Assembly: GCA_030647655.1 (NCBI GenBank)
Contig: JAUSJH010000002.1
Coordinates: 130,445 to 194,444 of the forward strand
From: a bacterium
GTDB lineage: Bacteria; Patescibacteriota; Minisyncoccia; Phycocordibacterales; UBA2100
Direction of reading: 5' to 3'
Length of the DNA stretch: 64,000 nt
The translations under genes and the position numbers were made by a program. This document shows positions 1-64,000 of this stretch, one piece after another; within the stretch, counting starts at the first letter, position 1; every line of letters begins with the position of its first letter. The notes below the pieces were generated by a model that worked only from the letters and a program-made list of their open reading frames with translations, did not search any database and was not told where the DNA came from.

Positions 1-32
1 CAAAGAAAAAGGCGTTCCTCGCATGTGATGAT

Positions 33-2183
33 ATGGGAAAAGTCGTGGATGAAACATCCTACGAAGAGCTCGCGAGAAAAATAGAAGCCGCGGCCGCATA
101 CCTCGCCGAACTTGGTCTCACGAAAGGGGACCGCGTCGCTCTCGCGTTCAAAAACTCTCCAGAGCTTCTCATTTTGAGCTGGGCCGCGTGGAGCGCGGGC
201 ATCGTGACGGTCCCCATGGACACCAAGCGCGACACGGGGGAGCAGTATCAGTATAAGCTCAAGCTCAATAAGGCGAAGGTGCTCATCGCGCAGGCGGGTG
301 CGCTCAAGAACATTGAACCGAAATATCTCGAGGGGTTTGAAGTCGTGGAATTTGAGGGTCTGCCTGCGGACTTCAAAAAGACTGAATGGAAGCATGGCCT
401 CATACATCCCGCTCTCGTACTCTTTACCTCCGGCACAACAGGGCATCCCAAAGGAGCGAAACTCTCGCTCGAAAACCTTATTGTGAATGCCGATGGAATA
501 CGCCACTGGCTCAAAATAACCGAGAAGGACACATTTCTCGTGAATCTCCCGCTCCACCACATCAATTCGACGACCTTCTGTCTCGCGACACTTCTTGCGG
601 GAGGTACGATAGCGATACCGCCCAATTACTCAAATTCGCATTTTTGGCAACAGGTCGCGAAGACGGGAGCCACCATCACCTCCATCGTGCAGTCCATCCT
701 TTTCGACCAAGTGGGCCGCGAATCGGAATACAATGAGTTTAAACCTCATATTAAACTAAATAGGATACAGATAGGCTCGGCACCCGTTATTGCCCAGACC
801 GTGCAAGAGTTCATGAGAAAATTCGATATCCCGCTGTATCAAGGGTATGGACACACAGAAACGGCACTCCGCGTTACCGGTGTTTCCATGGATTTATCAG
901 AGAGTCTCTACAAACGCCTTGTCGAGGAAAATTCTATAGGTACGGCCATGCCATGGGCGGATGTGCAAATTATGGGGGAGGAGGGGAAAATCCTCGGTGA
1001 AGAGCAGGAAGGAGAACTCGCAGTCAAAGGCCCTGCGGTAATGGAGGGGTATGTTGGCGAAGAGCCTGCATTCCGCAACGGTTACTTTTTGACCGGTGAC
1101 GTGGGGCTATATCGGATTATAGGAGGGAAGCGGTACTTTTTCCTCAAGGGGCGGAAAAAGGAAATCATTATCAAAGGAGGTATCAATATTTCACCTGTCG
1201 CAGTCGAGAATCACCTGAAGAAAATCTCAAAGGATATCGAGCAGGTGTATGCCGTTAGTGTTGCGGACGAGCGATATGGAGAAGAGATAGGCGCCGTGAT
1301 CGTATGGAAACAGGGAATCGATATTGCACGCGCTAAGCGTCGCCTGAAGTGCACGCTTTTGTTCGGGACGCCGTTCATCAGTCTCTATGAAACTCCAAAA
1401 TACTTGACGTCGCTTACGCTTGAAGAACTGCCGATGACCTCAACCGGCAAAGTACAGCGGACAGTTTTGAAAGACAGTCTTCCGTATGAACGATTCGAAT
1501 CCATCTATGGTCTTGTAAAAACTCCGGAGTACCGTTTTACTGCCCTCCACCGATATTCGCGGTGGGTGCCTGCCTCGTACAAACTCTACAATCTATGCTG
1601 GGCGCCTCTTGTGGCAGAGAAGCTTGAATACGAAAAGAATATTCCGAAGCAGCTCATTATTCTGGCAGCACGTCCGGACGACTCACTAGCAGGACAGATC
1701 GCTCTCATCCGCACCGACCTGTCGAGCGAAGAATTGCTCCATACGACGTACGCTCAACTTCTGGCACCTGAAATTTCCAATCCGCAGGGCAAGCGAATTG
1801 TATGCATATCCATCTGTAGCGCAGATTACCGACCAAAAGGTATTCCCACTGCCTCGAATATTCCGACGCAGGAAGAAGTGCAAAAATATCTGCCGCTCGA
1901 TCCTGTGTATAAATTCCATCAGAAACCGAAAGGGGGAGGCGCTGGCGCCGAACTCGTAGGTCTTATCCCGAACGGCCGCCCCGAAGACAAAAGTTCTCTC
2001 GGATACAACATGCTCCTGAAATATCCGCCCCCAGACGAGAAAATCACAACAACGGAAGGAGCACCGGTCTCAAACCAGCTCATCGAGACGGTGATGGTAA
2101 TGGCGTGCGACGCGGGAATTACAGACGTGTACGCATACTCAAGGCCGGGTGGCCTTGCCGCCTATATGGCTAAGGAAGCTTGA
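33..2183 (+). CDS. AMP-dependent synthetase/ligase (acyl-CoA synthetase-like) with a ~240-aa C-terminal extension of unknown function
   Basis: N-terminal ~470 aa carries the AMP-binding core motif TSGTTGHPKGAKLS, a YGHTE-like motif and a C-terminal PMTSTGKVQR lysine motif. The last ~240 aa (Cys/Pro-rich, KPKGGGAGAE) match nothing I recognise. Confidence 0.8.
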   Translation: MGKVVDETSYEELARKIEAAAAYLAELGLTKGDRVALAFKNSPELLILSWAAWSAGIVTVPMDTKRDTGEQYQYKLKLNKAKVLIAQAGALKNIEPKYLEGFEVVEFEGLPADFKKTEWKHGLIHPALVLFTSGTTGHPKGAKLSLENLIVNADGIRHWLKITEKDTFLVNLPLHHINSTTFCLATLLAGGTIAIPPNYSNSHFWQQVAKTGATITSIVQSILFDQVGRESEYNEFKPHIKLNRIQIGSAPVIAQTVQEFMRKFDIPLYQGYGHTETALRVTGVSMDLSESLYKRLVEENSIGTAMPWADVQIMGEEGKILGEEQEGELAVKGPAVMEGYVGEEPAFRNGYFLTGDVGLYRIIGGKRYFFLKGRKKEIIIKGGINISPVAVENHLKKISKDIEQVYAVSVADERYGEEIGAVIVWKQGIDIARAKRRLKCTLLFGTPFISLYETPKYLTSLTLEELPMTSTGKVQRTVLKDSLPYERFESIYGLVKTPEYRFTALHRYSRWVPASYKLYNLCWAPLVAEKLEYEKNIPKQLIILAARPDDSLAGQIALIRTDLSSEELLHTTYAQLLAPEISNPQGKRIVCISICSADYRPKGIPTASNIPTQEEVQKYLPLDPVYKFHQKPKGGGAGAELVGLIPNGRPEDKSSLGYNMLLKYPPPDEKITTTEGAPVSNQLIETVMVMACDAGITDVYAYSRPGGLAAYMAKEA

Positions 2184-2346
2184 AATAGAGCCGCCGTTTC
2201 ACGATTTCCCCCGCTTTTTCCAATGGGCATTGATTATTTCAGGGGATGCGGTACGATGTCCGCGAATGTAAGTTTTCCACAACTTATTTATATTTGAGTG
2301 GAAAGGTTGGTTTACATTATTTTAGAGGAAACACATACAAAGAATC

Positions 2347-2697
2347 ATGGCTAAGAAGCTATACGTCGGCGGGCTGCCTTACAGCACGACCGATACAGAG
2401 CTCAAAGACGCTTTTGCGCAGGCAGGAGCCGTCGAGTCTGCCACTATCATCATGGACAAGATGAGCGGCCGCTCGAAGGGTTTCGGTTTCGTGGAGATGT
2501 CTTCCGATGAGGAAGCACAGAAGGCGATTGAGATGTGGAATGGGAAGGACTTCGGCGGACGCTCGCTCACAGTAAACGAGGCGCGTCCGATGGAAGACAG
2601 GCCGAAACGCGACTTTCGTGGCGGTGGCGGTGGAGACCGCGGCGGCTACGGAGGCGGACGAGGAGGCAATGGAGGTGGAGGCGGCAGAAGCTGGTAG
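2347..2697 (+). CDS. RRM-type RNA-binding protein with Gly/Arg-rich tail
   Basis: KLYVGGLPYSTTDTELKDAF...KGFGFVEM matches RNP2 and RNP1; the C-terminus is RGG/GGYGGG-rich. Confidence 0.85.
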   Translation: MAKKLYVGGLPYSTTDTELKDAFAQAGAVESATIIMDKMSGRSKGFGFVEMSSDEEAQKAIEMWNGKDFGGRSLTVNEARPMEDRPKRDFRGGGGGDRGGYGGGRGGNGGGGGRSW

Positions 2698-2718
2698 TTT
2701 TTAGTTTCGCCTTCTCAA

Positions 2719-2747
2719 CACACGGCCCCGCCTTGCGGGGCCGTGTG
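2719..2747 (+). terminator. hairpin terminator after the RRM gene
   Basis: CACACGGCCCCGC-cttg-CGGGGCCGTGTG stem-loop followed by gtatgcttgtatt. Confidence 0.55.
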
Positions 2748-2749
2748 GT

Positions 2750-3812
2750 ATGCTTGTATTCATGTGTAAAGCTCTCTCCGCGACCGGCCTTGGCCTTTTT
2801 GTAGCAGTAGCCTTCCTTCCATTATTCGCCTCGGCAGCCACCTGCCCCAATCTCACGCAACCTCTCATACGGCTCGCGCGGGCAGGATATCGTTCAGTTG
2901 CAGAATTTCTTGGTTGCGGAAAGCGATCTCGGAGCTGGGAACAATACCGGCTACTACGGCCGCCTGACCGAAGCGGCGGTGAAATCATGGCAAGTACGAA
3001 ATGGCGTCGTCTCATCGGGAACGCCCGCGACAACCGGCTTCGGAGCCGTCGGCCCGCGCACGCGGGCGAAGATTGCGAATGTGTGTAGAGGAATAATATC
3101 TTCGCCTTTCACCGCCACACCGACATCGGGCGCGGCACCGCTCCAAGTCCAATTTACCTCTCCCTCAAGCTGCGTTCAACCGTACTCCATTGACTTTGGC
3201 GATGGCCAAACCAGCGGGCAAATCGTCGTTCCTCCGTGCAATGCCGATGGTAGCCGTCCATTACAACCAAAAAGTACTTATCATACATACGCCGCCGCGG
3301 GCACATACACGGCAAGCCTCACGGGAGAGGATCGGTCTTCTTGCAGTCCGCCGAACGCTCAAGGATTCGTTCAATGCACGTCTGCATATCGAACTACCCT
3401 CACCGTGACGATTACCGTTTCCGGAAATGGAAACACGGGAGTAAATTTCTCTGTACATCCAACATCTAGCAAGCCGCCGTTCTATGCGATATTCAGAGCC
3501 AATCTCCCGCTGTCTGAATCACCGGACGCATACTTTGTTGATTTCGGCGATGGGACCAACGCGAAAATGATTCGAAATCATGCATCGTGTATCCCGGAAG
3601 ATTATTCATGTACCGGTGGACCAGTTGCGTCGGTGTATGTATCGCACGAATATACAGTGATTGGCGTCTATGCGGCAAAACTCATAAAAGATTTCTCAGG
3701 TTGCATGCGAAATCCTGGAGGACCTTGTCTGCCTGTTTTGAATCAAATGCTCGGAACTCTGACAATTACCGTTGATCCATCGATTCCTATTCCCGATACG
3801 CGTGTGTATTAG
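2750..3812 (+). CDS. secreted peptidoglycan-binding (PG_binding_1) protein with PKD-like repeats; signal peptide is in a different frame (apparent +1 frameshift near 2860)
   Basis: The frame starting at 2750 encodes the signal peptide MLVFMCKALSATGLGLFVAVAFLPLFASAA. The frame open from 2811 encodes SYGSRGQDIVQLQNFL...GYYGRLTEAAVKSWQ (PG_binding_1) before any start codon. Later residues carry PKD signatures (FGDGQTS...HTYAAAGTYTASL; FGDGTNA...HEYTVIGVYAAKL). Confidence 0.55.
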
Positions 3813-3948
3813 TTTCCGATTACTGGGCACCTGTTGCCACTTTAAACCATGCGAACAATTTCTCGACATCTTTTAATATTTTTTACTGTCGCGTGACATA
3901 TCCACATGCGACAAGGTCATTTGTGCCGTTATCGCTCATAATGAGGGG

Positions 3949-4314
3949 ATGAAGTACAGCTCACTGCTTGGGTGGGGGATTGTCATTTATTCGGTCATGG
4001 CGCTTGCGTGGTCAGGCTTTGTCATCTACGGATTGTCGGGGACGCTGACTGGTCGCCTCTTGCAACTTTTGGTTTTGGTAATCGTCACAACGATCGCCGC
4101 CCGCGCGCTCAAGTTCCATTCATGGAAGGATATTCTTCCATACTCTATTCTCTGGGCAATAATGATGGGGCTTTTGGATTCCGTGTACAGCGTACCGTTT
4201 GGTGGGTGGGGAATCTATAGCGATTGGAATCTTTGGGTAGGCTATACGCTTGTGATTCTCGTGCCCCTGCTCGCGCCGAAGACGCGCGCGCTCCCGGCCT
4301 CTCACGAGGTCTGA
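3949..4314 (+). CDS. hypothetical small membrane protein
   Basis: Several predicted TM helices (GWGIVIYSVMALAWSGFVIYGL...); no recognisable family. Confidence 0.4.
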   Translation: MKYSSLLGWGIVIYSVMALAWSGFVIYGLSGTLTGRLLQLLVLVIVTTIAARALKFHSWKDILPYSILWAIMMGLLDSVYSVPFGGWGIYSDWNLWVGYTLVILVPLLAPKTRALPASHEV

Positions 4315-4323
4315 TATGCCCCG

Positions 4324-4445
4324 ACACACACAATGGCATCACAACGGTTGCAGAAGACACTGCCGTAACGTGGAACGTTTTGAGATTACCATAGATGCCG
4401 CGCACGCGGCGTATGGCATTGTAGAAACAATGCCATTGTGTGTGT
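4324..4445. promoter_or_regulatory. structured intergenic leader with mutually exclusive helices
   Basis: Arms ACACACACAATGGCAT (4324-4339) and ATGCCATTGTGTGTGT (4430-4445) form a 16-bp inverted repeat. A local hairpin GGCATTGT-agaaa-CAATGCC (4415-4434) overlaps the right arm. A second hairpin GCCGCGcacGCGGC lies at about 4397-4410. Confidence 0.35.
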
Positions 4446-4451
4446 AGGGGT

Positions 4452-5597
4452 ATGCATGCACTCAGCCTGCATCGGTTCCTTCTGCGCGCCGCACTCGCCA
4501 TCGCCTCCATATTTGCGTGGATATTCGTATTTCAATATTTTTATCTAGTCGAACATGACATCGTCCACGCATTCGCGCGCACTTTGCTCCTCTATGCGCT
4601 CTCGCAGACGATTACGTGCCTTGTCACTCCATATGCCGCGCGCTCTTTGCGCAAAGGTGTGCGCCGCATGCTACTCATCGCCACCTTCTTTCTCGCAAGC
4701 GCATTCGTAATTCTCGGAGGGGCGCTAGTCGGATTTTGGGGTAGCACATATGCATCGTCAGGAATAGTGGCTTTTGCATTCTTGCTAGGCATCTATAGAG
4801 CTCTCTACTGGATCCCGTACGCAGTGGAAGCACGTGCAGTGTCTCGGACACGTGCCACAGTTTGGGGCGAGATACTCATCGCTCTGCTTCCGGCAGTTGC
4901 AGGATTGCTAATCGCTGGCACAGCTTCCGGGCCTCTTTTGGTTCTCTTTATCGGTGCAGGCGCTGTCGCGCTTTCGGCCATTCCCATCCTATACTTTCGC
5001 AACGTCCACGAAAGATTCTCGTGGCGCTTTCGCGAGACTTTCACCGAGCTCTCGGAGCAGAGAAATCGAGCACTCGTCGTCGTAGGACTTCTTGAAGGGA
5101 TGTCGGGCGCGGCTCTTCTTCTTTTTTGGCCGCTTACGATGTTTTTGATGATGGGATGGTCGTACAGCATGCTCGGTATCACGCTCTCGCTCACATTCCT
5201 TGTCGCTGTCTTCGGGCGCTCATTCGTGCGCAAAAGACTGCGCTCGGTACGGCTTCACGATTCGGCGCTCTTGAACACTCTCTTTTCCGTTACGCCGTGG
5301 CTGTTCCGCCTTACCGTCGGGACACCCCTGCAGGCGGTATTGGTGGATTCGTATTTCTATACGACCGTACCACGCCGAAGTGGGATTGACCCCTTCACTT
5401 TTGAACAATCTGCCGACGGCGGCTCATATGTAGACGAATACACGGCACTCAAAGAAATGGCGCTCGCGCTTGGCAGGATAGCCATGTGTTTTCTCGGGGC
5501 GGGTATCGCACTTATGGTATCGCTCCCAGTAGCGTTCATTGTGGTCTTTATCATCGCCGCTATTGCTTCGGCGATGGCCACTCTTGAGCTTTCTTAG
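4452..5597 (+). CDS. hypothetical polytopic integral membrane protein
   Basis: About 10 hydrophobic segments; ATG at 4452 inside ORF 4440..5597; no recognisable family. Confidence 0.5.
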   Translation: MHALSLHRFLLRAALAIASIFAWIFVFQYFYLVEHDIVHAFARTLLLYALSQTITCLVTPYAARSLRKGVRRMLLIATFFLASAFVILGGALVGFWGSTYASSGIVAFAFLLGIYRALYWIPYAVEARAVSRTRATVWGEILIALLPAVAGLLIAGTASGPLLVLFIGAGAVALSAIPILYFRNVHERFSWRFRETFTELSEQRNRALVVVGLLEGMSGAALLLFWPLTMFLMMGWSYSMLGITLSLTFLVAVFGRSFVRKRLRSVRLHDSALLNTLFSVTPWLFRLTVGTPLQAVLVDSYFYTTVPRRSGIDPFTFEQSADGGSYVDEYTALKEMALALGRIAMCFLGAGIALMVSLPVAFIVVFIIAAIASAMATLELS

Positions 5598-6046
5598 GCG
5601 AAGAGCGACGAGATAACCGCCTTTACGTCTGCGCCATCAGCGTTGCCTGCGAACTCTTTCATAACAGCGCCCGTGAGCTTGCCAGCGCCGGACGCATCGG
5701 TAATGCCGAGTTCTGTCATTTTCGCTCGTGCAACCTTCTCGATTTCTTCGCGATTTGCAGTCTGCGGGAGGTATGCCTCGATAATTTTTAGCTCATTCGA
5801 TTCCTTTTCGGCGAGCTCGGGTCTGTTGCCCTTGGTAAATTGTTCGGCTGAATCCTTACGCTGTTTTGCAAGCCGTTTGAGTACCGTTATCGCGTCTGCC
5901 TCTGTAAGCTCTTCAGTCGGCTTGCGACCCTTTGCCACAAGCTCATTCGTAAAAGCGGCGAGCGCCCCGCGCAGAGTCTGCACGCGCAAAGCATCCCGCG
6001 CCTTCATGGCGGCGGTCATGTCAGTCCGAATCTTTTGAGTGAGCAT
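5594..6046 (-). CDS. GatB/YqeY domain protein
   Basis: TEADAITVLKRLAKQRKDSAEQF...ELKIIEAYLPQ...AGKLTGAVMKEFAGNADGADVKAVI is typical YqeY; the start was taken at the internal Met (MLTQKIRTD). Confidence 0.8.
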   Translation of the reverse strand: MLTQKIRTDMTAAMKARDALRVQTLRGALAAFTNELVAKGRKPTEELTEADAITVLKRLAKQRKDSAEQFTKGNRPELAEKESNELKIIEAYLPQTANREEIEKVARAKMTELGITDASGAGKLTGAVMKEFAGNADGADVKAVISSLFA

Positions 6047-6125
6047 CTGAACAGGATAACAAAAGGCTGCATGCGCGCAAGAGCACATGCAGCTTAAAAC
6101 GTTCTCGGTTCTTCGAAGACCCACC

Positions 6126-6413
6126 TTATGAGCGAACTCCGGGAATTTCTGCGCACGCTAGCGCCCCTGCCACACGTACCGTTCCCTCGGGCGTTGTTTT
6201 CTTTGTGAACCCCGACAGGATTCTTCCAACGTATTCCCGTCCCTTCTCGATGCATTTTTCTTGTGAACCGTGGAACCTGTCGTTGGTCTCAATCAGGACG
6301 ATTTCGGCTGCGAAAGGTGGTTGGAACGGCTCCGCTGATGCGAAGAACAGTATGGTAACCGCGAGTTCATACATCATGATAATACCTCCACGAATGAGTA
6401 TATTCGACGGCAT
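6126..6413 (-). CDS. hypothetical small protein (doubtful)
   Basis: A 95-aa ORF between the YqeY-like gene and rmuC; no homology recognised. Confidence 0.2.
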   Translation of the reverse strand: MPSNILIRGGIIMMYELAVTILFFASAEPFQPPFAAEIVLIETNDRFHGSQEKCIEKGREYVGRILSGFTKKTTPEGTVRVAGALACAEIPGVRS

Positions 6414-6440
6414 TTTGAAAGCAACACCGCGTGATAGAAT

Positions 6441-7523
6441 GTGTTCATGGAATGGCTCGTTGTCGGTCTGCTCGTCGCTATTTTGGCGCTACTCACATAT
6501 CTCCTGTGGTTTCGTCGGACGCCGCAGGAAACACAGGGGATGGTCCTGCTTCAGCAACGCATTCAGGAGCTCGAGCGGAGCATGGAGACAAAGCTCGGAG
6601 AAGGGACGGCACGTATGTTCGAGAGCATGAAGACGCAATTCGGCGAGTCGCAGAGACTTGCCTCGGACATTCGTGACTTGGTGGCCAAACAGCTCACGGA
6701 GGTACGCGTCGAGCAAACAAAGACCAACGAATCGACGACCCGCTTCATGGTGATTGCCGAACAGCTCGCGAATCTTGAAAAAGTACTCAAGCATCAAAAG
6801 CAGCGCGGGAATCTCGGCGAAGCATCACTCGAACTCATCCTCTCCAACATCCTGCCGCCCGGCTCCTACAAAATGCAGTACGAATTCCCCGGAGGAGAAA
6901 CGGTAGACGCCGTTGTTGTAACAAAGGAGGGCGTCATTCCGATTGATGCCAAATTCTCGCTCGACAACTATCAGCGCCTCGTCGACGCGATCGACGATAC
7001 CCAGCGTGCCGAACTGGAGAAACAATTCAAGAACGACCTCAAGATGCGCATCGATGAGACCTCGAAGTACGTGCGCCCTAAAGACGGCACCCTGCCATTT
7101 GCATTCATGTATATTCCCGCCGAAGCCATCTACTACGACCTTCTCATCAACGAAGTCGGCTCGGTCAAGGTCAATACGCGCAATCTCATCGACTATGCGT
7201 ACAACGAGAAAAAGGTCATTATCGTTAGCCCCACGACCTTCGCCGCCTATCTCCAGTCAGTCCTCTACGGATTCAAGGCGTTTAAGATAGAGGAGACCGC
7301 AAAAGACATTGCGAAGTTTGTTGAACAGTTAATGAGGCATATGGGCGCCTATGAGCAACACTACGAAGGCCTTGGAAACGCCCTTTCAACTGCCGTAAAT
7401 AAATACAACATTAGTCGCGGTGAATGGAAAAAGATCGACAAAGATATACTGAAAATCACAGGCACGTCCAGCGGATTAGATGTTCCCGCACTGGAAAGGC
7501 CGTCTCTTGCGGCAGATGAGTAA
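6441..7523 (+). CDS. rmuC: DNA recombination protein RmuC
   Basis: N-terminal TM helix, coiled coil, and a conserved RmuC C-terminal region (YEFPGGETVDAVVVTKEGVIPIDAKF..., FMYIPAEAIYYDLL). Confidence 0.85.
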   Translation: MFMEWLVVGLLVAILALLTYLLWFRRTPQETQGMVLLQQRIQELERSMETKLGEGTARMFESMKTQFGESQRLASDIRDLVAKQLTEVRVEQTKTNESTTRFMVIAEQLANLEKVLKHQKQRGNLGEASLELILSNILPPGSYKMQYEFPGGETVDAVVVTKEGVIPIDAKFSLDNYQRLVDAIDDTQRAELEKQFKNDLKMRIDETSKYVRPKDGTLPFAFMYIPAEAIYYDLLINEVGSVKVNTRNLIDYAYNEKKVIIVSPTTFAAYLQSVLYGFKAFKIEETAKDIAKFVEQLMRHMGAYEQHYEGLGNALSTAVNKYNISRGEWKKIDKDILKITGTSSGLDVPALERPSLAADE

Positions 7524-7556
7524 AGAGCGTATCTTGCCCCGCGGAGGTGGTGAACC

Positions 7557-7844
7557 ATGTTCAAACAAATCCCTGGGCATGCACGGGCTCATGACCTGTG
7601 GCTTGCCATTTTGTTGGCTGTTGCGGCTGGGTTAATGACCGGCACGTTACGTGCGGCAATCGGTGCAGCGTTGATTATTGCAGGCGCTTTTTTGGGATCG
7701 CAAGCGACCCATCTGGCGCAAATGCACGGTACCGATCTGCCACCGTCTTGGCTCGAACGTAACATGCAGCAATGGCGCTGGGTCTACGTCGTCTTTGGGG
7801 CGATGGTTGCGCTCATCGGATTGCATCTGTTGCTTTCGAAGTAA
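7557..7844 (+). CDS. hypothetical small membrane protein
   Basis: Three hydrophobic helices; no family recognised. Confidence 0.4.
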   Translation: MFKQIPGHARAHDLWLAILLAVAAGLMTGTLRAAIGAALIIAGAFLGSQATHLAQMHGTDLPPSWLERNMQQWRWVYVVFGAMVALIGLHLLLSK

Positions 7845-7919
7845 AGGCTCGCTGGCCGTGTCCCAAGCTCGGGATGCGGCTTGCCTTTTATGTTTTTTTC
7901 AATTATATTACTCGAACTT

Positions 7920-8240
7920 ATGGCCAAGATAGCTATCATCGAGACGGGGGGGAAGCAATACGTTGTCGTGAAGGACAGTGTTTTTGATGTTGAGAAAATC
8001 ACGGGAGTAAGCGGAGCTGGGGCTAAGATCATCTTTGATAAAGTGCTTCTCACCGACGACGGTAAGGAAGTCAAAGTCGGCGCGCCGTACGTCTCTGGCG
8101 CCAAAGTGTTTGCCGAATTGGTGGAGGAAGGTCGCGATGCCAAAGTAACGGTTATCCGTTATCGCCAGAAAAGCCGCTATTTCAAGAAAAAGGGCCATCG
8201 CCAGCCGTACGCAAAAGTGCGCATCACCGCACTCCCGTAA
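7920..8240 (+). CDS. rplU: 50S ribosomal protein L21
   Basis: MAKIAIIETGGKQYVVVKDSVFDVEKI...VTVIRYRQKSRYFKKKGHRQPYAKVRITAL. Confidence 0.9.
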   Translation: MAKIAIIETGGKQYVVVKDSVFDVEKITGVSGAGAKIIFDKVLLTDDGKEVKVGAPYVSGAKVFAELVEEGRDAKVTVIRYRQKSRYFKKKGHRQPYAKVRITALP

Positions 8241-8261
8241 ACGTTTATTGTATTAAAAAAT

Positions 8262-8298
8262 GTGCCCTCGCGCGAGCGGGGCACTACATTTTTGTTTG
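8262..8298 (+). terminator. rho-independent terminator after rplU
   Basis: GTGCCCTCGCGCGAGCGGGGCAC hairpin followed by TACATTTTTGTTTG. Confidence 0.55.
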
Positions 8299-8581
8299 AA
8301 TCTCCGGCAGCTTATTCAGGTCTTCTCTTTAGGAAAGTTGAGAACCTTGCCTTGCGGGGAAGTTGGCTGCTGGAAACCCGTGCAGGCCCTGAGGGATAGA
8401 CGATAACCCTTTTTGACCTCTTCTTTTGTGTTACGGTTAGCGAATCGTTTACCGAATTTGTGAGCGGCAATATGCCATCCGCACAGAGCACACGAGGTGT
8501 TGTCGACTAGCTCCTCCATCGTCAGTCTGTCTTCAGCCATCTGGAAACCCTCCGAAAGAACATGTAGGCTCAATATACTGC

Positions 8582-9217
8582 TCATCGTCGGGAATCCAAA
8601 GCGCTTTTTATGGTCTCGGGATCGGCATACTCCAGTTCACTACCGGTTGATAATCCGCGGCCAAGCGTTGTAATGATGAAGTCGTGCTCTTTTGCGAGAG
8701 GGGCTAGCTTCTCGCGCACATGGACCGCCGTAACGTCGCCTTCGGGATTTGCGGGGAAGGCGAGTATAACTTCTTTCAGGCCTCTCCGTTCGGGAATAGA
8801 TTTTAACAATTGTGAGATACGCAGACCGCTCGTTTTTTCCGATGCGAGTGAGATGGTGCCACCGAGAACGAAATAATATCCGCGGAATGTGCCGCTTCGC
8901 TCAAGTGCGGCAAGGTCGGCGTCGGATGCGACAACCGCGAGAAGTTTCGTGTCTCGTTCGGGATTCGAGCACATGCTGCACTTCTTTTTGTCACCTGCGT
9001 GGAAACGCATACATGAAGGACACTGATAGACAGAATCGGAAAGACTTCCGAGCGCGTCGATAAACTCCCGACGGAGTGTGGGAGAGGCGCGAAGCAGGAA
9101 TTGCACGAAGCGCTGTGCTTGCCTCTGGCCGATACCGGGGAAGCGCTCGAACAAGGCGACAAGGCGCTCAATCGAATCGGCCACCCCAGTAGAAATACTT
9201 CGTTCTCTTTCTGCCAT
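8582..9217 (-). CDS. recR: recombination protein RecR
   Basis: HhH region FPGIGQRQAQRF, a C4 zinc finger (CPSCMRF...CSMC) and a Toprim region (LLAVVASDADLAA...GYYFVLGG). Confidence 0.9.
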   Translation of the reverse strand: MAERERSISTGVADSIERLVALFERFPGIGQRQAQRFVQFLLRASPTLRREFIDALGSLSDSVYQCPSCMRFHAGDKKKCSMCSNPERDTKLLAVVASDADLAALERSGTFRGYYFVLGGTISLASEKTSGLRISQLLKSIPERRGLKEVILAFPANPEGDVTAVHVREKLAPLAKEHDFIITTLGRGLSTGSELEYADPETIKSALDSRR

Positions 9218-9260
9218 ATGAACCTGAAGTGTAGGGCGTATTTCTAACGGGGCAAGTATT

Positions 9261-10652
9261 CTAAAACGCAGCGGCTTCTTCTTCGACTTCAGCTTCGGGG
9301 GTGAAATCGCCGAAGTTGCTCTTGTCGATACTCAAGAAGCGCGTGCTCTTTTCGTCGAATTGCAATTCTATCTTTCCCACGGGCCCGTTGCGGTGTTTTT
9401 CTATCAATATTTCCGCGATACCCGGCTTGTCGGAATTTTCGTTCATTTTGTCGTCACGATGGATGAACATAACCACGTCGGCGTCCTGCTCGATGGAGCC
9501 GGAGTCGCGGAGGTCGGAGAGGCGCGGGCGCCCGCGACGAGTCTCGACCGCACGCGAGAGCTGGGAGAGCGCTAGCACAGGGACTTCGAGCTCGCGCGCC
9601 ATCGCTTTGAGCGAGCGTGATATTTCGGTCACTTGTTGTACGAGGTTGTCGTTGCCGCGTGCGTATGAGGGAGTGATGAGCTGGAGGTAATCCACGATGA
9701 CAAGCTTGAGGTCCTTTTCCATCTTGAGGCGCCGCGCGACGCTACGCATTGCAAGGACTGTTGTTGAGGGTTTGTCGTCGATGTAGATTGGCGCTTCACT
9801 CAAAGCCGACATGGCATCCTGCAGGTGTCCGTAGTCGCTCTCGTTCTTGAATTTCTTGCCCGTGCGCAAGCGCCATGAATCTACGCCGGATTGCGCGGAG
9901 AGCATGCGGTCGACAAGCTGCTGCGAGCTCATTTCGAGAGAGAAGATGCCGACCGGCGTGCCGTACTTTGTCGCAGTCTGTCGCGCGATGTCGAGGGCGA
10001 GCGCCGTTTTGCCCATACTCGGACGGGCGGCAAGGATGACGAGGTCTGATTTCTGGAGACCGGCGAGAAGATTGTCGAGCTGGGGGAAGCCCGTGGGGAC
10101 ACCGCGAATGGTGCCACTGTGCTTTTGCAAACTCTCGAGTCTCTCCCACGCTTCCGCGAGCTCATCTTTTATCTCCGTAAACGAACGGAGCATCGGCGTT
10201 TGTGTCACCGAGAAGACGGCCTGCTGTGCTTCATCAAGGATTATCTCCACATCACGATCCTCCTGAAACCCCAGTTCGCCTATTTTGGAGGCGGCATCGA
10301 TGAGACTGCGGAGAATAAACTTGGTCTGCACACCTTGTGCGTAGTGGCGCGCGCTTCCGGGACTTGCGGCCGCGCCCACAAGCTCGGACAAATATCCGGC
10401 TCCGCCGGTCTCGGCGAGGAGCTTTCGCTCCTTTAGTTTGCTCGATACGGTCACCACATCGATAGGTTCGCCCTTTCCAAAGAGCGCGAGCATGGCATCA
10501 AAGATGGTCCGGTGTTTGCCGGCATAGAAAGAATCAACGCCGATAAGGTCGGCGACTTCGTACATGCCATTCTGATTGAGAAGAAGAGCGCCGAGGAGCG
10601 CGCGCTCCATTTCTATATCTTGCGGAGGGACCCGTACGGAACTGTTTACCAT
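9261..10652 (-). CDS. dnaB: replicative DNA helicase DnaB
   Basis: Walker A (ILAARPSMGKTALALDIA), GFPQLDNLLAGL, and a DnaB N-terminal domain (ERALLGALLL). Confidence 0.9.
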   Translation of the reverse strand: MVNSSVRVPPQDIEMERALLGALLLNQNGMYEVADLIGVDSFYAGKHRTIFDAMLALFGKGEPIDVVTVSSKLKERKLLAETGGAGYLSELVGAAASPGSARHYAQGVQTKFILRSLIDAASKIGELGFQEDRDVEIILDEAQQAVFSVTQTPMLRSFTEIKDELAEAWERLESLQKHSGTIRGVPTGFPQLDNLLAGLQKSDLVILAARPSMGKTALALDIARQTATKYGTPVGIFSLEMSSQQLVDRMLSAQSGVDSWRLRTGKKFKNESDYGHLQDAMSALSEAPIYIDDKPSTTVLAMRSVARRLKMEKDLKLVIVDYLQLITPSYARGNDNLVQQVTEISRSLKAMARELEVPVLALSQLSRAVETRRGRPRLSDLRDSGSIEQDADVVMFIHRDDKMNENSDKPGIAEILIEKHRNGPVGKIELQFDEKSTRFLSIDKSNFGDFTPEAEVEEEAAAF

Positions 10653-10736
10653 GAATGCATCCTAACATTTAACCCGCCTTCGCTCTTCGAGCTCCGGCGA
10701 GGCAAGGTGTGCCTTTCGTGTGGACAAATGATGCGA

Positions 10737-10771
10737 GCTTGACTGGGTCCCCTATATTTGATACAACGTAA
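10737..10771 (+). promoter_or_regulatory. candidate sigma70-type promoter for the 10829 gene
   Basis: TTGACT, a 17-nt spacer, then TACAAC upstream of 10829. Confidence 0.3.
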
Positions 10772-10828
10772 ACCACAGGAACAAAAATAGTCAAATCCGC
10801 CTAAATAAGCCTTATTTATCAACACCGT

Positions 10829-11851
10829 ATGCTTTCCTTTTCACCTAAAACAGCCACAAAAGACCTCCTTGCTGGCCTTCCAGAGCGCTCGCGCCGTGTG
10901 CTTACGGACCGCTTTGGCCTCTCGCAGAAGGGCGAACGTCGCACGCTCGATGCGATAGGACAAGAATATGGCATTACCCGCGAACGCATTCGCCAGATAG
11001 AAAACCACAGCATTACTGCAGTACGCGATTCCGAAGCCTATTCTACCCTTGCGCAGAGCTGGGAGGATCTCAAAGCCGCTGTCCTAGCACTCGGCGGAGT
11101 ACTTTCCGAAGAGACTATCCTCAATGAGCTCGCAAAGAACGAAACAGAGCGCAATCATCTTCTTTTCCTTCTTACGGTCGGGCACCAATTCGACGACCGC
11201 CGCGAGGACAACGATTTCAAAGCCCGCTGGCATATCGACGAGGCGCTTGCAGAATCCGTAGAAGCCGCTCTATCGAGTCTGTACCAATCGATCGAGCCCA
11301 ACAAGCTCACACCGGAAGAGGAATTCCTCGAGCTTTTCGCGCGTCATCTCAAGCAGGAGGGCGTGAAGAATCGTCCGGCCGATGCGCTTCCGCGCTGGCT
11401 CCTTATTTCCAAGCGCATTGGTAGAAACCCGCTCGGCGAGTGGGGGAGGCAGGATTCTCCGCATGTACGCATCAAGAACACGAGGGATTTTGCATACCTC
11501 ACACTGAAGCGGCACGGCTCGCCCATGCATTTCATCGAGGTCGCAAAAAGCATTGAGAAACTTTTCAGCAGGAAGACTCATCCCGCGACGACACACAACG
11601 AGCTCATCAAAGACAACCGCTTCGTGCTCGTCGGCCGCGGACTCTATGCACTCAAAGAATGGGGATACGAACCGGGGGTAGTGCGCGATGTTATTTCAGG
11701 AATACTAAAGCGCGAAGGACCTCTCACGCGTGAGGAGATCATCGAACGCGTGAAGCGCGAGCGTTACGTGAAAGACGCGACCATCTCTGTAAACTTGCAA
11801 AACAATATGTTTGTTCGAAATTCGGACGGCAAATATTCGTTGGCGAAGTAA
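10829..11851 (+). CDS. sigma-70 region-4-like HTH protein with C-terminal HARE-HTH domain
   Basis: The N-terminus (LPERSRRVLTDRFGL...TLDAIGQEYGITRERIRQIE) resembles sigma-70 region 4. The C-terminus (DFAYLTLKRHGSPMHFIEVAKSIEKLF...NRFVLVGRGLYALKEWGY) resembles the HARE-HTH / RNAP delta N-domain. Confidence 0.6.
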   Translation: MLSFSPKTATKDLLAGLPERSRRVLTDRFGLSQKGERRTLDAIGQEYGITRERIRQIENHSITAVRDSEAYSTLAQSWEDLKAAVLALGGVLSEETILNELAKNETERNHLLFLLTVGHQFDDRREDNDFKARWHIDEALAESVEAALSSLYQSIEPNKLTPEEEFLELFARHLKQEGVKNRPADALPRWLLISKRIGRNPLGEWGRQDSPHVRIKNTRDFAYLTLKRHGSPMHFIEVAKSIEKLFSRKTHPATTHNELIKDNRFVLVGRGLYALKEWGYEPGVVRDVISGILKREGPLTREEIIERVKRERYVKDATISVNLQNNMFVRNSDGKYSLAK

Positions 11852-11909
11852 TTTTCTCAGATGTTGATAGCCCGCCTCCATACTGGCGGGGAACTGTTAC
11901 AATTGGCGC

Positions 11910-13334
11910 ATGATCGATGAATATGAACAGCATGATTTTGCAACAGGGTCGCGGTTTCGCGCACAGTTTCTTTCTCCGCTCTTAAGCTTCGATCTACACA
12001 AGCTAACAGACGCGTTCATCGGCGACGGCTGGGGTATCTCGCGGTGCCTTTTCCTCAGCGTTCTCTTTACCGGCCTTTTGAGCGTCTTGTGGCTCCAAAT
12101 ACCCAATCTTCCACTCTTCGCGTTTGAATGGTTACTAGGGACCGCGCCCCTCTGGTTACCCATTGTCACACTCGTCATCGCATGGAAAGTGTGGATATGG
12201 TATGCCCGGGGAGTGTATCTCTTCGAAAGAAAAGCAATCCTCCTCGAAGTAAAGATTCCTCGCGACATCACGCGTTCGCCGCGGGCGATGGAAAACGCGC
12301 TCTCAAAGCTCTGGGTTGATTCCGGTGAGACGACATTTTTCAACACCGCGTGGCAGGGTCATGTGCGGCCTTATTTTTCTTTTGAGATCGCATCCTTCGG
12401 AGGTGATATTCATTTTTACGTCTGGACGTGGTCCGGATGGAGGGCTGCAGTAGAATCGGCGCTGTACGGATATTACCCAGAGCTTGAGATCGTCGAGGTA
12501 GAAGACTATGCGTCGAAATTCAAATACGATGCAGAGAAGCACGAATGTTTCGCCACGGACTGGCGCTACGAGCCCCGCAACGACGCCTACCCTATAAAGA
12601 CCTATGTTGATTTCGAACTCGACAAAGATCCAAAGGAGGAGTACCGCGTCGATCCTATCGCACAGGTACTCGAACGTTTGAGCAACCTTCGCCCCGATGA
12701 ACAAGGTTGGCTTCAGATAATCATCACACAGTCAAAAGATAAGCGTCGTAAAAAAGGCGGACTCTGGTGGGAAACCGAAAGCCGCTATGAAGGTCTCGTG
12801 AAAGAGGAGGTTGAGAAAATCCGCAGAGATACCGCCCCTTTGCACATAGACGACCGAAGTGCACCGGATGCATGGAAGACCTATGCTCGCGTGCCACTAT
12901 ATCGGGCCACAGAGAGTGTCAAAACTATTGAACGCAATATGGGCAAACACATATTCAACGTCGGTGTGCGGGGCGTATATATCTGCGACCCGGCAAAATT
13001 CAGTGCCGGCGGATATACCGGTGTACGTTGGATCTGGCGCCCATTCGGTAATGTGCAATACCTGAATCAGCTTCGTCCGCGTCGCTGGTCGAACCCGTTC
13101 GACTATCCTTGGCAGGATTGGGGGGACATCCGGTGGACGCTCATGTTGCGCCGCTTTTTTGACGCGTACCGACGACGCTCGTATTTTTATTCTCCGTGGA
13201 TCATTCCGCACAATATGATGTCGACAGAAGTAATCGCGACCCTGTGGCACCCGCCAAGCGCATCTGCTACCGCGCCAGGCCTCCAACGCATCCCCGCCAA
13301 GAAAGCCGAACCACCACCCAATTTGCCGAAGTAG
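11910..13334 (+). CDS. hypothetical Trp-rich protein with two N-terminal TM helices and a large C-terminal domain
   Basis: TM helices at about residues 45-65 and 80-100; the C-terminal ~330 aa is rich in W, Y and R; no family recognised. It starts 58 bp after the preceding gene. Confidence 0.5.
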   Translation: MIDEYEQHDFATGSRFRAQFLSPLLSFDLHKLTDAFIGDGWGISRCLFLSVLFTGLLSVLWLQIPNLPLFAFEWLLGTAPLWLPIVTLVIAWKVWIWYARGVYLFERKAILLEVKIPRDITRSPRAMENALSKLWVDSGETTFFNTAWQGHVRPYFSFEIASFGGDIHFYVWTWSGWRAAVESALYGYYPELEIVEVEDYASKFKYDAEKHECFATDWRYEPRNDAYPIKTYVDFELDKDPKEEYRVDPIAQVLERLSNLRPDEQGWLQIIITQSKDKRRKKGGLWWETESRYEGLVKEEVEKIRRDTAPLHIDDRSAPDAWKTYARVPLYRATESVKTIERNMGKHIFNVGVRGVYICDPAKFSAGGYTGVRWIWRPFGNVQYLNQLRPRRWSNPFDYPWQDWGDIRWTLMLRRFFDAYRRRSYFYSPWIIPHNMMSTEVIATLWHPPSASATAPGLQRIPAKKAEPPPNLPK

Positions 13335-13336
13335 TA

Positions 13337-13375
13337 AAACAGCGGGCAAGCACCAGGCACCAGTACAAAATCCAG
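13337..13375. repeat. intergenic repeat motif AACAGCGGGCARGCACCAG..TACA (copy 1)
   Basis: taaaacagcgggcaagcaccaggcaccagtacaaaa lies immediately after the stop at 13334; it matches 15500-15530. Confidence 0.4.
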
Positions 13376-13431
13376 ACACCCATTCTCACATATGACCATT
13401 GTCCATTGTCCATTGCCCATTATTGCCTGAT

Positions 13432-14460
13432 ATGCAACCTCTTGAACACGCTCTCGAAAAAATGTTCGATGTGGGACATCGCGCCCTACAACATTTATCA
13501 GAAAGCTGGCGCCTGCATACCAATCGCCGCACCATCATCATTCTTATTGTCGCCGGCTTTTCTCTAGCGTCACTCTATATTTTCGCGATAGAGCCACCGG
13601 AAAATTTCCCGGTCGACAAGCTTGTGGAAGTGCCGGCGGGCGCGTCGCTCAAAGATATAGCAAAGACTCTCGAGGCTCAGGGCGTCGTGCGCTCGGGCCT
13701 TATGCTCCGGATGCTTCTCAAGCTCTCCGGCGACGAGCGGACGGCACACGCGGGCGATTACCTATTTAAGGAGCCGCGCGATATCTTCCGCGTCGCGCGC
13801 GCGCTTGCACTGGGAGCTTACGGGCTCGAGCCCATGCGTATCCGTGTCCCCGAAGGGGCGATGATGAAAGATATGGCACTTGTATTTGGCCGACAGCTCG
13901 AGCGATTCGACACTGCCAATTTTCTTGCGCAAGCGCAACCGCAAGAAGGTTATTTTTTTCCCGACACCTATTTCTTCCTTCCCAACGCAACTGAAGATAC
14001 GGTGATACAGGCAATGCGACAGAATTTCGATACGCACATCGCGACCATCACCCCACAGATCGCGAGCTCGACACATTCTCTTTCCGACATTGTGAAGATG
14101 GCCTCTATACTCGAGCTGGAAGCGCGCAACACCAAGGATCGCCGCACCATCGCCGGCGTTTTGTGGAATAGGCTCGAGCGCGGTATGCCATTGCAGGTTG
14201 ATGTCACATTCCTCTATACAATCGGGAGGGGAACCTTCCAGCTGACAGTGAAAGACCTCACGAGCGATTCACCTTACAATACCTACAACAGTGAGGGCCT
14301 ACCGCCCACGCCCATTGGAAGTCCATCACTCGATTCACTGCTCGCCGCGGCGCAACCGATAAAGAGTGATTACATATATTTTCTTGCCGACCGCCGCGGC
14401 GTTACGCACTATTGCAAGACATATAGTTGCCACATCGCCAACAAAGCGCGGTATTTTTGA
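13432..14460 (+). CDS. mltG: endolytic murein transglycosylase MltG (YceG family)
   Basis: N-terminal TM helix, then the YceG signature ...ARNTKDRRTIAGVLWNRLERGMPLQVDVTFLY...; the start was taken at MQPLEHA. Confidence 0.85.
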   Translation: MQPLEHALEKMFDVGHRALQHLSESWRLHTNRRTIIILIVAGFSLASLYIFAIEPPENFPVDKLVEVPAGASLKDIAKTLEAQGVVRSGLMLRMLLKLSGDERTAHAGDYLFKEPRDIFRVARALALGAYGLEPMRIRVPEGAMMKDMALVFGRQLERFDTANFLAQAQPQEGYFFPDTYFFLPNATEDTVIQAMRQNFDTHIATITPQIASSTHSLSDIVKMASILELEARNTKDRRTIAGVLWNRLERGMPLQVDVTFLYTIGRGTFQLTVKDLTSDSPYNTYNSEGLPPTPIGSPSLDSLLAAAQPIKSDYIYFLADRRGVTHYCKTYSCHIANKARYF

Positions 14461-14465
14461 GCGGC

Positions 14466-15503
14466 ATGGCGCAGACGGTATTCGTTGGTTTGTCGGGAGG
14501 TGTTGATAGCGCGGTTTCGGCTACGCTTTTAAAGAGCCAAGGCCACAACGTTGTTGGTGTTTTCATAAAAATCTGGCAGGCGGAATTCTTAGAGTGTACG
14601 TGGAAGGAGGACAGGCTCGATGCGATGCGCGTCGCCGCAGCACTCGAAATACCATTTCGGGAGGTCGACCTCTCGGAAGAGTACAAGAAAGAGGTGGTCG
14701 AGAAAATGGTTGCCGACTATGCGCGCGGCATCACACCGAACCCCGATGTGCTCTGCAATCGTGCTATCAAATTCGGTGCTTTCGCCGCGTGGGCGAAGAG
14801 CGAGGGGGCAGACATGCTAGCGACGGGGCATTACGTCCAAATAAAAGAACGTGATAATCGTTTTGAACTTCTCCGCGCCAAAGATGCGGCAAAGGACCAG
14901 TCCTATTTTCTATATCGGCTCGACCAGTCTGATCTTGCGCATACGCTTTTCCCGATCGGCGGCATGCTCAAATCCGAAGTACGCGCGGAGGCAAGGCGTT
15001 TCCACCTGCCAGTTGCCGACAAGCCCGATAGTCAGGGGCTCTGTTTCGTAGGGGAAGTCTCGATGGCGGATTTTCTCGCACGATTCATTGCGCTTCAACG
15101 CGGTCCCGTCGTTGCGGGGGGTACGATTGTCGGCGAACATGATGGCGCCGCGCTCTATACGATAGGTCAGCGACACGGATTCACTGCCGAAAATGCCGAA
15201 GGCCCATACTATTTGGTGAGAATAGATGTTCCGACAAATACACTTCATGTGTCGGTGCGGCGCGAAGATGCGGCGCGAACCGAGACCATCATTGAAGATG
15301 TCCACTGGGTATATCGCGAGCCGACCTTGCCACTCGCTGTGCAGGTGCAAGCGCGATATCACGAACAGGAATTCAGCGCGACGCTCTCAAAAAACGACCC
15401 GCAATTCAGTGTGGAATTCGAACATCCGCACATCGCTTCACCCGGACAGTCTCTCGTGCTCTACGATGGAAACACGTGCCTCGGCGGAGGAACTATCAGT
15501 TAA
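14466..15503 (+). CDS. mnmA: tRNA-specific 2-thiouridylase MnmA
   Basis: PP-loop VFVGLSGGVDSAVSATLLK and the catalytic-Cys region (QGLCFVGE); full-length MnmA architecture. Confidence 0.9.
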   Translation: MAQTVFVGLSGGVDSAVSATLLKSQGHNVVGVFIKIWQAEFLECTWKEDRLDAMRVAAALEIPFREVDLSEEYKKEVVEKMVADYARGITPNPDVLCNRAIKFGAFAAWAKSEGADMLATGHYVQIKERDNRFELLRAKDAAKDQSYFLYRLDQSDLAHTLFPIGGMLKSEVRAEARRFHLPVADKPDSQGLCFVGEVSMADFLARFIALQRGPVVAGGTIVGEHDGAALYTIGQRHGFTAENAEGPYYLVRIDVPTNTLHVSVRREDAARTETIIEDVHWVYREPTLPLAVQVQARYHEQEFSATLSKNDPQFSVEFEHPHIASPGQSLVLYDGNTCLGGGTIS

Positions 15504-15530
15504 CAGCGGGCAGGCACCAGTACACAGAAT
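15500..15530. repeat. intergenic repeat motif (copy 2), immediately after the mnmA stop
   Basis: ttaacagcgggcaggcaccagtacacagaa. The stretch cagcgggcaggca can also pair with tgcctgctcgctg at about 15548-15560. Confidence 0.4.
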
Positions 15531-15578
15531 TCTACGAATTCACCGTTGCCTGCTCGCTGTTGCCTGTAAACTGTCTGT

Positions 15579-15986
15579 ATGAGTGAGATGCTCTCCCGCA
15601 TGGTGTGGTTTGTTATTGTAGCGGTTGCGATTTCATACGCGACGTATATAACAGCCGGAAGCATCGTCAACGCGCAGGCACGCGGCGCCTACAAGCCGGT
15701 TATGATACGCGACGTGCTTGGCCCCGGCTCCCATCACCTTTCGGGAATGATCATGGTGCCGACACCATGTCACGAGTTAACGCTTCGCACCGAGGCACTC
15801 TCGGCGGCGACGTACGAGCTCCTCTTCCGAACATGGCATGAACCTTCGGTGGATTGTGATGAGGAGGAAATACCGCGACCTTTTCGCGCCGTACTATTTG
15901 CGCCATCGACAGGCGTCGAGTTCATCGCGACACTCGATGGTGTAGCGCTTCCAATTCAGGTTTTACCGAGTATTGCGGGGCATTGA
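15579..15986 (+). CDS. hypothetical membrane-anchored protein
   Basis: One N-terminal TM helix (MVWFVIVAVAISYATYI) and a ~100-aa extracytoplasmic domain; its stop abuts the start of the next gene. Confidence 0.4.
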   Translation: MSEMLSRMVWFVIVAVAISYATYITAGSIVNAQARGAYKPVMIRDVLGPGSHHLSGMIMVPTPCHELTLRTEALSAATYELLFRTWHEPSVDCDEEEIPRPFRAVLFAPSTGVEFIATLDGVALPIQVLPSIAGH

Positions 15987-16886
15987 TTGCTCTATCAAAC
16001 AAAGGCTATGACAACCACTCAACAAAAAGCTCCATCTCTCGCGCCGCGCGCGATGCTACACCATCCACATATTCTCGTTACAAAAGCAGACGGCGAACAA
16101 GAGGCATTTGATCCTGCGAAACTCGAACATTCTTTGCAGCTTTCGGGCGCAAGCTCGACGATGCGAGCGCGTATCTTGGCGCACGTGATGCAGGAATTGC
16201 GTCCGAACATGATGACGGAAGAGATATATCATCATGCTTTTGAGATATTACGGAAGGAAGAGGCGGCTCCTGTCGCGGCACGCTATTCCATTAAACGAGC
16301 GGTCTTTGCGCTCGGCCCTTCAGGTTTCCCTTTCGAACAATTTCTAGCGGAAGTTTTACGCGCGCATGGGTGGAAAGCGCAGACAGGAGTTGCATTAAAC
16401 GGGCGCTGTGCGCCGCACGAAGTGGATGTATTCGCCGAGAAGGACGGAAGACGCATCGGAATTGAAGCAAAATTTCACAACGACGCCGCGGGAAAGACAG
16501 ATATCAAAGACGCGCTCTATGTGCACGCACGCTATGAAGATCTTCGCGCGACACCCGACGTTTCTTCGCGCGTGGACGAAGGGTGGCTCGTAACCAACAC
16601 GCGCTTTACGAGGAATGCTATTCGCTATGCGCAATGCTCGGGTCTCTCGCTTATCGGGTGGGATTATCCACATGACCGTGGCCTTCTCACACTCATCGAG
16701 GAGGCGCGCGTGCACCCGCTCACGTGCCTCACGACGCTCTCGGAGAGCGAAAAACACCGTCTTCTCGATCAAAGAATCGTGCTTTGTAAACACGTGCAGA
16801 CTACGCATCTGCTTCAGGAATTCGGGATAAAACCGGATCGTATCCCGAAGGTGCTGGACGAAGCGCGACAGCTCTGCGGCATTTGA
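15987..16886 (+). CDS. ATP-cone domain fused to Mrr-type (PD-(D/E)XK) restriction endonuclease-like domain
   Basis: Residues ~27-110 match the ATP-cone consensus (ILVTKADGEQEAFDPAKLEHSLQL...TEEIYHHAFEILR...ARYSIKRA). They are followed by FEQFLAEVLRAHGW...HEVDVFAEKDGRRIGIEAKFHN, i.e. a D...E-A-K nuclease core. Confidence 0.65.
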   Translation: MLYQTKAMTTTQQKAPSLAPRAMLHHPHILVTKADGEQEAFDPAKLEHSLQLSGASSTMRARILAHVMQELRPNMMTEEIYHHAFEILRKEEAAPVAARYSIKRAVFALGPSGFPFEQFLAEVLRAHGWKAQTGVALNGRCAPHEVDVFAEKDGRRIGIEAKFHNDAAGKTDIKDALYVHARYEDLRATPDVSSRVDEGWLVTNTRFTRNAIRYAQCSGLSLIGWDYPHDRGLLTLIEEARVHPLTCLTTLSESEKHRLLDQRIVLCKHVQTTHLLQEFGIKPDRIPKVLDEARQLCGI

Positions 16887-16948
16887 TTGAGCACATGATT
16901 CAGCAGAATCACCCTAGGGGCTCACCTACTGGGTGATATAATCGCGGT

Positions 16949-17452
16949 ATGCGCTCCGCTGCGATATTCATGGATCCAACGGTCGTGATGTTTGGGAAAC
17001 TTTTATTGGCGATGCTCCTCGGCGGCATCATAGGGACAGAGCGCGCTGTGCTCGCGAGACAATCCGCCGGCACGCGCACCTTCGGTCTCGTGTCTTTGGG
17101 TGCATGTCTTTTTGTCATTACGGGGAATTACGTCGATACTGCATACCTCGGAGTGCTTAATTTCGATCCAATGCGCGTCGCTGCGGGCATCATTATGGGC
17201 ATTGGATTTCTCGGCGGTGGCATTATCGTGTTCCGCGGGGACGCGGTACACGGCACCACGACTGCCGCAGGTCTCTGGATCGCCGCCGGTGTTGGTATTG
17301 CGACCGGATTCGGCCTCTACTCTATAGCAATCTTCTCAACCATCCTCTCGCTCCTCATGTTTACCGGAATGTGGTACGTCGAGAATCGTTTCAAGCATTG
17401 GTTTGAAGAGCGCCGGTCGGATGTGCAGGGAAACAATTCGCAGGACACATAG
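16949..17452 (+). CDS. mgtC: MgtC/SapB family membrane protein
   Basis: LLLAMLLGGIIGTERAVLARQSAGTRTFGLVSLGACLF is the MgtC N-domain signature; 4-5 TM helices. Confidence 0.75.
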   Translation: MRSAAIFMDPTVVMFGKLLLAMLLGGIIGTERAVLARQSAGTRTFGLVSLGACLFVITGNYVDTAYLGVLNFDPMRVAAGIIMGIGFLGGGIIVFRGDAVHGTTTAAGLWIAAGVGIATGFGLYSIAIFSTILSLLMFTGMWYVENRFKHWFEERRSDVQGNNSQDT

Positions 17453-17474
17453 CGCATGGTGGTATACTCCCCGC

Positions 17475-18275
17475 ATGCCGAAAGGGTACCAGAAGCGGAC
17501 GCGTAATTTGTATGACCCGAATGCTTCGGAGTCATTCCGCGTGAGCCGTACCAAGATAGATCTCTTTCACGAATGCCCTCGTTGTTTCTATCTCGATGTA
17601 CGCCTCGGTGTGCCACGCACGTCGTTCCCCGCATTCACTCTGAACAATGCCGTTGATGAGCTCATGAAGCGCGAGTTCGATATCCATCGGGCAAAAGATG
17701 AGGCGCACCCTCTGATGAAGACCTATAAAATAGACGCCGTACCCCTGAATGATGTGCGTATGGAAGAGTGGCGCGATGCCTTGCGCCGCGGCATCCAATA
17801 CCATCACAAGCCAACGGGCCTCATTTTTCGCGGAGGCGTTGATGATATCTGGATAAACTCTAAAGGTGAGCTCATAGTTGTTGATTACAAGGCGACGAGC
17901 AAGAAAGAGGAAGTGAATATCGAAGGTTACTGGCAACAAGGATACAAGCGACAAGTAGAAATTTATCAGTGGCTTTTGCGCGGTATCGGTGAAAAGGTAT
18001 CGCCGACGGCCTACTTCGTGTATGTGAACGGCAAAAGCGACGCCAAAGCATTCGACGGCAGGCTTGAGTTTGAAGTGAAGATAATCCCGCACGAAGGCGA
18101 CACATCGTGGATAGAGCCTCTCGTTATCAAACTCGCGGAATGCTTAAAGGGTGATGTTGTGCCAGCGCCGAATGAGACATGTGAATACTGCGGCTACCGC
18201 GAAGCGGCTGGAAAGGAATTGCAGGCACGGGTGAAGCCAAAAAAGGAGGGCGGACAGAAATCTCTCGGGCTATGA
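17475..18275 (+). CDS. PD-(D/E)XK nuclease, Cas4/RecB-like with 4-Cys cluster
   Basis: CPRCFY near the N-terminus, GGVDDIW...ELIVVDYKAT (D-x(n)-E/D-x-K), a QxxxY-type motif (QVEIYQW), and C-terminal CEYCGY. Confidence 0.6.
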   Translation: MPKGYQKRTRNLYDPNASESFRVSRTKIDLFHECPRCFYLDVRLGVPRTSFPAFTLNNAVDELMKREFDIHRAKDEAHPLMKTYKIDAVPLNDVRMEEWRDALRRGIQYHHKPTGLIFRGGVDDIWINSKGELIVVDYKATSKKEEVNIEGYWQQGYKRQVEIYQWLLRGIGEKVSPTAYFVYVNGKSDAKAFDGRLEFEVKIIPHEGDTSWIEPLVIKLAECLKGDVVPAPNETCEYCGYREAAGKELQARVKPKKEGGQKSLGL

Positions 18276-18550
18276 AATCGTTCACAGAAGAGGTGCGCGA
18301 CATCGTGCGGAAAATACCTAGGGGTAAGTCAATGACATACAAAGAGGTTGCCGCAAAGGCGGGGAATTCAAAAGCGGCGCGAGCCGTTGGCGCCATCATG
18401 CGCTCCAATTACAATCGCGATATCCCGTGCCACCGCGTCGTTCGCTCCGACGGCTCACTAGGGAATTACAACAGGGGCGGAACATTGCGAAAGCGCGAAA
18501 TTTTGACGAGAGAAGGGGCCTTTGAGTTCAAGAGTAGAGGAAGTTCTTGA
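18272..18550 (+). CDS. MGMT-family DNA-binding domain protein (methylated-DNA-protein-cysteine methyltransferase C-domain-like)
   Basis: YKEVAAKAGNSKAARAVGAIMRSNYNRDIPCHRVVRSDGSLGNY; the PCHR active-site cysteine is present. Only 92 aa, and overlaps the upstream nuclease by 4 bp. Confidence 0.7.
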   Translation: MKSFTEEVRDIVRKIPRGKSMTYKEVAAKAGNSKAARAVGAIMRSNYNRDIPCHRVVRSDGSLGNYNRGGTLRKREILTREGAFEFKSRGSS

Positions 18551-19982
18551 ATTGCCACGGGTCGCCCACGTCGGCGTCGTCGCCAAAGAGCGCGCCGTCC
18601 CTTTTGAGCGGCGTCCAATCAGTGAATGCGCCGGTCATCTTACCCATGTACGGGGTGATTATCTTCATGATGCGCTCAAAATCTATCTCGTCGGCTTCCA
18701 CGATTCCTTCCCGCGGATGTTCAATCGCCCACACCATTCCGCCGAGCACTCCAGCCGTCACTTGCAGTCCGGTCGCGTTTTGGTAGGGCGCGAGCTTCCG
18801 CGTCTCCTCAATGGTCAATTGCGAGCCATACCAATACGCGCCTTTTTTGTGTCCCATCAGAAGCACTCCGAGCTCGTCCATGCCGGATTCTATTTCTTCA
18901 AGAAGAATGCGCTGTTCGGGCTGAAGGACATTATTGTTGCCGAGACATTCTTCTAGGGAGAGGAGCGACGCGTCGCAAGAGCGGTATGCGTAGTGTACCG
19001 TCGGTCGGTAGACCGTCTCGTCCTTTTGTTTGAGGGAAAAGTAATCAGCGATGGATATGGATTCGTTGTGCGTCACTGCTCGTCCAAGGAAATGCCCGTG
19101 CTGAGGCGTCCATGTGCGTACGAGCACTTTCGCACCGGGGCGTTCGAGGTAGATGGCCGCGCCGCATCCGAAATCGTGCCGACGCGCACCTTTCGGCCAA
19201 TGTTTCTCGTGCGTACCCCAGCCCATCTCGCTCGGCTGGTTGATCCCTTCCGAATGAAAGCCGTTCACGGACCACGTGTTCTCAAATCTACCGATTTTCT
19301 TCGGCGTGGACGCGACTTGTGAATCATATTCGGCAATATGGATGGTCCGGACAGAAAGTTTGCGCATCAAAGCCGCCCACTCTTTGCGATTCTGGGGTTT
19401 TTTCACTTTGTAGCCGATCTTTTTTGCGATATTAAGAAGCGCTTGTTTTACGAAGTGGGAGACGATACCGGGATTTGCTCCGTGCGCCACGACCGAAGTC
19501 GCTTTCCCCATTGAAGTTTTCTTGAGCGCAAGTGCATTCTCGCGCAATCCATAGTTGGAGCGCTGGGATATGGTGAGCGATGGGTCGCTGTATCCGCCGA
19601 ACCACGGTTCGATACAGGTATCAAGGTAGAGAATATCGTGCTTGTGGCAGAATTGTATGAGGTCAAGCGATGAAACGTCCACCGAAAGGTTCAAGAGAAA
19701 ATCTCCCGGACCAATGCGCGAGCGGAGTACTTTTTCATAATTTTCGCTCGTGACAGCTTTGATGCGGAATCGAATACCTTCTTTACGCGCAACACCGCGT
19801 CCGGTAGGATCCGCAGTGATAATACTGATATTCTTTCTATCAATTCCGATGTGCCGTAGTATCAAAGGGAGTACCCCCTGACCGATGCTTCCAAATCCGA
19901 TTATCAGTAACTTTCCGGGAAATCGCACATAGACAGGATACGGAGGCTTCCGCGATTGTCGTTTTTTATTCCTCTTCGCCAT
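18528..19982 (-). CDS. homospermidine synthase-like / saccharopine dehydrogenase family NAD(P)-binding protein
   Basis: N-terminal Rossmann fold (LLIIGFGSIGQGVLPLILRH) and a length of about 480 aa are typical of bacterial Hss. Confidence 0.55.
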   Translation of the reverse strand: MAKRNKKRQSRKPPYPVYVRFPGKLLIIGFGSIGQGVLPLILRHIGIDRKNISIITADPTGRGVARKEGIRFRIKAVTSENYEKVLRSRIGPGDFLLNLSVDVSSLDLIQFCHKHDILYLDTCIEPWFGGYSDPSLTISQRSNYGLRENALALKKTSMGKATSVVAHGANPGIVSHFVKQALLNIAKKIGYKVKKPQNRKEWAALMRKLSVRTIHIAEYDSQVASTPKKIGRFENTWSVNGFHSEGINQPSEMGWGTHEKHWPKGARRHDFGCGAAIYLERPGAKVLVRTWTPQHGHFLGRAVTHNESISIADYFSLKQKDETVYRPTVHYAYRSCDASLLSLEECLGNNNVLQPEQRILLEEIESGMDELGVLLMGHKKGAYWYGSQLTIEETRKLAPYQNATGLQVTAGVLGGMVWAIEHPREGIVEADEIDFERIMKIITPYMGKMTGAFTDWTPLKRDGALFGDDADVGDPWQFKNFLYS

Positions 19983-20015
19983 TGTTTTGATAGTACCTTG
20001 ATATATAAAAAAGTC

Positions 20016-20084
20016 TATACCCCGTGAGATAGAAACGGTCTACGTCTATAACAAAAAACAATTGATTTTATCTCACGGGGTATA
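20016..20084. promoter_or_regulatory. perfect 16-bp inverted repeat in the hss/ung divergent intergenic region
   Basis: TATACCCCGTGAGATA (20016-20031) and TATCTCACGGGGTATA (20069-20084) are separated by 37 nt; the right arm ends 8 nt before the ung ATG. Confidence 0.4.
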
Positions 20085-20092
20085 CTTGCGGC

Positions 20093-20773
20093 ATGGGAGA
20101 TAAAGAGGAGGACGTAAAAATTGAAGCCTCGTGGAAAGAGGCGCTGAAAGACGAGTTTGGGCAAGAGTATTTCAAGACTTTACGCGAGTTTGTGAAAGGG
20201 GAATATCAGCACGCCATCGTTTACCCCGCGCCAAAAAATATTTTCCGCGCTTTTGAGCTGTGCCCTTTTGATAAAGTCGAAGTCGTAATCCTCGGGCAAG
20301 ACCCGTACCACGGTGCAAGCCAAGCCAACGGCCTCTGCTTTGCGGTCAGTGAGGGCGTGCCCTTGCCGCCGTCGCTCCAAAATATTTTTAAAGAGCTGGC
20401 GACCGACATCGGGCCCGTGAAAAACAAAACGGGGGACTTGGAACGCTGGGCCAAGCAGGGTGTGTTGCTCTTGAACGCGACCTTGACGGTGCACGCACGC
20501 ACGGCCGGCTCGCATCAGGGGAAGGGGTGGGAAGAATTCACCGACGCTGTCATCCGCAAGCTCTCCGAAGAGCGCGAGAATCTGGTTTTCATCCTCTGGG
20601 GCAACTACGCCAAACAGAAAGTATCCGCGGTAGACCGCGCCAAGCATCTCGTGCTCGAATCCGCACATCCTTCGCCCTTTTCAGCGGCCAACGGCTTCTT
20701 CGGCTCCAAACCTTTCAGCAAAACGAACGAATATCTGGTCGAACACAACAAAAAACCGATTGATTGGTTGTGA
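20093..20773 (+). CDS. ung: uracil-DNA glycosylase (family 1)
   Basis: LGQDPYHGASQANGLCFAV and LLLNATLTVHARTAGSHQGKGWEEFT. Confidence 0.9.
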   Translation: MGDKEEDVKIEASWKEALKDEFGQEYFKTLREFVKGEYQHAIVYPAPKNIFRAFELCPFDKVEVVILGQDPYHGASQANGLCFAVSEGVPLPPSLQNIFKELATDIGPVKNKTGDLERWAKQGVLLLNATLTVHARTAGSHQGKGWEEFTDAVIRKLSEERENLVFILWGNYAKQKVSAVDRAKHLVLESAHPSPFSAANGFFGSKPFSKTNEYLVEHNKKPIDWL

Positions 20774-20855
20774 GTTGACGCTTAGTTCGGATTATTGTAT
20801 TTTCATGAGCGGGAAGGTCAGTCAGGCCACCCGTAACATCAACTGGGAGCGAGAC

Positions 20856-21245
20856 ATGACACACGTTCTTCGGTCCGTTGCCATCGCAGTGTTGGCGTGC
20901 TTTCTGGGAGCTACGACGGCCAGCGCACAAACCACCACCTTATCGCATAACTGGTCTGGCGAGCTCGTGCAGCTGAAAGAAATGGGCACCTGCGGTCCAT
21001 ACTTCAATGATGCCGGCAGTCACGCGTTTTTCAGCCTCACGCGCCGCTCGATCGAGGGTGAGACGGTGCGTCCTGTTTTTGTGATGTCAAAGCGCAATAT
21101 CACCCTGATTGCGGACGATGCGCAGACGGTGCCGTACGCCTGGCTTTCGTTTAATCTGGCAACCGGGCGACCCGTCGTCACCATCAAAGCATCAACGCTC
21201 GACATTCAAAAAGCAAAGTGCTTGAGCGTCATCAAGACCGAATAG
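20856..21245 (+). CDS. hypothetical secreted protein
   Basis: Signal peptide MTHVLRSVAIAVLACFLGATTASAQ; no family recognised. Confidence 0.45.
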   Translation: MTHVLRSVAIAVLACFLGATTASAQTTTLSHNWSGELVQLKEMGTCGPYFNDAGSHAFFSLTRRSIEGETVRPVFVMSKRNITLIADDAQTVPYAWLSFNLATGRPVVTIKASTLDIQKAKCLSVIKTE

Positions 21246-21280
21246 GGTATCGACCTTTAAGGCCTAGCACAAATTGCATA

Positions 21281-21306
21281 GAGGGCGCGGCCGTTGTCGC
21301 GCCCTC
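21281..21306. terminator. bidirectional hairpin terminator between convergent genes
   Basis: GAGGGCGCG-gccgttgt-CGCGCCCTC followed by CTTGTTTA. Confidence 0.55.
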
Positions 21307-21311
21307 CTTGT

Positions 21312-22595
21312 TTAGACACGGAGAAGAGTATGGAGAGATTCTTTACGCAAATGCGGGCCGATGATGGCGAGGTTGAGGCCGTTGGTTTTTAGGATGTCCT
21401 GTGCGACGCGCTGAATGTCATTCGCACTTACTTTATCAACACCTTTGATGACCTCTTCCAACGTGCGGACTCTCCCGAGGTTGATGAGAGATGTCGCCGC
21501 ATGTCCCGCGACCTCGTCGCTCGTTTCGAGTGCCAGTGTCATCGTGCCTTTGATGTAAGACTTTGCCTTTTCAAGTTCTCGTGCGGAAACTTTTGTCCGC
21601 TTTATCTTCTTGAACTCCGCGAGGATGGTCTGAACCGTTTTTTCCAACTTTCCGTGCTCCACGCCGGCTTGCACCACGAAATAGCCTGTGTCTGGATATT
21701 TTTCCACCGATGCGTGCACGGAATAGGCGAGTCCGCGCTTCTCGCGTACTTCGGTGAAAAGGCGGCTGCTCATGCCTCCGCCGAGAATTGTGGCGAGGAC
21801 TGTGAGCGCGTACTCGTCTTTGTGCAGGTATGGATACGAAGGTACGCCGAGCATCAGCTGGGTCTGATCGGTCTTCTTTTCCTTAATCGCGATGCACGGA
21901 GCCTCTTGTACCGAGGCGAAGGGAATGGGTTTTTGCTCGCCGCGCTTCTTCAGGCGCCCGAAATCACGCGCTATCTTTGCGAGAACTTTTTTCGTCGAAA
22001 ACGCTCCTGCGACGCAGACGACTGTGTTGGCAGGCGTGTAGTGTGTCTGGAGGTAGTGGGAAAAATCGGAACGTTTGAACGCGCGGATATTTTCCTTCGG
22101 GCCGAGAATGGTCCGGCCGAGCGGGTGCTCGCTTCCGAAAATGAGCGCATCGAAGACATTGTCTATCGTGCGCATCGGCATGTCCTCATACATATCTATC
22201 TCTTGGATGATGGCGCCGCGCTCTTTTGTTATCTCTTTGCTCGGGAGTGTGGAATTGAGAAATATGTCGCTTATCACATCGAGTGCGGTATCCAGATATC
22301 GGCCGCTCACCTTGGCATAGTAGGCGGTGCGGTCTTTTGCGGTGAAGGCGTTGTAGACACTGCCGATTGTGTCGAGTTCCTCGCTGATAGCCCGTGCGCT
22401 CGGGCGTTTCTTGGTGCCCTTGAAGAACATGTGCTCCAAGAAGTGCGCGAGCCCGTTCTCGTGCATATTTTCATACCGCGAGCCCGTGCCGCTCATCACG
22501 ACGACGGTCGCGGTCGCCGTCTCCGGCATGGGAGCGAGTACGACCCGCAGACCATTCCGCAAAGTGTGTAGTCCGTACTTCATTGCGAAGAGCAT
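21312..22595 (-). CDS. M16 family zinc peptidase (insulinase-like)
   Basis: HxxEH inverzincin motif (GLAHFLEHMFFKGTKKRP) and two M16 domains; the start was taken at MLFAMKYGLHTL. Confidence 0.8.
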   Translation of the reverse strand: MLFAMKYGLHTLRNGLRVVLAPMPETATATVVVMSGTGSRYENMHENGLAHFLEHMFFKGTKKRPSARAISEELDTIGSVYNAFTAKDRTAYYAKVSGRYLDTALDVISDIFLNSTLPSKEITKERGAIIQEIDMYEDMPMRTIDNVFDALIFGSEHPLGRTILGPKENIRAFKRSDFSHYLQTHYTPANTVVCVAGAFSTKKVLAKIARDFGRLKKRGEQKPIPFASVQEAPCIAIKEKKTDQTQLMLGVPSYPYLHKDEYALTVLATILGGGMSSRLFTEVREKRGLAYSVHASVEKYPDTGYFVVQAGVEHGKLEKTVQTILAEFKKIKRTKVSARELEKAKSYIKGTMTLALETSDEVAGHAATSLINLGRVRTLEEVIKGVDKVSANDIQRVAQDILKTNGLNLAIIGPHLRKESLHTLLRV

Positions 22596-22647
22596 AGTAC
22601 CTTTCCATCTGTTGCACAAACCAAGCAAACACGTTACTTTAACTTGA

Positions 22648-24573
22648 ATGACCATAAACGAGATACGCACAAAGTACCTCAAGTTTTTCGAGGCGCGCAG
22701 GCATACCATAATCCCGAGTGCGCCCATCGTGCCGCAGAACGACCCGACAACGCTTTTTACGGGCTCCGGTATGCAGCCCCTCATCACCTATTTATTGGGT
22801 GCACCGCACCCGCAAGGCAATCGTTTGGTCAACAGCCAAAAAAGTTTTCGCGCAGAAGACATCGAAGAGGTGGGGGACAACAGACACACGACATTCTTCG
22901 AAATGCTCGGCAACTGGTCGTTGGGCGATTATTTCAAAAAAGAGCAGTTGCCATGGTTCTTCGAGTTTCTCACGAAGGAAATCGGGCTTGACACACAAAA
23001 ATTGTACGTAACAGTATTCATCGGCGATGAGAAAAACAACGTGCCACGTGATACGGAATCTGCTGAAATCTGGCAAAAATTGTTCGCGGACAAAGATATA
23101 GAGGCGAAAGTCGTCGAAGTTGGTTCCGAAGCTGATGGCTACCGGCTCGGTATGCAAGAAGGTCGCATCTTTTTCTACGACGCGAGTAAAAATTGGTGGA
23201 GTAGGGCAGGCGTGCCGGAGAATATGCCCGCAGGAGAGCCGGGAGGACCGGATTCGGAGGTATTCTACGATTTCGGCACGCCACACGACCCCAAATTCGG
23301 CCCCGAATGTCACCCCAATTGCGACTGTGGGCGATTTCTTGAGATAGGAAACTCGGTTTTTATGCAGTATCTCAAGCAGCCCGATGGTTCCTTCGAGCTT
23401 CTTCCAAAACAGAACGTAGACTTCGGCGGCGGGCTCGAGCGTATCGCGGCGGCAGCACAGAACAACCCTGACGTGTTTGCCATCGATGTCTTCGCCGACA
23501 CAATCGGCCTCCTCATTCATTTTTCCGGCAAAGAATATACCGACAGCCGCTACACGCGCTCATTCCGTATCGTCGCAGACCACATGCGCGCCGCCACCTT
23601 TATGTTGGGAGCGGGAGTGCGACCCGCCAACACCGAACGAGGCTATGTGTTGCGACGCTTGCTACGTCGTGCGGCTCAACACGCACAGAAACTCGGTGTC
23701 GAACACGGAGAGGGCAAAGAGAGCATGCTCGTCAAATGTGCGGTGAATTTTATAGAGAAGTATAAGCAGGCGTATCCGGAACTAGTAAGTGAGGAGGTAT
23801 ATCAGATAATTAGCGACGAAATATGGAAAGAGGAAAAACAGTTCGCTCATACGCTCGAAAGCGGCATGCGGGAGTTCGAGAAGGTTGCGCAGGCAGGGCA
23901 CATCTCGAGCGACGACGCTTTTGTACTCTTCACCACCTACGGATTTCCATTCGAGATGACGCTCGAGCTTGCGCATGAGCGTGGGATTGATGTAGACGAA
24001 GACGGCTTTGCGACCGCGATGAAGAAGCACCGTGAATTGAGTCGCGCCGGAAGCGAGCAAAAATTCAAAGGCGGATTAGCAGACACATCAGAGAAAACAA
24101 CGCGCCTCCACACCGCGCACCATCTCTTGTTGAAGGCGCTTCAGATAGTGCTCGGACCGACCGTCAAACAGCGCGGCTCCAACATCACACAAGAGCGCCT
24201 GCGCATCGATTTTTCGTACGGCGCGAAGATGACACTCGAGCAACTCAAAGAGGTGGAGCGCATCGTGAATGAAAAGATCGCTGAAGCGCTCCCGATGATA
24301 CACTCGACACTTCCAAAAGAAGAGGCGGAAAAACTTGGCGCCGAGCATGAATTCGGTGCGAAGTATCCCGACATGGTCTCGGTCTACGCGCTTGGGCCGA
24401 AAGGCGCAACCAAAGCGAATCCTCAACTCGACAAAGCATTCTCTATAGAATTTTGCGGCGGCCCGCACGTCTCGAACACGAAGGAGATCGGTGAAGGAGG
24501 CACATTCAAAATACAAAAAGAAGAAGCCGTCGCCGCAGGCATCAGGCGCATAAAGGCTGTCTTGACCGATTAG
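22648..24573 (+). CDS. alaS: alanine--tRNA ligase (short form lacking C-Ala domain)
   Basis: The N-terminus (FFEARRHTIIPSAPIVPQNDPTTLFTGSGMQP) is AlaRS. The editing-domain motifs HTAHHLL and CGGPHV are present. The protein is 641 aa and ends just after the editing domain. Confidence 0.9.
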   Translation: MTINEIRTKYLKFFEARRHTIIPSAPIVPQNDPTTLFTGSGMQPLITYLLGAPHPQGNRLVNSQKSFRAEDIEEVGDNRHTTFFEMLGNWSLGDYFKKEQLPWFFEFLTKEIGLDTQKLYVTVFIGDEKNNVPRDTESAEIWQKLFADKDIEAKVVEVGSEADGYRLGMQEGRIFFYDASKNWWSRAGVPENMPAGEPGGPDSEVFYDFGTPHDPKFGPECHPNCDCGRFLEIGNSVFMQYLKQPDGSFELLPKQNVDFGGGLERIAAAAQNNPDVFAIDVFADTIGLLIHFSGKEYTDSRYTRSFRIVADHMRAATFMLGAGVRPANTERGYVLRRLLRRAAQHAQKLGVEHGEGKESMLVKCAVNFIEKYKQAYPELVSEEVYQIISDEIWKEEKQFAHTLESGMREFEKVAQAGHISSDDAFVLFTTYGFPFEMTLELAHERGIDVDEDGFATAMKKHRELSRAGSEQKFKGGLADTSEKTTRLHTAHHLLLKALQIVLGPTVKQRGSNITQERLRIDFSYGAKMTLEQLKEVERIVNEKIAEALPMIHSTLPKEEAEKLGAEHEFGAKYPDMVSVYALGPKGATKANPQLDKAFSIEFCGGPHVSNTKEIGEGGTFKIQKEEAVAAGIRRIKAVLTD

Positions 24574-24627
24574 ATTCGTGAGTTCATAGTGTCCACCAGT
24601 GGGCATCCCGCCCCAAGGAGAACGGCC

Positions 24628-25182
24628 ATGGCCGCACAAGGTGGAAATGCCCCAGCCGAGGCAAGAGGGCCTGGCTGGTGGATCGTTAACTCAGCCGTTG
24701 GTGAGGAGATCTTCGCCAAATGCGGTTGTTGCGGGCAGAAAATCGGACCCATGTATCAGGTCATCCGCGTCAGCGACAAGCAGGACAGCGAATGGCACCG
24801 CCTCGGAAAATTTGGTAAGGAGTGGAACGCGGGCTATCCGTTGGCTACACTCGCGACCGTTCTCGCCTTCGGTATCACATTCGGCATTGGTCTGGGGTTG
24901 TTACCGGAAGCACGTCTTGATCAATACCAACACATGCTTCTGGGCATCGTGCTGGCGAGCATGGCGGTAGCTGGGATTGTGATTCTCGGCACCGTCTTGC
25001 CGATGAACCGCTACAACCGGAAAGTGCGGGCAAATCGCAAGCGCTTGCAGGCTGCGTTTCTGGCGCAATTTGGCGCTATGACACCGGACGAGGTTGCAAC
25101 GCCGTATTCGTGGGGCGGAGGCATCAAATATGCCCTCGTTCCCGACGGTGTCAACAATGAACTGCAATACCAGACCTACTAA
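24628..25182 (+). CDS. hypothetical membrane protein with N-terminal Cys-rich motif
   Basis: A CGCCGQ motif and two TM helices; the start is uncertain (ORF opens at 24589). Confidence 0.35.
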   Translation: MAAQGGNAPAEARGPGWWIVNSAVGEEIFAKCGCCGQKIGPMYQVIRVSDKQDSEWHRLGKFGKEWNAGYPLATLATVLAFGITFGIGLGLLPEARLDQYQHMLLGIVLASMAVAGIVILGTVLPMNRYNRKVRANRKRLQAAFLAQFGAMTPDEVATPYSWGGGIKYALVPDGVNNELQYQTY

Positions 25183-25261
25183 GATTGAGCGCGGTGCTCA
25201 GACGAATTCCCCACGCCCCTGGCATTGTCCAGTGGGCGTGGAATATTTTCGCGCCTAGCTA

Positions 25262-26452
25262 TTGCAAGCTGATATACTAGGAGTCATGTTCGGTACACAC
25301 CTCGGGCGAGGGCGCGGGAAAATAGTCGCCGTCGCTGATATAGGAAGCGGAAGCGCGGCTGTCGCGATACTTGCACTGCATCCGAGAGCGCCGGCGACAG
25401 TCTTAGCGGCCACGCGCGCGATACTTCCTATTGAAGAGCGTACACAGGAAGCGCTCATTGCGGGGATTGGTGAACAGTTGGTAAAAGCGGCGGGCGAGGC
25501 CCAGAAACAGTACGCGGCTATGAACCCAAAAGGTGTTAAGCCTGTCAGAGCGCTATACTGCATCATTCGTGCGCCATGGAGTCGATCGCAAACGGCGCTT
25601 TCGGGCACAGCCTTCAAAGAAGAAACGACCATTACCGAGCAAATGGTGAGTGGGCTTGCCCAACAGGCGATTGCGACCGTAAAAGAATTGGACCCGCAGA
25701 ACTTTTTTGAAACAAGTGTTACTCGCGTCGAGTTGAACGGGTATCCTACAGGAGAGCCGATAGGAAAGCGCGCTCGCGAGATACGCATCTCTACCTTGGT
25801 GAGTGATTGCAATCCGCGCATACGCGCGGAAGTCGAAAGCTCGCTTCAGAGCGTGTTTCCCCACCTCTCTCCGGTATTCCGCTCCTCCACACGCGCACTT
25901 GTCTCGGTCTTGCGTGAGCTTCCCCAGAGAGAGCGGGATTATTTCATTGTGGATATGGCAAGCGAAGGCACTTCGCTCATCGCAGTTCGGGATGGCGTCC
26001 CTGCTGAACACATCTCTATTTCCGAAGGCGTACGCACTATATTGAATCGCATCTCTGATACTGGACTCCCTGAAGAAACATTGAGCCTCATACGGATGCT
26101 CGCTCGTGAAGAGTGCAGTACGACTGCATGCGAAACCATCCAACGTTCTTTGGGGCTCCTCGAACCCGAGCTCGTACGGGTATTCGGGGAAGCTATGAGC
26201 ACATGCGCCAAAGAGATGCGCCTGCCCAACGCGCTTCTTCTTATCGCGCATCCAGATGTGTCTCCGTGGCTTTCCAAGTTCTTCTCACGCATCGATTTTG
26301 CGCAATTCACCATGACGACACAACCCTTCATCGTAGGGACCATAGACATTCCCGATCTCGCGCATCTTGTAAAACCCCACAATGGCGTCGCCAGAGATAG
26401 CGCACTTGCGCTCGGGTGTGCACTTGTCAACATGGAAGAGAATCGGGCCTAA
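25262..26452 (+). CDS. hypothetical actin-like ATPase fold (ASKHA; FtsA/PilM/Ppx-GppA-like) protein
   Basis: IVAVADIGSGSAAVAIL is phosphate-1-like and YFIVDMASEGTSLIAV is phosphate-2-like; the assignment is weak. Confidence 0.4.
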   Translation: MQADILGVMFGTHLGRGRGKIVAVADIGSGSAAVAILALHPRAPATVLAATRAILPIEERTQEALIAGIGEQLVKAAGEAQKQYAAMNPKGVKPVRALYCIIRAPWSRSQTALSGTAFKEETTITEQMVSGLAQQAIATVKELDPQNFFETSVTRVELNGYPTGEPIGKRAREIRISTLVSDCNPRIRAEVESSLQSVFPHLSPVFRSSTRALVSVLRELPQRERDYFIVDMASEGTSLIAVRDGVPAEHISISEGVRTILNRISDTGLPEETLSLIRMLAREECSTTACETIQRSLGLLEPELVRVFGEAMSTCAKEMRLPNALLLIAHPDVSPWLSKFFSRIDFAQFTMTTQPFIVGTIDIPDLAHLVKPHNGVARDSALALGCALVNMEENRA

Positions 26453-26475
26453 TCTTTTGTTATACTGCAGAGACA

Positions 26476-27909
26476 ATGGCGAAAGATTATTTTCAGGACA
26501 TAATCCCTCCTGCGGGAGATTCGAATCCTCGCCCGCTTCCATCGCGGTTGGCTCCTCAAGCGTCACTACCTATAGAAGAGCCGCTTATGCCAGAACAAGG
26601 CGCCGGAGAAGACGTGAATGCCGTCCCCATACACGTCGGCGAGCCGCAGACACCACGCAGTATACGCAATATCTCGGGGCCCATACGCCAGCGATCGGCG
26701 CGCGCGGGGATGGTGGGTGGTGATATGCGCGAATCCGCATTCGTGAACCCGCCACCTAAGGCGCCGCGTAGTTTCTCAAACCTTTGGATATGGGCTCTCG
26801 CCATACTCTCATTTCTTGTCCTTGCCGGTCTTTTGCTTTTCGCCTTCCGTTCGACGACCGTCACCGTAACACCAAAATCACAAACTCTCACTCTCAATAA
26901 TACCGTCATCACCGCTTTTCCCGCAGAGAGCGCCACTTCCGGCATGCTTTTATATACAGTGCAGGGCTCTGATCTCGAGGACTCGGAAGTCGTGCCGGCG
27001 AAAGGCTCCACTCACGTAGAGGATAAAGCATCCGGCTCCATAACGGTGTACAACGATTATTCTACCGCGAGCCAACGTTTGATAAAAAATACACGCTTCG
27101 AAACTCCTGATGGTCTCGTATTCCGCACGCCGGCGGACATCGTCGTGCCGGGGAAAAGAGGGACTGTGCCCGGGCAGGTCAATGTCACGATCATTGCCGA
27201 TCAGGCAGGCGAGAAGTACAACATTGGCGCAATCGCACGCTTCACTTTGCCCGGACTGAAATCTAGTCCTGATATGTACGCCAAAATATACGCGAAATCG
27301 AGTGTCGCAATGACCGGTGGATTCGTGGGCGAACAACCGGGCACAGAGCCCGGAGCACTCGACAAAGGGAGAGCGGCAATCCGGAGCCGTTTTCAAGACA
27401 AGGCAAACGAAGCCGCGGCCGCAAAAGCAACATCCGACGTCTTTGCGCTTCCTGCCGCACTATCGTATCAAAGTCTACCCAACACTACGGAGGCGGGCGG
27501 AAGTGTGCGCATTCATGAAAAGGCTCATGTTGAGATTATTCTTCTATCTGTAGACGCGTTTGCTCAAGCGGTTGCGCAATCATCTTCTGCCAACATTGAA
27601 AATGGTTCGATGACACTGAAGACAAACGAGGATTTCGTCATCAATAATATGAGCGCTACCTCGAGCATTCTCGGCACGGATTCCCTGCATCTCTCTGTTT
27701 CCGGCACAGCACTCTTGGTTTGGAAAGTGGATGCAGGGGCGCTCGCGGCCGCACTCGCGGGTCGAGACCAGGGCGCATTCCAGACCATCGTGAATGGTTT
27801 TTCGAGCATTCAGGAAGCCAACGCTAGGATCGAGCCTTTTTGGAAAAATAGCTTTCCAGCCAATGCCGAGGATATCAAGGTGAAGGTAGTCGAACCGAAC
27901 GTCGATTGA
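26476..27909 (+). CDS. hypothetical single-pass membrane protein with Pro-rich cytoplasmic N-terminus and large extracytoplasmic domain
   Basis: A TM helix (LWIWALAILSFLVLAGLLLFAF) follows about 115 aa, then about 330 aa of beta-rich sequence; no family recognised. Confidence 0.45.
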   Translation: MAKDYFQDIIPPAGDSNPRPLPSRLAPQASLPIEEPLMPEQGAGEDVNAVPIHVGEPQTPRSIRNISGPIRQRSARAGMVGGDMRESAFVNPPPKAPRSFSNLWIWALAILSFLVLAGLLLFAFRSTTVTVTPKSQTLTLNNTVITAFPAESATSGMLLYTVQGSDLEDSEVVPAKGSTHVEDKASGSITVYNDYSTASQRLIKNTRFETPDGLVFRTPADIVVPGKRGTVPGQVNVTIIADQAGEKYNIGAIARFTLPGLKSSPDMYAKIYAKSSVAMTGGFVGEQPGTEPGALDKGRAAIRSRFQDKANEAAAAKATSDVFALPAALSYQSLPNTTEAGGSVRIHEKAHVEIILLSVDAFAQAVAQSSSANIENGSMTLKTNEDFVINNMSATSSILGTDSLHLSVSGTALLVWKVDAGALAAALAGRDQGAFQTIVNGFSSIQEANARIEPFWKNSFPANAEDIKVKVVEPNVD

Positions 27910-27954
27910 GGTTTGACCTAACCGGTCTAGGGTGCTATATTTCTTCGCGCAGAT

Positions 27955-28161
27955 ATGTCCGAACCAGAGGTTGTCACGGGAATTGTCGATGAGGCGCTTC
28001 CCAACACCCTTTTTCGCGTAAAACTCGAAGGCGGCGAGATAGTACTTGCGTACCTCGCCGGCAAGATGCGTCTGCACAGAATTAAAGTGCTTGTCGGTGA
28101 TCGTGTTGAAGTACGCTTGGACCCTTACGGCGGGCGGGCGCGGATTACCCGGCGCTCATAA
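27955..28161 (+). CDS. infA: translation initiation factor IF-1
   Basis: [44 protein letters not shown]. Confidence 0.9.
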
Positions 28162-28171
28162 GACCACCAGC

Positions 28172-28285
28172 ATGAAAGTAAAATCTTCCGTAAAAAAGAT
28201 CTGCGCGCATTGCCGCACCGTCAAGCGCCGAAGGCGCGTCTGGGTCATTTGCACCAATCCGCGGCACAAACAAAGACAAGGATAA
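28172..28285 (+). CDS. rpmJ: 50S ribosomal protein L36
   Basis: [37 protein letters not shown]. Confidence 0.9.
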
Positions 28286-28286
28286 T

Positions 28287-28670
28287 ATGCTCCGAATAGC
28301 AGGCACCACAGTTCCGGATAATAAACGGCTCGAGATCGGGCTGACTTCTATTTATGGTGTCGGACGCCCGCGCGCACAAATAGTTTTATCTGCTGTCGGT
28401 ATCGAAGGCGGCAAACGACCGAAGGATCTTTCGGCAAAAGAGGAAACGGCGCTACGCGAGGCGATAGAGAAATTCACGCTCGAAGGTGAATTGCGCCGCG
28501 AAATTTCCAGCAACATCCGCCGACTCAAAGATATCAAATCATACCGAGGCAGTCGTCATGCGAAACACCTACCCGCTCGTGGCCAGCGCTCGAAGACTAA
28601 TTCGCGCACGGTGCGCGGCAACGTGCGAAAGACTATGACCTCCGGACGCCGTAAACTGGAAAAGACATAG
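28287..28670 (+). CDS. rpsM: 30S ribosomal protein S13
   Basis: IAGTTVPDNKRLEIGLTSIYGVGRPRA...YRGSRHAKHLPARGQRSKTNSRT. Confidence 0.9.
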   Translation: MLRIAGTTVPDNKRLEIGLTSIYGVGRPRAQIVLSAVGIEGGKRPKDLSAKEETALREAIEKFTLEGELRREISSNIRRLKDIKSYRGSRHAKHLPARGQRSKTNSRTVRGNVRKTMTSGRRKLEKT

Positions 28671-28677
28671 TGAAATC

Positions 28678-29112
28678 ATGGGAAAAAAACGAATAATTCG
28701 AAAAAGTGGAGGGACGGTTGATCAGGGACTTAAATCCCGTTCTCTCGCGCGCATGGCAAAAAAGAATATCGCGTCGGGAACGCTTCATATCCACGCTACA
28801 TACAACAACACGAAAGTACTTCTTTCCGACAAAGAGGGAAATACCATCGCCTGGTCTTCTTCCGGTACGCTCGGTTTTTCAGGCGCCAAGAAAGGAACGC
28901 CATTTGCAGCCGCGAAAGTGGGTGAGCTTGTGGGCGATAAAGCTGCGATAGTAGGAGTCAAAGAGGTCGACGTTGTCATTCGCGGGGTCGGCGCCGGCCG
29001 CGAATCCGCGTTGCGCGGTTTTTCCGGCAAAGGCATCGAGGTTACGCGTATTGCCGACGACACGCCCATCCCGCACAATGGACCGCGCGCTCCAAAACCC
29101 CGCAGAGTTTAA
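28678..29112 (+). CDS. rpsK: 30S ribosomal protein S11
   Basis: IHATYNNTKVLLSDKEGNTIAWSSSGTLGFSGAKKGTPFAA...VIRGVGAGRESALR. Confidence 0.9.
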   Translation: MGKKRIIRKSGGTVDQGLKSRSLARMAKKNIASGTLHIHATYNNTKVLLSDKEGNTIAWSSSGTLGFSGAKKGTPFAAAKVGELVGDKAAIVGVKEVDVVIRGVGAGRESALRGFSGKGIEVTRIADDTPIPHNGPRAPKPRRV

Positions 29113-29127
29113 GTATCAATAAAAACC

Positions 29128-29742
29128 ATGTTGCTCATTAAATCAAAATTCAAGATAGCGAAACGGCTCGGCGCAGCCGTGTTCGAAAAGACGCAGACCC
29201 AGAAGTTCGCGCTCTCCGAGGCCCGCTCTGCCGCTAGCAAGAAAACTCGCGGTCGCGGCGGGAGTGATTACGGCCGCCAGCTTTTGGAAAAGCAGCGCGT
29301 GCGCTATACGTACGGACTCTCCGAGCGCCAACTCTCTAACTACGCACAAGCCGCTTTCGCGGAGCCAGATCCTTCTGCGAGCCTCCATCGCTCTCTTGAG
29401 ATGCGCGCGGACGGCGCGGTCTATCGCGCAGGATTCGCTTCCACACGACGCGCGGCACGTCAGGCAGTGTCCCACGGCCACTTCACCATTAATGGAAAGC
29501 GCATCACGACGCCTTCTTACCGCGTCAAAAAAGGCGACATCATTTCCGTGCGTGAGGGAAGCAAGGGTAGCCCACTCTTTGCGGGACTTGCGGAGAACAA
29601 AGAGAATACTACGCGAGCTGTTCCGCAATGGCTTACGGTCGATATCAATCTCCTGAAAGCGGAAGTGGTCGGCGAGCCGACGTACAACCACATAGAGGCC
29701 GGACTTGATTATTCCACCGTGTTTGAGTTTTACAGCAGATAG
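29128..29742 (+). CDS. rpsD: 30S ribosomal protein S4
   Basis: RVRYTYGLSERQLSNY... and a C-terminal S4 domain (HGHFTINGKRITTPSYRVKKGDIISV). Confidence 0.9.
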   Translation: MLLIKSKFKIAKRLGAAVFEKTQTQKFALSEARSAASKKTRGRGGSDYGRQLLEKQRVRYTYGLSERQLSNYAQAAFAEPDPSASLHRSLEMRADGAVYRAGFASTRRAARQAVSHGHFTINGKRITTPSYRVKKGDIISVREGSKGSPLFAGLAENKENTTRAVPQWLTVDINLLKAEVVGEPTYNHIEAGLDYSTVFEFYSR

Positions 29743-29793
29743 GTGTATAATTGTTGGCGATTTTTACTCATAGCTTGACACTATTATTTTTTT

Positions 29794-30771
29794 ATGTCGG
29801 ATTACCATATCGCATTGCCGAGCAAGCCGCGCGTCGTCTCCGAATCAGAGCGCGGTGGTGTTTATGAAATAGACGGATTGTACCCGGGCTACGGCTACAC
29901 ATTAGGCAATTCTCTCCGTCGCATCATCCTATCCTCGCTCCCTGGTGCTGCCGTGACACACGTGAAAATCCCCGGTGTCGCTCATGAATTTTCGACCATC
30001 GAAGGCGTGAAGGAGGACGTCGTTACTATCCTTCTCAATATCCGCAAAATCCGGCTCAAGCTTTTGACCGACGAGACACAGACCATCCAACTCTCCGTCA
30101 AAGGCCCCAAGGAAGTCACGGCGGCGGACCTCAAATTGCCAGGACAAGTGGAAATACTGAACCCAGAACAGCGCATCGCGGACATCACAGGAAAGGCCAC
30201 TCTCGAAATCGAGTTGCGCGCGGAACGCGGACTGGGCTACATCTCCAAAGAGGCGCACCAGAAAGATCGCGTCGAGATCGGCACGATCGCACTCGACGCG
30301 ATCTTTAGCCCTATTCGCCGCGTCAATTACGAAGTGGAGAACATGCGCGTCGGCGACCGTACTGATTTCAATCGTCTGCGCATCACTATCGAAACCGATG
30401 GTACGATTCCGCCGCGCGAAGCGCTCGAACGCTCCATAGAGACCATGATCCACCAGCTCAAATCAGTCGTCGGATTCAAGGAGGATGAGACGCCGGATGC
30501 GATGACGGGCACGCCAGAGAACGCGCGGAGCGGCCGTGAGGAAAAAGCGACCGCACTCGATGCCGAAGTTCTGAAGACGCGCATCACCGAGCTTTCTCTT
30601 CCCGAGCGTGTCGAGACGGCACTCGACAACGCATCCATCCGCACCGTGGGTGGCCTCGTACGCAAACGAGAAGACGACCTTCTCGCTATCGAGGGCTTGG
30701 GTCAGAAAGGTTTGCAGGACATCAAACGCGCACTCTCCAACATGGGCCTCACGCTCCGGAGCGATAAATAA
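29794..30771 (+). CDS. rpoA: DNA-directed RNA polymerase subunit alpha
   Basis: GYGYTLGNSLRRIILSSLPGAAVTHVKIPGVAHEFSTIEGV; C-terminal domain (LSLPERVETALDNASIRTVGGL). Confidence 0.9.
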   Translation: MSDYHIALPSKPRVVSESERGGVYEIDGLYPGYGYTLGNSLRRIILSSLPGAAVTHVKIPGVAHEFSTIEGVKEDVVTILLNIRKIRLKLLTDETQTIQLSVKGPKEVTAADLKLPGQVEILNPEQRIADITGKATLEIELRAERGLGYISKEAHQKDRVEIGTIALDAIFSPIRRVNYEVENMRVGDRTDFNRLRITIETDGTIPPREALERSIETMIHQLKSVVGFKEDETPDAMTGTPENARSGREEKATALDAEVLKTRITELSLPERVETALDNASIRTVGGLVRKREDDLLAIEGLGQKGLQDIKRALSNMGLTLRSDK

Positions 30772-30772
30772 C

Positions 30773-31159
30773 ATGAGACATCATCAAAAAAACAGGAAAT
30801 TCGGGCGTGTGAAGCGGCAACGTACGGCGCTTTTGCGCTCGCTCGCTCGCTCACTCGTCTTGGAAGAGGGTATTACGACCACGGTCGCGAAAGCCAAAGA
30901 ACTTCGGCCCTTTATCGAGCGCCTTGTTTCCACAAGTAAGAAGAATTCGCTCGCATCGCGTCGTCTTATAGCGTCCCGTTTGGGAGGTGACGAAAGCGTG
31001 GTCAAGAAATTGCATGATATTTTTGCAGAACGATACGCCAAGCGCGCCGGAGGCTACACGCGCATTGTGCGATTGGGCAGGGTCGGAAAGCGTGTCATGG
31101 AGTCAGCGCGCATCGAGTTCATACCAGCCGAAGGCGCCGCCTCCGGCGGAAAAAAATAG
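30773..31159 (+). CDS. rplQ: 50S ribosomal protein L17
   Basis: MRHHQKNRKFGRVKRQRTALLRSLARSLVLEEGITTTVAKAKELRPFIERL. Confidence 0.9.
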   Translation: MRHHQKNRKFGRVKRQRTALLRSLARSLVLEEGITTTVAKAKELRPFIERLVSTSKKNSLASRRLIASRLGGDESVVKKLHDIFAERYAKRAGGYTRIVRLGRVGKRVMESARIEFIPAEGAASGGKK

Positions 31160-31162
31160 CAT

Positions 31163-31516
31163 ATGGACATCCCGACACATACCATTGATGCCGCGGGGCG
31201 AGCGATCGGCCGCGTCGCTTCTGAAGCGGCCAAAGCTCTTATGGGCAAAATGCGTGCGGATTACACGCCCAACAAAAGTTCCGGCGTCAAAGTCTCGGTT
31301 ACCAATGCGAGCAAACTCTACACGCGTGAGCGCAAGCGCACACAAAAGACCTACACCACGTATTCCGGATATCCGGGCGGTCTGAAGCGCGAGAGTCTCG
31401 CAAATCTGAATGCCCGCAAGGGTTACGGAGAAGCGATCCGACGTGCGGTCTCCCGAATGCTCCCGCGCAACACAATGCACACCGCACGCATGAAGAGCCT
31501 CACGATCACCGAATAA
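31163..31516 (+). CDS. rplM: 50S ribosomal protein L13
   Basis: LGRVASEAAKALMGKMRADYTPNKSSGVKVSVTNASK...AVSRMLPRN. Confidence 0.85.
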   Translation: MDIPTHTIDAAGRAIGRVASEAAKALMGKMRADYTPNKSSGVKVSVTNASKLYTRERKRTQKTYTTYSGYPGGLKRESLANLNARKGYGEAIRRAVSRMLPRNTMHTARMKSLTITE

Positions 31517-31519
31517 TAT

Positions 31520-31912
31520 ATGGCTACAGCGAGATACACGGAGGCAGTGGGGCGCAGGAAGACCGCCACCGCGCGCGTACGAATCACACCGTCTAAGAAC
31601 ACGACCATGGTTGTCAACGGCATGGACGCAAAGGATTATTTTCCTCTCAATATCATGATGAAGACAGCCTACGAGCCGCTTGCGCTCCTTGGGGCGACGT
31701 ACACGGTAACCGCAAAGGTTTCCGGCGGCGGCAAAAAGGCCCAAGCGGAGTCCATACGCCTTGGCATTTCCCGCGCAATGACTGAAATTGTCCCCGAACA
31801 ACGCAAGGACCTCAAAGTCCGCGGCTTCCTCAAGCGGGACCCACGCTCTAGAGAGCGCAAGAAGTTCGGTCTCAAAGGCGCTCGCAGAGCACCGCAGTGG
31901 AGTAAACGTTAA
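31520..31912 (+). CDS. rpsI: 30S ribosomal protein S9
   Basis: GRRKTATARVRITPSK...KKFGLKGARRAPQWSKR. Confidence 0.9.
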   Translation: MATARYTEAVGRRKTATARVRITPSKNTTMVVNGMDAKDYFPLNIMMKTAYEPLALLGATYTVTAKVSGGGKKAQAESIRLGISRAMTEIVPEQRKDLKVRGFLKRDPRSRERKKFGLKGARRAPQWSKR

Positions 31913-31920
31913 AAGGGAAA

Positions 31921-31953
31921 GGAGGTGCCGCGAGTTGAAGCGCAGCACCTCCT
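31921..31953 (+). terminator. hairpin after rpsI
   Basis: GGAGGTGC...GCACCTCC stem; no clear U-tract. Confidence 0.35.
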
Positions 31954-32067
31954 CCGTCGTCGGATGAGAGAATCACCCTCGGACATACCCGCAACGCAGC
32001 GGGCAACTCGTTCCCGCGTAGAAACTATCACATAGAGCAGCGCGAAGCAATTTGCTATACTCGTCTC

Positions 32068-32610
32068 ATGAAGAAACACTCCGACAACAACGATGTGAAT
32101 TTTGAACCCGAGGAAGAACTCGGGGATGTTGCCGCGGTACAGGCGAAGTTCAAAAAACTCAAGGATGAGCTTACGAAGGTGAAGCAGGAGAAGCAGGAAT
32201 ACTTGGACGGCTGGCAGAGGTGCAAAGCCGATAGTATCAACGCCAAAAAAGATTCGGAAATGCGCTCGGGTCGTACTGCCGAGCTTCTGCGTGAGGCTCT
32301 AGTACACGACATTATTCCCGCGCTCGATAGCTTCGATATGGCAGCGGGAAGCGAGGCGTGGGTGGAGATCTCCGATGGTTGGAAAAGTGGCATGGAGCTC
32401 GTCCGCGACCAGCTCATCGAGGCCCTCAGGCGTCACGGCGTCGAGCGGTTCGGGAAAGTCGGTGACACATTCGACCACGCGCTCTATGAGGCGGTAGAGG
32501 AGCGTGACGATGTCGCGGGAGAAGCGGGAACCGTCGCGCGAATTCTGCGGTATGGCTACAAAGCTGGAAAACGAATTTTGCGCCCCGCGCAGGTCATCGT
32601 AAAGTCGTAA
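32068..32610 (+). CDS. grpE: nucleotide exchange factor GrpE
   Basis: Coiled-coil N-terminus and the GrpE C-terminal beta domain ([12 protein letters not shown]...[23 protein letters not shown]). Confidence 0.85.
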
Positions 32611-32656
32611 TCGAAAAAGATTGACAAGCGTCTCCATAAAACTAGAATCATTACCT

Positions 32657-34522
32657 ATGGCAAAAATACTCGGAATAGATTTGGGTACGACGAACTCCGC
32701 AGTGGCGGTGGTTAAGGGCGGTGAGCCGGAAATTATAGAGAATGCAGAGGGCGCACGCACAACCCCTTCGGTCGTCGCACTCTCGAAAACAGGCGAGCGA
32801 TTGGTGGGCCTTTTGGCCAAACGACAAGCGGTCACCAATCCAAAGAATACCGTCTACCAAATGAAGCGTTTCATCGGGCACAATTTTGACGAGCCGCTTG
32901 TAGCAAAAGACCGTGCGGCCGTGCCTTTCGAAACGAAAAAGTCGGCAAATGGGGGGCTGGAGGTGAAGATGGGAGATAAATGGTACCGACCGGAGGAGCT
33001 TTCGGCGATGGTACTGCAAAAATTGAAACAGGACGCCGAAGTACGTCTGGGTGAAAAGATAACGGAGGCCGTCATAACCGTGCCGGCATACTTCAACGAC
33101 GCCCAGCGGCAGGCGACCAAAGACGCAGGCAAAATCGCGGGCTTGGACGTTAAGCGCATTATCAACGAGCCGACAGCGGCCGCACTTGCCTATGGCTTCA
33201 ATAAGAAGAAGAACGAGAAAATAGCCGTCTTCGACTTCGGCGGCGGCACATTTGATATTTCCGTGCTTGAAGTGGGAGACGACGTCATCGAGGTACGCTC
33301 GACCGACGGTGACGCGCACTTGGGCGGTAAGGATATCGACCAGAAAATAATGGACTGGCTTGCGGACCAGTTCAAGAAAGAATCCGGTGTCGATGTACGC
33401 AACGATCCATTGGCGCGCCAACGCCTCGATGAGGCGGCGGAAAAAGCGAAAATCGAGCTTTCGAGCGCTGTGGACACAGAAGTAAACATCCCTTTTATAA
33501 CCTCGACCGATGCGGGGCCCCAGCACCTCCTCATCAAAATGAGTCGTGCGAAGCTGGAAGAACTCTCGAACGAATTTGTGGAGCGCGCGATGGCCATTAC
33601 CAAGCGCGCGATGGAAGCGTCTCCTTTCAAGGTAGGCGACTTACAGGAAGTGATACTGGTCGGAGGCCAGACGCGCATGCCAGCCATGCAACAGGCCGTA
33701 GAGAAATTCTTCGGCAGGAAGCCCAACATGACGGTAAATCCCGACGAAGTCGTTGCGATAGGCGCGGCTATTCAGGGCGGTATTTTGCAGGGAGATGTGA
33801 AGGACGTGCTTCTACTTGATGTCATCCCGCTTTCTCTCGGCATCGAGACTATGGGCGGAGTGGCGACGAAGCTTATAGAGCGCAATACGACCATCCCTAC
33901 CTCGCGCTCACAAACATTTTCGACCGCTTCGGACAACCAGCCTTCAGTGGAGATACACGTGGTGCAAGGCGAGCGGCCGATGGCGGGAGACAACAAATCG
34001 CTGGGCAAATTTAATCTCGATGGCATCGCGCCGGCCCCCCGCGGCATGCCGCAGGTAGAGGTGTCTTTCGATATTGATGCCAACGGTATTCTCACCGTAA
34101 AAGCCAAGGACAAATCCACGAGCAAGGAGCAATCTATCCGCATCGAAGGCTCGTCCGGTCTTTCGGAAGCCGACATCGAGAAGATGCGCAAAGACGCCGA
34201 AGTAAATGCCGATACGGACAAAAAGAAACACGAACTTGTCGAAGCGCAAAATGCCGCCGATCAGGTAATGTATGCCGGCGAGAAGGCGCTGAAGGAGCAC
34301 GGAGACAAGGTGAGCGATGATATCAAGAAGAACGTGCAAGAAAAAATAGACGCAGTTAAAGCCGCGCGCGGAAGCAACGACGCCGCAACAATCAAGAGTG
34401 CCGCCGACGCCCTCTCTACCGCCATGAGCACCATAGGTGAGGCCATGTCCAAGAATCAACAGCAGACTCCACCTCCTGAACCGCCGAAAGATGACCAGAA
34501 GCCACCGGAAAATACTGCTTGA
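32657..34522 (+). CDS. dnaK: molecular chaperone DnaK
   Basis: [31 protein letters not shown], and a full Hsp70 architecture. Confidence 0.95.
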
Positions 34523-34571
34523 AGAATTGGCGAGCAGGTATATAGTTGGCAAACACTGCCACAGGAGGGCC

Positions 34572-34871
34572 ATGATGACCGGAATAGTCCAACTGACTAC
34601 GCTCGTCGCTGCCTGCGTGTGCATTGCGATCTTTCTCACGTCGTTCGCATCCGCGGGTTTGCACTACAAGAATCAAGACTCAGAATCGCAAGGGTTATTA
34701 TTGATTTGCATCGCGTTGATCGCTCTCAACATGCTCATCACGATGAACTTCCCCGTCCTAATGTTTTCGATGATCGTCGGAATATCGGGATGGGTACTTG
34801 CGACTATTCTGAAGAACATATTCGGCGTGCCAGCCGTTTTTGTCGTGTCGCAGGCGCAACCGACGAGGTGA
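34572..34871 (+). CDS. hypothetical small membrane protein
   Basis: Three hydrophobic helices; starts at an internal MM; low support. Confidence 0.3.
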   Translation: MMTGIVQLTTLVAACVCIAIFLTSFASAGLHYKNQDSESQGLLLICIALIALNMLITMNFPVLMFSMIVGISGWVLATILKNIFGVPAVFVVSQAQPTR

Positions 34872-34974
34872 CCGAGCTGTCCGGCTGAATCGCAGTCGAG
34901 ATGAGCGTATCATCGAAGGGTGCCGGCTAGCGCCGGCACCCTTTTGCTTTGCAAGTCTTTTTCGAGTAGTATGA

Positions 34975-36069
34975 ATGAATCATATGAAGAATTACTATGA
35001 CCTGTTGGGCATAGCCAAGGCGGCGAATGATGAGGAGATAAAGAGCGCGTTCAGAAAACTGGCTCACAAGTATCATCCGGACAAGAAAGGCGGGAATGAG
35101 GCGAAATTTAAAGAGGTGAGTGAGGCGTATGCCGTGCTTTCCGATAAAAAGAAACGCGCCGAGTACGACACCTACGGCAAGACCTTCGCCGGCGGCGGCC
35201 CACAGCAAGGTGGATTCGGCGGTTTCGACTTCTCAAACTTTTCCGCCGGAGGCGGATCGGCTTTTGGCGGACAAGGAGGACAGGCATTCGAATTCGACCT
35301 CGGCGATATCTTTGGCGATGTGTTCGGCGGAGGCCAGAGCCGCGCGAAGAGAGGTCGCGACATTTCGATAGATATCGAGCTTTCATTCCGCGAAAGCATA
35401 TTTGGTGCGGAGCGCAGGGTTCTTCTCTCAAAGATGAGCACGTGCGACGTCTGCAGTGGCACGGGTGCCAAGAAAGGCGCGAAGATGGTCACATGCACAA
35501 GCTGCAACGGCAAGGGTGAGATACGCGAGTCGCGTAATTCTTTTTTCGGCACGTTCACATCCTCACGCGCCTGCCCAAGGTGTAGCGGGCGCGGAGAGAT
35601 ACCAGAGACTCCGTGTGAATCGTGCCGAGGCGAGGGCATTCGCAAGCGTGAGGAGGAGATACATGTGGTGGTGCCCGCGGGAGTAGAAGATGGCGAGATG
35701 ATACGTATGCCCGGTCGCGGCGAAGCGGCGACAGGGGCGAGCGCCGGAGATCTCTATGTCAAGCTTCACATCAAGCGCGATGCCAAATTCTCACGCGAGG
35801 GCAACAATCTCATCACGTCGCTCCCCATCAAGCTCACAGACGCGCTTTTGGGCGGCGAATACCGCATTGCGACACTCGATGGTGAAGAAACTGTCTCTGT
35901 GCCGAGCGGCGTTGCTCACGGAGAGGTTATACGTGTGCGGGGAAAAGGAGTTCCGCACGGCCGCGGCAACCGCGGTGACTTGCTGGTTCGCATCGATATC
36001 GAATTTCCGAAGAAACTTTCCAAGAACGCCCGTGAATTGATAGAAAAATTACGCACCGAAGGACTCTGA
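34975..36069 (+). CDS. dnaJ: molecular chaperone DnaJ
   Basis: J-domain with HPD (YHPDK), a G/F-rich region, and four CxxCxGxG zinc-finger repeats. Confidence 0.9.
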
Positions 36070-36108
36070 AACTGTTCGCGCGCGATAATAGTGTAGTAAA
36101 ATAGGCGG

Positions 36109-36597
36109 ATGGATTTTAACGCGTGGGGAGTGGCGTTTTCACATTGGCCGACTGATTGGATAATCATCGGTGCGTTCGCGGCATTCGCCGCACTCGACAC
36201 AATGAGGAGCGGAACCGCACGCGCGGCCGCTCTTATGCTCTCTCTTCCCGCGACGCTCTTTCTCGTCGGCGTACTCCCCAAGGCCGCGCTCATCGGGCCA
36301 GCGTCCGCCCAATTCACGGCACCGCTTGCACAACTCGCCATTTTCGCGGTTATCTTCGCCGCGCTCTACGTCGTCGCGCATCGCGCCATATTTACCTATT
36401 CCGACGGCGCGAGCGTGGTGCAAGCCCTCATCGCTGGTCTCGCGGCGACAATCGTCCTCGTGGTCGTCTTCCTACAAATTCCCGCACTGCAATCGCTATG
36501 GCACGTGGGAGGAAGCGTGCAGATGGTGTTCGGCGAAGCCTACCGCTTCTGGTGGCTCGTGGGCGCCTACAGCGCCCTCGCGTTCGTCCGTAGTTAA
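36109..36597 (+). CDS. hypothetical membrane protein
   Basis: Four or five TM helices; no family recognised. Confidence 0.4.
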   Translation: MDFNAWGVAFSHWPTDWIIIGAFAAFAALDTMRSGTARAAALMLSLPATLFLVGVLPKAALIGPASAQFTAPLAQLAIFAVIFAALYVVAHRAIFTYSDGASVVQALIAGLAATIVLVVVFLQIPALQSLWHVGGSVQMVFGEAYRFWWLVGAYSALAFVRS

Positions 36598-36611
36598 GAA
36601 ACTAAACCATT

Positions 36612-38057
36612 CTACTTTCCAATCGTTGTAAAGGCGCCTCCACTTATTGTAATGATTGAGCCAGCGTAGAACGGCGAACCGGTGTCTCCGTCCGTCGTGC
36701 CGTCGCTTGTGATGAATGCCGAGTGCGCACCCTCGACGTCGGTATTACCAGACGGAGAGACGCCGAGGCCGAATCCATACAGATTTCCATCAAAACCGAG
36801 CTCGTCGTTTATATCTCGGATGTCGAATTGGACGGTGCGATTTGAGCCTGTCGTTTTGATATCTCCTTGCACATACACATCAATACTGTCGCCTTTTTTG
36901 ACAACGATACCCGGATCTAAAAGGGTTACATACTCTTTTTCGGAGTACGGGCTCACGAAGGTCGGGTACATAGCACCATCCACGACGGTTTGCACATTAT
37001 CGATGTCGTATCGACCCGCCGTACCCGATTGTGTCCAGATGATGGAAGTAAAGGTGATGTCTTCTTGCGAATTCGCGGTAACCCTGATGCCCGAAAACTT
37101 CACACCTGTCTCGTTGATATAGCGTGTGAGCGCAGTCCCAGGGTCGTAGGATGAGCGTATCGCGGTCGCGCCGCCGATGGCGAGTGAACTATTGAGCGTC
37201 TGCGGCGTACCCTTAAGCGGCAGGGTGCCTTCCACAGGGGACGAAGCACTGATACTCGCGAGCTGGATGACCGGAGTTTGGCCGTCATAGCTCGAGAGAT
37301 CGGCGTTCATGTTGGCGTAGACCTCGAGCGTCTGCTTGGAGCCGGCTGGAACGGTGAATGACCTTCTGAACGTCGCTCGATGAGTAGAGTTCAGCGACAC
37401 GACATTGCCGATTTGCAAACCTTGCTCGTCCCAGAGGCCGAAGTTCGCGAACGCCCCGTCGGCACCTATCCCCGTACGTTCGATAACGACCTCTCGCACG
37501 ACGACATCCGTGCTCCCAGCCTCCAGAGTAAAGCTTAAGAAAAGAACGCCAGCACCTTGCGGTGCGAGAGAAGGCTCCGGCTGGCCGGGGTCGCTCACGG
37601 TAAGTGTATCGGAGACTGGGACCGCGGCTGCGGCCGATGCGAGCTGTGTCATCGGGGAGGTGAATGTGTTCTGCGATGCATTCGGAGCGACGCAGAGCGA
37701 GTTCAGCATCGCACGCGTCGAAGGTCCGACGATACCTGTGCCGGCGGAGAGACCGTTCGGCGTCAAAATGTCGTCTGCATATTTCTCTTGGAACTTAACG
37801 ACGGCCTTGGCTGTGCGTGGGCCGAATGTGGTGGACTCCATTCCTGATGAGCCCGCGCCCGAAAGTGCGACCGCGGTCTCGGCGCTCGCGTTCAAGAATT
37901 GCTGCAGTTTCATCACGTCCTGACCCGTAGCACCTACCTTAAGCGGTCGTAGCCACGAATATGGGCAGACGTCCGGGGGACCTTCGGCATGTACCATCGG
38001 CGCAGCGAAGAGCGTAATGAGAAGAAGAAAAGGAAAGGCAAGAGGCACGCTTTTCAT
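36612..38057 (-). CDS. secreted protein with N-terminal peptidoglycan-binding (PG_binding_1) domain and large beta-rich C-terminal domain
   Basis: Signal peptide MKSVPLAFPFLLLITLFAAPMVHA, then GATGQDVMKLQQFLN...GPRTAKAVVKFQE (PG_binding_1). Confidence 0.6.
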   Translation of the reverse strand: MKSVPLAFPFLLLITLFAAPMVHAEGPPDVCPYSWLRPLKVGATGQDVMKLQQFLNASAETAVALSGAGSSGMESTTFGPRTAKAVVKFQEKYADDILTPNGLSAGTGIVGPSTRAMLNSLCVAPNASQNTFTSPMTQLASAAAAVPVSDTLTVSDPGQPEPSLAPQGAGVLFLSFTLEAGSTDVVVREVVIERTGIGADGAFANFGLWDEQGLQIGNVVSLNSTHRATFRRSFTVPAGSKQTLEVYANMNADLSSYDGQTPVIQLASISASSPVEGTLPLKGTPQTLNSSLAIGGATAIRSSYDPGTALTRYINETGVKFSGIRVTANSQEDITFTSIIWTQSGTAGRYDIDNVQTVVDGAMYPTFVSPYSEKEYVTLLDPGIVVKKGDSIDVYVQGDIKTTGSNRTVQFDIRDINDELGFDGNLYGFGLGVSPSGNTDVEGAHSAFITSDGTTDGDTGSPFYAGSIITISGGAFTTIGK

Positions 38058-38133
38058 GTGGCTCCATTATATACCCGCGCAATAGGAACTATGGAGGTGC
38101 TGTGTGTAGCGCAAATGGGGATATAATCCGACG

Positions 38134-38778
38134 ATGGTCATCGTAGAACTTGGGATCATCGCGGCTTCTCTTCAGGCCGCTGGGTACTTTTTCTACGGCG
38201 CTCGCATGTTGAGGAGAGATATTTTGCCTAATCCCACCTCATGGCTCATGTTCGCCTATGGCACGACCTTAATCCTCATTCTCGAATGGGACCGCGATGC
38301 GAGCCTCGCCCTCTTGATACTCCCGGCTACGTGCGCCATTTCGAGCATCGTGGTCGCGCTCTACGCGCTACGCGGCGCCCGCTCGTGGCTGCCGGAACAC
38401 CCATTCGACCGTTTTTCTTTCGCCTTCGACATCCTGCTCACCCTCGTCTATCTATTTACTTGGTTCCTACTGGTGAATGGATTCATTGTAGAAACCCAAA
38501 AAAACTTAGCTGATATTATTATCCTCGTGTCGTGGAATATTGACATCTCGGCGTTCTTCCCACTCCTACGGCAAGTTTATCGGCATCCGCACACCGAGCA
38601 CGCGATGCCGTGGATCGTCTGGACAGGCGCGTATAGCGTACTTGTACTCGCCACCGTAATCGAGACGGGTATATTCAACGAGCTCATACTCTATCCCTTC
38701 ATAAACATGATCATCCATGGATCCATCGCCATCAGAGTCGGCTTGTGGCATTGGATGCGTTCGCAACCTATAATCTGA
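38134..38778 (+). CDS. hypothetical polytopic membrane protein
   Basis: Six or seven TM helices; no family recognised. Confidence 0.45.
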   Translation: MVIVELGIIAASLQAAGYFFYGARMLRRDILPNPTSWLMFAYGTTLILILEWDRDASLALLILPATCAISSIVVALYALRGARSWLPEHPFDRFSFAFDILLTLVYLFTWFLLVNGFIVETQKNLADIIILVSWNIDISAFFPLLRQVYRHPHTEHAMPWIVWTGAYSVLVLATVIETGIFNELILYPFINMIIHGSIAIRVGLWHWMRSQPII

Positions 38779-38783
38779 CGACG

Positions 38784-39278
38784 ATGAAGAAAGTAGCCGT
38801 ACTTCGGAGCAAAATACACGGCAAGGGTTTTTTTGTTGTGAAACCTACCAAAAAAGGAGCTGTCGTCGGCATCCTGCGGGGTAAACTCCGCAAGAACGTA
38901 AGAGTAAGCAGGAACGGGAGAGACGCTTCTTCCCATCCCGATTGGATTGGCATCGGGGAAAATACGTGGCTCGATCCGAGTCCTCCATATAAATTCATCA
39001 ACCACTCGTGTAATCCCTCTGCGGGTATCAAAGGCAAAGTGACGATGATTGCGCAACGGAATCTGAAGGCAGGAGACGAAGTTACACTCGACTATTCCAC
39101 CATAGAAGAGGACACGCGCTGGCATATGAAGTGTTCCTGCAGAAGCAGGAACTGTCGAAAAGTCATCCGCTCTATCCAATTTTTGCCATATACTACGTAT
39201 AAGAGGTATCTGCCGTACATTCCGGCATACTTCCAGAAACTCTATTCAAAAGCTAGAAGTAATAGGAAGAGCGTATGA
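38784..39278 (+). CDS. SET-domain protein (putative protein-lysine methyltransferase) with post-SET Cys cluster
   Basis: GKGFFVVKPTKKGAVVG..., FINHSCNPS (the NHSC SET motif), EVTLDY, and CSCRSRNCRK. Confidence 0.7.
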   Translation: MKKVAVLRSKIHGKGFFVVKPTKKGAVVGILRGKLRKNVRVSRNGRDASSHPDWIGIGENTWLDPSPPYKFINHSCNPSAGIKGKVTMIAQRNLKAGDEVTLDYSTIEEDTRWHMKCSCRSRNCRKVIRSIQFLPYTTYKRYLPYIPAYFQKLYSKARSNRKSV

Positions 39279-39664
39279 TACTGGTCAAGACAAAAATCGG
39301 TCAAAGCAATATCCACGGAATCGGCCTGTTCGCAGCGGAGCCGATCGCCAAAGGCACAAAGGTGTGGGAATTTACGCCTGGGTTTGAGGTTGTTTTGGAC
39401 AAGGAGCAAGTTAGCCGTCTTTCCGAAGCGGCTAGAGAACAGTTCTTCCATTACGCATATCTCAGTAAGGAAAGCAGGAAATACGTTTTGTGTACTGACG
39501 ATGCTCGTTTTTTCAACCATGACGATAATTCGAACATCACATGCATAGTTCCGCGCGAAACTCGTATCGAGAACGCGCTCGAATGCTTCGCTACGAGAGA
39601 CATTCAGGCCAACGAGGAAATTACCAACAACTACCGAGAGTTCGACAGTACGCAGGAAATATGA
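39275..39664 (+). CDS. small SET-domain protein
   Basis: GIGLFAAEPIAKGTKVWEF..., RFFNHDDNSN, EEITNNY; 129 aa; overlaps the upstream SET gene's stop. Confidence 0.65.
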   Translation: MILVKTKIGQSNIHGIGLFAAEPIAKGTKVWEFTPGFEVVLDKEQVSRLSEAAREQFFHYAYLSKESRKYVLCTDDARFFNHDDNSNITCIVPRETRIENALECFATRDIQANEEITNNYREFDSTQEI

Positions 39665-39830
39665 AAACAACAAAGGAAAGCGCCTATTTTCTCGCCATAT
39701 TATTAGGATTGTTTCTGACGGCCGTTGCAATATCGTACTATCGATACATGGTCCTCCACGAATTCCAATATTTTGTAACCGAAAGTGATATCCCCGATCG
39801 GTTCGAGATGTCATCCTACACGTCCGCACT

Positions 39831-41513
39831 ATGACCGGAGAACTAGAAGCCCTCATCGAAGCGTGCGAATGGTTCCCCTCGTACTATCTCATTTTATCGG
39901 AGAACGTTTACACGCCTCTACTATATTACTCATATCTCGGCTCTCTGATACCGACCCTTCTCATTGCAGGATACGTGCTGATCAACGGCGCAAAAGAACT
40001 GGCGAACAGGCTCCTGTTCCTTATGTCTCTATGCTTCGGGATTTGGGTCTTCGGTGCCATGGTTACGTGGGCTACCGAATTTCCCTCCTATACGATGTTT
40101 TTCTGGACACTCATCAATTTGGCAGAAGCTTTCGTATACTTTCTTGCCTTCTACTTCTTCTACGTCTTCGTATTTAAGAAGGATTTGACTCTGCGACAGA
40201 AAATAATCTTCAGTTTGCCGCTGCTGCCTACGCTCGCTCTCGCTTCCACACCCTACATGCTTTTAGGATACAATCTTTCGGACTGCGACAGAAATGCCTT
40301 TGAAGGAATACTGTCGGTATGGGATTTTTCGATGGAATTCCTCTTCGCCGCCCTTATAGCCGGCTTCGCGGGATACGCGTGGAAAAACGCATCGTCTTGG
40401 GAACAAAAAAAACAAACAACACTACTTGCAACTGGTATTATCGCTTTCTTATTGAGTTTTTCCTTGGGAAATATTCTCGAAATCTTCACGGAGAATTGGT
40501 ACATTGGGCAGTATGGGCTATTCGGCGCTCCAATCTTCGTAGCATTCCTTGCCTATCTCATAGTCAGATTTAAGGCCTTCAATCTCAAGCTCATCGGTGC
40601 GCAGGCGCTTGTCACGGCTTTATGGCTTCTGGTACTCACCCTCTTATTTGTGCGGCATATTGAAAATGTACGAGTTGTTACGTCCATCACGCTCATATTC
40701 GTGCTTATACTTGGGATTATTTTGGTTCGAAGTGTGCGGAAAGAAGTGCAGCAACGAGAACTTATTCAGAAGCAGGAGCAGGAGCTCGAGGTGGTGAATA
40801 AGCAACAGGAGACCCTCTTGCACTTCATCAGTCACGAGATCAAGGGCTACCTGACAAAAGGGGAGAGTGCATTTTCTGAAATTGCCGATGGGGACTACGG
40901 CGCCATTCCGGCTGGTGTAAAAACGCTCGCGAGCGGCGCCTTGGCCGAGATGCGTAAAGGAGTGAGAACCGTGATGGAAATACTCGACGCCTCGAATTTG
41001 AAAAAAGGTACGGTGAGTTACAAAATGCAGACCTTCGACCTCAAAGCCGCCGTTGTTGACGTCGTCAACCACCTCAAGCCCGCCGCCGAAGCGAAGCACA
41101 TAGACATCAAGACGACGATAGATACGCAAGGGCGCTTTATCATGAATGGCGATGAGGAGAAGATTCGTCAGCACGTATTGCGCAACCTCATAGACAACGC
41201 CATCAAATACACACCAGAGGGGAGCATCAGCGTCGAGCTTGGGAGCTCGAACAGCCCCTCGACTTCGCTCGGGGTAAACAAAATCCGTTTTGTGGTCAAA
41301 GACAGCGGGGTGGGCATCACGCCCGAGGACATGGCGAAGCTCTTTACGGAAGGCGGCCACGGAAAGGATTCCATCAAGGTGAATTCCCACTCGACGGGCT
41401 ATGGTCTCTTCATCGCAAAGGAAATCGTGGACGCCCACGGCGGCAAAATCTGGGCAGAATCCAAGGGGCAGGGCAAGGGCTCTCGATTCATTGTCGAGCT
41501 TCCTGCGCTCTAA
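39831..41513 (+). CDS. sensor histidine kinase with N-terminal multi-TM (about 7 helices) sensor domain
   Basis: HisKA H-box (FISHEIKGYL) and HATPase_c N, G1 and G2 boxes (NLIDNAIKYT; VKDSGVGI; GYGLFIAKEIVDAHGG). No response regulator is adjacent. Confidence 0.85.
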   Translation: MTGELEALIEACEWFPSYYLILSENVYTPLLYYSYLGSLIPTLLIAGYVLINGAKELANRLLFLMSLCFGIWVFGAMVTWATEFPSYTMFFWTLINLAEAFVYFLAFYFFYVFVFKKDLTLRQKIIFSLPLLPTLALASTPYMLLGYNLSDCDRNAFEGILSVWDFSMEFLFAALIAGFAGYAWKNASSWEQKKQTTLLATGIIAFLLSFSLGNILEIFTENWYIGQYGLFGAPIFVAFLAYLIVRFKAFNLKLIGAQALVTALWLLVLTLLFVRHIENVRVVTSITLIFVLILGIILVRSVRKEVQQRELIQKQEQELEVVNKQQETLLHFISHEIKGYLTKGESAFSEIADGDYGAIPAGVKTLASGALAEMRKGVRTVMEILDASNLKKGTVSYKMQTFDLKAAVVDVVNHLKPAAEAKHIDIKTTIDTQGRFIMNGDEEKIRQHVLRNLIDNAIKYTPEGSISVELGSSNSPSTSLGVNKIRFVVKDSGVGITPEDMAKLFTEGGHGKDSIKVNSHSTGYGLFIAKEIVDAHGGKIWAESKGQGKGSRFIVELPAL

Positions 41514-41588
41514 ACATATCGCAAAAAGCTTTGCCCACAGCAATGCGGAAATGTCATACAAAGAGGCGAAATGGTATACTGACCGACT

Positions 41589-41897
41589 ATGGCGAAGAAA
41601 GAAAAGGATACCAATGGTCTGCTGTCGGAGTTGATGGCATTTGTGAAGAAACAATTTGAGCGGCAGGAAAAGCAACTCGACCGCGTTGAGAGTGTGCTTT
41701 CACTGCACCAAGACATTCTGGAAAAAGGTTCCGAAGATATGCGAGACTTACGCCAAGGACAACTCCTACACGATAAACGCTTCGACGAGCTCGATTCGGC
41801 AGTCCATGGCATATCTCGGGCAGTTGATAAAGATGCGGTAAAAGTCATTGACCACGAGCGCCGCATCATTCGCCTCGAACACTCACGGCCACGGTAA
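41589..41897 (+). CDS. hypothetical coiled-coil protein
   Basis: Charged heptad-like sequence; no family recognised. Confidence 0.35.
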   Translation: MAKKEKDTNGLLSELMAFVKKQFERQEKQLDRVESVLSLHQDILEKGSEDMRDLRQGQLLHDKRFDELDSAVHGISRAVDKDAVKVIDHERRIIRLEHSRPR

Positions 41898-42139
41898 GAC
41901 AGCATTTCTGGGTAGAATCCGACGACGGAGGTAAAGGTGCGCGATTTATTGTCGAATTCACAGTCTAGTTGCCCACATCAACCTAAAATGACATAGTTTG
42001 GAGAGTCCTGTTTGCCTTGGCAGGAAAAAGAGACTGTGCAAAAACCGCGACAGGCCCGGAAGCCTGTTTTGCGGGGGCCCTGAAGCCCTCACTACTCTTG
42101 GCCCCGGAAGGCCGAGCATCAAGGTATTGGAGACTGCAC

Positions 42140-42901
42140 GTGACTAATAATGATCTCAGGTTATCGCCCGAGCAGGTGATCTACCTGTCCGGCGGTTCGC
42201 CGAAACCGCGGATCGACGCGCTGCGTCAACTGTGGTTCGAGAAAAACGGCGAAGAACCGGTTGCCACCGGTCATGGCTGCATCCGCAGTCGGCGATTCCA
42301 ACGAATGTGGAGTTGGCCGACCATGATTGCCGGTATCGCTCTCGTCGTCGCCAGCTTCGTGTTCATGGCTGAAGCGGACAAAGCAGAAGAGCTGTACGTC
42401 ACGGGCAAAGCCGCTGCTGACAGCGGCGATGCGATGTTCAGCTACTCGTTGCTGTGTTTGGCCGTAGGGATAATCATCGGCGTGATCGGACTTTCTGGAG
42501 TCTCTGAAAGCGGACGAAAAGCTTTCAACTTCCAATATAAAGAAGGCAACTTCGGCCACGACTTCGGCTATGTCTACGATTTGCTCAAGGACCTCGAGGT
42601 CATGCAGATCGTCCAGGAAGAGAACCCGGAGTGGCGTCAGGTTTTCATCGACAAGGCCACGCAGATCCTCGACGAGCAAGCGTACAAGCTGAAAAAAGCC
42701 GAGAAGGCTAATCTCGCCAAGTACATCGGCTTCAAGATCAACGGCAAGCCCACCAAGGAAAGCGAGCGCGAGCGGGACGAGTTTTCCCGCCTCTACGACC
42801 TCTTCATCGGCTTCGGCCTTGCGGACCCCAATGGATGGGGACCCTATGACCAACATGCCGAGGAGCGGCTACTTCGCGAAGCTCAGGGCACTGCTGCCTG
42901 A
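42140..42901 (+). CDS. hypothetical membrane protein
   Basis: Two TM helices; the start is uncertain (GTG at 42140; the ORF is open from 42017). Confidence 0.4.
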   Translation: MTNNDLRLSPEQVIYLSGGSPKPRIDALRQLWFEKNGEEPVATGHGCIRSRRFQRMWSWPTMIAGIALVVASFVFMAEADKAEELYVTGKAAADSGDAMFSYSLLCLAVGIIIGVIGLSGVSESGRKAFNFQYKEGNFGHDFGYVYDLLKDLEVMQIVQEENPEWRQVFIDKATQILDEQAYKLKKAEKANLAKYIGFKINGKPTKESERERDEFSRLYDLFIGFGLADPNGWGPYDQHAEERLLREAQGTAA

Positions 42902-42979
42902 GCAACTTCGACAATGGCGCCGCGCGGTCATTCCCGCGCGGCGTTATTCTTTTTCTATGCTTATGCTATATTTGTGGCT

Positions 42980-43915
42980 ATGCAACGGCTTTTTACGGGT
43001 CTCCAGCCTTCGGGAACGCTCCACATCGGCAACTACTTTGGGGCGCTTAAACAGACCGCCGAATTGCTGAAAAATTCTGATGGATTAGTGATGATAGCCG
43101 ATTATCATGCGCTCACCACACTCAAGGAACCCGCACAATTGCGGGAGAACATAGCAGGTGTCGTGCGCGATTATGTCGCGGTTGGCGTGGATCCGAAGAA
43201 GTCTATTATCTTCCAGCAATCCTCAAATCCGGCGCATACCGAGCTCGCGTGGATATTCGATTGTCTCGTTACGGTGCCCTTTCTCATGCAGGCGCACGCA
43301 TACAAAGATAAGGTAGCAAAAGGCCTCGAAGCCAACGCGGGACTTTTCACCTACCCGATGCTCATGGCCGCCGACATCTTGCTCTATGACACCGATATCG
43401 TCCCAGTGGGCGCCGATCAGAAGCAACACGTGGAATACGCACGCGAAGCCGCAATGAAATTCAACGCGGCGTTCGGCGAGACGTTCAAGGAGCCAAAAGA
43501 AAAAATACTAGATTCTGTCGCGGTCGTCCCCGGCACCGACGGCAAAAAAATGAGCAAAAGCTACGGCAACACCATTCCATTATTCGGTACGAAAGACGAG
43601 ATACAAAAGGCGGTCATGAGTATTGTTACGGATTCGAAGGCAGAAAGTCCAGAGAACGTCTACAACATCCACAAGCTTTTCCGAAGCGGCGAGAGCCTCG
43701 CCGCGCTCTACAAAGAGAATAAAGGCAAGTACAAGGCGCTCAAAGATGCGCTCATCGAAGATATAGAGACTTTGGTCGGGCCGATGCGAGAAAGGCGCGC
43801 GAGTGTTACCGATGCGGACGTTAAGCGCATTCTTGAAGACGGTGGCGAGCGGGCACGGGAGAGAGCAGAAAAGAAAATGGCCGATGTACGAGCCAAAGTG
43901 GGTGTGACCCTCTAA
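42980..43915 (+). CDS. trpS: tryptophan--tRNA ligase
   Basis: FTGLQPSGTLHIGNYFGAL (HIGH region) and KMSKSYGN. Confidence 0.9.
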   Translation: MQRLFTGLQPSGTLHIGNYFGALKQTAELLKNSDGLVMIADYHALTTLKEPAQLRENIAGVVRDYVAVGVDPKKSIIFQQSSNPAHTELAWIFDCLVTVPFLMQAHAYKDKVAKGLEANAGLFTYPMLMAADILLYDTDIVPVGADQKQHVEYAREAAMKFNAAFGETFKEPKEKILDSVAVVPGTDGKKMSKSYGNTIPLFGTKDEIQKAVMSIVTDSKAESPENVYNIHKLFRSGESLAALYKENKGKYKALKDALIEDIETLVGPMRERRASVTDADVKRILEDGGERARERAEKKMADVRAKVGVTL

Positions 43916-43956
43916 CGCTATACTAGTATTTTGCAAAAGACTGCAATAGAAAGAAT

Positions 43957-45360
43957 ATGATAAGAACTTTCATAAACGATTTGAAGAATCACGTGGGCGA
44001 GACTGTGCTTATAAAAGGCTGGGTATCGGTGCGGCGGGATCAAGGCAAAATGGTCTTTTTTGATTTCCGCGACATGACCGGAGAGGTGCAGGGCGTTGTG
44101 CTTGCGGGAAGCCCTGCGATAGAGACAGCAAAAAATACTAGCCGTGAGAGCGTCGTTGCCATCACTGCCGAAGTGAAAAAGCGTCCCGAGAAAAATGCGC
44201 AGGCGGAGAAACAAAATGGCGACATCGAGCTCGTGGTCAAAGATTTGGTTGTCGAGAGTCCGTCTGCCACGCTTCCATTCGAGATAAATGAGGACACAGC
44301 GGCAATCAATGAGGAGAGCAGGCTCGCGTACCGCTATCTCGACCTTCGGAGCGAGCGCATGCAACGTAATATCCGCCTGCGAAGCGAATTCGTGCGCCGA
44401 TGCCGTGATTTCCTTTTTGCCGAGCATTTTACCGAGATAGAAACACCACTCCTCACTGAATCCACACCCGAAGGCTCGCGCGATTTCGTCGTGCCGTCAC
44501 GACTGCACCACGGCAAATTCTACGCCCTTCCGCAATCTCCCCAACAGTACAAACAGCTCCTTATGGTCGGCGGCTTCGAGCGCTACTTCCAGCTCGCACG
44601 TGCGGTACGCGACGAGGACCTACGCGCGGACCGCGGATTCGAGCACACACAAATTGATATTGAGATGTCGTTCGTGAGCCAAGAAGATGTGATGAGTACT
44701 GTAGAGCGTATGATAACGACCGTCGTGGAGGGTCTCGGGTTCACGGTGAAAGAAAAACCGTTTCCGCGTTTTACCTATGCCGAGGCCATCGAAAAATTCG
44801 GCTCTGATAAATTCGATCTGCGTACCGAGGAGGAAAAGCAGAGGAACATTCTCGCCTACGCATGGGTCTACAAATTCCCATTCTTCGAAAAGACGCCGGA
44901 AGGGAAATGGACGTTCACTCACAACCCCTTCTCGATGCCCCTCGCAGAACATGTCGAGCAGCTTATGCAAAAAAAGAATATCGGTGAAATACTGACTACA
45001 CAATACGACCTCGTGTGCAACGGGTCTGAAACGGGCGGTGGCAGTATACGCGCCCACAAACACGAAATCCTAAAAGCCGCGTATGAGGTCATGGGGTACT
45101 CCGCAGATGAGATAGAGGAGCGCATCGGGCACATGCTCAAAGCCTTTGAGTTCGGCGTTCCTCCGCATGGCGGCATAGCGCTCGGCGTCGAGCGCCTCAT
45201 CATGAGTCTCACTGATGAGACGCAACTGCGCGAAGTGCAGGCATTCCCGATGACGCGCAGCGGCCAGACTTCCGTTATGAAAGCTCCCAAGCAACTAACA
45301 AAAGAACAACTTGACGAGCTCGGTATCCAAATTAAACCGGAAAAGCGGCATGATAAATGA
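43957..45360 (+). CDS. aspS: aspartate--tRNA ligase, short form lacking the GAD insertion
   Basis: OB anticodon-binding domain; class II motif 2 (QSPQQYKQLLMVGGFERYFQLARAVRDEDLRADRGFEHTQIDIEMSF) and motif 3 (GGIALGVERL). Confidence 0.8.
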   Translation: MIRTFINDLKNHVGETVLIKGWVSVRRDQGKMVFFDFRDMTGEVQGVVLAGSPAIETAKNTSRESVVAITAEVKKRPEKNAQAEKQNGDIELVVKDLVVESPSATLPFEINEDTAAINEESRLAYRYLDLRSERMQRNIRLRSEFVRRCRDFLFAEHFTEIETPLLTESTPEGSRDFVVPSRLHHGKFYALPQSPQQYKQLLMVGGFERYFQLARAVRDEDLRADRGFEHTQIDIEMSFVSQEDVMSTVERMITTVVEGLGFTVKEKPFPRFTYAEAIEKFGSDKFDLRTEEEKQRNILAYAWVYKFPFFEKTPEGKWTFTHNPFSMPLAEHVEQLMQKKNIGEILTTQYDLVCNGSETGGGSIRAHKHEILKAAYEVMGYSADEIEERIGHMLKAFEFGVPPHGGIALGVERLIMSLTDETQLREVQAFPMTRSGQTSVMKAPKQLTKEQLDELGIQIKPEKRHDK

Positions 45361-46081
45361 ACGATTCACAATAGCGACACCTGCCTTCGCAGGCCCACTC
45401 GAAACGCTCCTCAACATGATAGAGGAGCGGAAAATGTCGATTTCGGACATTTCACTCTCCGAGGTCACCGATGCGTATCTGGCGTACGTCGAGAAATTGC
45501 CGGAGCTTCCACTCGGAGAAACTGCGCAATTTATCCTTGTCGCTTCTACACTGCTTCTCATCAAATCACGCGCACTTTTGCCCACACTCGAACTTTCGGA
45601 AGACGAACGAGAGTCGGTGGAGGAGCTTGAACGACGGCTCGAGCGTCTGCGACTTATCCGGAAAATAGCGAAGACTTTACGCAAAGAGTGGGGGAGGGCA
45701 CCGTTTCTTCTCGCGCGCCGCGCGCCCAAGCGCGCGGTCACTTTCAGTCCCGCCGATGCAACGATTTCCACACTTGTGCGCGCGGCAAAGGGCCTCTTGA
45801 GCATATTGCCGAAGCCCGAAGAAATGGCCCGCGTTGCGGTTGCTCCCGTACTTGCGCTCGAAGATGTCATTGCGCACCTCAAAAAACGCCTCTCAACCAC
45901 GTTCAAAGCCCGTTTCTCCGAACTCACACGCTCGCGCGACCGGCACGAGGTCATCGTGTACTTCCTAGGCATTCTCGAGCTTGTGCGCACGGGGTCCGCG
46001 AGCGTTTCCCAAGAGCGGCTTTTTGACGACATCACAATAGAGATAGAAAACATAACCGGCGCCCCAAAATTCGGCGTATGA
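45350..46081 (+). CDS. scpA: segregation and condensation protein A
   Basis: FAGPLETLLNMIEERKMSISDISLSEVTDAYLAYV...AQFILVASTLLLIKSRALLP. Confidence 0.8.
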   Translation: MINERFTIATPAFAGPLETLLNMIEERKMSISDISLSEVTDAYLAYVEKLPELPLGETAQFILVASTLLLIKSRALLPTLELSEDERESVEELERRLERLRLIRKIAKTLRKEWGRAPFLLARRAPKRAVTFSPADATISTLVRAAKGLLSILPKPEEMARVAVAPVLALEDVIAHLKKRLSTTFKARFSELTRSRDRHEVIVYFLGILELVRTGSASVSQERLFDDITIEIENITGAPKFGV

Positions 46082-46653
46082 ACATTCCGGACCTCGCAAA
46101 ACGTGCAGAGGCATTTCTATTCAGCGAAGGCGGGTCTTTGACCCTGCGGAAGCTCGAGCAATTGCTTGGCGTGAAAACGCCGCAACTGCGCGAGATACTC
46201 GCGGAGCTCCGTATAAGGCGGGAGGGAAGCGGGCTTGCGCTCGTAGAGACCGCAACCGAAGCTTCGCTTGTCGTTACTTCGGAAGAATCCAGTGCGGTGC
46301 GCTCCGCTTTCGAGCGCGAGTTGGAAAAAGAAATAGGAGACGCGGGTCTCGAAGTCCTTTCAATCGTCCTTTATCGTGGACCTTCGACACGGGCACAGAT
46401 AGATTACATCCGCGGCGTCAACACGAGCTCCACCATGCGAACACTTCTTGCACGTGGGCTACTTATGCGCACAGGTAATCCGGAGGATGGCCGCGAATAT
46501 CTCTACTACCCGACAGTCGAACTTCTGGCGCATCTCGGAGTGCGCACGGCCGAGGAATTGCCGGACTACCAAACCGTTCGTACGGAGTTGGCAGCTTTCG
46601 AGTCGGCGAACACGCCACAAGACATCAACGAAGCGCGAAGTGATGCGGAATAA
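46078..46653 (+). CDS. scpB: segregation and condensation protein B
   Basis: AEAFLFSEGGSLTLRKL...LEVLSIVLYRGPSTRAQIDYIRGVNTSSTMRTLLARGLL. Confidence 0.85.
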   Translation: MNIPDLAKRAEAFLFSEGGSLTLRKLEQLLGVKTPQLREILAELRIRREGSGLALVETATEASLVVTSEESSAVRSAFERELEKEIGDAGLEVLSIVLYRGPSTRAQIDYIRGVNTSSTMRTLLARGLLMRTGNPEDGREYLYYPTVELLAHLGVRTAEELPDYQTVRTELAAFESANTPQDINEARSDAE

Positions 46654-46659
46654 TAATGT

Positions 46660-47652
46660 ATGGCGGAAGAAACACGACCAATTGAAGGACCGGCGGCCGT
46701 CGAGATGGTGGCACCACCATCTCCACAACGTTTTTTGGGGGCGGCTACGCTTGTCCTTATGTTTTTTGCAAGCGCGAGCTTGACTGCCGCCTATCTTTCC
46801 AACATTCAAGCTGGTGCGCAGGCACAGATGGCCTCTGCATCAACTGTGATAGACCCGTTCGCGCCACTATCTCTCGATGCAAAAGCGGTATACGTAGCCG
46901 ATCTCGCGACCGGCAAAGTGCTGTATGCAAAGAACGAAGATGTACAACTCCCGCTCGCGTCCCTCGCAAAGGTGATGTTGGCACTCGCCGTCTCAGAAGC
47001 TCTTGCGCCGGACGCGATAGTCACCGTCCCGCCGCATTCGACCCCCGACGGCGCACCGAAGCGTCTCCCCGACGGCACACAATGGCATGCGCAAGACCTC
47101 ATTGATTTCACGCTTGTGGCTTCCTCAAATGAAGGCGCGAGCGTACTCGCAGAAGCGGCGGATTCCGTATTGTCCCGCATATACAAGGAGGCGAAAAGGG
47201 GAGGGGCGACACTCTGGCGCATGAACGACCTCGCGCTGAACCTCGGACTCACGCACACGTATTTTCTCAACGAAAGTGGGCTTGATTTGAGTGAGACACA
47301 AGCCGGTGCATTTGGCTCCGCGCGCGATATCGCACTTCTCTTCGCCTATGCCGCCTCGACATCACCCGCGCGTTTCGAAGCCACAGCACGCGGAGGAGAG
47401 GTTTTCAGGTCGCTCGACGGCGCCAAAGCGACGGTCGTCAACACCGACAAGATTTTGGGCGAGATACCGGGGCTCGTGATGGGGAAAACCGGTGCTACTG
47501 ACCTTGCTGGAGGAAATCTTGGCGTAATCTTCGATGTTGGGCCGGCGCACCCCGTGGTCGCTGTCGTCCTACACTCTACCGACGAGGGCCGCTTTTCTGA
47601 TATGCGAAAGCTCGTCACAGCGGCGCAAGCGGCCATAACAGAAGCGCATTGA
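46660..47652 (+). CDS. D-alanyl-D-alanine carboxypeptidase (peptidase S11, PBP5/6-like)
   Basis: SxxK (LASLAKVM), SxN (SSNEGA), KTG (GKTGAT), and an N-terminal TM/signal sequence. Confidence 0.8.
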   Translation: MAEETRPIEGPAAVEMVAPPSPQRFLGAATLVLMFFASASLTAAYLSNIQAGAQAQMASASTVIDPFAPLSLDAKAVYVADLATGKVLYAKNEDVQLPLASLAKVMLALAVSEALAPDAIVTVPPHSTPDGAPKRLPDGTQWHAQDLIDFTLVASSNEGASVLAEAADSVLSRIYKEAKRGGATLWRMNDLALNLGLTHTYFLNESGLDLSETQAGAFGSARDIALLFAYAASTSPARFEATARGGEVFRSLDGAKATVVNTDKILGEIPGLVMGKTGATDLAGGNLGVIFDVGPAHPVVAVVLHSTDEGRFSDMRKLVTAAQAAITEAH

Positions 47653-48725
47653 TATACGTTATGCTCCCTGATCTTGTACGTATTCTCCTCCCAGCCGCGA
47701 TAGCTTTCGTCGTAGGCGTAGCGGCAACCCCACTCCTTACGCACTACCTTTATGCCTACAAAGCATGGAAGAAACGCCCCGGCAAGCAAACTCTCGATGG
47801 TGCCATAGCGCACGAATTCTATCGTCTTCATCACGAGAACGAGGTGCGTGCGCCGCGCATGGGCGGCATCGTCGTGTGGGGAAGTGTCGTCCTCACCATT
47901 CTCGGCATCGCTATATTCGCGCAGATAATTCCAATTCCTGCTTTGAAGGACCTTAACTTCTTGAGCCGCAACCAGACGTGGCTTCCGCTAGCCGCTCTCC
48001 TCGTCGGCGCATTCATCGGCCTCATCGACGATCTTATGGTCATCAGGCAAAGTGGTGAGGGCCTCCGACTGCGCTTTCGCCTTCTCATCGTGGTACTGCT
48101 CTCCTCTTTCGTCGGCTGGTGGTTTTTCGACAAACTCGACGTAACGGCCGTCAATATCCCGTTTGCCGCGCCGCTCGAGCTCGGCTGGCTTATCATTCCG
48201 CTCTTCGTCCTTGTCTCACTTTCGCTTTACGCCTCCGGCGTCATAGACGGCATAGACGGACTCTCGGGCGGCGTATTTGCTTCCATATTCGCTTCCTATA
48301 CGATTATCGCGTTTACGCAGAATCAAATCGACCTTGCGGCCTTCACGGCGTGCGTCGTCGGGGGACTTCTCGCATTTCTGTGGTTCAACGTCCCGCCCGC
48401 GCGTTTTTACATGTCTGACACCGGTACGATGGGCCTCACGCTTGCTATCGGCACGATTGCCTTCATGACCGATGATTTGGGCGGGGGAGTCGGGATATCC
48501 GTCTTACCCATTATCGGCGCCTTGCTCGTTGTGACCGTACTTTCCGACATCGCGCAAGTGTTCTCGAAGAGATTTTTAGGGCGCAAGCTCCTGCGTATCG
48601 CGCCACTGCATCACCATTTCGAGGCAATCGGCTGGTCGGGACCTAAGGTCGTAATGCGATATTGGATACTTTCTGTAGTGTTTTCATTTGCTGGGGTCAT
48701 CATCGCCCTTGCCGCACTACCCTGA
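47649..48725 (+). CDS. mraY: phospho-N-acetylmuramoyl-pentapeptide transferase
   Basis: GLIDDLMVI, DGIDGLSGG, MSDTGTMGL. Confidence 0.9.
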   Translation: MIYVMLPDLVRILLPAAIAFVVGVAATPLLTHYLYAYKAWKKRPGKQTLDGAIAHEFYRLHHENEVRAPRMGGIVVWGSVVLTILGIAIFAQIIPIPALKDLNFLSRNQTWLPLAALLVGAFIGLIDDLMVIRQSGEGLRLRFRLLIVVLLSSFVGWWFFDKLDVTAVNIPFAAPLELGWLIIPLFVLVSLSLYASGVIDGIDGLSGGVFASIFASYTIIAFTQNQIDLAAFTACVVGGLLAFLWFNVPPARFYMSDTGTMGLTLAIGTIAFMTDDLGGGVGISVLPIIGALLVVTVLSDIAQVFSKRFLGRKLLRIAPLHHHFEAIGWSGPKVVMRYWILSVVFSFAGVIIALAALP

Positions 48726-48749
48726 TTTTCCGGGTGATACTATAGGTCA

Positions 48750-49847
48750 ATGCGGAAAGGACGGATGGACAAGACTTTGCTTTTGCTCATACTCGCGCTC
48801 GTGTTCGGCGGCACTTTGATTTTTGCGTCTGCCGCGTTTGGTCTTCTGGCACGCGGGCAGGTGAGCATGACCTCTGTAGTCTTCAATCACTTAGTTCTTG
48901 GCATCGGACTCGGGCTTGTGGGACTTTTTGCGCTGTCATTCTTTGATTATCGCAAATGGCGCCTTTTCGCGCCCTATTGTTTCGGGCTCGCCCTTATTGC
49001 AACAGCTCTCGTATTTATTCCGCAGGTAGGCCTCTCGCACGGCGGAGGGACGCGTTGGCTCGACATATTCGGGGTCTCTGTCCAACCTTCGGAAGGTTTG
49101 AAGTTGGCAACGATCATGGTGGCCGCCCTCTACTTCGCGGCTATCCGCACCCATGTCGGGTCTCTCGTGTGGGGCTTGGGCGGATTTCTTGCCATTATCG
49201 CGCTACCGACCGTGCTCCTCGTACTTCAACCTGACATCGGAACCCTCTTTATCATCTGTATATCGGTCTTCGCTGTCTATGCTGCCGCCGGTGCCCGCGC
49301 GCGTGACATCGGCGTAGCAATCATCATCGCCATCGTGTGCCTCGGTGCCATTCTCTACGCGAAGCCGCATGCGCGCGACCGCGTGATGACCTTCCTCAAT
49401 CCCGCGCAAAACCAGCAGGCGCAAGGCTACCAGATCCGCCAATCGCTTATCGCCATCGGCTCGGGGCAAATTCTTGGGCGCGGACTTGGGCAAGGTGTCC
49501 AAAAATTCAAATATCTTCCGGAGCCGATGGGGGATTCAATATTCGCTGTCGCTGGTGAAGAGCTCGGCTTTGTGGGTACCGTCGGTATCGTTCTCTTATT
49601 TCTTTTTGTCGCTCTTCGCGGATTCGCGGTCGCCGCGCGCACCGCTGATTCTTTCGGCGGCCTTTTGGCCGTCGGCATCTCGACATACCTTGTGAGCGAA
49701 GCTTTCATTAATATCGCCGCGATGCTCGGCGTTTTCCCCCTGACCGGCATCCCGCTTACGTTCATCTCCCAAGGCGGCACTGCGATGCTCGTCTCACTCG
49801 CCAGCGCCGGCATACTGCTCAACATCTCGCGGCACCAAAAAAAATGA
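48750..49847 (+). CDS. ftsW: SEDS-family peptidoglycan glycosyltransferase FtsW/RodA
   Basis: QPSEGLKLATIMV, LQPDIGT, GEELGFVGT, and about 10 TM helices. Confidence 0.85.
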   Translation: MRKGRMDKTLLLLILALVFGGTLIFASAAFGLLARGQVSMTSVVFNHLVLGIGLGLVGLFALSFFDYRKWRLFAPYCFGLALIATALVFIPQVGLSHGGGTRWLDIFGVSVQPSEGLKLATIMVAALYFAAIRTHVGSLVWGLGGFLAIIALPTVLLVLQPDIGTLFIICISVFAVYAAAGARARDIGVAIIIAIVCLGAILYAKPHARDRVMTFLNPAQNQQAQGYQIRQSLIAIGSGQILGRGLGQGVQKFKYLPEPMGDSIFAVAGEELGFVGTVGIVLLFLFVALRGFAVAARTADSFGGLLAVGISTYLVSEAFINIAAMLGVFPLTGIPLTFISQGGTAMLVSLASAGILLNISRHQKK

Positions 49848-49867
49848 GGCCCCGCGGAGGAGGCCTC
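49846..49867 (+). terminator. hairpin after ftsW
   Basis: GAGGCC-ccgcggagga-GGCCTC; no U-tract. Confidence 0.35.
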
Positions 49868-49899
49868 AATGAGTGTCCTGCGGCTTGATTCGCGTGCTT

Positions 49900-50061
49900 T
49901 CAGACGCTTTTAGCCCACGCGTGCAAGACTATGGCTAATGACTTCTTGTCGGAATCCTTGAATGCCGACGGATTCTCGATTATCTGAGCTGCCAGCTCGA
50001 TGCTGTGCTTGAAGTCGCTCCTGGTGTTATTTCCGGGAAGAGTAATGGTATCGCCTGGCAT
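49900..50061 (-). CDS. possible unannotated 53-aa ORF in the ftsW-murG gap
   Basis: ATG at 50061-50059 is preceded by AAGAGAGGG (SD-like). The peptide is MPGDTITLPGNNTRSDFKHSIELAAQIIENPSAFKDSDKKSLAIVLHAWAKSV; no family recognised. Confidence 0.2.
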   Translation of the reverse strand: MPGDTITLPGNNTRSDFKHSIELAAQIIENPSAFKDSDKKSLAIVLHAWAKSV

Positions 50062-50225
50062 GACGTACGTCCCTCTCTTAGTTGCCGCAGCAATGGCTGA
50101 ATGTCTTCAGATGCTGCTTACGACAACCGAGATACTTTCAAACTGGTTCGATTTAATCACGAGAAGAGTGTTTTGTCAATAAAACCCGTGTATCGACCTA
50201 AAATCATGTTAAAATCCTAAGACGT

Positions 50226-51368
50226 ATGCGTATCGTGCTCGTGGGCGGGGGAACGGGGGGACACTTTTATCCTCTCATTGCCGTTGCGGAAGCGATAGAA
50301 GACCTCTGCAAGGAGCGGACGCTCATCGAGCCCGAGCTCTACTATGTGGGTCCGCCCCCATTCGATGCCGAGGCCCTGCTTGAGCACGACATAATCTATG
50401 TCCCGAGCTCCGCCGGCAAGGTGCGGCGATATCCCAGTATTCTCAATTTCTTGAGTGTCTTCGTCAACGCCATAGGGGTTATCCGTTCGACATTCCAACT
50501 TTTCAATCTCTATCCCGACGTTGTATTTTCGACCGGAGGATACGCCGCTTTCCCCACCCTCTACGCGGCGCGGCTTTTACGCATACCTGTCGTCATCTAT
50601 GATGCCGATGCGACCCCGGGGCGCGTATCTCTGTGGTCGGCAAAATTTGCCAAATGGATAGCGCTCGCGCATCAAGGCGCGGCAGGTAAATTCGCGCCGC
50701 GCGTGCGCGACCGCATTGCATCCGTCGGACATCCTATTCGCAAAGAAATCGTTGGGCCGGCAAAGGAAGGCGGGCATGAATTCCTCAAACTCGATAAGGC
50801 GGTTCCCACCATTTTTATCATGGGCGGCTCGCAAGGGGCTCGTGCCATCAACGAGGTCGTCTTGGACGCACTCGCCGACCTTACCGCTGAATTCAACGTG
50901 GTTCATCAGGTGGGGACCGCAAACCTCGTTGAGACCGGCAACATCAGCTCCGTCGTTCTGAAGAATTCGCGGTTCAAGGAGCGCTACAAGATATTCGGCC
51001 TCCTCAACACATTCGCATTGCGCATGGCCGCCGGCATTTCTACCCTCGTCGTCGCGCGCGCGGGCTCCGGCACGATATTCGAAGTCGCAAGCTGGGGTCT
51101 GCCCTCTATTCTCGTGCCTATTCCACTTGATGTCTCACACGACCAAACCGAGAACGCCTTCGCCTTCGCTCGGGCGGGAGCGGCGACAGTAATCGAACAG
51201 CGCAACCTTTCGCCGCACCTTCTTGTGGCCGAGATACAGCGCATCGCGGGAGACCCCGCCCTCCAGGCAAAAATGTCAGCAGCGGCGCATTCTTTTGCGC
51301 GGCCGGACGCGGCAAAAAAGATAGCCATGGTGCTCTTGGAAACCGTGATAGAACATGAACCCAAATAA
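50226..51368 (+). CDS. murG: undecaprenyldiphospho-muramoylpentapeptide beta-N-acetylglucosaminyltransferase
   Basis: IVLVGGGTGGHFYPLIAVAE...GGSQGA... Confidence 0.9.
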   Translation: MRIVLVGGGTGGHFYPLIAVAEAIEDLCKERTLIEPELYYVGPPPFDAEALLEHDIIYVPSSAGKVRRYPSILNFLSVFVNAIGVIRSTFQLFNLYPDVVFSTGGYAAFPTLYAARLLRIPVVIYDADATPGRVSLWSAKFAKWIALAHQGAAGKFAPRVRDRIASVGHPIRKEIVGPAKEGGHEFLKLDKAVPTIFIMGGSQGARAINEVVLDALADLTAEFNVVHQVGTANLVETGNISSVVLKNSRFKERYKIFGLLNTFALRMAAGISTLVVARAGSGTIFEVASWGLPSILVPIPLDVSHDQTENAFAFARAGAATVIEQRNLSPHLLVAEIQRIAGDPALQAKMSAAAHSFARPDAAKKIAMVLLETVIEHEPK

Positions 51369-52722
51369 ACAAAACGGTGTTCGAGTGAGATTTCCACCAA
51401 GTCCTACCGGATATTGCCACGTGGGTACAGCGCGTATGGCGGTATTGAATTATCTTTTTGCCCGCAAGAACGACGGTCACATAATTTTCCGGAGCGAAGA
51501 CACGGATAAAGAGCGCAGCACTAAAGAGTATGAAGAGGATATTATGGAGAGCGTTAAGTGGCTTGGCCTCGACTGGGACGAGTTCTATCGGCAATCGGAA
51601 CGAACTTCTGTGTATGTGCATGCGCTCCAGACGCTGATAGACAAAGACGCGGCATACGTTTCCGAAGAGGAGAGCAAAAAAGAAGCCGGGCAAATAGTCA
51701 AAGTCGTTCGACTCAAAAATCCCAACAAAGTCGTAAAATTCCAAGACGCTATCCGCGGAGAAATATCCTTTGACACCACCGAACTCAAGGATTTCGTCGT
51801 CGCACGTGCGATAGACGATCCACTCTACCACTTGTCCGTTGTCGTAGACGATGCTGATATGGGCATTACACATGTCATCCGCGGCGAAGAACACATTTCC
51901 AACACTCCGCGCCAGATACTCATTCAGGAAGCTCTCGGGTACGCGCGGCCCATATACGCGCACTATCCGCTCTTTCTTGGCGCCGACAAATCCAAGCTTT
52001 CAAAACGGAAAGGGGACGTCGCGGTACGCGATTATCGCGAGGATGGTTTTTTACCGGAGGCGATGCTCAACTTCGTCGGCATCTTGGGATGGACGCCGCC
52101 GTCTGGAAAGGAAATCTTGTCCCTCGGAGAAATGGTGCAGGAGTTTGACATCAAAGACCTGCATAAAAGCGGAGCAGTATTCGATATGGATAAACTTCGC
52201 TGGTATAACAGACAGTATCTACTGAAAAAGGATGACGTTGAATTCGCCGCGTATGCACTGCCGCCACTCGAGAACGCTTTGAAAGAAAGGGGTGTTTCTT
52301 GGGATGAAAATACGGCAAAAAAACTGGTGCAGGACTTGAAAGAACGCATTTCTGTTGCCGCAGACATATCAGAATCCGCTATGGCAGGGGAGTTCGATTT
52401 CTTCTTTGCAGACCCGATGCCTGATCTTTCTCATATCCCGCAAAAGGGTGGGAGCGTTTCGGACACAATTGCTCATCTGGAATCGGCGAAAAACCTGCTC
52501 TATAAGCTCGAAAATGAGGCGTGGAGCGACGCAGAGCGTATAAAGGGCGCCGTGTGGGAATATGCGACAAGTGCGGGCCGTGGCGCGGTTCTTTGGCCGC
52601 TTCGGTACGCTCTTACTGGGAAAGATAAGAGTCCGGACCCTTTTGAGGTCGCCTCGGTACTAGGTAAAACGGCCGCACTAAGGCGCATTGATAACGCTCT
52701 AAAAATCCTCCAGACCGTATGA
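51355..52722 (+). CDS. gltX: glutamate--tRNA ligase
   Basis: RFPPSPTGYCHVGTARMAVLNYLFA (HIGH-like region) and KLSKRKG. Confidence 0.9.
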   Translation: MNPNKQNGVRVRFPPSPTGYCHVGTARMAVLNYLFARKNDGHIIFRSEDTDKERSTKEYEEDIMESVKWLGLDWDEFYRQSERTSVYVHALQTLIDKDAAYVSEEESKKEAGQIVKVVRLKNPNKVVKFQDAIRGEISFDTTELKDFVVARAIDDPLYHLSVVVDDADMGITHVIRGEEHISNTPRQILIQEALGYARPIYAHYPLFLGADKSKLSKRKGDVAVRDYREDGFLPEAMLNFVGILGWTPPSGKEILSLGEMVQEFDIKDLHKSGAVFDMDKLRWYNRQYLLKKDDVEFAAYALPPLENALKERGVSWDENTAKKLVQDLKERISVAADISESAMAGEFDFFFADPMPDLSHIPQKGGSVSDTIAHLESAKNLLYKLENEAWSDAERIKGAVWEYATSAGRGAVLWPLRYALTGKDKSPDPFEVASVLGKTAALRRIDNALKILQTV

Positions 52723-54005
52723 CGAGAGTTACCGCGGTACCGGCCGCGCTCGTTTTGCTCGCGGTCATGCTCCTTCCCGCGCTCGGGTGGGGGCAAAGCG
52801 ACGCGCCGAGCGAGATACAGCGGCAAATAGACGCTCACAATGCGCAGATTACGGCTCTCGACAAAGAGATCGCGCAATATCAGGTGCAGCTCGACGCCGT
52901 CGGGAGCAAAAAGAAAACCCTGCAAAATACGCTCTCGCAATTAGATCTATCCATAAAGAAAGCGACCGCTTCCATCAATGCGACGAAAAATAAGATAAGT
53001 GCGACACAACTTGAGATACAACAGCTTGCGCGCGGTATCGCTGGGAAACAGGCTTCGATAAACACAGGCGAAGCCGGCATTGGTGAATCTATCCGACAGT
53101 TGCACGAGTACGATACGGAGCCGCTTATCGTGCAGATGCTCTCGTCTGCGGATTTCACCGACGTCTGGACCGACGTGGATGCGAATCAAACTTTGCAAAA
53201 AGCTTTAAACGAACAGATAGGGGAGCTTGCGTCTGAAAAACAATCGCTTACCGACACAAAGGTCGCGACGGAAGCGAAAAAAGCCGAGCTCGTGAAGCAG
53301 CAGAATACCTTGGTGGCCCAGCAGGGCTCCTTGAACGCCCAGAAAAAAGCCCAAAGCGAGCTACTCGTACAGACCAAATCACAGGAATCGACATATCAGG
53401 CAATACTTGCCCAAAAACAATCGGCCAAGGCAAGTTTCGAGGCCGCCCTTACCGATTTGAAAGCGCAATTCCAGCACGCGGTCAATCCATCGGAAATTCT
53501 TACGGCCGGAAAGGGGATTCTGCGCTGGCCGCTCGATAACGTACGCATCACGCAGAATTTCGGGAACACTGCGTTTGCGCAATCGGGTGCCTACAACGGC
53601 AAAGGGCATAATGGAGTAGACCTTGCCGCCCCGATAGGGACGCCCATCAAAGCGGCGCTCACGGGCACAGTCCTCGGCACTGGCAACACGGATAGCGTAC
53701 GCGGATGCTATTCGTTCGGCAGATGGATCATGCTCAAACATGCGAACGGTCTAAACACCATGTATTCGCATCTTTCGCAGGTCAGTGTAGCCACAGGACA
53801 ATCTGTGGCGACAGGTGCCCTCATCGGCTACAGCGGAGAAACGGGATACGCCACAGGCCCGCACCTGCACTTCGGAGTCTATGTGACGTCAGCAACACAG
53901 ATAGTGAAGCTTTCGCAAGCGACCAACAAAACAAGCTCGTGTAGCAACGCCATCATGCCGGTCGCTCCATTGTCTGGATATCTAAACCCGATGAATTATC
54001 TTTAA
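52719..54005 (+). CDS. M23 family metallopeptidase with N-terminal coiled coil (EnvC-like)
   Basis: Signal peptide, a long coiled coil, and the M23 catalytic region (GKGHNGVDLAAPIGTPIKA...GPHLHFGVY). Confidence 0.8.
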   Translation: MTRVTAVPAALVLLAVMLLPALGWGQSDAPSEIQRQIDAHNAQITALDKEIAQYQVQLDAVGSKKKTLQNTLSQLDLSIKKATASINATKNKISATQLEIQQLARGIAGKQASINTGEAGIGESIRQLHEYDTEPLIVQMLSSADFTDVWTDVDANQTLQKALNEQIGELASEKQSLTDTKVATEAKKAELVKQQNTLVAQQGSLNAQKKAQSELLVQTKSQESTYQAILAQKQSAKASFEAALTDLKAQFQHAVNPSEILTAGKGILRWPLDNVRITQNFGNTAFAQSGAYNGKGHNGVDLAAPIGTPIKAALTGTVLGTGNTDSVRGCYSFGRWIMLKHANGLNTMYSHLSQVSVATGQSVATGALIGYSGETGYATGPHLHFGVYVTSATQIVKLSQATNKTSSCSNAIMPVAPLSGYLNPMNYL

Positions 54006-54115
54006 GAGAAAGAATTTTTGAGCAATGTATGCTCTGGGGGAGTCAAAATGGATTTCAGAGCCTCAGAGTACATATTTAGATAGCATAGCTGTCTTCCTCA
54101 AGACTGTACTGAAGG

Positions 54116-54157
54116 CCATTGTGCGACTGCGCTTGCTCGGTTGCACAATGGCCGCTA
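54116..54157. promoter_or_regulatory. hairpin/palindrome in the AT-rich M23-exonuclease intergenic region
   Basis: GGCCATTGTGCGA-ctgcgcttgctcgg-TTGCACAATGGCC followed by GCTATCTTTTCC. The core CCATTGTG/CACAATGG also occurs at 4331-4340 and 4431-4440; a related half-site ACATTGTGCGAC lies at 54186. Confidence 0.35.
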
Positions 54158-54409
54158 TCTTTTCCGATGTATATACGTCGGAAAAGAAACATTGTGCGAC
54201 GTGCTCATATTAGGCCACAGACCACATTAGACCACTACCCTGTCAAGAGTTGGCACCCTGTTTTTTCAAAGGCTCTATACAACCCAGAAAATGTTTTGTG
54301 CATTTTTTGTTCGATAGAAAATAAAAATCATTTTCTGCCAGCATCCTCCCCTGATACGAGTCGAAATGTCTCTCGTCTGTAGGGCCCCCTATCCCCTAAC
54401 ACAGTAGCT

Positions 54410-55006
54410 CTATGCTTTTTTCCACGGGATCTCAAACTGCGTGAATTCAGGCAAAAGTTTTCGTCCGTACAAAAGACGCGAGATAACTTCTGCGTGTGAA
54501 AGTGCACCGGTCAGTGCATTGTGCGGAGAGGGCTCTTCGGGGATGCCGCAGTAGTTGAGTACGGCGTCGAGGTCGAGCGCCGAGCGCTGATGTTTGACAG
54601 GCGGCTGCAGTCCTCGATTTATCATGTGCATATAGCAGAGCGTGTGCGTATCAATAGTGCGGTATGCGAATTGCCAGTCTGTGTGGCCCGCGCGCTCGGC
54701 GGCGGCTTTGAGGAAATCTCTGTCGAATGACACATTCTGGCCGGCGAGTGTCTTCTCCTTCACCCCATCGCTCCAATGCAAGAATGCGTGAATTAGGTCT
54801 GATTCGCTCTGTTTTTTTGTGTCGACAATCTGCTCATTCGTAAATCCATTGACCGCGAGCGCTTCATCCATCACATGCGCGCCGTCCCAAATCCGACACT
54901 CCTCATAAAAACGATTGGAGGGATTGGAAAAATCGAGAGCGCCGAGGCTCACGATGGAGTGTTTTTTGGGCTCTGTGCCCGAGGCTTCAACATCAACAAC
55001 AAGCAT
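54410..55006 (-). CDS. DEDDh 3'-5' exonuclease (DnaQ/RNase T superfamily)
   Basis: Exo I (MLVVDVEASG), Exo II (QNVSFDRDFL) and Exo III (HNALTGALSHAE). Confidence 0.75.
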   Translation of the reverse strand: MLVVDVEASGTEPKKHSIVSLGALDFSNPSNRFYEECRIWDGAHVMDEALAVNGFTNEQIVDTKKQSESDLIHAFLHWSDGVKEKTLAGQNVSFDRDFLKAAAERAGHTDWQFAYRTIDTHTLCYMHMINRGLQPPVKHQRSALDLDAVLNYCGIPEEPSPHNALTGALSHAEVISRLLYGRKLLPEFTQFEIPWKKA

Positions 55007-55025
55007 GCTTCCATTGTAGCCTGAA

Positions 55026-55394
55026 TCACTGCGCTGATAAACCCTTGCAATTCTTGGCGGGCGTATATCCTGCTTTGCGTGCGGCATCCTCGCTTTGGAA
55101 CCATCGCTGATTCTGCGGCAAAATCTTGGTGGCACCGGCGCACCACGGATAGTAATAGGCGCTACCCGTTTTCGATGCCACAAATTGGCCGCCGAACGTC
55201 ATCGCACGCACTTTTTGGTCCTCAGGCGCCCGCGTAATGGAAACTGGCGGCCTCACGTCTTCAAAGGCAGAGAGCCGTCCCAATCCAAAGGACGCGAGCG
55301 CCACGAGGAAAAGAATGGCCACAAGCCCCCATTCCGCGATCACGTCTTCGGAAAAGTTCTTGATTTTTAGACGCCATTCGGCTATAGTAGACAC
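55026..55394 (-). CDS. hypothetical membrane-anchored protein with C-terminal Cys-containing motif
   Basis: One TM helix; C-terminal [12 protein letters not shown]...[17 protein letters not shown]. Confidence 0.4.
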
Positions 55395-55439
55395 TCTTGT
55401 ATTCTACTAGCTACAAGCTACAGGCTACAAGCTCATTTC

Positions 55440-55712
55440 ATGGCAACAACAAAAGCAGGCGGAACAGCTAAAAATCTAAACGATTCAAATCCGAAGTATC
55501 TCGGCGTCAAACGCGCCGACGGGCAAAAAGTCGGCATCGGCGAGATAATCGTGCGCCAACGCGGGACGCTGATACTTGCCGGTAAGAACATCGGGGTCGG
55601 CGTGGACCATACCCTCTTTGCGCGGAGCGCGGGGACCGTACGATTTCGCACCAAGAGAAAAACGAATTTTGACGGGCGCTCGAATCGCCGTAGCATAGTC
55701 GACGTACTCTAA
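55440..55712 (+). CDS. rpmA: 50S ribosomal protein L27
   Basis: [37 protein letters not shown]...[15 protein letters not shown]. Confidence 0.9.
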
Positions 55713-56155
55713 GAGCTCGCGGTAATAGCGAGATTTATACGCGCTTTTGCGTCTCCCGAGACGATGTCAATAGCATGCTCCCCTGTTTCTTTAATGGGCT
55801 TCTCTAGTTGAATAGCCTCGATAAGAAGGTGCACGCCTTTCTTCTCTGATATCGCATTAGCGACATCGCGCGCAACTATCGATTTAAAAAGGCCACCTTT
55901 TTCCGTGGCGCGGGCTGATATCTCGATACGAGCACCTTCGAGACTCTGAATCGCCACTCTGAGCGCCTTCGTGGCCTCTTCCCGCGCCTCCTCTTCCCTC
56001 TTTTGTGCTGTGGCATGCGCCGCAATTTTTTCTGGCGTTGCTTGGACTGCAAGCCCGCGCGCAATGAGAAAATTCAAGCCGTATCCATCGGAAACTTCTT
56101 TCACCGCCCCGTGTTGCCCCACCTTCGCCACATCCTTGAGCAAAATGACTTTCAT
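55709..56155 (-). CDS. rplI: 50S ribosomal protein L9
   Basis: [31 protein letters not shown]... is typical L9. Confidence 0.85.
56116..56155. repeat. direct repeat, copy 1 (rplI 5' end)
   Basis: ccccaccttcgccacatccttgagcaaaatgactttcat; a near-identical copy lies at 56634-56672. Confidence 0.8.
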
Positions 56156-56379
56156 GGAAGTATTGAAACAAGATTATTTGCAATAACCGTGTTTTTTGAT
56201 CTGTCGTCGTATATGTTTAACTTCTTTCTCTCCTATGAACTTTTCGAACCGCTTTTTCAAAACAAGACAAACGGTGCACACCCCTTCTTTTTTTTGAAAC
56301 GCAAAAATGTTCCAATGCAAGTTCGTATAAGTGAACAGCATCATATTTTGAGAAAGAAATTCGTCGTCGAGCAACCATC

Positions 56380-56586
56380 TTATTGCGGGACCGGCAACTG
56401 ATTGCGCAAGCGGAAGATAAGCCATCCTTCCAGTGCAGACAGCAGGTTGGCTCGGCACTCTTCAAGCGTTCGGCCGGTCGCCCAGACCCCCCGAAGAGCC
56501 TTGATCTCGGCGTAAAAACGCTTTCCGCCGTCAATCATTTCGTCCCATGCCTGGGACAGAAAAGTATCTATAAAATCCTGAATCAT
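56380..56586 (-). CDS. HicB-like antitoxin domain protein (UPF0150/HicB N-domain)
   Basis: DGGKRFYAEIKALRGVWATGRTLEECRANLLSALEGWLIFRL fits the HicB consensus (DG..Y.A.vpeLpGc...G.TlEEa..n..eAl); 68 aa counted from the internal Met. Confidence 0.5.
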   Translation of the reverse strand: MIQDFIDTFLSQAWDEMIDGGKRFYAEIKALRGVWATGRTLEECRANLLSALEGWLIFRLRNQLPVPQ

Positions 56587-56633
56587 TGAGTCACTATAGC
56601 ACAAAGGAGTTTTGCAAACACGCGTCCATACTA

Positions 56634-56672
56634 CCCCACATTCGCCACATCCTTGAGCAAAATGACTTTCAT
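56634..56672. repeat. direct repeat, copy 2 (decoy rplI 5' fragment)
   Basis: ccccacattcgccacatccttgagcaaaatgactttcat. On the minus strand it would encode [13 protein letters not shown] followed by a stop. Confidence 0.8.
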
Positions 56673-56862
56673 TGAAACATTGTAAATCAAATCGGTTCAA
56701 CAATTGGTTGCATTGACATAACCAGCTTCAGTTGTACTATGCGTCCGGCTTGAGCTTCGGCTCTTGCTCCTTGAAACCGGGAGTGCTTCGGCATTCCTTA
56801 TATCCCTCCACCTTTCTTCGGAAAGGCCAACAGGGCTTCGGCCCAAGAGATGGAGAATCTCG

Positions 56863-57855
56863 ATGTCACTCAATAAGAAGTTGTTCGCAAGTGTTAGTGC
56901 TGTGCCGTCCCTTTCGGTCGCACTGGCCAACATGCTACCAGCCAATCGTTTGGCGCATGTGCTCACAATTACGAAGGGTCTCCCCTGCGTGGAAGGCCTC
57001 ACTGACGAGCGTATCGACCTGGAAATCGAACGCCATATCGGATTTATCTTCGACGCAATCGATGATATGTCCGAGATTTCGGAAACGGAGCGCGTTCTCC
57101 GATTTGAAAAGGCGATGGAACTTGCGCGATGGTACATGCGCAATGAATCCGCAGCCAAGATTCCAAAATCAATGGCGAAGTTGCTCGGCGAAGCTGCATC
57201 ACAATGGAGCACCGAACCGAATGAAGATGAGGCACAAAAGTTGCTAAAAAAAATCGCAGACTTCTACCTCAACTCTACAATGAAAGAGGTAAGCGATATC
57301 ACACGTTCGGCGATTAACAGGGCATGTGCGAACTGCTCGCTTGAGCGGTTGGCAAGTTCCTTGATTACGCTCAACGATATCAGGACGTGGAACTTCGGCG
57401 AGAGTATCTTTGACTCTATCGCGATCGGTCTCGTCAGAAAGCAAATTCTCGTTTCTCCGGCGTCAATCGTGCGTGCGGCCAACATCAACCTCGTCGTCGG
57501 TAACACGTTCTCGGAAGCTGCCGAAGGTGCACTCATCAACAAGGCGATTCGAATCGCACAAATCGATCAAGCTGCTCGGTCCTTTATCGGGCATCTTGAA
57601 GTCAACGGAAACTCCCGCTGGTCCCTGGAAAATATCGATGAGGCATCCAACACTGCAACAATCGCGTGCGTGGAAGGTCAGCGCAAGGCTGACGTGCCTC
57701 GGATCATAGAGGGTGCTCTCGAATACGCTCAAGACTGGGACAATCCCTATCAAGGCTTGGTCACGATAGTGCTCAAAGCGTCGCTCAGACCGGAATTCGG
57801 CGTCTTCGAAAGGAAGGCTGTCATATCTGGATCCCAACCGTCACATCGTGGCTGA
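56863..57855 (+). CDS. hypothetical protein (330 aa), no recognisable domain
   Basis: Starts MSLNKKLFASVSAVPSLSVALA (possibly a signal peptide); it lies next to the repeat-flanked cassette. Confidence 0.45.
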   Translation: MSLNKKLFASVSAVPSLSVALANMLPANRLAHVLTITKGLPCVEGLTDERIDLEIERHIGFIFDAIDDMSEISETERVLRFEKAMELARWYMRNESAAKIPKSMAKLLGEAASQWSTEPNEDEAQKLLKKIADFYLNSTMKEVSDITRSAINRACANCSLERLASSLITLNDIRTWNFGESIFDSIAIGLVRKQILVSPASIVRAANINLVVGNTFSEAAEGALINKAIRIAQIDQAARSFIGHLEVNGNSRWSLENIDEASNTATIACVEGQRKADVPRIIEGALEYAQDWDNPYQGLVTIVLKASLRPEFGVFERKAVISGSQPSHRG

Positions 57856-57927
57856 CGGGGTCAGATAAACTACCCTGCTCATTTCCCCTCCCCGTCGGCC
57901 TGCAGCGCGCAGACCGACGGTCTTTTT

Positions 57928-59202
57928 TTATTTACCCTTCAAAATCTCGACAGCCTTATCGAGCTGAGGGTCTTTACCCGCCTTTGCGTCATCGTCACTA
58001 ATATCGACTTTTACGTCCGGCGTTATTCCATCATGCGGGATATGGATGCCGTCGGGGCCGAGCCAGCGGGCGACCGTTATTTTGAGAGCCGTATCCGGAG
58101 TGATGTCCACGAGCTCTTGTACCGAGCCTTTCCCGAACGTATTGGTACCGACAAGCGTGGCTATCCCATAGTAATGCAGTGCATCAGCGAGGATCTCTGA
58201 AGCAGACGCCGAGCCGCGATCCACCAAGACGACCATTTTGAGGTTTTTGTTGAATATGTTGAAGCCGAGCGAGCGGTGTATTATGTTGCGCGCATGACCT
58301 GCATAATCCTCGGTAACAACTATCTTACCGCTCGGCAAAAACCAGCTCGCCATTTCGACGGATGCTTCCAAATACCCTCCCGGATTCCCGCGAAGATCGA
58401 GTATGAGCTTGGTATCACCTGATTGGACAAACTCACGAAGCGCATTGCGGAACAAATCCGAGGAGTTGGCCGTGAAGGTAGCGAGCTCGATGACGAATAT
58501 GCCATCGGGTCTTTTCGTCGTCGTAACTATCGGTACATTAATGACGTCGCGCACAACCTTTATCTCACGCGGGCCACTCGAGCCATCACGATAGATAGTG
58601 AATGTCACAGTGGTTCCCTTGGGACCGCGTATTTTTCTCACTGCCGCTCCGACATCCATCCCCTCCGTCGAAGCATCATCAATTTTCGCGATGCGGTCGC
58701 CGCTCTTGAGACCGGCCTTATCGGCTGGTGTACCCTTGAGTGGAGAAACGACCGTAAGCACCTTGTCCTTGACCGCAATTTCCATTCCGACACCTTCAAA
58801 GCTACCGCTCATGTCATCGTTGAATTGCTGGCTTTCTGAAGGCGGCAGGAAAAAAGTATATGGATCGTCCAGAGAGCCCGCGAGTCCCTGTATCATCCCC
58901 CACACGCGCTTTTGATTTTCCGCCTCGGTTGATGTGGCCACGGGCGTCGAGGTCGCGACCGCGGCCGGCACGAATTTATCATTGATAACGCCCCACGCTT
59001 TCCACACGGGTGAAAAATCCACATTGGGCGGGGGTCCGGCACTTACCGATACTCCGCCTGAAGCAAGTCTTCCCTGCCCTCCCACGACGAACCCGCCTGC
59101 GAATGCGAGCGCCGCAAGAAGTATACCGCCGAGCACAATCGTTACTCGCCTTGGGTGTCGCGGGGCGAACGGAAGCGCGATACTCTTTTTTTCTTCGAAC
59201 AT
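57928..59202 (-). CDS. ctpA: carboxyl-terminal processing protease (peptidase S41)
   Basis: N-terminal TM helix, a PDZ region, and the S41 catalytic region (VLVDRGSASASEILADALHYYGIATLVGTNTFGKGSVQ). Confidence 0.85.
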   Translation of the reverse strand: MFEEKKSIALPFAPRHPRRVTIVLGGILLAALAFAGGFVVGGQGRLASGGVSVSAGPPPNVDFSPVWKAWGVINDKFVPAAVATSTPVATSTEAENQKRVWGMIQGLAGSLDDPYTFFLPPSESQQFNDDMSGSFEGVGMEIAVKDKVLTVVSPLKGTPADKAGLKSGDRIAKIDDASTEGMDVGAAVRKIRGPKGTTVTFTIYRDGSSGPREIKVVRDVINVPIVTTTKRPDGIFVIELATFTANSSDLFRNALREFVQSGDTKLILDLRGNPGGYLEASVEMASWFLPSGKIVVTEDYAGHARNIIHRSLGFNIFNKNLKMVVLVDRGSASASEILADALHYYGIATLVGTNTFGKGSVQELVDITPDTALKITVARWLGPDGIHIPHDGITPDVKVDISDDDAKAGKDPQLDKAVEILKGK

Positions 59203-59246
59203 CGGAGGATTATAGCATCAAGTATGCTGTCTGATGAGGTATAATT

Positions 59247-60164
59247 ATGCTCATGCATTCTCGCTATGAGCACAACGGTCTCGTGTGGATTGATCTCGAG
59301 TCCCCCACCAGCGACGAGGTTCGTGACATCGTAGAACAATTCAAGCTCGCGCCGCTTGTAGGCGAAGAATTACTCCTGCCTTCAAGCAAGCCCCGCGCCG
59401 AATATTACGGCAGTTGTATCTATCTTGTCTTCCATTTCCCCGCTCTCCGGCACTCACACAAGGCGCGCGAACAGGAGATCGATTTCGTGCTGGGACACAA
59501 GTTCATCATAACGACCCACTACGACACCATCGACCCACTGCATAATTTCTCCAAAGTGTTCGAGGTCAACTCCATGCTCGACAAAAGCAACATCGGAGAC
59601 CATGCCGGATATCTCTTTTTTTACATGCTGAAAAAGCTCTACAAGGCAGTAGAGCACGAGGTGGAATACGTGCGACAGGATCTTCTCACGGTCGAGGAGC
59701 ATATTTTCTCGGGTCACGAGGTCGCGATGGTTAACGCGCTATCGAGAAGCGCGCGTGACCTGATGAGTCTGCGGCAGCAGATCGAGCCGCACCGCGACAT
59801 ATTACACTCCCTCGAAGAGGTTGGGGTACAGCTCTTTGGTGCGGATTTCAGTTCCCACTTGCGGGCACTTTCCAACGAATACTATCGCGTACACAACCAC
59901 ATCATGCGACAGACAGAATCTCTCCACGAGCTCCGCGAGACCAACAATTCTCTGCTCTCGACCAAACAGAACGAGACGATGCGTGTCTTGACCATAATGG
60001 CGCTCCTCACATTCCCACTCTCGCTCTTCGTCGCAATATTCGACATCAACGCGACCTCCAACCCCATCATCGGGCTCCCCTATGATTTCTGGATAATCGT
60101 AGGTATTGTCTCCGGCATAGCTACTGCAATGCTTTTGTACTTCAGGCACAAAAAATGGCTCTGA
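59247..60164 (+). CDS. CorA-family divalent cation transporter-like protein
   Basis: A cytoplasmic N-domain and two C-terminal TM helices; the canonical GMN motif is replaced by FDIN. Confidence 0.6.
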   Translation: MLMHSRYEHNGLVWIDLESPTSDEVRDIVEQFKLAPLVGEELLLPSSKPRAEYYGSCIYLVFHFPALRHSHKAREQEIDFVLGHKFIITTHYDTIDPLHNFSKVFEVNSMLDKSNIGDHAGYLFFYMLKKLYKAVEHEVEYVRQDLLTVEEHIFSGHEVAMVNALSRSARDLMSLRQQIEPHRDILHSLEEVGVQLFGADFSSHLRALSNEYYRVHNHIMRQTESLHELRETNNSLLSTKQNETMRVLTIMALLTFPLSLFVAIFDINATSNPIIGLPYDFWIIVGIVSGIATAMLLYFRHKKWL

Positions 60165-60165
60165 T

Positions 60166-61653
60166 ATGAAGTGGATGGATTTTTTCGCTAAAAAGCGAGG
60201 CGATGTGCAAACATCGGTACCACTCTATCTCTACAACACGCTCGGAAAGGAAAAACAGGAGTTCAAGAAATCTCCGCATGCCAAAGAGGTGCGCATGTAT
60301 AACTGCGGTCCGACCGTCTACGGCCGCCAGCACATAGGCAATCTATCGATGTTTGTCTTTACAGACATACTCCGGCGCACCTTGGACTACAACAACTTTA
60401 ATGTAAGGCAGGTCATCAATTTCACCGATTTTGGACACCTAACGTCCGACAGCGATGAGGGAGAGGACAAGATGATGAAAGGACTGAAGCGCGAAGGGCT
60501 CTCCCCCACCATAGACAACATGCGCGCGCTCGGAGAGAAATTTGCAAATTTCTTTCTCGAAGATATTCGTGCATTGAACATCAACCCCGATCGCATCACT
60601 TTCCCCCGTGCGAGCGACTACATTCCCGCACAGATTGCCATGGTCCATGCTCTTGAAGAAAAAGGCTACACCTACACGGTTAAAAGCGGTATATACTTTG
60701 ACACCTCTCGTTTTCCTGATTATGGAAAGCTGGGTGACATCAATCTTGCCGGACTCAAGGAGGGTGCACGGGTGAAGGTAAACACTGACAAGAGAAGCCC
60801 GACTGATTTTCTCCTCTGGAAATCAAGTAAGAAACTCGGCTGGGACAGCCCTTGGGGCAAAGGTTTCCCAGGGTGGCACATCGAGTGCTCCGCCATGATA
60901 CGGGCCATTCTGGGGCCCCAGATAGACATCCATACTGGAGGTATCGAGCACATACCTATTCACCACAATAATGAGATAGCCCAATCCGAGTCCGCGACCG
61001 GCAAGAAACCTCTTGCCCGATTCTGGCTCCACCGCGCACACATACAGCTCGAGGGCGCAAAAATAGCCAAATCCGGAGGCAACGTTGTCTATCTTTCCGA
61101 CGTGGTTGAGCGCGGATTCCATCCTCTCGCGCTCCGCTATCTTTTCTTGACCGCCCATTACCGCACACCATCAAACTTCACGTGGGAAGCATTGGGTGCG
61201 TCGCAGACGGCATTTGCGAAACTCGTCGCGCTACGCCTCTCGCTCAAAGATGTTGAAGCTGTCTCCCCTCGCCCAACGTGGAAGCAAAAGTTTACCGAGT
61301 GCGTTAATGATGACCTCGACACGCCCAAGGCACTTGCTGCTCTTTGGGAAATGACAAAAGACGAATCACTCCCCCCTGCCGAACGTTTGGCATTGCTCTT
61401 GGATGCCGACAGAGTACTCGGCTTGAATCTTGCCGAACCCGACGAATCGGCACGCAAGCTTGTTGCTGGCGAGCAAAAAGAAGAAGTGGTGAGCGAGAGT
61501 CTGCCGGAAAACGTTGCCGCCCTTCTGAAAGAGCGCGAGGAAGCCCGTGCCGCAAAGAATTGGCAACGGGCGGACGAACTACGCAACAAGATAGAAAGCG
61601 AAGGCTACTCACTCGAAGATACCGGGGCTTCCTCGCGCGTCTTCAAACTTTGA
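60166..61653 (+). CDS. cysS: cysteine--tRNA ligase
   Basis: MYNCGPTVYGRQHIGN (HIGH region), KIAKSGGN (KMSKS variant), and Zn ligands (CGPT, WHIEC). Confidence 0.9.
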   Translation: MKWMDFFAKKRGDVQTSVPLYLYNTLGKEKQEFKKSPHAKEVRMYNCGPTVYGRQHIGNLSMFVFTDILRRTLDYNNFNVRQVINFTDFGHLTSDSDEGEDKMMKGLKREGLSPTIDNMRALGEKFANFFLEDIRALNINPDRITFPRASDYIPAQIAMVHALEEKGYTYTVKSGIYFDTSRFPDYGKLGDINLAGLKEGARVKVNTDKRSPTDFLLWKSSKKLGWDSPWGKGFPGWHIECSAMIRAILGPQIDIHTGGIEHIPIHHNNEIAQSESATGKKPLARFWLHRAHIQLEGAKIAKSGGNVVYLSDVVERGFHPLALRYLFLTAHYRTPSNFTWEALGASQTAFAKLVALRLSLKDVEAVSPRPTWKQKFTECVNDDLDTPKALAALWEMTKDESLPPAERLALLLDADRVLGLNLAEPDESARKLVAGEQKEEVVSESLPENVAALLKEREEARAAKNWQRADELRNKIESEGYSLEDTGASSRVFKL

Positions 61654-64000
61654 TTACTCTTCAACGACGAAGTTAACCAGTCTGCCGGGCACTACAATAG
61701 TGCGTGATATCTTCTTCCCTTCCAAACGCGCAACTACAGCCTCGCGCGCAGCTGTCTCGAGAGCTGTTTTATCGGTACCAGCGGCAACTTCAACCGTTCC
61801 ACGCATCTTGCCATTAATTTGAACGGCTATTGTAACGCTCTCGTCTTTCAGGAGAGCCTCGTCATAGATTGGCCACGGTTCCTTATGTACCGATCTTTTG
61901 TGTTCGCCCAATCCCCACAACTCTTCCGCCATGTGGGGAGCAAACGGGGCAAGAAGCTTCAGGAACCGTTCCCACTGGCTTTTACCTATCTTTTTCTCCT
62001 TCTCCAGAGCGTTGAGAAATATCATCAGAGAACTGATGGCAGTATTGAATTTCATTGCATTGATATCTTCTCCGACTTTTTTGATCGTTTTGTGAAGAAG
62101 ATTCACTAGTGCGGTATTTTCAGCTTTACCAACCATATCTTGGGCACGGCAAACTCGTTCTAAGAACCGCCTTACGCCCACCACTCCATCTGGATTCCAT
62201 GGAAAGCTCGAGACTTCGTTGTAGGGGCCGACGAAGGCCAAATACATGCGCACAGTGTCCGCACCGAGGCGTTCCACCACTTCGTCAGGATCCACTACGT
62301 TGCCGTGCGATTTGCTCATTTTTTGGCCATCGGGGCCGAGAATAATACTCCGGTTCATGCGCCGTTTGTACGGCTCTGCGTCCTTGACAAGACCGAGGTC
62401 AAAAAGCGCTTTGTGCCAAAAGCGGCTATAGAGAAGGTGCATGGTTGTGTGCTCCGCTCCACCTGAATAAAGGTCCACAGGCATCCACTTGCCCATTTTC
62501 TTTGCATCCGCGAATTTCTTTTTGTTTTTTGGGTCGGTGTAACGCAAAAAATACCACGATGAATCCACGAATGTGTCGAGCGTGTCCGTCTCGCGCTCCG
62601 CTCTACCTTTGCACTGTGGACATTTCACCGCGACCCATTTCTTTGCTTTCGCCAACGGCGATTTACCACTCCCTTCGGGAAGATAATCTTTGACCTCCGG
62701 CAACTCCACCGGCAAGTCTTTATCAGCCACCGCGACAGTACCGCATTTTGGGCAGTGAATTATAGGAATCGGTACACCCCAGTAGCGTTGACGCGAGACT
62801 ATCCAATCACGGAGCTTGTACGTCACCTTCTTGCGACCGAAAGTTTGTCCCATCGCATTCTCGGCCTCGTGCACTGTCATTCCGTCGAAAGTTCCTGAAT
62901 TAATAACAATCCCGTCGCCGTCGTAAAAGAAATTCCCATTGGCTCGTTGCCAGGCGATACGCATGTCTTCCCTATTGATGAACGCGCCCATTTCTTTCGC
63001 GGTCATCCAGGTCACCGTATGGCGCGACGCTTCATGAGGATCTATGCCACCTAGCGCATCGTCTTCTAGTTGGAAGAGAAGAGGCGTAAAGTGCACTAAT
63101 AGATTTTTTTGATAGTTGTCACTAAAGTACTTGCTGTGGATGGTTCCGCCGAGCTTGCGAACGAATTTCGCATGCATGTAGCCCGTTTCTTCGCGAATCT
63201 CTCGCTTTCCGGCCCCTACGACGTCTTCATTTTGCTCAATGCCGCCCGAAACACATCCTCTCACGTCCGTCGGCAGATACCGCACCGCGAGATACTTATC
63301 TTCGGACCAGTGTTTAACGACAGTGAGAATGGAGTTCCGATCGATGAACGGCTGACCTTTCTTTGCGGCATCGCCACCTTTAGTAACCAGTATGAGCGGC
63401 TCCAGAGTTTCTTTGATGACAATTCCGTACTTCTTCGCGAACTCATAATCGCGCTCGTCGTGCGCAGGCACCGCCATGATGGCTCCCGTACCGTAGTGCC
63501 CGAGTACGTAATCTGCGACATATACCGGAATCTCCTTACCGGTCGCAGGGTTGATGGCTTTTACACCCTTGAGCTCTACACCGGTCTTTTCTTTTTGCTC
63601 CGCGAGTCGCTCAAGCTCCGTCTTTTTCTTCGCCGCGTCTATGTACTTCTCTACTTCATCCTTGTTTGATACCTGATGCTTGAGACTTGATACTTTTTCG
63701 TGCTCCGGCGCGAGCACGAGATATGTGCCGCCAAAAAGCGTGTCGGCGCGGGTCGTAAAAACTGTAATAGTTGGGACGCTCGCACGAAGAACATTGGGCT
63801 CTTTAAGATCTGTAAAGTGGCTCTTTTGCGATTTTTTCTGGATAAGCAAACACCCGAGATGTTTGGCGAAAGCCTCCCCGTCTGAAATAGGGACAACGTA
63901 ATCATTCGTATCATACAGGGTCACGAAACCGTGGCAATTCTTTTTGATTTTCTCAAAATTGAAACCCTTGCGCGTTGCTGCTACAACAGTCGGACGTTTC
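61654..64000 (-). CDS. leuS: leucine--tRNA ligase (partial; N-terminus lies beyond the window edge) with embedded Nudix domain
   Basis: VFTTRADTLFGG, YGTGAIMAVPAHDERDYEFA, KMSKSHGNVVDP, and a C-terminal anticodon-binding region. The frame is open to position 64000. Confidence 0.9.
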   Translation of the reverse strand, partial: KRPTVVAATRKGFNFEKIKKNCHGFVTLYDTNDYVVPISDGEAFAKHLGCLLIQKKSQKSHFTDLKEPNVLRASVPTITVFTTRADTLFGGTYLVLAPEHEKVSSLKHQVSNKDEVEKYIDAAKKKTELERLAEQKEKTGVELKGVKAINPATGKEIPVYVADYVLGHYGTGAIMAVPAHDERDYEFAKKYGIVIKETLEPLILVTKGGDAAKKGQPFIDRNSILTVVKHWSEDKYLAVRYLPTDVRGCVSGGIEQNEDVVGAGKREIREETGYMHAKFVRKLGGTIHSKYFSDNYQKNLLVHFTPLLFQLEDDALGGIDPHEASRHTVTWMTAKEMGAFINREDMRIAWQRANGNFFYDGDGIVINSGTFDGMTVHEAENAMGQTFGRKKVTYKLRDWIVSRQRYWGVPIPIIHCPKCGTVAVADKDLPVELPEVKDYLPEGSGKSPLAKAKKWVAVKCPQCKGRAERETDTLDTFVDSSWYFLRYTDPKNKKKFADAKKMGKWMPVDLYSGGAEHTTMHLLYSRFWHKALFDLGLVKDAEPYKRRMNRSIILGPDGQKMSKSHGNVVDPDEVVERLGADTVRMYLAFVGPYNEVSSFPWNPDGVVGVRRFLERVCRAQDMVGKAENTALVNLLHKTIKKVGEDINAMKFNTAISSLMIFLNALEKEKKIGKSQWERFLKLLAPFAPHMAEELWGLGEHKRSVHKEPWPIYDEALLKDESVTIAVQINGKMRGTVEVAAGTDKTALETAAREAVVARLEGKKISRTIVVPGRLVNFVVEE
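62950..63360 (-). other. Nudix hydrolase domain inserted in-frame within leuS
   Basis: A perfect Nudix box GGIEQNEDVVGAGKREIREETGY (G-x5-E-x7-REuxEExGu), coded at about 63178-63246, lies within a ~135-aa insert between the conserved leuS blocks ...FAKKYGIVIKETL and GIVINSGTFDGMTVHEA. Confidence 0.6.

What the first reader, a model, noticed from the sequence alone, without database searches (positions are those of the whole stretch)
15579..16886. Two-gene module: small membrane protein plus ATP-cone/Mrr-type nuclease fusion
The 15987..16886 gene joins an ATP-cone domain, best known as the nucleotide-sensing allosteric module of NrdR and ribonucleotide reductases, to a PD-(D/E)XK domain of the Mrr type with an intact D...E-A-K core (HEVDVF...GIEAKFHN). 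It is translationally coupled to an upstream membrane-anchored protein: that gene's stop at 15986 abuts the ATG at 15987. A nuclease gated by nucleotides and paired with a membrane component is the kind of arrangement seen in abortive-infection or defence systems. That is an inference; I recognise no described system with this gene pair.
Basis: partly seen in the sequence, partly recalled or inferred. Interest (0 to 1): 0.6.

Follow-up and report, generated by a model that had tools for sequence, protein, structure and literature searches.

The report
ATP-cone nuclease, conserved core gene
The gene really does fuse an ATP-sensing domain to an intact DNA-cutting domain, but it is a slowly evolving core gene of a Candidatus Kaiserbacteria-like bacterium that sits next to MgtC and housekeeping genes, not a two-gene phage-defence module, and its function is still untested.

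Summary
Both ORFs are real. The 15987..16886 product passes Pfam Mrr_cat (41.7 bits) and, only just, ATP-cone (26.1 against a cut-off of 25.8). An AlphaFold model (pLDDT 92.8) supports both domains.

D125, E138 and K140 are invariant in 144 representatives of distinct 50%-identity clusters. ATP-cone residues K11, G14 and K23 are kept in 138-141 of them.

Corrections: 15987 is TTG, not ATG. The likely starts are ATG 16008 or ATG 16053.

The "two-gene defence module" reading fails. The small membrane protein is a lineage-restricted orphan found in 24 of 172 related loci, although it abuts the nuclease wherever it occurs. The nuclease lies in a conserved block (DnaB, sigma, MltG, MnmA, nuclease, MgtC, Cas4-like nuclease, ATL, UDG). 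It evolves more slowly than MnmA (74% against 58% median identity) and was not found in viral contigs.

Its recurrent neighbours across phyla are cation-handling genes: MgtC in Patescibacteria, and P-type ATPases with metal-efflux genes in Bacteroidota and Chlamydiota and in part of a divergent metagenome set that includes some archaea.

Best reading: an adenine-nucleotide-gated housekeeping DNA endonuclease, possibly tied to cation and energy homeostasis.

The parts
15579..15986 (+). Small single-pass membrane protein (135 aa). It has an N-terminal transmembrane helix and a roughly 100-aa beta-sandwich with two invariant cysteines (C64, C93). It is a lineage-restricted orphan.
   Evidence: The ORF is. 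There is no Pfam, NCBIfam or PADLOC hit. It has 26 homologue clusters, all close relatives without Pfam domains. The AF2 model has pLDDT 88 and no PDB fold match at E<1. A profile HMM finds it in 24 of 172 loci, always directly upstream of the nuclease.
15987..16886 (+). ATP-cone / Mrr-type PD-(D/E)XK / AF1548-like_C three-domain protein. This is the maximal ORF from TTG 15987. The probable starts are ATG 16008 (292 aa) or ATG 16053 (277 aa).
16074..16298 (+). ATP-cone domain (beta-hairpin plus helical bundle). The motif is I-x-V-T-K-A-D-G-x-x-E-x-F-x-x-x-K-L.
   Evidence: Pfam PF03477 scores 26.1 bits against a cut-off of 25.8. Foldseek matches NrdR ATP-cones at rmsd 1.7-2.8 A over 82-87 residues, and RNR cones. 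K11 is kept in 141/144, G14 in 140/144, F19 in 131/144 and K23 in 138/144 cluster representatives.
16323..16655 (+). Mrr_cat / AF1548-type PD-(D/E)XK nuclease domain. Catalytic residues are D125 (16425-16427), E138 (16464-16466) and K140 (16470-16472), with E95 and E123 also conserved.
   Evidence: Pfam PF04471 scores 41.7 bits. PDB 1Y88 matches at E=1.7e-30 and by Foldseek at E=3.6e-16, TM 0.80. D125, E138, K140, R160 and D163 are kept in 144/144; E95 and E123 in 143/144. These residues align with the predicted AF1548 catalytic residues D38, E51 and K53 (PMC1821046, PMC1874628).
16665..16883 (+). AF1548-like C-terminal helical domain. It is probably helix-hairpin-helix-like and binds nucleic acid.
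   Evidence: The phmmer alignment to 1Y88 runs through residue 276. Homologues score PF22357 AF1548-like_C. The model shows 4-5 helices at pLDDT >90. The helix-hairpin-helix reading is my inference from the sequence pattern.
16949..17452 (+). MgtC-family membrane protein (167 aa), immediately downstream. It is the most widely conserved membrane neighbour of the nuclease.
   Evidence: Pfam MgtC scores 109.6 bits. It lies downstream in 62 of 86 loci and within 5 kb in 54 of 73 Patescibacteria loci. An MgtC+DUF4010 protein directly follows the homologue in Saprospiraceae and Sediminibacterium.
14427..15503 (+). MnmA (tRNA 2-thiouridylase), the conserved upstream neighbour. It is context only and no functional link is shown.
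   Evidence: Pfam. It lies upstream in 76 of 86 loci.
17403..18550 (+). Downstream Cas4-like PDDEXK_1 nuclease (17403..18275, start uncertain) and alkyltransferase-like (ATL) DNA-binding protein (18272..18550, 4-nt overlap). This is a co-directional context that is conserved within Patescibacteria only.
   Evidence: Pfam, PADLOC and NCBIfam. PDDEXK_1 is present in 58 of 86 loci and ATL in 45 of 86.

Best explanation
The 15987..16886 gene encodes a single-copy, slowly evolving core protein of a Candidatus Kaiserbacteria-like (Patescibacteria) genome. It has three domains: an N-terminal ATP-cone, a central Mrr/AF1548-type PD-(D/E)XK nuclease with a complete metal-binding and catalytic site, and a C-terminal AF1548-like helical domain, probably helix-hairpin-helix.

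Most likely mechanism (inferred): the C-terminal domain holds DNA without sequence specificity. The PD-(D/E)XK site cuts it in a Mg2+-dependent way. The ATP-cone switches the enzyme's oligomeric state or activity when it binds an adenine nucleotide (ATP, dATP or a related ligand), as ATP-cones do in NrdR and ribonucleotide reductases.

Its physiological role is housekeeping rather than phage defence. The only neighbourhood theme that recurs across phyla is cation handling: MgtC in Patescibacteria; translationally overlapping P-type cation ATPases, MgtC, PPK2 and nucleotide-turnover enzymes in Bacteroidota and Chlamydiota; and HMA P-type ATPases, CsoR, ZIP and multicopper oxidase genes in a divergent metagenome set that includes some archaeal loci. 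I therefore propose that it couples the cell's adenylate or energy status to nucleic-acid cleavage within cation (Mg2+/metal) and energy homeostasis.

The upstream small membrane protein is a lineage-specific, tightly juxtaposed addition, not a defining partner.

Shown: the domains, the conservation of active-site and cone residues, core-gene behaviour, and the neighbour statistics. Inferred: ligand identity, substrate, the gating mechanism, and any link to MgtC or cation pumps.
For: - Domains: Pfam, PDB 1Y88 at E=1.7e-30, AF2 model at pLDDT 92.8, and Foldseek hits to 1Y88, to the MspJI, AspBHI, NucS and Can2 nuclease domains, and to NrdR and RNR ATP-cones.
- Active site and cone residues are near-invariant in 144 representatives of 50%-identity clusters.
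- Family size and uniform architecture: 430 clusters at E<1e-30, nearly all full-length (about 265-310 aa) among the 150 listed, and at least 599 GTDB species.
- Core-gene behaviour: a conserved syntenic block. Median identity is 74% for the nuclease against 58% for MnmA, 57% for MltG and 48% for the small protein, and the nuclease is the most conserved gene of the block in 19 of 34 loci.
- No intrinsic terminator-like site on the + strand lies between the genes of the block.
- Cation theme: MgtC is downstream in 62/86 loci. MgtC is within 5 kb in 54/73 Patescibacteria loci, a P-type ATPase in 7/8 Bacteroidota and Chlamydiota loci, and some cation or metal gene in 13/57 divergent loci.
- ORFs overlap with the P-type ATPase in both gene orders. 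The same cassette occurs on the Pontibacter and Criblamydia plasmids.
- HMA-ATPase, CsoR, ZIP and multicopper oxidase identities were confirmed by Pfam. P-type ATPase is the commonest immediate neighbour among 104 flanking proteins.
Against: - No biochemical data exist for any member.
- The ATP-cone score only just passes the Pfam threshold, and the arginine that follows the conserved lysine in many cones is replaced by Ala or Ser.
- Within Patescibacteria, adjacency to MgtC could be inherited synteny rather than a functional link.
- In the divergent set, 44 of 57 loci show no cation gene and the neighbourhoods are heterogeneous.
- The window itself has no P-type ATPase hit and no Mg2+ riboswitch.
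- In Bacteroidota the gene rides on what look like mobile metal-resistance islands, so co-transfer could explain the co-occurrence there.
- The neighbours within Patescibacteria (PDDEXK_1, ATL, UDG) point equally to DNA repair.
Confidence: 0.45

Rival explanations
1. DNA-repair or recombination endonuclease. Here the protein is a structure- or lesion-specific nuclease, like a Holliday-junction resolvase or NucS/EndoMS. It would work with the neighbouring Cas4-like PDDEXK_1 exonuclease, ATL and UDG, with the ATP-cone tying its activity to the dATP/ATP pool.
For: - It is co-directional and tightly packed with PDDEXK_1 (58/86 loci), ATL (45/86) and UDG (18/86) in Patescibacteria.
- RmuC, RecR and DnaB lie nearby in the window.
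- The nuclease domain matches NucS/EndoMS by fold (2vld, 5gkj).
- Some JGI annotations call homologues 'Holliday junction resolvase'.
- Strong conservation fits a core DNA-metabolism role.
- A class II RNR lies within 5 kb in 4 of 57 divergent loci.
Against: - The repair neighbours are confined to Patescibacteria. They are absent from the Bacteroidota and Chlamydiota loci, and nearly absent from the divergent set except in Patescibacteria-type loci.
- The JGI names are automatic COG labels, not tests.
- Whether these genomes lack RuvC or RecU could not be checked from a 64-kb window.
Confidence: 0.2
2. NrdR-like, nucleotide-responsive DNA-binding regulator. Here the nuclease-fold and helical domains serve mainly to bind DNA. 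The ATP-cone would drive ATP- or dATP-dependent oligomerisation that represses or activates adjacent operons for ATP-consuming transporters.
For: - The ATP-cone closely superposes on NrdR cones.
- The gene sits inside, or at the head of, operons for P-type ATPases and energy or nucleotide enzymes, in either gene order.
- It is a small, single-copy protein of constant length.
Against: - The catalytic D, E and K, plus E95 and E123, are invariant in 143-144 of 144 diverged representatives. That argues for retained catalysis.
- Some of the same loci already carry a dedicated metal regulator, CsoR.
- No conserved operator-like motif was looked for or found.
Confidence: 0.12
3. One reading: a two-gene abortive-infection or defence module. 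A nucleotide-gated Mrr-type nuclease is the effector, and the small membrane protein is its sensor or partner.
For: - Where the small gene exists it abuts or overlaps the nuclease start by a few nucleotides.
- The nuclease domain resembles those of defence enzymes: MspJI, AspBHI, Avs4, Can2, Cdn1 and ZorD.
- Homologues occur on two plasmids.
Against: - The small gene is absent from 148 of 172 related loci, including close relatives.
- The context is a syntenic housekeeping block, with no defence island.
- The nuclease is more conserved than MnmA and MltG.
- No relative was found in viral contigs.
- No defence family recurs among immediate neighbours in other lineages.
- On plasmids it sits in metal-resistance and metabolic cassettes, not defence clusters.
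Confidence: 0.07

Closest known systems
AF1548 of Archaeoglobus fulgidus (PDB 1Y88; Pfam Mrr_cat plus AF1548-like_C; PD-(D/E)XK superfamily group 'Mrr_cat, DUF2034 / COG1787' of Steczkiewicz et al. 2012, PMC3424549)
   Same: The nuclease and C-terminal helical domains are homologous (phmmer E=1.7e-30, 96-276 against 22-197; Foldseek E=3.6e-16, TM 0.80). The same D...ExK residues are predicted catalytic in AF1548 (D38, E51, K53; PMC1821046, PMC1874628).
   Different: The 199-aa AF1548 chain matches only query residues 96-276, so no equivalent of the ATP-cone (query residues about 7-86) is aligned. It is a structural-genomics protein of unknown function, so it gives no mechanistic information.
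NrdR and the N-terminal activity sites of ribonucleotide reductases (ATP-cone, PF03477)
   Same: The sensor fold is the same (rmsd 1.7-2.8 A to E. coli NrdR cones). The beta-hairpin Lys/Gly/Glu/Lys pattern is conserved. The expected logic is also the same: adenine-nucleotide binding changes the oligomeric state or activity.
   Different: The output domain is a PD-(D/E)XK nuclease plus a helical domain, not a Zn-ribbon or an RNR barrel. There is no Zn-ribbon. The ligand is untested, and the Pfam score only just passes.
E. coli Mrr and modification-dependent type IV enzymes (MspJI, AspBHI)
   Same: They share the Mrr_cat-type catalytic domain (fold hits 4oc8, 4f0q).
   Different: No Mrr_N winged-helix or SRA-like domain for reading modified DNA was detected in the window protein by Pfam. 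The distribution is core and syntenic rather than patchy. No restriction or defence context was found.
mgtCB(R)-type loci (MgtC with a P-type Mg2+ ATPase, Salmonella; from my own knowledge of the literature)
   Same: An MgtC-family gene is the immediate neighbour in Patescibacteria. In Saprospiraceae and Sediminibacterium the order is P-type cation ATPase, ATP-cone nuclease, MgtC+DUF4010. ATP level is a known input to mgtC regulation in Salmonella (my recollection, not checked here).
   Different: No nuclease is part of the described mgtCB system. The Patescibacteria MgtC is only the membrane domain. The window shows no P-type ATPase and no Mg2+ riboswitch.

Membership tests
ATP-cone (PF03477) | Profile HMM match at or above the curated gathering score | tested here: met
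   26.1 bits against a cut-off of 25.8, E=1.2e-5, residues 30-104 of the 299-aa ORF. This is a marginal pass. Many homologues also carry the precomputed hit.
ATP-cone (PF03477) | The characteristic fold: an N-terminal beta-hairpin capping a helical bundle | tested here: met
   The AF2 model (pLDDT about 92 in this region) superposes on E. coli NrdR cones at rmsd 1.7-2.8 A over 82-87 residues, and on RNR cones.
ATP-cone (PF03477) | Conserved nucleotide-contacting residues of the hairpin (K-R-D-G...E...K in RNRs) | tested here: inconclusive
   K11 141/144, G14 140/144, E17 101/144, K23 138/144. The position after K11 is Ala or Ser rather than Arg. The mapping to RNR and NrdR residues is from my own knowledge, not from a residue-level structural alignment.
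ATP-cone (PF03477) | Binds ATP and/or dATP and thereby changes activity or oligomeric state | not testable with these tools
   This requires binding and activity assays.
PD-(D/E)XK nuclease, Mrr_cat type (PF04471) | Profile HMM match above the gathering score | tested here: met
   41.7 bits against a cut-off of 21.
PD-(D/E)XK nuclease, Mrr_cat type (PF04471) | Intact catalytic D...(D/E)-x-K | tested here: met
   D125, E138 and K140 are kept in 144/144 family representatives; E95 and E123 in 143/144. They align with AF1548 D38, E51 and K53.
Mrr proper (type IV modification-dependent restriction enzyme) | An N-terminal DNA-recognition domain of the Mrr_N / winged-helix type, with a defence-type patchy distribution | tested here: not met
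   The only N-terminal domain found in the window protein is the ATP-cone. The distribution is core and syntenic.
AF1548 family (PDB 1Y88; PF22357 AF1548-like_C) | Homology across both the nuclease domain and the C-terminal helical domain | tested here: met
   phmmer E=1.7e-30 over query residues 96-276; Foldseek TM 0.80. PF22357 itself was not reported for the window protein at E<=0.01, but it passes in the homologue P0281 (29.4 bits against 23.9).
Known anti-phage defence systems (PADLOC-DB 2.0) | A match to a system-specific protein model, with the system's partner genes nearby | tested here: not met
   There is only a 21.5-bit match to the Mrr-like nuclease end of ZorD, and no hit for the small protein. 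The neighbours are housekeeping genes. No defence family recurs among 104 neighbours elsewhere.
Two-gene module (small membrane protein plus nuclease) as a conserved unit | The two genes co-occur as neighbours across relatives | tested here: not met
   The small protein is found in 24 of 172 loci by profile HMM and is absent where the nuclease is 76-78% identical. Where it is present, it is always adjacent.
NrdR | An N-terminal Zn-ribbon followed by an ATP-cone | tested here: not met
   There is no Zn-ribbon. The cone is N-terminal and is followed by a nuclease domain.

The most novel reading that the evidence does not exclude
The ATP-cone/PD-(D/E)XK/AF1548_C protein may be a conserved functional partner of MgtC and P-type cation pumps in CPR bacteria, Bacteroidota and Chlamydiota and in some divergent, partly archaeal lineages. 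On this reading it is an adenylate-sensing nuclease that couples cellular energy or nucleotide status to nucleic-acid cleavage. The cleavage could, for example, mobilise nucleotides, phosphate or Mg2+, or reset replication, when ATP-driven cation pumps are engaged. That would be a homeostatic axis not described so far.
Probability: 0.18. Interest if true: 0.7.

Novelty: new variant of a known kind. Interest (0 to 1): 0.42.

Why it matters
ATP-cones have so far been characterised mainly as allosteric switches of ribonucleotide reductases and of the repressor NrdR. This family attaches the same sensor to an apparently active nuclease.

The family is large: at least 430 clusters at 50% identity and at least 599 species. 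In Patescibacteria it is kept under purifying selection as strong as, or stronger than, that on housekeeping enzymes in the same block. Many of the conserved proteins of these small genomes still have no assigned role.

If the nucleotide gating is real, this would be a new output for a classic sensor. If the link to MgtC and cation pumps is real, it would open a testable connection between energy charge, divalent cations and nucleic-acid turnover.

For this finding in particular, the practical lesson is negative. "A nuclease next to a membrane protein" is not evidence of phage defence here.

Tried and rejected
- **NCBIfam:** no model matches either protein.
- **PADLOC:** only a weak match to the ZorD nuclease domain.
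- **Rfam:** nothing across the whole window at gathering thresholds, and nothing at E<=1 over 15300-17200. There is no Mg2+ or other riboswitch.
- **Promoter and terminator scan:** counts are close to the shuffled expectation and no + strand terminator lies between the genes. This is uninformative apart from being compatible with one long operon.
- **IMG/VR viral contigs:** no relatives.
- **First genome contigs attempt:** failed with the 40-sequence alignment because it had no conserved stretch. It was repeated with 10 sequences.
- **Cluster look-up of 10 divergent representatives:** gave no organism names.
- **Literature:** searches for ATP-cone with restriction endonuclease, Mrr, nuclease, MgtC or Patescibacteria, and for AF1548 or 1Y88, found only structural-genomics and classification mentions and no functional study.
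- **A link to MnmA or tRNA:** considered because MnmA is upstream in 76/86 loci, then rejected. MnmA is absent next to the gene outside Patescibacteria.
- **The Bacteroidota cassette in Patescibacteria:** tested whether the beta-CASP, thymidine-phosphorylase-like and Prs-like genes also occur next to the gene in Patescibacteria. They do not.
Full report
**1. What is in the sequence**

Two co-directional ORFs occupy 15579..15986 (135 aa) and 15987..16886. The in-frame ATGs are at 16008 and 16053.

The exact-match database protein is 277 aa and starts at 16053 (P0001). I translated the region upstream of the conserved 'ILVTKA' in about 50 related loci. The N-terminal extension is not conserved in sequence. 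The closest relatives nevertheless have their only ATG 15-28 codons upstream. The analogous ATG in the window is 16008.

In relatives that carry the small gene, the first ATG of the nuclease lies between a 4-nt overlap and 9 nt after the small gene's stop.

The window matches an NCBI MAG contig of 197,796 bp labelled 'bacterium', locus tag Q7S50_00880 for the small protein. The nearest named relatives are Candidatus Kaiserbacteria.

**2. Domains of the nuclease**

- Pfam gives Mrr_cat (41.7 bits, cut-off 21) and ATP-cone (26.1 bits, cut-off 25.8, a marginal pass).
- A sequence search of the PDB finds one strong relative, AF1548 of Archaeoglobus fulgidus (1Y88), at E=1.7e-30.
- Pfam calls that domain AF1548-like_C (PF22357) in homologues.
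- An AlphaFold2 model built on 61 sequences has mean pLDDT 92.8.
- Foldseek against the PDB returns 1Y88 first (E=3.6e-16, TM 0.80). Next come the nuclease domains of AspBHI, MspJI, Cdn1, NucS/EndoMS, Can2 and Avs4.
- For the N-terminal part, Foldseek returns E. coli NrdR cones (rmsd 1.7-2.8 A over 82-87 residues) and RNR cones.
- The sequence pattern of the C-terminal domain looks like tandem helix-hairpin-helix motifs. This is my inference and was not tested.

**3. Is it likely to be active?**

I aligned 144 full-length sequences: the window protein plus 143 representatives of clusters at 50% identity or less.

| Residue(s) | Kept in |
|---|---|
| D125, E138, K140, R160, D163 | 144/144 |
| E95, E123 | 143/144 |
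| K11 (cone) | 141/144 |
| G14 (cone) | 140/144 |
| F19 (cone) | 131/144 |
| K23 (cone) | 138/144 |
| C119, C195 | 135/144 each |

These counts are. D125, E138 and K140 align with the residues predicted to be catalytic in AF1548, namely D38, E51 and K53 (PMC1821046, PMC1874628).

This is the pattern expected of a working nuclease with a working sensor domain. One deviation stands out: the residue after K11 is Ala or Ser, not the Arg common in RNR cones.

**4. The family**

- A full HMMER scan of 1.84 billion cluster representatives gives 1,164 hits at E<=1e-3 and 430 at E<=1e-30. Nearly all of the best 150 are full-length, about 265-310 aa. The three-domain architecture is therefore fixed.
- The nearest relatives are Patescibacteria: Kaiserbacteria, Paceibacterota, Wolfebacteria, Zambryskibacteria and Yonathbacteria.
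- Bacteroidota also carry it, including Cyclobacterium, Algoriphagus, Flavobacterium, Sediminibacterium, Saprospiraceae and Pontibacter. So does a Criblamydia (Chlamydiota) plasmid.
- Archaeal markers (thermosome, class V FBPase) among neighbours in a divergent metagenome set, together with AF1548 itself, show that archaea carry it too.
- No relative was found in IMG/VR viral contigs.

**5. The proposed two-gene module**

The small protein has a transmembrane helix (residues 2-34) and an 8-strand beta domain with two invariant cysteines. It has no Pfam, NCBIfam or PADLOC match and no PDB fold match at E<1.

It has only 26 homologue clusters, all from close relatives. A profile HMM finds it in 24 of 172 related loci, always immediately upstream of the nuclease.

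It is missing from relatives whose nuclease is 76-78% identical. In those genomes MnmA is followed by about 110 nt and then the nuclease. It also diverges much faster than the nuclease, with a median identity of 48% against 74%.

It is therefore a real gene and probably co-translated with the nuclease where present. It is a lineage-specific addition, not a defining partner.

**6. Genomic context in Patescibacteria**

The window and its relatives share a co-directional block:

DnaB, sigma-like protein, 474-aa protein, MltG, MnmA, (small protein), nuclease, MgtC, Cas4-like PDDEXK_1, ATL, ..., UDG

The window also carries RmuC and RecR upstream.

Over 86 loci, the neighbours found were:

| Neighbour | Loci (of 86) |
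|---|---|
| MnmA (upstream) | 76 |
| MltG | 65 |
| MgtC (downstream) | 62 |
| PDDEXK_1 | 58 |
| ATL | 45 |
| Small protein | 22 by tblastn |

In 36 Kaiserbacteria-level loci the nuclease has a median identity of 74% to the window protein. The other genes score 58% (MnmA), 57% (MltG), 65% (MgtC), 50% (PDDEXK_1), 73% (ATL) and 80% (UDG). The nuclease is the most conserved gene of the block in 19 of 34 loci.

No + strand terminator-like site separates the genes. This is core-genome behaviour, not that of a defence island.

**7. Context outside Patescibacteria**

In Bacteroidota and on the Criblamydia plasmid, the homologue (37-47% identical) lies in tightly packed operons.

- A P-type cation ATPase with Cation_ATPase_N and C domains overlaps it by 8-11 nt, in either gene order.
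- MgtC+DUF4010 and PPK2 follow it in Saprospiraceae and Sediminibacterium.
- A beta-CASP metallo-beta-lactamase nuclease is present in 7 of 8 loci.
- A pair made of a thymidine-phosphorylase-family gene and a ribose-phosphate-pyrophosphokinase gene recurs.
- The surroundings are RND/CusB/HMBD metal-efflux genes. Gene lengths are identical across genera, which suggests a mobile island.
- The beta-CASP, Prs and TP trio is reported as microoxia-induced in Bradyrhizobium diazoefficiens (PMC6515984).

In a deliberately divergent metagenome set of 57 loci of at least 4 kb, neighbourhoods are heterogeneous. Among 104 immediate neighbours there are 143 Pfam families. The recurring neighbours are HMA-type P1B ATPases (9 loci), CsoR, ZIP, multicopper oxidase and class II RNR (4 loci). 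No defence family recurs.

Summary:

| Set | Loci with a cation or metal gene within 5 kb |
|---|---|
| Patescibacteria | 55 of 73 (MgtC in 54) |
| Bacteroidota and Chlamydiota | 7 of 8 (P-type ATPase) |
| Divergent metagenome loci | 13 of 57 |

**8. Interpretation**

The evidence supports a conserved, probably active endonuclease that senses an adenine nucleotide and has a housekeeping role. The one theme that recurs across phyla is cation transport (MgtC and P-type ATPases), together with energy and nucleotide metabolism.

My best mechanistic guess is ATP-cone-controlled oligomerisation or activity of a Mg2+-dependent DNA nuclease, with DNA held by the C-terminal helical domain. This would connect energy status with nucleic-acid cleavage in cation homeostasis. 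Confidence is 0.45 for the overall picture and much less for the cation link itself.

The rivals are:
- a repair or recombination nuclease working with the adjacent PDDEXK_1, ATL and UDG genes (0.2; this association is confined to Patescibacteria);
- an NrdR-like regulator that does not cut (0.12; the invariant catalytic residues argue against it);

**9. What is known**

AF1548/1Y88 is a structural-genomics protein predicted to be a restriction-type nuclease (PMC1821046, PMC1874628). It is placed in the Mrr_cat/COG1787 group of the PD-(D/E)XK superfamily (PMC3424549).

Public annotations call the family 'ATP cone domain-containing protein' or 'restriction endonuclease'. I found no functional study of any member.

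The fusion itself is thus already catalogued. The behaviour described here is not: a core gene in Patescibacteria with cation-gene neighbours across phyla. I rate it a new variant of a known kind, of moderate interest.

**10. Limits**

- Neighbour counts are not corrected for phylogeny.
- Synteny within Patescibacteria may be inherited.
- Co-occurrence in Bacteroidota may reflect co-transfer on mobile islands.
- Ligand, substrate and phenotype are all untested.

Noticed in passing
L080:6001-10616; L088:4387-13735; L090:7001-14241; L091:1972-6597; L092:8995-13602: In Bacteroidota and on a Criblamydia plasmid there is a recurrent cassette: ATP-cone nuclease, beta-CASP MBL nuclease, thymidine-phosphorylase-family protein (about 500 aa) and ribose-phosphate pyrophosphokinase. 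It often comes with a P-type cation ATPase, MgtC+DUF4010, PPK2 and AAA_28, inside RND/CusB/HMBD metal-efflux islands. Gene lengths are identical across genera, which suggests a mobile element. The MBL, Prs and TP trio is microoxia-induced in Bradyrhizobium (PMC6515984).
   Followed up: partly
window 11910-13334: A 474-aa protein with no Pfam match (a faint DUF8128 hit in one relative). It is conserved upstream of MltG in 60 of 86 Patescibacteria loci and its function is unknown.
   Followed up: no
window 17403-18550: A Cas4-like PDDEXK_1 nuclease ending in a Cys-rich tail (...CEYCGY...). Its stop overlaps by 4 nt the start of an 92-aa alkyltransferase-like (MGMT DNA-binding domain only) protein. 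The pair is conserved in many Patescibacteria loci. The listed PDDEXK_1 ORF start (17403) overlaps the end of MgtC (17452), so the true start is probably later.
   Followed up: partly
window 10829-11851: A 340-aa protein combining sigma-70 region 4 at its N-terminus with a HARE-HTH domain. It is conserved next to DnaB in relatives (L001, L005). This is an unusual sigma-like architecture.
   Followed up: no
L115:11070-13598 and three other divergent metagenome loci: A class II ribonucleotide reductase (with a TSCPD domain) lies within 5 kb of the ATP-cone nuclease in 4 of 57 divergent loci. This is a possible hint of a link to the dNTP pool.
   Followed up: partly
window residues C119 and C195 of the nuclease (nt 16407-16409 and 16635-16637): Two cysteines are conserved in 135 of 144 family representatives, and C245 in 106 of 144. 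Given the metal-gene neighbourhoods, a metal or redox site is conceivable.
   Followed up: no
window 18528-19982 (- strand); L001:8768-11294: A saccharopine-dehydrogenase or homospermidine-synthase-like gene lies convergent to the block in the window. In a relative it is co-directional and preceded by an ornithine/DAP decarboxylase. This looks like a polyamine module inserted between ATL and UDG.
   Followed up: no

Follow-up and report, generated by a model that had tools for sequence, protein, structure and literature searches.

A stretch of 64,000 nucleotides (64 kb) from a CPR bacterium, referred to here as the window, carries two adjacent SET-domain genes close upstream of a gene for an orphan sensor histidine kinase, all within a region of low GC content. 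This raises the question of whether these genes were recently imported or belong to an inherited unit, and what the SET proteins may do next to a kinase. All five genes described here by a sequence-only reading were present where it placed them, but it had missed a further gene at 39661..39834 for a single-pass membrane peptide of 57 aa (TM57), which is also called as a gene in an identical Logan contig. The genes all lie on the forward (+) strand: the gene for TM214 (38134..38778), a membrane protein of 214 aa, is followed after 5 nt by those for SET1 (38784..39278, 164 aa), SET2 (39275..39664, 129 aa), TM57 and the kinase (39831..41513). The start of SET1 had been placed at a GTG at 38745, which we replaced by the ATG at 38784, as in the corresponding NCBI protein. 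ATGA overlaps occur at three successive junctions, namely SET1/SET2, where a stop-start overlap had already been recognised, SET2/TM57 and TM57/kinase. Based on these overlaps and the 5-nt gap, the genes from TM214 to the kinase are predicted to be translationally coupled, and we infer co-transcription of the cassette from the spacing alone; promoter and terminator scans of the cassette returned matches at chance level. The gene for the small protein CC102 (41589..41897, 102 aa) starts 75 nt behind the kinase stop codon and gave no significant family match in profile searches. Apart from a locus representing the same DNA as the window (L001), only the closest relative (L002) yielded a homologue, and the membership of CC102 in the module is doubtful.

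Both SET proteins matched the Pfam SET family (PF00856) above its curated cut-off of 22.4 bits, SET1 with 31.9 bits (E 1.9e-7) and SET2 over its full length with 59.4 bits (E 5.2e-16). SET1 also aligned with MLL1/KMT2A (7u5v) across the SET and post-SET regions (E 2.4e-9). The residues G15, N73-H74-S75-C76, D103-Y104, C117, C119, C124 and R125 are invariant in its family, with C117, C119 and C124 forming the post-SET CxCx4C zinc cluster; the NHSCNPS and EVTLDY motifs and the Cys cluster noticed earlier are present and invariant or nearly so. With its catalytic residues intact, SET1 is predicted to be a lysine methyltransferase, and the identical NCBI protein is named a SET domain-containing protein-lysine N-methyltransferase. 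It shares the NHSC motif, the catalytic Tyr and the zinc cluster with the MLL/Set1 (KMT2) enzymes, but consists of just 164 aa without accessory domains, ends in a conserved C-terminal tail of its own (IRSIQFLP...PYIP.YF, invariant and specific to the family), and has a 7-TM membrane protein as its partner, in some cases within one fusion protein. No membrane-anchored SET protein of this kind was found in the literature searched.

This membrane protein, TM214, had been recognised as polytopic, and its AlphaFold2 model, based on 75 homologues, shows seven helices (pLDDT 95.7, pTM 0.90). It matched no Pfam family at E up to 0.1, including the PQ-loop repeat, and no NCBIfam family, and its family profile retrieved no PDB sequence at E up to 10. 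The best structural matches in a Foldseek search of the PDB were cystinosin and the KDEL receptor (TM 0.5–0.61, probability 0.93–1.0, E about 0.09), which account for nine of the top 11 matches (probability 0.91–1.0, TM 0.47–0.61, E at least 0.09). The model itself is confident but the Foldseek E values are weak, and we describe the predicted fold as PQ-loop-like. While TM214 has seven helices like the PQ-loop proteins, it differs from them in being bacterial, in lacking a Pfam or PDB sequence match, and in being partnered with or fused to SET proteins or, in one family member, to a CHASE4 domain. Eleven TM214-SET1 fusion proteins were present among the best 150 representatives of the TM214 family, and a fused ORF of 399 aa occurs in locus L011. 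The fusions tie TM214 to SET1, of which it is the predicted membrane partner or anchor. Because TM214-SET1 fusions are also present in non-CPR contexts that lack this kinase (L011, L171, L172), SET1 should not need the kinase as a substrate. The TM214 alignment contains no invariant lysine.

SET2 represents a minimal SET protein of the Go1-SET (Methanosarcina mazei)/viral vSET type, with which it shares the size of about 120–130 aa, the absence of pre- and post-SET regions, and the GxG, NH and catalytic Tyr motifs. The post-SET Cys cluster is missing, as in other minimal SET proteins, while G17, N81 and H82 are invariant in the family and Y120 nearly so, which also applies to the previously reported NH and EEITNNY motifs. 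We collected 173 homologues, the named ones belonging to Kaiser-, Taylor- and Parcubacteria, and genes of about 50% identity are spread over Methanosarcina and numerous bacterial phyla (for the Methanosarcina loci L015, L017, L020 and L061, over 125 residues; their products have 131 aa). In contrast to the gene for Go1-SET, that for SET2 belongs to a CPR bacterium, where it is coupled to the genes for SET1 and the kinase. It is present in eight of ten members of one kinase clade, but absent from most SET1-TM57-kinase cassettes. The protein carries no membrane anchor, and genes of its family are solitary and kinase-free in most other lineages. SET2 looks like a gene inserted between two modules, mainly in the kinase clade of the window.

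The kinase consists of a sensor with nine predicted TM helices in its AlphaFold2 model (pLDDT 82.9), a coiled coil, a DHp and a catalytic domain. It had been described as a sensor kinase with about seven TM helices, of which the kinase assignment stood (HATPase_c, E 4.9e-25) and the helix count did not. Although Pfam HisKA gave no match at E up to 0.1, the WalK, PhoR and VanS models align with the DHp and CA region, those of WalK and PhoR from about residue 300–320. In an alignment of 25 sequences, H335, N452, N456, D491, G493, G495, F505, G523 and G525 are invariant, as are C12 and C152, and the predicted kinase core is complete, with the phospho-accepting His and the N, G1, F and G2 boxes. 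The window kinase did not match HisKA_7TM (PF16927) at E up to 0.1; several full-length homologues of 50–56% identity carry this domain. Kinases of the HisKA_7TM type have the complete DHp and catalytic core and a sensor built as a multi-helix membrane bundle in common with the cassette kinase, which differs by having nine TM helices and a tenth encoded by a gene of its own (TM57) and by its linkage to methyltransferase genes. It also lacks an adjacent response regulator, as the earlier reading had noted: a REC profile built from five classical receivers detected no receiver domain anywhere in the 64 kb, nor next to the cassette kinases of about 100 related loci. The boxes of a classical two-component kinase are present, but the neighbouring cognate partner is not. 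The sole REC match in CPR (L136) adjoins a second, unrelated kinase.

TM57, in a short or long form, is encoded upstream of the kinase in 41 of the 45 kinase loci for which 2.5 kb or more of upstream sequence is available, and its family has the consensus TYYRY.V..DF..FT.EE.IP. The TM57 profile also matches residues 11–41 of the N-terminal extension in three of seven kinases of roughly 600 aa, which ties the peptide to the kinase. Small membrane peptides such as MgrB and SafA are known to modulate sensor kinases, and TM57 is likewise a short single-pass peptide encoded beside a kinase. In contrast to them, it is translationally coupled to the kinase, present in almost all loci, and fused to the kinase N-terminus in some relatives, and it therefore looks like an extra N-terminal helix split off from the kinase sensor, rather than a separately regulated modulator. 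Its conserved N-terminal lysine is equally frequent with or without SET neighbours.

Examination of the genomic context of homologues established that the SET-kinase cassette recurs across relatives. Both in the window and in relatives from the Kaiserbacteria whose kinase shares only 48% identity with that of the window, the kinase gene lies between dnaK-dnaJ and trpS-aspS-scpA-scpB. The order TM214-SET1-SET2-TM57-kinase recurs in relatives with differing outer flanks (SET2 identity 56–74%). The tandem SET pair, which had been called unusual, is so outside this clade but recurs here as an inherited arrangement. Among kinase-anchored metagenome loci, the commonest full arrangement is TM214-SET1-TM57-kinase, which is found in most kinase clades. 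Within the set of 45 loci, SET1 and TM214 are each found upstream of the kinase in 18, with TM214 placed ahead of SET1, and some methyltransferase in 24, while about half have no methyltransferase nearby. In L124, L137 and L158, a class-I methyltransferase of 279–283 aa is encoded directly upstream of the kinase; its best Pfam match is PrmA (E 3e-15), an enzyme methylating L11. Homologues occur near the kinase in L119, L120 and L156/157, and this PrmA-like gene is, judging from its position, a non-homologous replacement in some SET-less relatives. Recurrent kinase neighbours further include LPG_synthase_C, EamA transporters and AdoMet decarboxylase. Gene order across relatives shows that the cassette is an operon of two predicted membrane modules, apparently ancestral in Paceibacteria (CPR) and passed on vertically. 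We found no published description of a combination of a SET pair, a 7-TM protein and an orphan kinase.

The base composition and gene content had instead suggested a horizontally acquired module, and a recently acquired genomic island with effector-like SET proteins, delivered for example into a host cell, needs to be considered. The region from SET1 to the kinase (2,730 bp) has a GC content of 48.4%, which is lower than in any of the 1,117 equally long segments from the rest of the 64 kb (mean 53.4, sd 1.5, minimum 49.5). This confirms the reported dip to 47–52%, but not its baseline of 58–60%, since the window mean is 53.1% and values of 55–59% are confined to the immediate flanks. Synonymous codon choice is likewise in the low tail for SET1 (z −3.7), the kinase (−3.0) and SET2 (−2.4; background sd 1.5, range −3.2 to 3.6). 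However, GC3 is normal for the kinase (0.615) and TM214 genes (0.656, background 0.603 ± 0.047) and merely 0.9–2.2 sd low for the SET1, SET2 and TM57 genes. The dip arises chiefly at codon positions 1 and 2, and the cassette proteins are enriched in F/Y/M/I/N/K (z +1.7 to +3.1), so the low GC content is attributed to their hydrophobic and Lys/Asn/Ile-rich nature. In 14 relatives, the GC content of the cassette tracks that of host genomes from 31% to 59%, remaining slightly below the flanks in 13, which argues for a property of the proteins rather than a foreign signature. No tRNA gene is present in the 64 kb window, and no N-terminal signal peptide was seen by eye in either SET protein. The SET catalytic domain is shared with secreted effectors such as Legionella RomA/LegAS4, Chlamydia NUE/cpnSET, BaSET and BtSET, and SET2 weakly matched the LegAS4 model (E 1.2e-4, far below the model cut-off). 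However, neither SET protein has an ankyrin domain, NLS or secretion signal visible by eye, and their genes lie at a syntenic chromosomal site in an operon with a kinase, with SET1 tied to the cell's own membrane. Some mobility of TM214-SET1(-SET2) is indicated by the L011 insert, which has 50–59% GC in an alphaproteobacterial contig of 62–69% and lies near a duplicated gene fragment, and by conjugation-type genes adjoining the fusion gene in L172. For the module as a whole, this reading of a recent island with effector-like proteins is largely refuted and very improbable; SET2, with its patchily distributed family, does look like an added gene. Because of the syntenic site, the host-tracking GC content, and the normal GC3 of the kinase and TM214 genes, the cassette is an old conserved operon of these ultra-small bacteria (CPR/Paceibacteria) and not a recent import.

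Inheritance alone might also explain the gene order, which without any functional link would simply have persisted from a common ancestor in a region where small genomes rearrange slowly; this would agree with the strongly syntenic housekeeping block around the cassette and the many kinase loci lacking a methyltransferase. We regard this as quite improbable, because the cassette stays together while its outer neighbours vary, the start-stop overlaps are kept, the SET1-kinase link extends over most kinase clades with members about 40–55% identical to the window kinase, and methyltransferases of another family are found at the same position. Less easily dismissed, though still on the unlikely side, is a carrier-coupled N-methyltransferase for small molecules or lipids, in which a cationic amine bound or moved by the PQ-loop-like protein would be methylated by SET1 at the cytoplasmic face, while the kinase, as an envelope or cation sensor, would merely share the operon. 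Such an amine might be lysine, either free or within a peptide, or an aminolipid, for example lysyl-phosphatidylglycerol. The best structural matches of TM214 are carriers or receptors, TM214-SET1 is a self-contained unit elsewhere, the LPG_synthase_C, EamA and AdoMet decarboxylase neighbours point to amine and envelope-charge functions, and SET1 matches BurB in the PDB (E 2.4e-5), a bacterial SET enzyme methylating free methionine (PMC12542666). Conversely, SET1 carries the full signature of protein lysine methyltransferases with best matches to MLL/Set1 histone methyltransferases, the replacing gene belongs to a family typed by a protein methyltransferase, and TM214 lacks a sequence-level link to PQ-loop proteins. 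We consider it unlikely, and a little more so, that the targets of the SET proteins, and of SET2 in particular, are nucleoid-associated or ribosomal proteins of the cytoplasm and that the kinase adjacency reflects co-expression or inherited order. The missing anchor of SET2, its mostly kinase-free relatives and its similarity to Methanosarcina SET proteins agree with this. The characterised SET protein of M. mazei, Go1-SET (accession AAM32541), acts in vitro on MC1-alpha, a protein that binds DNA (PMC3980110). This explanation leaves unaccounted for the TM214-SET1 fusions, the repeated, independent occurrence of SET2 beside this kinase family in three arrangements, and the PrmA-like replacement at the same site.

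We therefore tentatively prefer a vertically inherited two-module operon in which SET proteins methylate lysine at the membrane within the kinase pathway. A link between SET methylation and the kinase, previously called speculation, is supported by the conserved, translationally coupled linkage across deep divergence, and the catalytic residues are kept in SET1, SET2 and the kinase. No support was obtained for a CheR/CheB-like reversible adaptation cycle, and no candidate for a lysine demethylase was seen. Points against the preferred reading are the kinase-free TM214-SET1 fusions, the many kinase loci with no methyltransferase nearby, the missing invariant lysine in TM214 and the TM57 lysine that is conserved regardless of SET neighbours. 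In the first module of the preferred operon, TM214 would hold SET1 at the cytoplasmic face of the membrane, while the second would consist of the receptor-like 9-TM sensor kinase and TM57 as its helper helix. SET1, and probably also SET2, would N-methylate one or more lysines of a membrane-proximal protein in the kinase's pathway, candidates being the kinase/TM57/TM214 assembly or the downstream partner of the kinase. The likeliest function of the cassette thus appears to be a methylation of lysines at the membrane that is connected with signalling by the kinase, and in these ultra-small bacteria, methylation and His-kinase signalling may form one envelope- or contact-sensing circuit.

Positions 38134–41897 of the plus strand are occupied by six tightly packed genes, coding for a polytopic membrane protein of 214 aa (TM214, 38134–38778), two SET-domain proteins (SET1, 38784–39278, 164 aa; SET2, 39275–39664), a single-helix peptide of 57 aa (TM57, 39661–39834), a histidine kinase of 560 aa (39831–41513), and a protein of 102 aa (CC102, 41589–41897). 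The stop codon of TM214 and the start of SET1 are separated by 5 nt, and ATGA overlaps connect SET1 with SET2, SET2 with TM57, and TM57 with the kinase gene. The SET1 start (ATG at 38784) agrees with its NCBI counterpart, which is identical in sequence and annotated as "SET domain-containing protein-lysine N-methyltransferase". The SET pair, the kinase and the membrane protein listed in the sequence-only reading are thus all present, but TM57 had been omitted. Pfam searches confirmed both SET domains and likewise the ATPase domain of the kinase, and NCBIfam provided no name for any of the small proteins. SET1 is uncalled in both Logan contigs examined (L001:2695–3129 and L002:5502–6001, in our numbering of the loci compared): the contig identical to the window (L001) carries a 144-aa ORF on the opposite strand at this site, and L002 has a gap instead. 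Because automatic gene calling skipped SET1 on these two contigs, the family may be under-counted in protein databases. Promoter and terminator scans between 37.9 and 43 kb returned counts at chance level, scans for tRNAs and Rfam families found none in the window, and PADLOC gave only weak GHKL-type matches on the kinase, with no sign of a defence system. The cassette is flanked by a minus-strand gene for a secreted-looking protein of 481 aa with a peptidoglycan-binding domain (36612–38057, about 56% GC) and a plus-strand ORF of 294 aa with a TTG start (42017–42901; 192 aa on the Logan contig) belonging to no family; in relatives, neither gene is kept beside the cassette.

The low GC content of this region had been taken as a drop from about 58–60% and, together with the gene content, as a hint of a horizontally acquired module. 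The dip itself is real, since the SET1-to-kinase stretch (2,730 bp) has 48.4% GC, less than any of the 1,117 equally long windows taken from the rest of the 64 kb (mean 53.4, sd 1.5, minimum 49.5), but the baseline is the window mean of 53.1%, and values of 55–59% are reached only in the immediate flanks of the cassette. The dip lies mostly outside synonymous sites: GC3 values of the kinase (0.615) and TM214 (0.656) compare with a background of 0.603 ± 0.047, those of the three small genes SET1, SET2 and TM57 are 0.9–2.2 sd low, and the cassette proteins have an excess of F, Y, M, I, N and K (z +1.7 to +3.1) and a deficit of G, A, R and P. Synonymous codon choice falls at the lower margin of the background distribution (z of −3.7 for SET1, −3.0 for the kinase and −2.4 for SET2; background sd 1.5, range −3.2 to 3.6). 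Among 14 relatives, the GC content of the cassette tracks that of the host genome over a range of 31–59% and is lower than that of the flanks in 13, by 0.01–0.09. The dip thus stems from the protein set itself, and the cassette is a long-term resident. In the window, the kinase region has dnaK-dnaJ and a gene of about 160 aa on one flank and trpS-aspS-scpA-scpB on the opposite flank, and this setting recurs in relatives whose kinases are only 48% identical; because of this shared position, we conclude that the whole module was inherited and abandon the idea of a recent island. Where named, the closest homologues of SET1, SET2 and the kinase come from Kaiserbacteria, Taylorbacteria, Zambryskibacteria, Parcubacteria and Paceibacterota MAGs.

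The order SET1-SET2-TM57-kinase is found in every locus with a SET2 identity of at least 56%, wherever the contig allows, with variants represented by L009 (SET1-TM214-SET2) and L008 (two SET1 copies). A kinase-anchored metagenome scan yielded 80 loci, 45 of which extend at least 2.5 kb upstream; loci L086–L165 derive from groundwater samples. TM57 is the most frequent kinase neighbour and is present in its short or long form in 41 of these 45 loci. Of the same 45, SET1 is present in 18, TM214 in 18, SET2 in 3, a PrmA-like methyltransferase in 6, and any methyltransferase in 24; a receiver domain is found in none. The commonest full arrangement is TM214-SET1-TM57-kinase, with SET2 missing. In a neighbour-joining tree of the 80 kinases, SET1 linkage is spread across most clades, and the window-type order SET1-SET2-TM57 is confined to a single clade (8 of 10 members); SET2 is reversed in two other clades, and L029 and L046 show the order SET2-SET1-kinase. 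The tandem SET pair is therefore a derived state that arose when a SET1-kinase operon, already in place, gained a minimal SET gene, and SET2-type genes became associated with the kinase family more than once. It is well supported that the cassette is an ancestral Paceibacteria operon uniting a membrane-anchored methyltransferase module (TM214 and SET1) with a split orphan sensor kinase module (TM57 and the kinase), and that the extra soluble SET protein was inserted in the clade of the window. Remoter relatives of SET2, mostly stand-alone genes, are spread over many bacterial phyla and are also present in Methanosarcina. SET2 (39275–39664) shares about 50% identity with SET proteins of Methanosarcina (L015, L017, L020, L061), and some Patescibacteria are reported as parasites of methanogenic archaea (PMC10936435); a cross-domain transfer between Methanosarcina and bacteria is conceivable.

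SET1 retains the GxG and NHSC motifs, the catalytic Tyr (Y104), a CxCx4C cluster and a conserved tail (IRSIQFLP...PYIP.YF), and was aligned with the SET plus post-SET region of KMT2A at E 2.4e-9; SET2 retains GxG, NH and the Tyr (Y120). TM214 has no sequence match in Pfam, NCBIfam or PDB, and at E ≤0.001 its family accounts for only 254 of 1.84 billion cluster representatives. Among the best 150 of these, 11 are single proteins in which TM214 is followed by a SET1-type domain; the fusions retain the C-terminal tail of the SET1 family, and one of them (P0438) contains two SET1-type domains. The AlphaFold2 model of TM214 is very confident and shows seven helices (pLDDT 95.7, pTM 0.90), and its best structural matches in the PDB are cystinosin and the KDEL receptor (TM 0.5–0.61, probability up to 1.0, but E of about 0.09), which share the common PQ-loop fold. 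Because the C-terminus of both proteins is cytosolic, a C-terminally fused SET domain would, by analogy, face the cytoplasm. No invariant lysine was found in the family, which lends no support to TM214 as a self-substrate. The TM214 fold is also present inside a sensor-domain protein of 417 aa (P0331), which carries a further TM helix and a CHASE4 sensor domain in place of SET1. A contig labelled Hyphomicrobiales (L011, JACPOA010000035.1) contains an insert of 50–59% GC (4189–8209) within alphaproteobacterial DNA of 62–69% GC, in which TM214 and SET1 form a single ORF of 399 aa (4765–5964), SET2 is frameshifted (5971–6426 and 6207–6401), and a 64-aa ORF (4189–4383) is a near-exact repeat of the C-terminal part of a 237-aa ORF (7496–8209); this looks like a module that moved out of a donor resembling the CPR, the ultra-small bacteria that include Paceibacteria, and then decayed. 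In L172 (1–10890) and L173, a 543-aa TM214-SET1 fusion (P0342) is encoded beside TrwB-like, DUF87, DUF3768 and HTH_36 genes. Such neighbours point to an element of the conjugative or integrative type; outside the CPR, the membrane-SET module may thus be carried by mobile elements.

The kinase retains the H, N, G1, F and G2 boxes and was aligned with the cores of WalK, PhoR and VanS. Its sensor region was modelled with nine TM helices and an outside beta-hairpin (pLDDT 82.9). Because the catalytic core is inside, nine helices place the N-terminus outside, and an N-in/C-out TM57 acting as a tenth helix would agree with this model. C12 (CEW) and C152 (CDR) are invariant, both in segments predicted outside the membrane, and one invariant Cys lies in the hairpin between TM4 and TM5; a C12–C152 disulfide could form at the sensing face. 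Foldseek searches with the sensor region returned only generic GPCR/rhodopsin bundles (TM about 0.45), with no ligand clue. The TM57 family profile matches residues 11–41 of the N-terminal extension in three of seven kinases of about 600 aa. When TM57 was compared with a long kinase by BLASTP, nothing significant emerged; because the fused segment is detected by the profile alone, the evidence for a TM57-kinase fusion, as judged from these alignments, is moderate. In remoter kinase loci (L123, L125, L127, L135, L136; e.g., L136:4536–4943), TM57 is replaced by a form of about 135 aa that shares its N-terminal helix and also has a Cys-rich domain (CDP...C.C..D.C), predicted to be extracellular. 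The TM57 tail of the window's clade (M-x-T/A-T-K-Q/E/G-S) loosely resembles histone H3 ARTKQT, but its candidacy as a SET1 substrate gained no support, an N-terminal lysine being equally common in TM57 peptides where no methyltransferase is nearby. No response-regulator partner of the kinase was found, in line with the sequence-only reading: a receiver profile built from CheY, OmpR, PhoB, NarL and Spo0F sequences recovered classical regulators in non-CPR loci but had no match across the 64 kb window or beside any cassette kinase. In the literature searched, HisKA_7TM is mentioned only by two surveys that deal with histidine kinases of archaea and eukaryotes.

Another type of methyltransferase recurs beside members of this kinase family. 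In L124 (4115–4966), L137 (4142–4981) and L158 (4142–4981), a class-I methyltransferase of 279–283 aa lies directly upstream of the kinase and SET1 is absent; its best Pfam match is PrmA (E 3e-15), the ribosomal protein L11 methyltransferase. Homologues occur near the kinase in L119, L120 and L156/157, the gene is often preceded by that of a membrane protein without Pfam match (TM179), and L149 shows mixed partners in the order TM57-TM179-SET1-kinase. Also found repeatedly near the kinase are EamA transporters, LPG_synthase_C, AdoMet decarboxylase and the unassigned families labelled TM179 and X275. In Kaiserbacteria, a protein of 366–377 aa without Pfam match lies beside the kinase (L099, L124, L148, L166–L168; e.g., L124:2991–4103), which by eye looked amidinotransferase-like from its N-terminus, CNEWDPLEEVVVG. 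Taken with the recurrence of AdoMet decarboxylase, EamA and LPG_synthase_C, this protein may point to amine or envelope-charge functions as a theme of the kinase neighbourhood.

We propose that SET1, held by TM214, and probably SET2 would methylate one or more lysines of a membrane-proximal protein in the pathway of the kinase. A functional link is suggested because adjacency and translational coupling are kept over deep divergence, because SET2 independently re-associated with the kinase family, and because another methyltransferase family occupies the same slot. TM214-SET1 fusions without a cassette-type kinase in other bacteria (L171, L172, L011) argue against the kinase itself as the substrate, as does the finding that family comparisons of TM57 and TM214 revealed no discriminating lysine. 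In the main rival explanation, the substrate of TM214-SET1 would instead be a small cationic amine or an aminolipid that the PQ-loop-like protein handles. A precedent is BurB, a SET enzyme that methylates free methionine (PMC12542666) and is matched by SET1 at E 2.4e-5. For SET2, a nucleoid-protein target is plausible by analogy to Go1-SET (PMC3980110). A bolder version of the kinase-pathway proposal appears unlikely to us, namely a CPR design in which the SET methyltransferase anchored by seven TM helices would be the working partner of the response-regulator-less kinase, with lysine methylation setting the state of the split kinase or the kinase complex gating the methyltransferase, and with the PrmA-like enzyme as a substitute in sister lineages. 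If true, the output would be carried by protein methylation and not by His-Asp phosphotransfer.

In the literature searched, no report turned up of an operon joining SET and histidine kinase genes, of SET proteins in CPR, of SET gene neighbourhoods or of a membrane-anchored SET module. SET, histidine kinase and PQ-loop-like fold are all parts of known kinds; what appears undescribed is the architecture, the SET-kinase linkage and the TM214 and TM57 families, two unannotated families defined here. To our knowledge, bacterial SET proteins have been discussed almost only as secreted effectors mimicking histone methyltransferases of the host, or as oddities. Here, a SET enzyme that is catalytically intact as judged from its motifs is tied to the bacterium's own membrane protein by an operon and by repeated fusion and, in a large CPR lineage, also to a sensor kinase without a visible response regulator. 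CPR bacteria contain very few signalling proteins, and the cassette offers a testable entry both to the role of SET-domain methylation inside bacteria and to how CPR bacteria sense their surroundings or hosts; a methyltransferase acting as the signalling partner of the kinase, if true, would give the finding much greater weight.

Follow-up and report, generated by a model that had tools for sequence, protein, structure and literature searches.

A duplicated rplI start and the cassette remnant within it

The window (the whole 64,000-nucleotide stretch of DNA analysed here) belongs to a metagenome-assembled genome of an uncultured Kaiserbacteria-like bacterium and carries an intact rplI gene, just upstream of which lies the remnant of a small gene cassette bracketed by two copies of the rplI start (Table 1). 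A repeat search returned these copies as a direct repeat of 52 nt with 90% identity and a start-to-start distance of 517 nt. Within the repeat, the exact 32-mer TTCGCCACATCCTTGAGCAAAATGACTTTCAT is found at 56124-56155 and 56641-56672, the only two occurrences, with none expected from 100 shuffles; across the 64 kb, no other local direct repeat of 28 nt or more was convincing. The coding part of 39 nt contains a single mismatch (56123 C versus 56640 A, replacing Lys11 by Asn), the gap between the coding copies is 478 nt, and beyond the ATG the repeat extends about 13 nt upstream at lower identity (9/14). Over the coding part the two copies are identical to each other at 38 of 39 positions, while the best match to the copies of other lineages is 35/39. 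The duplication of about 40 bp described in an earlier, sequence-only reading of this DNA is thus real, as is the 13-residue peptide that the second copy would encode on the minus strand before a stop codon, a TAG.

Table 1. Features at the rplI locus, in coordinates of the window
Feature	Position	Strand	Evidence and remarks
rplI, ribosomal protein L9 (148 aa, intact)	55709..56155	-	PF01281 and PF03948; identical to MDO8514125.1
Repeat copy 1	56117..56168	-	Real rplI codons 1-13 and 13 nt upstream, with a degenerate TGnTTCAAT -10-like box
Third-gene remnant	56174..56378	-	Intact form about 67 aa with conserved H..C..CxxC; tblastn match split over two frames
Deletion scar	56376..56384	-	About 265 nt gone (hicB codons 68-82 and the entire hicA); alignment with L117, L101 and L098
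Truncated hicB-like antitoxin gene	56380..56586	-	68 aa and stop (family norm 82 aa); PF21748; MDO8514126.1
Extended -10 promoter box, TGCTATAGT	56593..56601	-	7 nt before the hicB ATG; predicted from conservation
Pseudo-rplI ORF	56631..56672	-	13 residues, then TAG
Repeat copy 2	56634..56685	-	TACAAT -10-like box at 56679-56684, aligning with the box upstream of the L101 pseudo-copy
330-aa hypothetical gene	56863..57855	+	Also missing at the ctpA-rplI junction of the nearest relatives
ctpA (S41 peptidase)	57928..59202	-	Directly upstream of rplI in most relatives; far edge of the insertion

The DNA between the copies is the decayed remnant of a three-gene cassette, composed of hicB, hicA and a third gene with a CxxC motif. 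The proposed HicB/UPF0150 fold of the 68-residue product was borne out by a match to PF21748 (UPF0150-like) that covers all 64 profile positions, with an E value of 1.8e-22 and a score of 79.4 bits (cut-off 27.3). This protein is 85-93% identical to 82-residue family members and is without their last 14 residues; the full-length relatives end in a basic C-terminal tail, HFKVPxKxKxQKxYA. The nearest solved structure is TTHA0281 (PDB 2DSY), matched with an E value of 4e-14 by family member P0006, which is 91% identical to the HicB of the window. As aligned with L117, L101 and L098, the window hicB now ends at a TAA that stems from the region of the hicA stop, and the deletion listed in Table 1 accounts for the missing hicA. 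Indeed, no HicA was found with Pfam and NCBIfam profiles in any of the six frames of 56150-56420, so that the toxin gene adjacent to hicB in a functional HicBA module, which the first reading had been unable to recognise, is truly absent from this site.

The third gene carries a +1 frameshift in a run of eight A residues (T-run at 56288-56295 on the plus strand), with one A more than the intact copies of L101 and L117, an extra base that may be a sequencing error. It had no match in Pfam, PDB or PADLOC, nor in NCBIfam, searched with the window fragments only. A 57-residue ORF at 56174-56344, thought at first to overlap hicB, corresponds to the 3' two-thirds of this frameshifted gene; it lies in the AT-rich stretch and does not overlap the 68-codon hicB, which is reached only by a GTG-extended version of the ORF. 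The AT-richness ascribed to the DNA between the copies holds for 56156-56382 (35.7% GC) but not for hicB (54% GC, with a window mean of 53%).

A TGnTATAnT box stands at the same place before hicB in nearly all loci of the family, and the window is missing a hairpin found in relatives ahead of the hicB promoter. An antisense ORF that spans hicB exactly was dismissed as a candidate gene, being open in just 13 of the 48 distinct members of the family. From these lesions, we consider the HicBA module of this genome to be dead, the toxin and the antitoxin tail having been removed in a single deletion of about 265 nt, with the third gene frameshifted and the hairpin missing. The copy in the window is a decayed remnant and not a fresh arrival, and the insertion is probably older than first assumed. 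It appears to sit between the rplI promoter and 5' end on one side and rplI itself on the other, and rplI is presumably transcribed through it.

Empty sites and intact cassettes in other lineages

The nearest relatives with the locus (L002, L159, L160 and L162, whose RplI proteins are 69-70% identical to that of the window) share the synteny cysS-corA-ctpA-rplI-rpmA. Their rplI start is single and free of an insert, and the upstream gene either overlaps the rplI ATG or stops no more than about 10 nt short of it. Since ctpA abuts rplI in these genomes, the entire segment 56156-57927 is an insertion relative to them, rather than the very small insert of about 480 bp that had been claimed. The sequence-only reading had asked whether, in genomes lacking the insert, rplI would come straight after the gene at 56863. 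The rplI start is indeed insert-free in relatives, but its neighbour is ctpA, and the gene at 56863 is absent as well; the 330-residue protein that it encodes has only one homologue, a distant one (36%) at an unrelated locus. That reading had also held that an arrangement common to all relatives would argue against an insertion. The nearest relatives are without the cassette, which bears out the view that foreign DNA lies between the copies. The searched collections contained no strain-level relative, the next-best RplI being 70% identical.

Intact versions of the cassette, with a hicB of 82 codons, a hicA of 73 codons and with or without the third gene, are present on more than 50 contigs of Patescibacteria. 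In them hicA follows hicB and overlaps it by 4-8 nt, a third gene of 67 codons accompanies about a quarter of the cassettes, and each cassette is predicted to have its own extended -10 promoter. The family HicA matches PF07927 just below the cut-off (E 3.9e-5), and PF07927 is on record for the L163 protein. Cassettes at different loci resemble each other only in the roughly 25 nt upstream of hicB that include the promoter; their upstream flanks contain no shared terminal repeat or att-like core, and their right-hand flanks, compared for a subset of loci, differ from locus to locus.

At least seven other lineages (L098, L101/L103, L102, L104/L107, L105, L117 and L163) have the cassette directly before rplI, and the association is common to several divergent Kaiserbacteria lineages. 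In L101/L103, a complete addiction module is enclosed by a 104-nt rplI duplication (rplI -18 to +86) of 83% identity; L104/L107 retain only the 3' remnant of this type of fragment, with an identical junction. In L003, an unrelated hicBA pair is arranged in the same way, and its rplI duplication, 43 nt long, directly follows ctpA. The duplicated rplI segment therefore varies in where it ends (+39 in the window, +43 in L003, about +86 to +93 in L101), its rplI-matching codons number 13, 14 or 31, and several lineages that carry the cassette lack part or all of it. Across eight other arrangements, the intact cassettes linked to rplI come without an integrase or other recombinase, a transposase or a tRNA.

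Flanking duplications are not confined to rplI. The L081 cassette is bracketed by a 50-nt direct repeat corresponding to the fusA 3' end and the L091 cassette by a 34-nt repeat that overlaps the start of the downstream ORF. Altogether, 8 of the 47 assessable cassette loci are bracketed, compared with 0 of 1500 random segments from related genomes and 22 of 553 elsewhere in the same contigs, and the family is thus significantly enriched for locus-specific long flanking duplications. At L119 and L133 each bracketing repeat has three copies and may be a generic intergenic element rather than a target duplication.

We also compared the cassette with its host genes. Between the window and L098, third-codon-position identity is 0.78 for hicB and 0.43-0.48 for rplI, rpmA and ctpA, which suggests that the cassette is younger than the genes around it, although the conservation of hicB at third positions could in part reflect constraint rather than recency. 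The flanking genes are themselves mosaic, L098 and L104 sharing 93% nucleotide identity in rpmA and only 65% in rplI. The cassette was probably acquired horizontally.

How the cassette may have reached rplI

The surroundings of the insert hold none of the usual mobility features that we looked for. There is no integrase or transposase gene within about 10 kb of it and no tRNA gene in the window, an Rfam scan returned nothing, and a terminator scan returned nothing relevant to the repeat. A transposon, insertion sequence or MITE was rejected, as there are no inverted repeats at the insert ends; so was an integron cassette, because downstream sequences differ by locus and contain neither a shared attC-like palindrome nor an Rfam match, and so was a tRNA-associated island, given the lack of a tRNA in the window. 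Searches with the cassette gave no matches among phages and viral contigs and, among plasmids, only two distant cyanobacterial HicB homologues (33-42% identity), with no close plasmid relative.

The locus does share several of the traits by which long target duplications have been recognised (PMC2853133). The repeats exceed 30 bp (43-52 nt, 90-95% identity) and the insert is shorter than 20 kb and free of other mobility genes; a complete addiction module, a further trait, lies inside the repeats of L101/L103, but the one in the window is decayed. The best explanation, and in our judgement a somewhat probable one, is that the locus holds a decayed, promoter-carrying toxin-antitoxin cassette that was acquired horizontally, and that the two rplI starts are a long target duplication produced by homology-anchored insertion.

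We infer the recombination mechanism and the direction of transfer, as we do the promoters. Donor DNA in which a cassette was already linked to rplI would recombine into a recipient and give rise to the long target duplication. The rplI sequence would serve as the homologous anchor on one side, while on the other side the DNA would be joined within the 5' region of the recipient's rplI, either illegitimately or by way of very short homology. The truncated copy, together with the intact rplI, would from then on provide two homology arms to one conserved target, and could direct RecA-type transfer into further lineages, whatever stands upstream of rplI in them. A simple donor and recipient model does not predict that the window copies should resemble each other more closely than any copy from elsewhere. 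This likeness requires either that the crossover fell very near the ATG, that the recipient's own sequence was duplicated, or that gene conversion took place later.

The alternative that retains most weight, though we hold it to be unlikely, is a single ancient duplication followed by vertical descent: an ancestor of the Kaiserbacteria would have gained both the cassette and the duplicated rplI 5' end in a single event, with subsequent loss from most lineages, and gene conversion would have kept the copies alike, with no ongoing mobility. Three observations are consistent with this history, namely a right-hand junction (third-gene stop, about 20 nt, rplI ATG) that is conserved in the window, L101 and L117, the alignment of the sequence upstream of the pseudo-copy, with its TACAAT box, between the window and L101, and the heavy decay of the window cassette. 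It fits poorly, however, with a hicB whose third positions are better conserved than those of the flanking housekeeping genes, with the discordant relationships of hicB, rplI and rpmA among L098, L101 and L104, and with a left junction that varies by lineage (+39, about +86 to +93, or none). The presence of the family at many unrelated loci with other flanking duplications, and its absence from the nearest relatives, also argue against this history.

Site-specific integration, which the sequence-only reading had put forward as an attL/attR footprint, is improbable. An integrase-bearing element with a replacement rplI 5' end would have entered the locus and later eroded to about 480 bp. Integrase-mediated islands typically duplicate the end of their target gene on both sides of the foreign DNA, a small promoter-proximal cassette also recalls integrons, and the cassette has clearly eroded, so that an integrase could have been lost. 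But the intact rplI-linked cassettes are equally free of integrases. The duplication has no fixed length or end point, the cassette boundaries have no conserved core or attC-like element, and at other loci the same cassette is surrounded by different duplicated flanks. The second possibility raised in that reading, a repeat-mediated insertion, is the better fit.

It is highly improbable that the arrangement is an assembly artefact or a population chimera, in which the 32-nt identity led the assembler to stitch in the cassette of a co-occurring strain or to make a second copy. The source is metagenomic, and an independent Logan contig (run SRR13727527, L157) breaks inside the repeat, a region that this assembler left unresolved. 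The contig terminates exactly 30 nt into copy 2, as expected of a k=31 de Bruijn graph that branches at a true repeat, and it reproduces the junction of copy 2 toward the 330-codon gene. One coding base and both flanks distinguish the copies, which excludes a simple collapse or expansion, similar architectures occur in contigs assembled independently from other samples (L003, L101 and L103), and a donor strain would need the distinctive rplI 5' sequence of this lineage. We give as little credence to a regulatory arrangement, in which the 13-codon pseudo-rplI would be kept as a leader ORF coupling rplI-type translation signals to hicB and the downstream rplI: the pseudo-copy does retain its ATG, its frame and a -10-like box along with its near identity to the real start, and the hairpin that relatives have between the fragment and the hicB promoter is missing from the window, but the length of the fragment is not conserved, several cassette-bearing lineages lack part or all of it, hicB has its own predicted promoter at all loci, and neither Rfam nor a structural signal points to such a role.

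Relation to known systems and significance

Insertion with long target duplications of variable length (>30 bp) is known for restriction-modification units; no mobility genes accompany the units, and most of the species concerned are naturally competent (Nobusato et al., 2000, as cited in PMC2853133; Furuta, Abe and Kobayashi, 2010, PMC2853133). As in those cases, a small selfish addiction module without integrase or transposase lies here between direct repeats of more than 30 bp that are locus-specific, variable in length, often imperfect, often overlapping the ends of neighbouring genes, and single-copy in genomes without the insert. Unlike them, the cargo is a type II toxin-antitoxin cassette and the host a member of the Patescibacteria (CPR), the empty site is found only in relatives about 30% diverged at RplI and not in a sibling strain, and the duplicated target, which recurs in several lineages, comprises the promoter and 5' end of a gene for an essential ribosomal protein. 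In the literature, we found no description of toxin-antitoxin cassettes with long target duplications in CPR bacteria.

The cassette itself belongs with the HicAB/HicBA type II modules (Makarova, Grishin and Koonin, 2006, as cited in PMC13385816), sharing with them an antitoxin of the HicB/UPF0150 fold and, in intact relatives, an overlapping HicA-like gene in the order hicB-hicA. It departs from them in several respects: the window copy is without hicA and the antitoxin tail, the family HicB is minimal at 82 residues and has no RHH or HTH DNA-binding domain, the HicA has GKH in place of the usual GSH and scores below the Pfam cut-off, and the extra CxxC gene is absent from the libraries searched.

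To our knowledge, Patescibacteria are largely without classical mobile elements. We tentatively propose, as a possibility that goes beyond this locus and is doubtful at present, that minimal toxin-antitoxin cassettes in Patescibacteria may propagate autonomously, each insertion being anchored by homology and leaving a long target duplication. Their landing pads would preferentially be the conserved ends of translation genes, such as the rplI 5' end and the fusA 3' end, and the truncated copy, carried along as a homology arm, would allow movement by ordinary recombination into any lineage whose gene end is similar. Recombination from repeat to repeat might also excise the cassette as a circle.

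As a dead toxin-antitoxin remnant, the feature in the window carries little functional weight, and its context is more useful. The ctpA-rplI junction emerges as a recombination hot spot, which matters for the use of ribosomal-protein loci as stable phylogenetic markers. The cassette family provides a well-defined case in which to test how small accessory genes and selfish modules may travel between ultra-small, probably transformation-dependent bacteria. It would also carry over to toxin-antitoxin systems a form of mobility that has until now been documented for restriction-modification units.

The duplicated rplI start and the cassette remnant

Among local direct repeats of 28 nt or more, a search of the entire 64-kb window found just one convincing case: the 5' end of rplI is present twice, over 52 nt with 90% identity and a spacing of 517 nt. 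The sequence-only reading had described this duplication essentially correctly and placed its core, but the repeat also extends some 13 nt 5' of the ATG with lower identity. The shared exact 32-mer TTCGCCACATCCTTGAGCAAAATGACTTTCAT has an expectation of zero in shuffles. The 39 coding bases carry a single mismatch (56123 C versus 56640 A), and the distal copy encodes 13 residues followed by TAG. At 38/39 positions the two copies are mutually closest, reaching at most 35/39 with any other lineage, while the 13-14 nt 5' of the ATG are only about 65% alike.

Features of the rplI region and third-gene homologues
Feature	Position	Strand	Match or content
rplI, ribosomal protein L9, 148 aa	55709-56155	-	PF01281 + PF03948
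rplI start, copy 1	56117-56168		
rplI start, copy 2 (distal)	56634-56685		
Exact 32-mer	56124-56155; 56641-56672		
hicB-like ORF, 68 aa	56383-56586	-	PF21748 (UPF0150-like, HicB clan), entire profile, E 1.8e-22
Third-gene remnant	56174-56378	-	
Third-gene homologues, 65-73 aa	L081:2055-2258; L163:1209-1418; 11 other loci		
Leader of 330-aa gene	56741-56862	+	
Promoter-like TTGACA-16-TACTAT	56713-56740		

The 68-aa protein between the copies, assigned to the HicB/UPF0150 fold from sequence alone, indeed matches PF21748. Its 218 close homologues come nearly all from Patescibacteria metagenomes and are typically 82 aa long; the window protein is without the final 14 residues. By tblastn, the window retains hicB residues 1-68 and then a third gene split across two reading frames, with no hicA. 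Nucleotide alignment with three other cassette loci (L117, L101, and L098; L-numbers are our handles for compared contigs) revealed that a deletion of about 265 nt takes out hicB codons 68-82 and the whole of hicA, the toxin that the sequence-only reading had failed to recognise, and that the hicA stop region now supplies the TAA ending hicB. In the same alignment an extra A in an A-run (A8; T-run at 56288-56295 on the plus strand) disrupts the third gene. The split frames and the extra A identify both the AT-rich stretch and a 57-aa ORF noted at 56174-56344 as the frameshifted third gene. That ORF is not hicA, and it lies downstream of the 68-aa hicB gene without overlapping it. The AT-richness ascribed to all DNA between the copies holds for 56156-56382 (35.7% GC), but not for hicB (54%, versus 53% for the window). 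The cassette in this genome is thus predicted to be a non-functional remnant.

The window, part of a metagenome-assembled genome at NCBI (locus tags Q7S50_, proteins MDO8514125-27), has its best matches in Candidatus Kaiserbacteria-like Patescibacteria and is placed among them. Among 80 species-representative genomes the conserved order is ctpA (S41 peptidase), same-strand rplI and convergent rpmA, with a ctpA-rplI gap of commonly 8-40 nt. The closest RplI relatives are merely 69-70% identical, and none closer was found in a collection of 5.8 billion proteins. Comparison with such relatives, L159 and L160, revealed rplI adjoining ctpA without an insert, 2 nt separating the ctpA end from the rplI ATG; both share the synteny cysS-corA-ctpA-rplI, then a 122-aa gene, RNase T and an M23 peptidase, and convergent rpmA is seen also in L159 and L162. 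In the window the distance is 1,772 nt (56156-57927), occupied by an orphan 330-aa gene on the opposite strand (one homologue, 36%, at an unrelated locus), the pseudo-rplI start and the cassette remnant. This whole interval appears to be an insertion into the ancestral arrangement.

The leader of the 330-aa gene, downstream of the promoter-like sequence, contains four C(UUCG)G tetraloop hairpins in succession (GAGCTTCGGCTC, GGAGTGCTTCGGCATTCC, CCTTTCTTCGGAAAGG, and GGGCTTCGGCCC), with an MFE of -46.3 kcal/mol (z = -1.7) and no Rfam match. In Kaiserbacteria-like genomes the interval between ctpA and rplI is a hot spot, with unrelated inserted genes in L001, L005, L011, L012, L018, and L046 (~2900-4000). 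These include a 241-aa protein in L005 that by eye is like IS200/RayT-type transposases, a 298-aa protein in L018, membrane-spanning by eye, and mutually homologous proteins of 256 and 271 aa in L011 and L046.

Intact cassettes and their third gene

An intact relative occurs in L081, a contig of NCBI assembly GCA_030651385.1; its HicB and that of the window are 91% identical. There hicB is followed by an overlapping 73-aa gene, which scores slightly below the cut-off against PF07927 HicA_toxin (E 3.9e-5), and then by the third gene, encoding 67 aa (MMTNRRISFSKYDAAHLYDLALEHFCVSKEEGICHLCLNLKKRLEKFIGAKEVRYIRKQNKKHPYSN). Scanning metagenome contigs yielded 66 loci, nearly all with hicB and hicA overlapping by 4 nt. 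In nearly all family members an extended -10-like box, TGnTATAnT, lies 7-8 nt 5' of the hicB ATG; a hairpin often precedes the box. Farther than about 25 nt from hicB the upstream sequences are unrelated between loci.

The third gene is present in about a quarter of the hicBA cassettes of the family. Its product has an invariant R6-I-S-F, H16, C34 and C37 (CxxC) and a basic C-terminus; it found no match in Pfam, PADLOC or PDB, and the window's fragments none in NCBIfam. It may be an extra component of a tripartite module, acting as a regulator or as a partner that binds zinc.

Independently shortened 66-aa HicB variants lacking hicA, which end in ...RNHLVV or ...RNRLVV, are found on over 20 contigs (L083-L090, L131, L135, L132), some adjoining a PIN-domain gene upstream of prfB. 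Because of this recurrence, toxin loss leaving an orphan shortened antitoxin seems a common fate in the family.

Flanking duplications at rplI and elsewhere

The cassette family lies directly 5' of rplI in L098, L101/L103, L102, L104/L107, L105, L117, and L163-165, lineages whose RplI is 52-63% identical to the window's. In L101/L103 the duplication spans 104 nt at 83% identity, from -18 relative to the ATG to +86, taking in a TGnTACAAT box; in its pseudo-copy 31 codons (to +93) remain readable as RplI, followed by a hairpin and the hicB promoter. L104/L107 keep just the 3' end of such a fragment, with the same junction, straight after ctpA. The window, L101 and L117 share their right junction, in which about 20 nt separate the third-gene stop from the ATG; in L098, L102, L104, and L107 the third gene is absent and the hicA stop lies 2 nt before the rplI ATG. 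An unrelated hicBA pair, whose HicB-like protein has 81 aa and whose HicA matches PF07927 (E 4.8e-15) and carries the canonical GSH motif, has the window's architecture in L003, a different Kaiserbacteria genome: ctpA stop, 2 nt, 43 nt repeating the rplI start (14 residues), hicB, hicA and the real rplI. Since the same family occurs here in several lineages and an unrelated hicBA in L003, the rplI start appears to be a repeatedly used site.

Duplications also bracket cassettes elsewhere. In L081, the cassette and a 157-aa ORF lie between fusA and tuf, bracketed by two copies of the last ~50 nt of fusA (86% identical) and a further 26-nt match. When every family locus was compared with itself, 8 of the 47 distinct loci that could be assessed had the cassette bracketed by locus-specific direct repeats of 34-104 nt; among controls this held for 0 of 1,500 random segments from the 80 loci of related genomes and for 22 of 553 from other parts of the same contigs. 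Several of these repeats, as in L091 and L106, extend over promoters or over the start of the gene downstream; the three-copy repeats at L119 and L133 may instead be generic intergenic elements.

Several different TA-like modules stand in series at L119:350-2460, separated by copies of a ~70-nt element containing the palindrome CCAAGGGTTACCCTTGG, and at L132:1-2300, separated by GC-rich hairpins; both layouts resemble a cassette array, with no obvious integrase on the contig. In L122, ORFs downstream of the cassette (1241-1720 and 585-953), which by eye resemble a reverse transcriptase and a four-helix-bundle protein, lie inside or beside a 38-nt flanking repeat pair.

Insertion, exchange and age of the cassette

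The pattern matches insertion with long target duplication, the name given by Kobayashi's group to insertions of restriction-modification units, addiction modules without mobility genes flanked by locus-specific direct repeats that exceed 30 bp and vary in length, the hosts being mostly naturally competent (PMC2853133). Like those units, the cassette has locus-specific direct repeats of variable length and no mobility genes. We infer a recombinational route. Cassette DNA already linked to rplI would recombine with a recipient through conserved rplI sequence on one side, and the other side would join within the recipient's rplI 5' region, duplicating it; later, the truncated copy and the real rplI would provide two homology arms toward a single conserved target. 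The 38/39 identity of the window copies beside their ~65% upstream likeness is awkward for this model and requires a crossover beside the ATG, duplication of recipient sequence, or later gene conversion.

An assembly chimera is unlikely: a single coding base and both flanks distinguish the copies, the architecture recurs in the independently assembled L003, L101, and L103, and an independent Logan contig (run SRR13727527) reproduces the copy-2 flank toward the 330-aa gene, ending exactly 30 nt inside the repeat, as expected of a graph branch at a true repeat. We conclude that the window feature is a real, decayed HicBA-family cassette in a duplicated rplI promoter/5' end.

Up to about 10 kb from the cassette we found neither integrase nor transposase, all neighbours being housekeeping genes (cell-wall, tRNA-synthetase and similar). 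The window has no tRNA, there was no Rfam match, and the insert ends lack inverted repeats. The loci compared share no conserved core at the cassette ends, the duplicated sequences differ from locus to locus, and the rplI segment ends at +39 (window), +43 (L003) or about +86 to +93 (L101/L103). The cassette was on no known phage or viral contig and had no close plasmid relative. Site-specific integration with attL/attR, one of two routes that the sequence-only reading had proposed, is not supported, given the missing recombinase, tRNA and core, the variable end points and the locus-dependent duplications.

In third-codon-position identity, the window and L098 score 0.78 for hicB and 0.43-0.48 for rplI, rpmA and ctpA; L101 and L102 score 0.91 for hicB and 0.50 for rplI. 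At the nucleotide level L098 and L104 share 93% in rpmA, 83% in ctpA and just 65% in rplI, while L098 and L101 share 81% in rplI. Groupings are thus discordant: L098 with L104 for rpmA, L098 with L101 for rplI, and L101 with L104 for hicB. Together, these comparisons argue for a mosaic region with a cassette younger than the divergence of its hosts, although constraint could explain part of the third-position signal, and indicate horizontal exchange of the cassette region by recombination. The rplI gene itself appears to have been exchanged between lineages L098, L101, and L104, a caution against its use as a vertical marker in this clade. Type II TA modules are already known in kind, as are insertions with long target duplication; the wider point is that a defined CPR TA cassette family shows the long-target-duplication signature of mobility and repeatedly targets the ends of translation genes.
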